10,127 bases of DNA from assembly GCA_048884965.1 (NCBI GenBank), contig JBHLQH010000071.1, positions 1 through 10,127 on the forward strand. The letters are read 5' to 3'. The stretch's first letter is position 1. The number at the start of each line of letters is the position of its first letter. Under the pieces are notes generated by a model that was given only the letters and a program-made list of their open reading frames with translations, was not told the origin of the DNA and searched no databases. This DNA comes from Candidatus Thorarchaeota archaeon. GTDB taxonomy: Archaea; Asgardarchaeota; Thorarchaeia; Thorarchaeales; Thorarchaeaceae. Made by a program: the position numbers and the translations under genes. Positions 1 through 10,127 of this stretch are shown piece after piece.

Positions 1-641
1 TCAGCAGAGATTATGAATCGTGTCATATCTCCGTGTGTAAGTGGAATTGGTTCTCCATCCGTGATTTTCTGTTTGAAAAAGGGAATTATAGAGCCCGTAC
101 TGGCAAGTACGTTGCCATATCGTACTGAGCTCATTTTCATTCTTGATCTACCTTTGCTGTAGTTCATTTCAGTGAAGATTCTCTCACCTAATAGCTTACA
201 AGCACCATACGAATTAAGCGGCGAGCATGCTTTGTCTGTCGATACAAAAAGAGCCCTCTCCACATCATGTTTCATTGCGGCATTGGCAACGTTCAAACTT
301 CCTAGAATGTTGGTTTTAATTGATTCTTCGACATTATACTCAATCATATCAATTCTTTTGAGAGCCGCAGCGTGAATAACAACATCAACATTTTCCATAG
401 CCCTGGAAACGCGATCAAAGTCCCTTACATCTCCAATAAGATTTCGCAAACGTTCACATTGAGGATGTGACCCAAATATATTGTTGAATCTATAATGTTT
501 CACCTCATCGCGACTAAATATCCTGATTGATTGCGGTTCATACTCAAGAAATCTGGAAACTAAAGTTCTTCCCAGAAAACCAGTTCCCCCCGTGATTAGA
601 ACTACTTTATCTTGAATTATATCCCAGATTTGATCTTCCAT
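1..641 (-). CDS. pseB: UDP-N-acetylglucosamine 4,6-dehydratase (PseB/FlaA1/CapD-like SDR), 3' end runs off the window
   Basis: Not in the ORF track. Manual translation from ATG at 641 gives MEDQIWDIIQDKVVLITGGTGFLG...IFSRDEVKH...IGDVRD...VIHAAALK...KTNILGS...STDKACSPLNSYGACK...VRYGNVLASTGSIIPFF...MTRF. It has the TGGTGxxG Rossmann motif, SRDE, STDKA, YxxxK and RYGNV. The frame is open to position 1. pseB is preferred over other CapD-like enzymes because of the neighbouring pseI. Confidence 0.88.
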   Translation of the reverse strand, partial: MEDQIWDIIQDKVVLITGGTGFLGRTLVSRFLEYEPQSIRIFSRDEVKHYRFNNIFGSHPQCERLRNLIGDVRDFDRVSRAMENVDVVIHAAALKRIDMIEYNVEESIKTNILGSLNVANAAMKHDVERALFVSTDKACSPLNSYGACKLLGERIFTEMNYSKGRSRMKMSSVRYGNVLASTGSIIPFFKQKITDGEPIPLTHGDMTRFIISA

Positions 642-718
642 CTTATTCAAAGGCTTTCCACTCTCAATTCGGATGATACGGCTTAATGCAGCTTTCAGAC
701 TCACCAATTTGAATGTTA

Positions 719-1489
719 TTATCCACTTCTGGTATCAGACTCTGTGAAGTGTTTCTGCTTCACTGTTCTATTTATGAGAGGGACCTCAGGATTATTATCT
801 AAGAATCGGATAATCTCTCTATATTCTGTGGTGATCAAACGTGCTTTGAAGTTCTCATATATCCTCAATATAACTTCCAAGTCAGTAGTTGTATCTACAC
901 ACAATCTGTATTTGGGACGTGACACATCTGAAGGTGGATCTATATATCTGACACTGAATCTATCTTGGTGCGTGTACAAGTAGGGCATCACATGTTCACG
1001 TTCATATTGTTTTGAGGCATTTTTCATTGCTTCTGCTATTGCAGAGAACCTTGCGACTTCTACATCAAACCCTCGAGGATATGCCACTGGTTTATCCTCG
1101 CCGATTGTTATTGTCAAATAATCTACCTCATTCTCATGAAATTTTTCCAATGCAAAATCGATGATTTGAGCTGAAATCAGAGGGCAATCACCAGTAATCC
1201 TGACAATGGTACTGGGATTGTATTTCATTCCAGCATGATAGAAACGAGATAATACATCATCCTCTGATCCTCTGAAGACATCAAATCCTAGTGATTCAAC
1301 ATGATGTGCCAATATAGCATCTTGCTCACTAGTAGATGTCGCTAATACAATATTGTCTATTGATGATGCTTGTTTTACTCTTCTCAAAACCAGTTCAATT
1401 ATGGACCATTCGCCCACATGTTCTAGCGGTTTTCCGGGGAATCGCGAAGATCCCATTCTCGCTTGGATTATTGCAAGTGTTGATGTCAT
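719..1489 (-). CDS. spsF: SpsF-family cytidylyltransferase (CMP-nonulosonate synthetase-like, CTP_transf_3)
   Basis: Motifs AIIQARMGSSRFPGK, FRGSEDDVLSRF, VRITGDCPL, YPRGFDVEV, EREHVMPY and RLCVDTxxD. Start reassigned from 1516 to ATG 1489 (MTSTLAIIQAR), which matches the family N-terminus and removes the overlap with the pseI ORF. Confidence 0.9.
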   Translation of the reverse strand: MTSTLAIIQARMGSSRFPGKPLEHVGEWSIIELVLRRVKQASSIDNIVLATSTSEQDAILAHHVESLGFDVFRGSEDDVLSRFYHAGMKYNPSTIVRITGDCPLISAQIIDFALEKFHENEVDYLTITIGEDKPVAYPRGFDVEVARFSAIAEAMKNASKQYEREHVMPYLYTHQDRFSVRYIDPPSDVSRPKYRLCVDTTTDLEVILRIYENFKARLITTEYREIIRFLDNNPEVPLINRTVKQKHFTESDTRSG

Positions 1490-1535
1490 TCTAAGCAATC
1501 CCACAATGAGATGCAATTGATTTCATTGGATGAGC

Positions 1536-1581
1536 TATTTAAACCTAGCAATCGGAGGACATATTTCAGAATCTATAAATA
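1536..1581. promoter_or_regulatory. Divergent archaeal TATA boxes for spsF-pseB (-) and pseI (+)
   Basis: TTTAAATA on the - strand at 1536-1543, about 47 nt before the spsF ATG. TATAAATA on the + strand at 1574-1581, preceded by a purine-rich CAGAA and about 32 nt before the pseI ATG. Confidence 0.6.
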
Positions 1582-1612
1582 TCCACCACTGAGCTTGGAG
1601 ATAGGCGATGAT

Positions 1613-2662
1613 ATGGCTGAGGTTACAATAGGAACACGAAAGGTTGGCGATAAGCACCCTGTATTCATAGTTGCAGAATTATCTGCAAATCACTTGCAGC
1701 GTTTTGATCTTGCTCTTAGGCTAATTGATGCCGCAAAAGAAGCTGGCGCAGATGCCATCAAACTTCAAACATATACGCCTGACACGATTACTATCAACAG
1801 CGACAAAGAATACTTCCAGATTAAGCAAGGCACTATCTGGGATGGGACTACTCTTTACAAATTATATGAAGAAGCATATACTCCATGGGATTGGCAACCG
1901 AAGCTAAAAGAATACGCAGAATCCCTTGGTCTAGTTTGTTTCTCAGCTCCCTTCGATCCCACTGCAGTTGATTTCCTTGAAAAGATGCATAATCCAGCCT
2001 ATAAAGTTGCATCCTTCGAAATTACGGATACTCCCCTAATCAAGTATATGGCCTCAAAAGGCAAGCCTATGATCATATCAACGGGTATTGCAACTCGTGA
2101 GGACATCAATGAAGCAGTGGAAACATGTAGAACTGCCGGAAATGATCAGATCATTCTGCTGAAATGCACTTCTGCCTATCCAACTCCATTGAGCGATGTG
2201 AATCTGAGAACCATACCGGACATCGCTACAAGATATAACACATTGGTAGGCCTCTCGGACCATTCTATTGGCATATCGGTTCCTATCGCTGCGGTTTCAC
2301 TCGGAGCATGTTTGGTGGAGAAACATCTGATCATTGATAGATCTCAAGGAGGTCCAGATGCTGCGTTCTCACTGGAACCAGCTGAATTCAAAGAGATGGT
2401 AACTGCAATAAGACAGGTAGAAGAAGCTCTTGGAACTGCCAATTACAATCTTACTGATAAGATGAAAAGAAGTAGAGAATTTGCACGATCTCTATTCGCG
2501 ATAAAAGACATCATGCAAGGGGAAACATTGACAGAAGAGAATGTACGCTCAGTTAGACCTGCATATGGACTACCTCCGAGGTTCTTAGACAAAGTAATAG
2601 GCATGAGAGCAAAAGTTGAGATAGAAAAAGGAACTCCTCTTTCGTGGGAGATTATTGAATAA
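1613..2662 (+). CDS. pseI: Pseudaminic acid synthase (NeuB family, C-terminal SAF domain)
   Basis: Motifs FIVAELSANH, GADAIKLQTYTPDTIT, WDGTTLYKLYEEAYTPWDW, YKVASFEITD, LLKCTSAYP, GLSDHS and EKH, plus the SAF tail RSLFAIKDI...VRPAYGLPP. The QTYTPDTIT and TPWxW stretches are typical of PseI. Start reassigned to ATG 1613 (MAEVTIG), downstream of the TATA box. Confidence 0.92.
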   Translation: MAEVTIGTRKVGDKHPVFIVAELSANHLQRFDLALRLIDAAKEAGADAIKLQTYTPDTITINSDKEYFQIKQGTIWDGTTLYKLYEEAYTPWDWQPKLKEYAESLGLVCFSAPFDPTAVDFLEKMHNPAYKVASFEITDTPLIKYMASKGKPMIISTGIATREDINEAVETCRTAGNDQIILLKCTSAYPTPLSDVNLRTIPDIATRYNTLVGLSDHSIGISVPIAAVSLGACLVEKHLIIDRSQGGPDAAFSLEPAEFKEMVTAIRQVEEALGTANYNLTDKMKRSREFARSLFAIKDIMQGETLTEENVRSVRPAYGLPPRFLDKVIGMRAKVEIEKGTPLSWEIIE

Positions 2663-2673
2663 TCAAAAGACGG

Positions 2674-3444
2674 ATGATCATTTTGAAATTCATTGATACT
2701 CATTGCCATCTTGACGATTCCGGTTTTAATTCGGATTTGGATTCAATCATCGAATCGTCAAACTTGAATCAGATTGGTATTATCTCGTCCTCAATCACAA
2801 GGAGTACTTGGCAAAAGGGAGCGGAAATTGCTTCAAAGTACGAGAATGTATTTCTGTCCTTGGGACTTGATCCATCTAATTTCAATGATGTTTCCTATGC
2901 AGTTGACATGATCCGCAACTGCAAGGAAGATATAGTAGCTATCGGTGAGATAGGTCTCGACCACTATATAGTAAGAGATCATGGAGAAAGAGAATTGCAA
3001 GAGATTGCTTTTATGAAACTACTAGGAGTGGCTTCAGAACTGAAACTACCAGTTCAGATTCATTCAAGGTCAGCAGGAAAAGCAACATTAGATATCTTGT
3101 ATCGGTCCCACGATGGAGAAGTCCAAATGCATGCCTTTGATGGAAAAAGTGGCTACGCGAGAATTGCCTCGCAAGACTATGGTTACTATTTCTCCATTCC
3201 TACATCAGTAGTAAGATCTCCACAGAAGCAAAAACTAGTCAAAGCTGTTGAAATTGAACGTTTACTGGTTGAAACTGATAGTCCAGTACTTGCCGCAGAA
3301 AAATCAACGAGAAATGAACCTGCGAATCTACCAATTGCAGTTGCAGAAATCTCCAAGATACTCAGAAGAAATGAGGAAGAAGTAAGAGAGATAATCCTAG
3401 AGAATACTCTGAGGTTGTACAAGAAAATCAATCCAGTTCGATAG
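2674..3444 (+). CDS. tatD: TatD-family metal-dependent DNase/hydrolase
   Basis: IDTHCHL, AIGEIGLD, QIHSR, MHAF and LLVETDSP are all intact, followed by RNEPANL. The true start may be TTG 2683, after GGATGA. Confidence 0.93.
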   Translation: MIILKFIDTHCHLDDSGFNSDLDSIIESSNLNQIGIISSSITRSTWQKGAEIASKYENVFLSLGLDPSNFNDVSYAVDMIRNCKEDIVAIGEIGLDHYIVRDHGERELQEIAFMKLLGVASELKLPVQIHSRSAGKATLDILYRSHDGEVQMHAFDGKSGYARIASQDYGYYFSIPTSVVRSPQKQKLVKAVEIERLLVETDSPVLAAEKSTRNEPANLPIAVAEISKILRRNEEEVREIILENTLRLYKKINPVR

Positions 3445-3477
3445 CCTTAAACACTTGAAGAATTCCATTTAGAAAAT

Positions 3478-4128
3478 ATGATTTCTGATAAAGAGCTCCT
3501 TCAGATCATTACTGAAACGTCCGATAAGGAATCAAGAGATGAATGGATTGCTATTCAGAGAAACTCAGACCTACCTCTCTATAACTACCGACTTGATCAT
3601 ATCAAACGCGTAGTTAACTTGTCGAAATTAATCGGAAGAGATGTAGATGCCAATATGGAAATAGTCGAACTAGCAGCATGGCTGCATGATATAGCAAAAC
3701 CAGGAATGGGAGGAGTCAAAAACCACGGGGTTGAGAGTGCCAAAATTGCTAAGGCAATATTACTTGAACATGGATATCCCCGCAATACAATTGATTCAGT
3801 TTGCGATGTGATTAGAAAGCATGTTGGTCTTACCTTAGATATCCCATTGCTACCAATAGAAGCACAAGTGGTCTGGGAAGCAGATAAACTTGACAAATTA
3901 GGGATGATAGGTTTCATTCATTACATAATTAACGGAATAAAGATTCATCCAGGAAGGAGTATGAATGAGATGGCTGAGTCCTTAAAGGAATATCTTCCAC
4001 TTGCAGAGAAAATCGAAAGGAGTATGAGTTCAGCAACTGCCAAGAGAATTGCTAAGAAAAGGTTGAAGCATCTCAATGAAATCTCATCTCGTCTCGATGA
4101 AGAATTCACTGACAATGAAATGGTGTGA
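3478..4128 (+). CDS. HD-superfamily phosphohydrolase
   Basis: H...HD...D signature: RLDHIKRV, AAWLHDIAK, NHGVESA, IRKH, EAQVVWEADKLDKLG. Confidence 0.9.
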   Translation: MISDKELLQIITETSDKESRDEWIAIQRNSDLPLYNYRLDHIKRVVNLSKLIGRDVDANMEIVELAAWLHDIAKPGMGGVKNHGVESAKIAKAILLEHGYPRNTIDSVCDVIRKHVGLTLDIPLLPIEAQVVWEADKLDKLGMIGFIHYIINGIKIHPGRSMNEMAESLKEYLPLAEKIERSMSSATAKRIAKKRLKHLNEISSRLDEEFTDNEMV

Positions 4129-4131
4129 TTA

Positions 4132-4953
4132 ATGATGAAGGCTCCGAGTTTGAAAGCTGGTATTCTTACTATAGGAAATGAAGTATTAGATGGCCTTATT
4201 CTTGACACAAACGCCAACTGGATTGAACAGCAGCTCGTCAAACTAGGAGTGGAGATGCGATGTGTGGTATCTGTTAGAGATGAAGTTGAAGAGATAGGAC
4301 AAGGCTTGGCATTCCTTATGGAACGATGTGATTTTGTAATCACCTCTGGGGGACTGGGACCGACCCATGATGATATGACTCTTTTATCAATAGCAAAATC
4401 ACTTGAGAGAGAACTTGTATTGAATCCGAAAGGACTTGAAATAGTTTCAAGACAATATGAGATGCTATATGAGAAGGGTATGGTTCAATCGCCTAATCTG
4501 ACGGAAAGTAGGAGAAAGATGGCAATATTGCCAGAGGGAGCCATCGCGTTGGATAACACCGTGGGAGGAGCACCAGGAGTAATGCTGAATCAGAAGGATA
4601 GAACTATCTTCTGTCTTCCAGGAGTACCTGCTGAGCTAAAGGACATATGGGAAAGTGGAGTGAAGCCCTGGGTCCTAGCGAACACTATCGGAGCTTATTA
4701 TCAGGAAATTGTTGATTTTGAGGTCGTGGATGAGTCAATCCTCGCACCGCATATCAAGGAAGCAATGAAAGAAAATCCAGATGTTTGGATTAAATCGATG
4801 CCTAAACGGTATGGTACAACAAGGATCATGCGAGTGTGGATCTCATCAAGAGGAGAAGAAATGACATTGGCACAACAAAGAGTCAAAATAGCAATTCACG
4901 CTCTTGAGAGAATTTCGGGATTGCACCTATATTTACCTGAGACCAAAGACTAG
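4132..4953 (+). CDS. cinA: CinA-like protein (COG1058 molybdopterin-binding-type domain; putative ADP-ribose/FAD pyrophosphatase), no PncC domain
   Basis: Motifs ILTIGNEVLDGLILDTNA, SGGLGPTHDDMT, GGAPG and LPGVPAE. At 273 aa it has the archaeal short form, with a C-terminal extension (DESILAP...PDVWIKS). Confidence 0.88.
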   Translation: MMKAPSLKAGILTIGNEVLDGLILDTNANWIEQQLVKLGVEMRCVVSVRDEVEEIGQGLAFLMERCDFVITSGGLGPTHDDMTLLSIAKSLERELVLNPKGLEIVSRQYEMLYEKGMVQSPNLTESRRKMAILPEGAIALDNTVGGAPGVMLNQKDRTIFCLPGVPAELKDIWESGVKPWVLANTIGAYYQEIVDFEVVDESILAPHIKEAMKENPDVWIKSMPKRYGTTRIMRVWISSRGEEMTLAQQRVKIAIHALERISGLHLYLPETKD

Positions 4954-5011
4954 AAGACCCGATAAGTATATTCACTGGTTATCATAGGAAATGCGATAGG
5001 AATGAGATGAA

Positions 5012-5782
5012 ATGCAGTTTGACTTCGCTCTGACCCAAACGGATGTTGTTGTCTTCTTCATCGCAGTAATCTATGCTGTGTTTGTGCTTACTGTTGCAGA
5101 TATCGCGAGAAGGAAGCTGAATATGGGATCAGATTTCACTCGAAAGATCGTGCATTTATTTGCAGGGTTGGCAATTTGGACTGTTCCATATTACACTCAT
5201 TCTTGGGTAGCAACATTCGTTGCTTTATTGTTTGCAGTATTTCTATTGCTAGCGAATAATCAGAGATTCAGTAAATTCTTCTCAGCTATGGCACGCCCAG
5301 AGGATGTGGAACATGGAAGCGTCAGAGGTCCGTTCTGGTATGCGGTATCAATAACCGTTCTTACTGGAATCTTTACGTTCCTAGGGTTTGAATCGATATA
5401 TTTCATCGCAGCTGCATCTATTCAAATGATGATGTTTGGTGATGGTATGTCAGCCCCAATCGGTATGAAATATGGGAAGAATCATACTAGAACCATATTG
5501 GGGTCCCATAGGAGCCTACAGGGGTCTCTGGCTCTATTCATTTTCTCGTTCATTGGAGCATTGATTGCCTTCTGGTTCTTTGGAATACTAAACTACGGAA
5601 CATTAGCACCGGGAGGAGCAATCCTTTGGAATGAAATATTTGTACTTGCGCTTATTGGAAGCGTTACTGCAACACTAGTAGAACTAGTAAGTCCAAAAGG
5701 TACAGATAATATTCTCTTGCCTTTCACTAGTTGTGCCGTAATGATAGTTGTTGGAATCGTGCTAGGTGTAGTAGTCTTCTAG
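5012..5782 (+). CDS. CTP-dependent polyprenol/phytol/dolichol/diacylglycerol kinase-family membrane protein (SEC59/VTE5/DGK1-like)
   Basis: Multi-pass hydrophobic protein with TRKIVHL, GPFWY, FGDGMSAPIGMKYGK, RSLQGS (the K-S-x-E-G position) and DNILLP. Confidence 0.85.
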   Translation: MQFDFALTQTDVVVFFIAVIYAVFVLTVADIARRKLNMGSDFTRKIVHLFAGLAIWTVPYYTHSWVATFVALLFAVFLLLANNQRFSKFFSAMARPEDVEHGSVRGPFWYAVSITVLTGIFTFLGFESIYFIAAASIQMMMFGDGMSAPIGMKYGKNHTRTILGSHRSLQGSLALFIFSFIGALIAFWFFGILNYGTLAPGGAILWNEIFVLALIGSVTATLVELVSPKGTDNILLPFTSCAVMIVVGIVLGVVVF

Positions 5783-6339
5783 CGACCGGGTTCAACGACC
5801 AATCTATAATAGTACGTTCGTCCAGCTGTGGGACTATCTCGCTCAATTCGAATCACTTGTCCTACTCTTGCACCAAGAACACGAGCAGCAGGATCTTCAC
5901 GTGCAATTCTAGGTAGCTGCGTCTTCTTGATCCCGTAGTGGTCAGTAACCATCGATACTTCATCATCTGATGCTATGACATGCTTTGGAACAATCTCATG
6001 ACCAAATAGCTCAAAAGAGGCGTAACCACCTTCGACAAGTTCCACTCGGGATTGACGGGCTTGCTTCTTAGCGGCAGGAGTAAATCGAGACCCACCTACA
6101 AGCATCCCTTCCTGAGATTCATTCTCTTCCATTGCACGTACTAGATCACGAACAAGAGCAACGCCGACCACCTTGGGCTCCTTGTATATCCAGACAACCT
6201 TCTTCACAGTTGTGTCCTTAACCTCTTTAGTAGGGAACATGACCCAGCGATTTTCATATTCCAAGAGTTCGCTTACTTCAAAACCTCTTAGATTCAAGAG
6301 ATTTCTGGTTTTTATAATGATGTCTGGAAGTTCGACCAA
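5779..6339 (-). CDS. rpo5: DNA-directed RNA polymerase subunit Rpo5/RpoH with an N-terminal restriction-endonuclease-fold (RPB5 jaw/Mrr-like) domain
   Basis: The C-terminal ~78 aa are a clear Rpb5_C/RpoH domain: HEIVPKH...QLPRIAREDPAARVLGARVGQVIRIERDSPTAGRTYYYRLVV. Start reassigned to TTG 6339, 5 nt after GGGTGA (SD), giving 186 aa. Confidence 0.93.
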   Translation of the reverse strand: MVELPDIIIKTRNLLNLRGFEVSELLEYENRWVMFPTKEVKDTTVKKVVWIYKEPKVVGVALVRDLVRAMEENESQEGMLVGGSRFTPAAKKQARQSRVELVEGGYASFELFGHEIVPKHVIASDDEVSMVTDHYGIKKTQLPRIAREDPAARVLGARVGQVIRIERDSPTAGRTYYYRLVVEPGR

Positions 6340-6362
6340 AGTATTCACCCTAGAGTGCTGAA

Positions 6363-6424
6363 ATGGGTTGCTCTTGCGTCGGCATATAAGGATTGCCAAG
6401 TGTATAAGGATTCGATGGGTTGCT
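6363..6424. repeat. Nested 10-bp direct repeats (A-B-B-A) upstream of rpo5
   Basis: ATGGGTTGCT at 6363-6372 and 6415-6424. TATAAGGATT at 6385-6394 and 6403-6412; on the - strand these read as TATA-like CCTTATA. Confidence 0.6.
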
Positions 6425-6469
6425 TGAAATATCTTGTCAAGTAAGAAAATATTCACTCAATCTGTATAA

Positions 6470-6592
6470 TCAATCATCCAGATATTCCCGCATCGGTTGA
6501 TTGCAGCAGACTAATGTGCCCACACCAGATTTTTGCACAACAATGATTTGTTGGCAGATATCACAGACATATGTTGCTCCTTCTTTTGCCAT
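6470..6592 (-). CDS. Standalone desulforedoxin (Fe-Cys4) protein, 40 aa
   Basis: Manual translation: MAKEGATYVCDICQQIIVVQKSGVGTLVCCNQPMREYLDD*. It has the CxxC-x15-CC pattern with YxCxxC and GxGxLxCCxxPM. A GGAGG SD lies at 6604-6608. The gene is below the ORF-track size cut-off. Confidence 0.9.
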   Translation of the reverse strand: MAKEGATYVCDICQQIIVVQKSGVGTLVCCNQPMREYLDD

Positions 6593-6749
6593 TGCATGCT
6601 AAGCCTCCATTCTAACGTAATATGAGGCTCGAAAGGTCAATTTATGGCTTTCCTATGATTTCTTCCGCAAAACCTATCAAATTAACTAGCTAAGATAGTT
6701 TCAAATACTGCCATGATAAATGGTTGTTAACAGGTATGAGGCGATTCGC

Positions 6750-7175
6750 TTGGCTGGGTTAACAAAGGGAATGATTGCTGACGTACGAAATGAGAAGCAG
6801 ATTACTCTCCCAGAGGTCTTCTTCAATAATCCAATCTTAGCAGACATGAAGGCTGCCATGGTCATCTACTTTGAGAGATCGGGAGAAATCAGATTGATTC
6901 CAATGATGAGAATTGGAGGAGCTCGAGTACGACTTGAAGTAGAGAAAGTGAATCCTGCACTGATGCAAATCATGACCCAGCTCTTCAAACAATATGATTT
7001 GAAGGTCCTCTTTACAACAGGATTCTGCTTCGAACAGAACCGCTGTGTCTATGAGGTGTTCTTTGAAACAGATGATATCGATGACAAGGAAAGCAGGATA
7101 AGGAATACTATTGAAAACATCCCAGGTCTATTTGAAAGCGAATTCGAAATCCTAGAGATTGGAAAGGGTTGGTAA
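6750..7175 (+). CDS. Putative regulator: AbrB/SpoVT-like N-terminus plus ACT-like C-terminal domain
   Basis: The N-terminal IADVRNEKQITLP...MVIYFERSGEIRLIP resembles the AbrB swapped hairpin. The C-terminal ~80 aa show a beta-alpha-beta-beta-alpha-beta pattern ending IENIPGLFESEFEIL. Likely start is TTG 6750 after GAGGCGA; the ORF is open from ATG 6720. Confidence 0.55.
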   Translation: MAGLTKGMIADVRNEKQITLPEVFFNNPILADMKAAMVIYFERSGEIRLIPMMRIGGARVRLEVEKVNPALMQIMTQLFKQYDLKVLFTTGFCFEQNRCVYEVFFETDDIDDKESRIRNTIENIPGLFESEFEILEIGKGW

Positions 7176-7176
7176 C

Positions 7177-7749
7177 CTACTCCACAACTCGCAAGACAAC
7201 ATTTTCCTTGACATTTGTTTCAACGGTTTCCAGCTTTACATTCATTAAGGCTTCCAGATAACCTCGGATAAACGGCGCAGGGTAGAATGGACTACCAATC
7301 ACGATTAGGTCTTCCTTTAGCTTAATCTCACCCCACCCAGTTTCCTGCAGGAGACTAAGAATTGCTTTTCGGCTTTCCAGCTTCTTGGGATTCTTCCGGT
7401 ACTTGATGACAATGATATCTGCCTCGGGAGCTTGTTTGCCTGCTGTAATACCAAGCTCATACTGCTGATCAGGTGTCAGTGTCGAGAAGAATATCGATGA
7501 GATGGTCTCATAGGCCAATAGGACCCGAACATCATTGAAATAGATGCCACGATCAGTCCATTTATCGACATTGAGATCCAAATACTTACTAACTGCATCT
7601 TCAATTAATTGAGCTCTTGATCGAGCAACTCCTTCATCCACAAGATCATCGATTTTCTTCTTGATAGGTTGGCTAATTGTGACACTGATAATCTCCTTTG
7701 ATTCTTTCGAATCGCCCTTAGGACGACCAGCTGATTTTGTCTTCGACAT
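7177..7749 (-). CDS. Ribbon-helix-helix (CopG/MetJ) transcription regulator with V4R-like C-terminal domain
   Basis: IISVTISQPIKKKIDDLVDEGVARSRAQLIEDAVSKYL is a typical RHH. The C-terminus has GIYFNDVRVLL, YELGITAGK, GWG and FIRGYLEAL, the pattern of V4R-type domains. Confidence 0.75.
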   Translation of the reverse strand: MSKTKSAGRPKGDSKESKEIISVTISQPIKKKIDDLVDEGVARSRAQLIEDAVSKYLDLNVDKWTDRGIYFNDVRVLLAYETISSIFFSTLTPDQQYELGITAGKQAPEADIIVIKYRKNPKKLESRKAILSLLQETGWGEIKLKEDLIVIGSPFYPAPFIRGYLEALMNVKLETVETNVKENVVLRVVE

Positions 7750-7913
7750 CTATTTTTACTCCCAGTGAATACCTTTGATTGTAACCTCATATCTATTATT
7801 TTATTCTAACGGTTGCTAGTTATACTAATCATCTTATGTGTATAATGAATTTCTTTTGATAATAGCACAAAGATTAATCACGGTAGATATTGCTGTAAGG
7901 ATGGGTTTGACTT

Positions 7914-8180
7914 TTGACACATTGTGAACTTTGGCTTGAGATGAAAGGGAAATCATTCAGAGTCGCTTTGCTTGTTCCTGCTGAGATTGATATTGCTGAA
8001 GAGTATATAGAATGCGAAGACTATGAACATCCTAGCGGAAAAGGATTGTACGTCACTAAGTGGTATGATGGGATTCATGGTGCGCGTGATAAGATGGATG
8101 CCACAGCACAATTCTATAATGATAAAGGCGTGAAATTCCTTTTCTTCAGAGAGATCAGACAACCACTTTGTAAGAATTAA
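7914..8180 (+). CDS. Hypothetical protein, 88 aa
   Basis: TTG-start ORF that fills the gap between an AT-rich intergenic region and a terminator-like hairpin. It has globular-protein composition and no recognised motif. Confidence 0.65.
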   Translation: MTHCELWLEMKGKSFRVALLVPAEIDIAEEYIECEDYEHPSGKGLYVTKWYDGIHGARDKMDATAQFYNDKGVKFLFFREIRQPLCKN

Positions 8181-8209
8181 AAAATAGAGATAGAGGGGCA
8201 GTGCCCCTC
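8179..8209 (-). terminator. GC-rich hairpin plus T-tract downstream of the membrane protein gene
   Basis: Perfect inverted repeat GAGGGGCA-G-TGCCCCTC (8193-8209), 5 nt after the stop at 8215. It is followed on the - strand by TATCTCTATTTTTT and lies between convergent genes. Confidence 0.6.
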
Positions 8210-8214
8210 AATGC

Positions 8215-8895
8215 TTATGGTAGCGATGGTACATACGGTGTAGGCCACGGTAGTACAATGCCCAACCAGCTTTCATTTAGTCCTGGAATCATGACAAGAA
8301 TACCAACAGCAATTGCTGCAAGACCAATTATTACCAAGATTGGAGTTGATGAGAAGACCTTTCCAATCAAAGTAATGAGTCCTACTGCAAGTCCGAATAA
8401 CCCATAGAAGAATATGAAGAGGATTACTCCGATGACAGCCATCCATTTCAATGATGTGACCTGTGCGATGTATTCACCAACAACAGGCAGTGTGACATAT
8501 TGAATTAGGAATCCATAGAGGGTAAATGTCACGAAAATTGCTGCTGCTCCCGCGAAGATGAATGCCAAGGGAAACTTGCTCAGCACTCTCATCATAAGAG
8601 CGAATCCAGCAACTATCAGAACTCCAGCTACTACGAGCGCGGCTGGTTGAGTTTGCCAGACTACATATCCTACAAGAACATCCAGAATTCCTACAAAGAA
8701 TCCTAGGAACGTTCCAAGTTTCACAACCACATCGAAAATTGTACCTAGCAATGGAATCGGGTCTGTAATATTCTCTAAGAGCCATGCTGCCGCAAGGATA
8801 CCAGTAAATATCAGAACCCAGCCAACAACCACTTCGTTGGCGAACCACGCCATAATTTCACCGAGGGTCAAGTCAAATACGCCAAATTGAAGCAT
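8215..8895 (-). CDS. Uncharacterised multi-pass membrane protein
   Basis: Almost entirely hydrophobic, with roughly 6-7 TM segments by eye. Start reassigned to ATG 8895 (MLQFG), 6 nt after GAGGTG (SD); the ORF-track GTG at 8904 is part of that SD. A TTTATA box lies on the - strand at 8941-8946. Confidence 0.85.
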   Translation of the reverse strand: MLQFGVFDLTLGEIMAWFANEVVVGWVLIFTGILAAAWLLENITDPIPLLGTIFDVVVKLGTFLGFFVGILDVLVGYVVWQTQPAALVVAGVLIVAGFALMMRVLSKFPLAFIFAGAAAIFVTFTLYGFLIQYVTLPVVGEYIAQVTSLKWMAVIGVILFIFFYGLFGLAVGLITLIGKVFSSTPILVIIGLAAIAVGILVMIPGLNESWLGIVLPWPTPYVPSLP

Positions 8896-8960
8896 AGTAT
8901 ACACCTCGTGCTTACTGTAGCAGACAAGGGAATCCTGTCCTATAAACTATTCCTAGATTA

Positions 8961-10127
8961 TCAAAATCCCATAATCGAAGTCGAAAGCGCATATGATGTT
9001 AGATACAGAAGAAGACACAATAATGCCAGAATCCTCGCCCTTTTCCCATCCACCATTTTGACATTCTGATAACCCGAGGAAGCAGTTACAATGGAAAGTG
9101 TCAACACTAGAGGTAGAATGTCAGCAGATGTAATCGGAACTGTATCTCCTTGAGTACCATCAAAGAGGAACTGTCCAATATACAGAAACGGAGCTAGGGC
9201 AGATAGCAAGCCCAATACAATGGCACTTGTTATACTCAAGATATATACCTTAAGTTTCTGTGCAGCGATGATCGAGTCTCGTTCCTTCGCAACAGCTGAG
9301 CGCTTTACCAAACGGGCGGCGATGCGAGAAATGCGTTCTCCTGCATCCTTCGCAGACATCTCACACATTCGTTCGACCATTGATAGGAGACCTGCTGTTC
9401 GCTGCCCAAGCGCTCTTTCTTGAGCTAAAGACAGAGCGTCACGTGTACTTCCATTCTTCCAGTAGATTGATTCAATCGCGGGATCGATAATCGACTGTAC
9501 TTCAGGACCGATGTCATCTCTAACTTCAGGAAGAGCAACCTCTAATGTATCACCCAACCTCAGTCTTTCTCCTAGCAGAATCATGAAATTAAGAAACTCG
9601 TCATATTCTCGAATGATTTCATCTTGAGAGGGAGGATTAAGTCCAATCTTTTGAGGTCGATCAAAGTATGCTGAGAACGAATGTGAGAATCTGGAACGAA
9701 GAAGTGCATTGATTGCAATGAAGAGAGGTGCGATCAATAGAATGGCAAGGTTGTTTGCATACCCGGCAAGGGAAATGGCAAGCGTCATCATGATGGGGAG
9801 ATAGGTGACAAGCGCAGCCACAATCAGTAGCCGACTCTCCACTTCCAGATTCTTCTGCCTTAAGGATGTATCAGCCTCAAAGGATTCACCTGACAGCATT
9901 TCCAGAAGTTCGGTCTTCTGCTCTAAGGATGAAAGAATCGCCATGAGATACCTGCGAAGATCATCTGAAGGTTGATTTGCTGCAAAATCTGAAATGCATG
10001 CCTCAGGAGGAGTGCCAGCATTTATCCTATCAATCATTTTCTTGAATTGCGCAGAGAGAAGAGGGTGCCTGGAATTTGCGACCATCTCTATTGCATCAAA
10101 GATAGTTCCTCCAGATTGAAACACAAT
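8961..10127 (-). CDS. Type II secretion system F-domain membrane platform protein (TadB/TadC/PilC/ArlJ-like), 5' end off the window
   Basis: Two T2SSF-like repeats, QSGGTIFDAIEMVA...LSAQFKKMIDRINAGTPPEACISDFA and LRLGDTLEVAL...STRDAL, each followed by TM helices. The frame stays open past GTG 10124 to the window edge. Confidence 0.75.
   Translation of the reverse strand: MVFQSGGTIFDAIEMVANSRHPLLSAQFKKMIDRINAGTPPEACISDFAANQPSDDLRRYLMAILSSLEQKTELLEMLSGESFEADTSLRQKNLEVESRLLIVAALVTYLPIMMTLAISLAGYANNLAILLIAPLFIAINALLRSRFSHSFSAYFDRPQKIGLNPPSQDEIIREYDEFLNFMILLGERLRLGDTLEVALPEVRDDIGPEVQSIIDPAIESIYWKNGSTRDALSLAQERALGQRTAGLLSMVERMCEMSAKDAGERISRIAARLVKRSAVAKERDSIIAAQKLKVYILSITSAIVLGLLSALAPFLYIGQFLFDGTQGDTVPITSADILPLVLTLSIVTASSGYQNVKMVDGKRARILALLCLLLYLTSYALSTSIMGF

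Follow-up and report, generated by a model that had tools for sequence, protein, structure and literature searches.

The gene at positions 5779..6339 on the reverse strand of the window, the whole stretch of 10,127 nucleotides of Candidatus Thorarchaeota DNA that was analysed, encodes a two-domain form of the RNA polymerase subunit Rpo5 (rpo5/rpoH; 186 residues, TTG start, TAG stop). The canonical RpoH domain is preceded by an N-terminal domain that is very probably homologous to the jaw of eukaryotic RPB5. Taken as a whole, the account that the gene encodes a working Rpo5 subunit of the full-length, RPB5-like form, with a jaw that does not cut, is quite likely to be correct. It is also fairly probable that the RPB5 jaw is an archaeal invention, produced when a disabled nuclease of the Mrr type was fused once with a relocated rpoH copy, that persists in most Asgard archaea and in Bathyarchaeia, was inherited by eukaryotes and has been overlooked.

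The N-terminal jaw has been described as found only in eukaryotes (PMC3906176, PMC2847245, PMC1802627, PMC3424549). Models of the Rpo5 of Thorarchaeota and Helarchaeota appear in a 2026 survey of archaeal polymerase subunits, the accessible part of whose text makes no remark on the N-domain. The preliminary description of this DNA had allowed that similar Asgard proteins might already have been described. No description of an archaeal two-domain Rpo5 was found in the searchable literature, which misses most subscription papers, so that an earlier description is possible, and the supplements of PMC10307638 hold no Rpb5 entry. The jaw would have been overlooked in archaea because the model archaea, and presumably the cultured Lokiarchaeia too, carry the short operon form and because Pfam labels the domain Mrr_cat. 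Databases annotate the long forms simply as subunit H, sometimes truncated.

The rpo5 gene and its start

The 186-residue frame extends from the TTG at 6339-6337 to the TAG at 5781-5779 and has no internal stops. A Shine-Dalgarno-like GGTGA (6345..6349, reverse strand) lies 5 nt 5' of the TTG, a motif that is enriched about 4-fold before starts in the source genome (83 versus 19 of 1315). An ATG, GTG or TTG was present at the matching position in 44 of 45 Thorarchaeota loci, and 37 of the 45 had an SD-like motif upstream. The preliminary description, which had placed about 108 extra residues with an SD-supported start ahead of the RpoH domain, is borne out by the intact frame, the GGTGA and the conserved position of the TTG. 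A translation start near 6015 was also looked for and is not the case, since codons 100-120 contain no in-frame ATG, GTG or TTG. A longer frame of 225 residues, beginning at a GTG at 6456, was rejected as the conserved start because it is broken by in-frame stops in some relatives; in some Thorarchaeota an in-frame stop lies just 2-4 codons upstream of the TTG-equivalent start. A sigma-70 promoter scan, using a model ill-suited to archaea, gave nothing over chance. The N- and C-halves of rpo5 are under equal purifying selection: compared with the closest relative, dN was 0.069 in each half, with dS at 1.9 or saturated.

It is hardly credible that only a short RpoH is encoded here and that the upstream frame is a chance read-through or the result of mis-assembly. 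Some related database entries are annotated as short, for example the 81-aa OGD57471.1 within a cluster of 182-aa proteins, but 269 homologues were found and nearly all were full length among the 120 matches listed. The conserved start and SD motif, the equal dN of the two halves and the startless codons 100-120 likewise argue for a single long gene, as do neighbouring genes conserved in 39-60 of 65 Thorarchaeota loci. Together, the full-length homologues, the start and selection data and the conserved neighbours refute the idea of an artefact.

RpoH domain at the C-terminus

The C-terminal RpoH/Rpb5_C assembly domain comprises residues 108-183 (5791..6018, reverse strand). Residues 112-181 matched Pfam RNA_pol_Rpb5_C (E 8e-26, 90 bits against a cut-off of 23.5) and residues 108-183 matched NCBIfam PRK09570 RpoH (93.9 bits against a cut-off of 83). 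Both cut-offs were passed, so the canonical RpoH domain reported earlier at the C-terminus is indeed present. R167 and R179 were invariant in 104 homologues and correspond, by the offset of the K. phaffii alignment, to yeast R200 and R212, conserved arginines that form salt bridges to Rpo1/Rpb1 (PMC1802627). It is established for the family that the C-domain anchors Rpo5/RPB5 proteins to Rpo1 (PMC1802627).

Neither a second Rpo5 nor a second copy of the N-domain was found in the source genome, which is 95.7% complete with 7.2% contamination. The rpoB-rpoA'-rpoA'' operon of this genome is located on contig C7, where no rpoH precedes rpoB. Its status as the sole copy suggests that the Thorarchaeote Rpo5 is incorporated into RNA polymerase. 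The C-domain and the sole-copy status are common to this protein and to the archaeal Rpo5/RpoH (PRK09570; PDB 4qiw_H, 2pmz_H). However, the canonical archaeal RpoH has about 75-90 residues, lacks the N-domain and is encoded directly before rpoB, whereas the Thorarchaeote form has 186 residues and lies outside the operon.

Similarity of the N-terminal domain to the RPB5 jaw

The N-terminal domain (approximately residues 1-105; 6025..6339, reverse strand) has the predicted PD-(D/E)XK fold of the Mrr/NucS type and is related to the RPB5 jaw. In a PDB search with the single sequence, eukaryotic RPB5 ranked above archaeal RpoH and the alignments reached into the jaw. When a profile built from 53 archaeal N-domains, with the C-domain left out, was compared with the PDB, eukaryotic RPB5 sequences took the first 11 places (E 4e-9 to 3e-3), and nucleases of the Mrr/NucS type were absent at E<=1. 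In the reciprocal search, a jaw-only eukaryotic profile was compared with the 27,941 ORFs of the genome and matched rpo5 alone at a significant level (E 1.1e-6; the next ORF had 0.37). HHalign aligned the archaeal N-domain with the eukaryotic jaw over 100 columns (prob 98.9, E 2.8e-17), although the eukaryotic set used both here and for the jaw profile had been gathered with a Thorarchaeota profile and is thus biased towards similarity, a bias from which the N-only PDB search is free. The similarity to the jaw anticipated in the preliminary description was therefore found at the profile level. Of the two Pfam families named for comparison, Mrr_cat was matched but RNA_pol_Rpb5_N (PF03871) was not, either by the query or by any of 24 archaeal long forms at E<=1.

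The predicted model of the N-domain alone had a pLDDT of 92. Residues 1-108 could be superposed on residues 4-137 of human RPB5 (Z 9.9, rmsd 3.4, 103 residues) and, as had been proposed, on the yeast subunit, where the N-domain aligned end to end with residues 5-142 (Z 9.7, rmsd 3.7, 104 residues). The best 35 Foldseek matches of the full-length model were all RPB5-family chains. That model had a pTM of 0.59, a low-confidence linker and an rmsd of about 9.5 to RPB5, and the RPB5 domain arrangement was not recovered in it. A complex prediction for the N-domain and Rpo1'' scored 0.00 and carries no weight either way.

Eukaryotic RPB5 (RPABC1/POLR2E; PF03871 + PF01191; PDB 1dzf, 7vba_E, 8uhd_E) has the same domain order as the Thorarchaeote Rpo5, and its N-domain likewise has the PD-(D/E)XK fold without the catalytic motif. 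The VG(V/I) and T(P)xAK motifs and the Rpb1-binding arginines of the C-domain are common to both. The Thorarchaeote protein differs in being about 25 residues shorter, with a shorter first helix, and in lacking the eukaryotic helical insert after DRGY and an insert of 3-6 residues ahead of the final strand. The RPB5 of large DNA viruses also has two domains. In the structural comparison of the full-length model the ASFV subunit (8q3b_E) came first (Z 11.2, rmsd 8.7 over 178 residues), at an identity of just 16%. Some viral-type RPB5 sequences are as compact as the archaeal long form; in the group-merged tree described below, viral-type sequences grouped with eukaryotes, apart from the archaeal forms.

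Jaw motifs and the domain junction

The LRGF sequence (residues 17-20; 6280..6291, reverse strand) is the equivalent, by alignment, of the DRGY motif of RPB5. The parallel drawn earlier between LLNLRGFEV and this motif is thus confirmed, and the other RPB5-like N-domain motifs quoted at the time are also present in the protein. R18 aligns with the DRGY arginine and is invariant in Thorarchaeota; the Asp of DRGY is not kept. The equivalent arginine was found in 64 of 68 archaeal, 33 of 33 eukaryotic and 21 of 21 viral-type sequences, as against 8 of 37 Mrr domains. In yeast, replacement of this residue (R26E) is lethal (PMC1802627). E54-P55 (6175..6180, reverse strand) aligns with K. phaffii E84-P85, and T87-P88 (6076..6081, reverse strand) with T116-P117, so that the two prolines would correspond to yeast P86, by a one-residue offset, and P118. 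Both prolines are present in the query and poorly conserved across archaea, P55 occurring in just 55% of Thorarchaeota; P86 and P118 are dispensable in yeast (PMC1802627).

The domain junction, from E100 to H114 (5998..6042, reverse strand), has a spacing of 14 residues. Exactly the same spacing was observed in 59 of 68 archaeal, 33 of 33 eukaryotic and 21 of 21 viral-type sequences. Spacings within the N-domain were larger in eukaryotes, mostly 50-62 residues for the R18-G59 interval compared with 36-45 in the archaeal form, and 16-20 compared with 13 for T87-E100.

Relationship to Mrr-type nucleases

The first 105 residues matched Pfam Mrr_cat (32.5 bits against a cut-off of 21) and, weakly, NA-iREase1. 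The N-only model was also similar to EndoMS (Z 11.1), AF1548 (Z 10.4) and NucS (Z 10.1), in keeping with the resemblance to Mrr-type domains that had been noted from the letters; judged from these models, the fold scores to the jaw are level with or slightly below those to the nucleases. The predicted fold is the same as that of the Mrr_cat, NucS (EndoMS) and AF1548 proteins (PF04471; PDB 5gkj, 2vld, 1y88) and of the inactive NA-iREase1 family (PF22722), with Z values of 10-11. Unlike the Mrr/NucS nucleases, the Thorarchaeote domain is fused to RpoH and behaves as part of a conserved single-copy housekeeping gene.

In profile comparisons, the archaeal N-domain bridges the Mrr-type nucleases and the eukaryotic jaw. 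The HHalign score was 93.0 for the archaeal-eukaryote pair and 91.4 for the archaeal-Mrr pair, as compared with 56.7 for eukaryote-Mrr, which agrees with the intermediate position between an Mrr-like nuclease and RPB5 that had been claimed. The eukaryotic jaw profile had a median of 27 bits on 68 archaeal N-domains versus 6.5 on 37 Mrr-family domains, and the Mrr profile a median of 32 bits on archaeal N-domains versus 16 on eukaryotic ones.

The metal-binding positions of the query are I8, V33 and I51, which replace the helix-1 Glu, the motif-II Asp and the motif-III Gln/Glu, respectively. The preliminary description had seen no PD-(D/Q)xK motif. This holds for the acidic and Gln positions, but the column of the catalytic Lys is kept, since K53, within WIYKE, occupies this column of the Mrr motif and is 98% conserved in Thorarchaeota. 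The complete D + (Q/E)xK motif was present in 0 of 68 archaeal long-form N-domains versus 30 of 37 Mrr-family domains. Among the 68, the motif-II Asp was kept in 19, the Lys in 10 and the Q/E in none. Judged from these residues, the N-domain would be catalytically dead. The conserved K53 and the surviving motif-II Asp could be taken to mean that the domain retains some nuclease activity, or a non-standard active site, that couples cleavage to transcription. This is very unlikely given that neither the full motif nor the Q/E occurs in any of the archaeal sequences, that the Lys is found in so few, and that the query has lost its metal-binding positions.

A small family of stand-alone, inactive Mrr-like proteins of about 115 residues, with a motif like W-N-R-S-I-G-V, was noted in Asgard family f21 and others (L303-L306, L240, L270) and is a candidate relative of the jaw donor. 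The two members tested stayed with Mrr in both N-domain trees.

Distribution and operon position

Rpo5 was found in 371 of 400 genomes of the query's phylum and an N-domain match in 227 of the 400. By family, the match was present in 71 of 85 genomes of the query's own family and in 30/31, 22/22, 19/19, 12/12 and 11/12 of others, and it was absent, or weak and unlinked, in Asgard families f4, f5, f6, f21, f22, f23, f25 and f29. The sources named for long forms are Thorarchaeota, Hodarchaeales, Heimdallarchaeota, Helarchaeota and Bathyarchaeia. A verified long form occurred in 14 of 151 sampled genomes of Thermoproteota, the phylum of the Bathyarchaeia, and in all 5 genomes of the small archaeal phylum of G401 (L111, L119, L136-L139), where L111 gave the top archaeal N-domain score against the eukaryotic jaw profile (43.6 bits). 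None was found in 51 genomes of the phylum of Methanosarcinaceae. The long Rpo5 is thus lineage-wide in Asgard archaea, where most families have it and several have kept the short form, and is not peculiar to the source genome; nor is it an Asgard-only signature, because it is present in Bathyarchaeia and the small phylum.

The long form was located directly before rpoB in 0 of 171 matches, many of them near-duplicates and kin and so not independent, and the short form in 51 of 53. Because operon position tracks the short and long forms, the short forms of Asgard archaea would represent the original operon copy, not truncations, and the long form a relocated fusion copy. The split tied to operon position provides a discrete character for the relationships of Asgard archaea and eukaryotes. 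For the short-form family f21, the idea that rpo5 is split was rejected, as the weak N-domain matches of this family are stand-alone proteins of about 115 residues far from rpo5.

Several variants were encountered in this survey. In many genomes of Thorarchaeota genera g10-g12 and g16, rpo5 is present as a tandem pair of intact long paralogues separated by about 640 bp (L297:1218-2494, L298:1433-2682); the source genome has one rpo5. In family f10, a 465-aa frame (L299:957-2351, G056) has three tandem jaw-like domains followed by an RpoH domain. A 246-aa Rpo5 frame outside the operon in family f25 (L195:985-1722, G285) has an N-part without a jaw-profile match, possibly a highly diverged jaw domain. 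The 81-aa entries OGD57471.1 and MGD0805021.1 (cluster P0154/P0282) among 182-aa Bathyarchaeia proteins suggest mis-called starts that hide the long form.

Origin of the fusion

In the group-merged N-domain tree, all Rpo5/RPB5 N-domains were separated from 33 Mrr lineages with a support of 100/99, but a group-merged alignment favours group monophyly and a free alignment confirmed the concern. With the free alignment and the catalytic columns removed, the branch between Rpo5/RPB5 and Mrr had a support of 51/80 and two long Mrr branches intruded. Most family-level groups held together in the full-length tree, where the placement of eukaryotes had a support of 46/32. A clade uniting the long forms with eukaryotes was neither shown nor rejected by the C-domain tree, which was built from 75 columns (p-AU 0.169). 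Asgard family f28 was located among Bathyarchaeia-like sequences in both the group-merged N-domain tree and the full-length tree. The case for a single origin therefore rests on the motifs, the junction and the profiles and not on the trees.

Archaea and eukaryotes might each have joined a different inactive Mrr/NucS-type domain to Rpo5, so that the likeness would reflect a common nuclease fold. The structural scores to nucleases, which equal or narrowly surpass those to RPB5, the response of the archaeal N-domains to the Mrr profile (median 32 bits), the eukaryotic insertions absent from the archaeal form and the weak tree support once the alignment bias is removed all fit such a history. Nevertheless, it is improbable: the domain order is the same, the 14-residue junction is identical, the RG[YF] arginine and the loss of the Q/E position are common to both, the eukaryotic profile favours archaeal N-domains over Mrr by about 20 bits, and RPB5 came first in the N-only PDB search. 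An independent fusion had been raised in the preliminary description as the outcome that would undo its proposal; the shared junction and DRGY arginine make it unlikely, while the tree support of 51/80 weighs on the other side.

A different history is compatible with the same homology, namely that the long form had its origin in a single lineage and was passed laterally between Asgard archaea, Bathyarchaeia and the small phylum, displacing the operon copy, in contrast to an ancestral long form that was differentially lost. We regard this as a tangible possibility, if an unlikely one. It would account for the patchy distribution (Asgard families without the long form; 14 of 151 Thermoproteota genomes), for the location of the long form, always outside the operon, and for the position of family f28 among Bathyarchaeia-like sequences. 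Against it, most family-level groups are kept together in the full-length tree and retention is near-universal within positive families (e.g. 22/22, 19/19, 30/31); the C-domain tree, with its p-AU of 0.169, neither shows nor rejects one clade of long forms and eukaryotes. The jaw part of the eukaryotic polymerases probably arose in archaea, and a single vertical origin of the long form is less certain.

Proposed role and history

The C-domain would anchor the subunit on Rpo1 and thereby bring the N-domain, by analogy with eukaryotic RPB5, to the distal end of the cleft for downstream DNA, where it would form a lower jaw that does not cut. In this position it may contact downstream DNA or serve as a platform for factors, as the jaw does in Pol I/II/III. 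A single fusion would have combined an inactivated Mrr-like domain with an rpoH copy outside the rpoH-rpoB-rpoA operon, presumably in or before the ancestor of the Asgard archaea. The fused copy may then have taken the place of the operon copy across most of the Asgard lineages and in Bathyarchaeia, and it would be this fused copy that eukaryotes inherited.

If this is true, the jaw predates eukaryotes, and intermediates on the way from a nuclease to a polymerase jaw are still alive today, some of them with the motif-II Asp retained. The ancestral job of the jaw would also be testable, as yeast rpb5 complementation and the reconstituted Pyrococcus polymerase without subunit H are established assays; human RPB5 itself fails to complement in yeast (PMC3906176). 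The finding extends a well-known subunit at the level of a domain and is not a new system.

Genome context

Close homologues of rpo5 (59-91% identity) come from records named Thorarchaeota and the genes that flank it here are its neighbours again in 39-60 of 65 Thorarchaeota loci, which indicates that the contig is not a contaminant. The neighbours include a membrane protein, a CinA-like protein, an HD protein and a ribbon-helix-helix regulator, and no link between them and the transcription machinery was seen. The conserved neighbours are located at 5012-5782 (forward), 6720-7175 (forward), 7177-7749 (reverse), 7914-8180 (forward) and 8215-8904 (reverse). Except for an RHH domain in 7177-7749, none of the five matched a Pfam or NCBIfam family. 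The stop of the gene at 5012-5782 overlaps the rpo5 stop. At the end of the contig, a gene at 8961-10124 (reverse strand), cut by the contig end and without a family match, encodes a membrane protein which, judged by eye, looks like a type II secretion F/TadC-like platform protein. At the other end of the window, a divergent cytidylyltransferase-like gene (719-1516, reverse strand) and a pseudaminic acid synthase gene, PseI (1511-2662, forward strand; above cut-off), were read together as nonulosonic acid synthesis.
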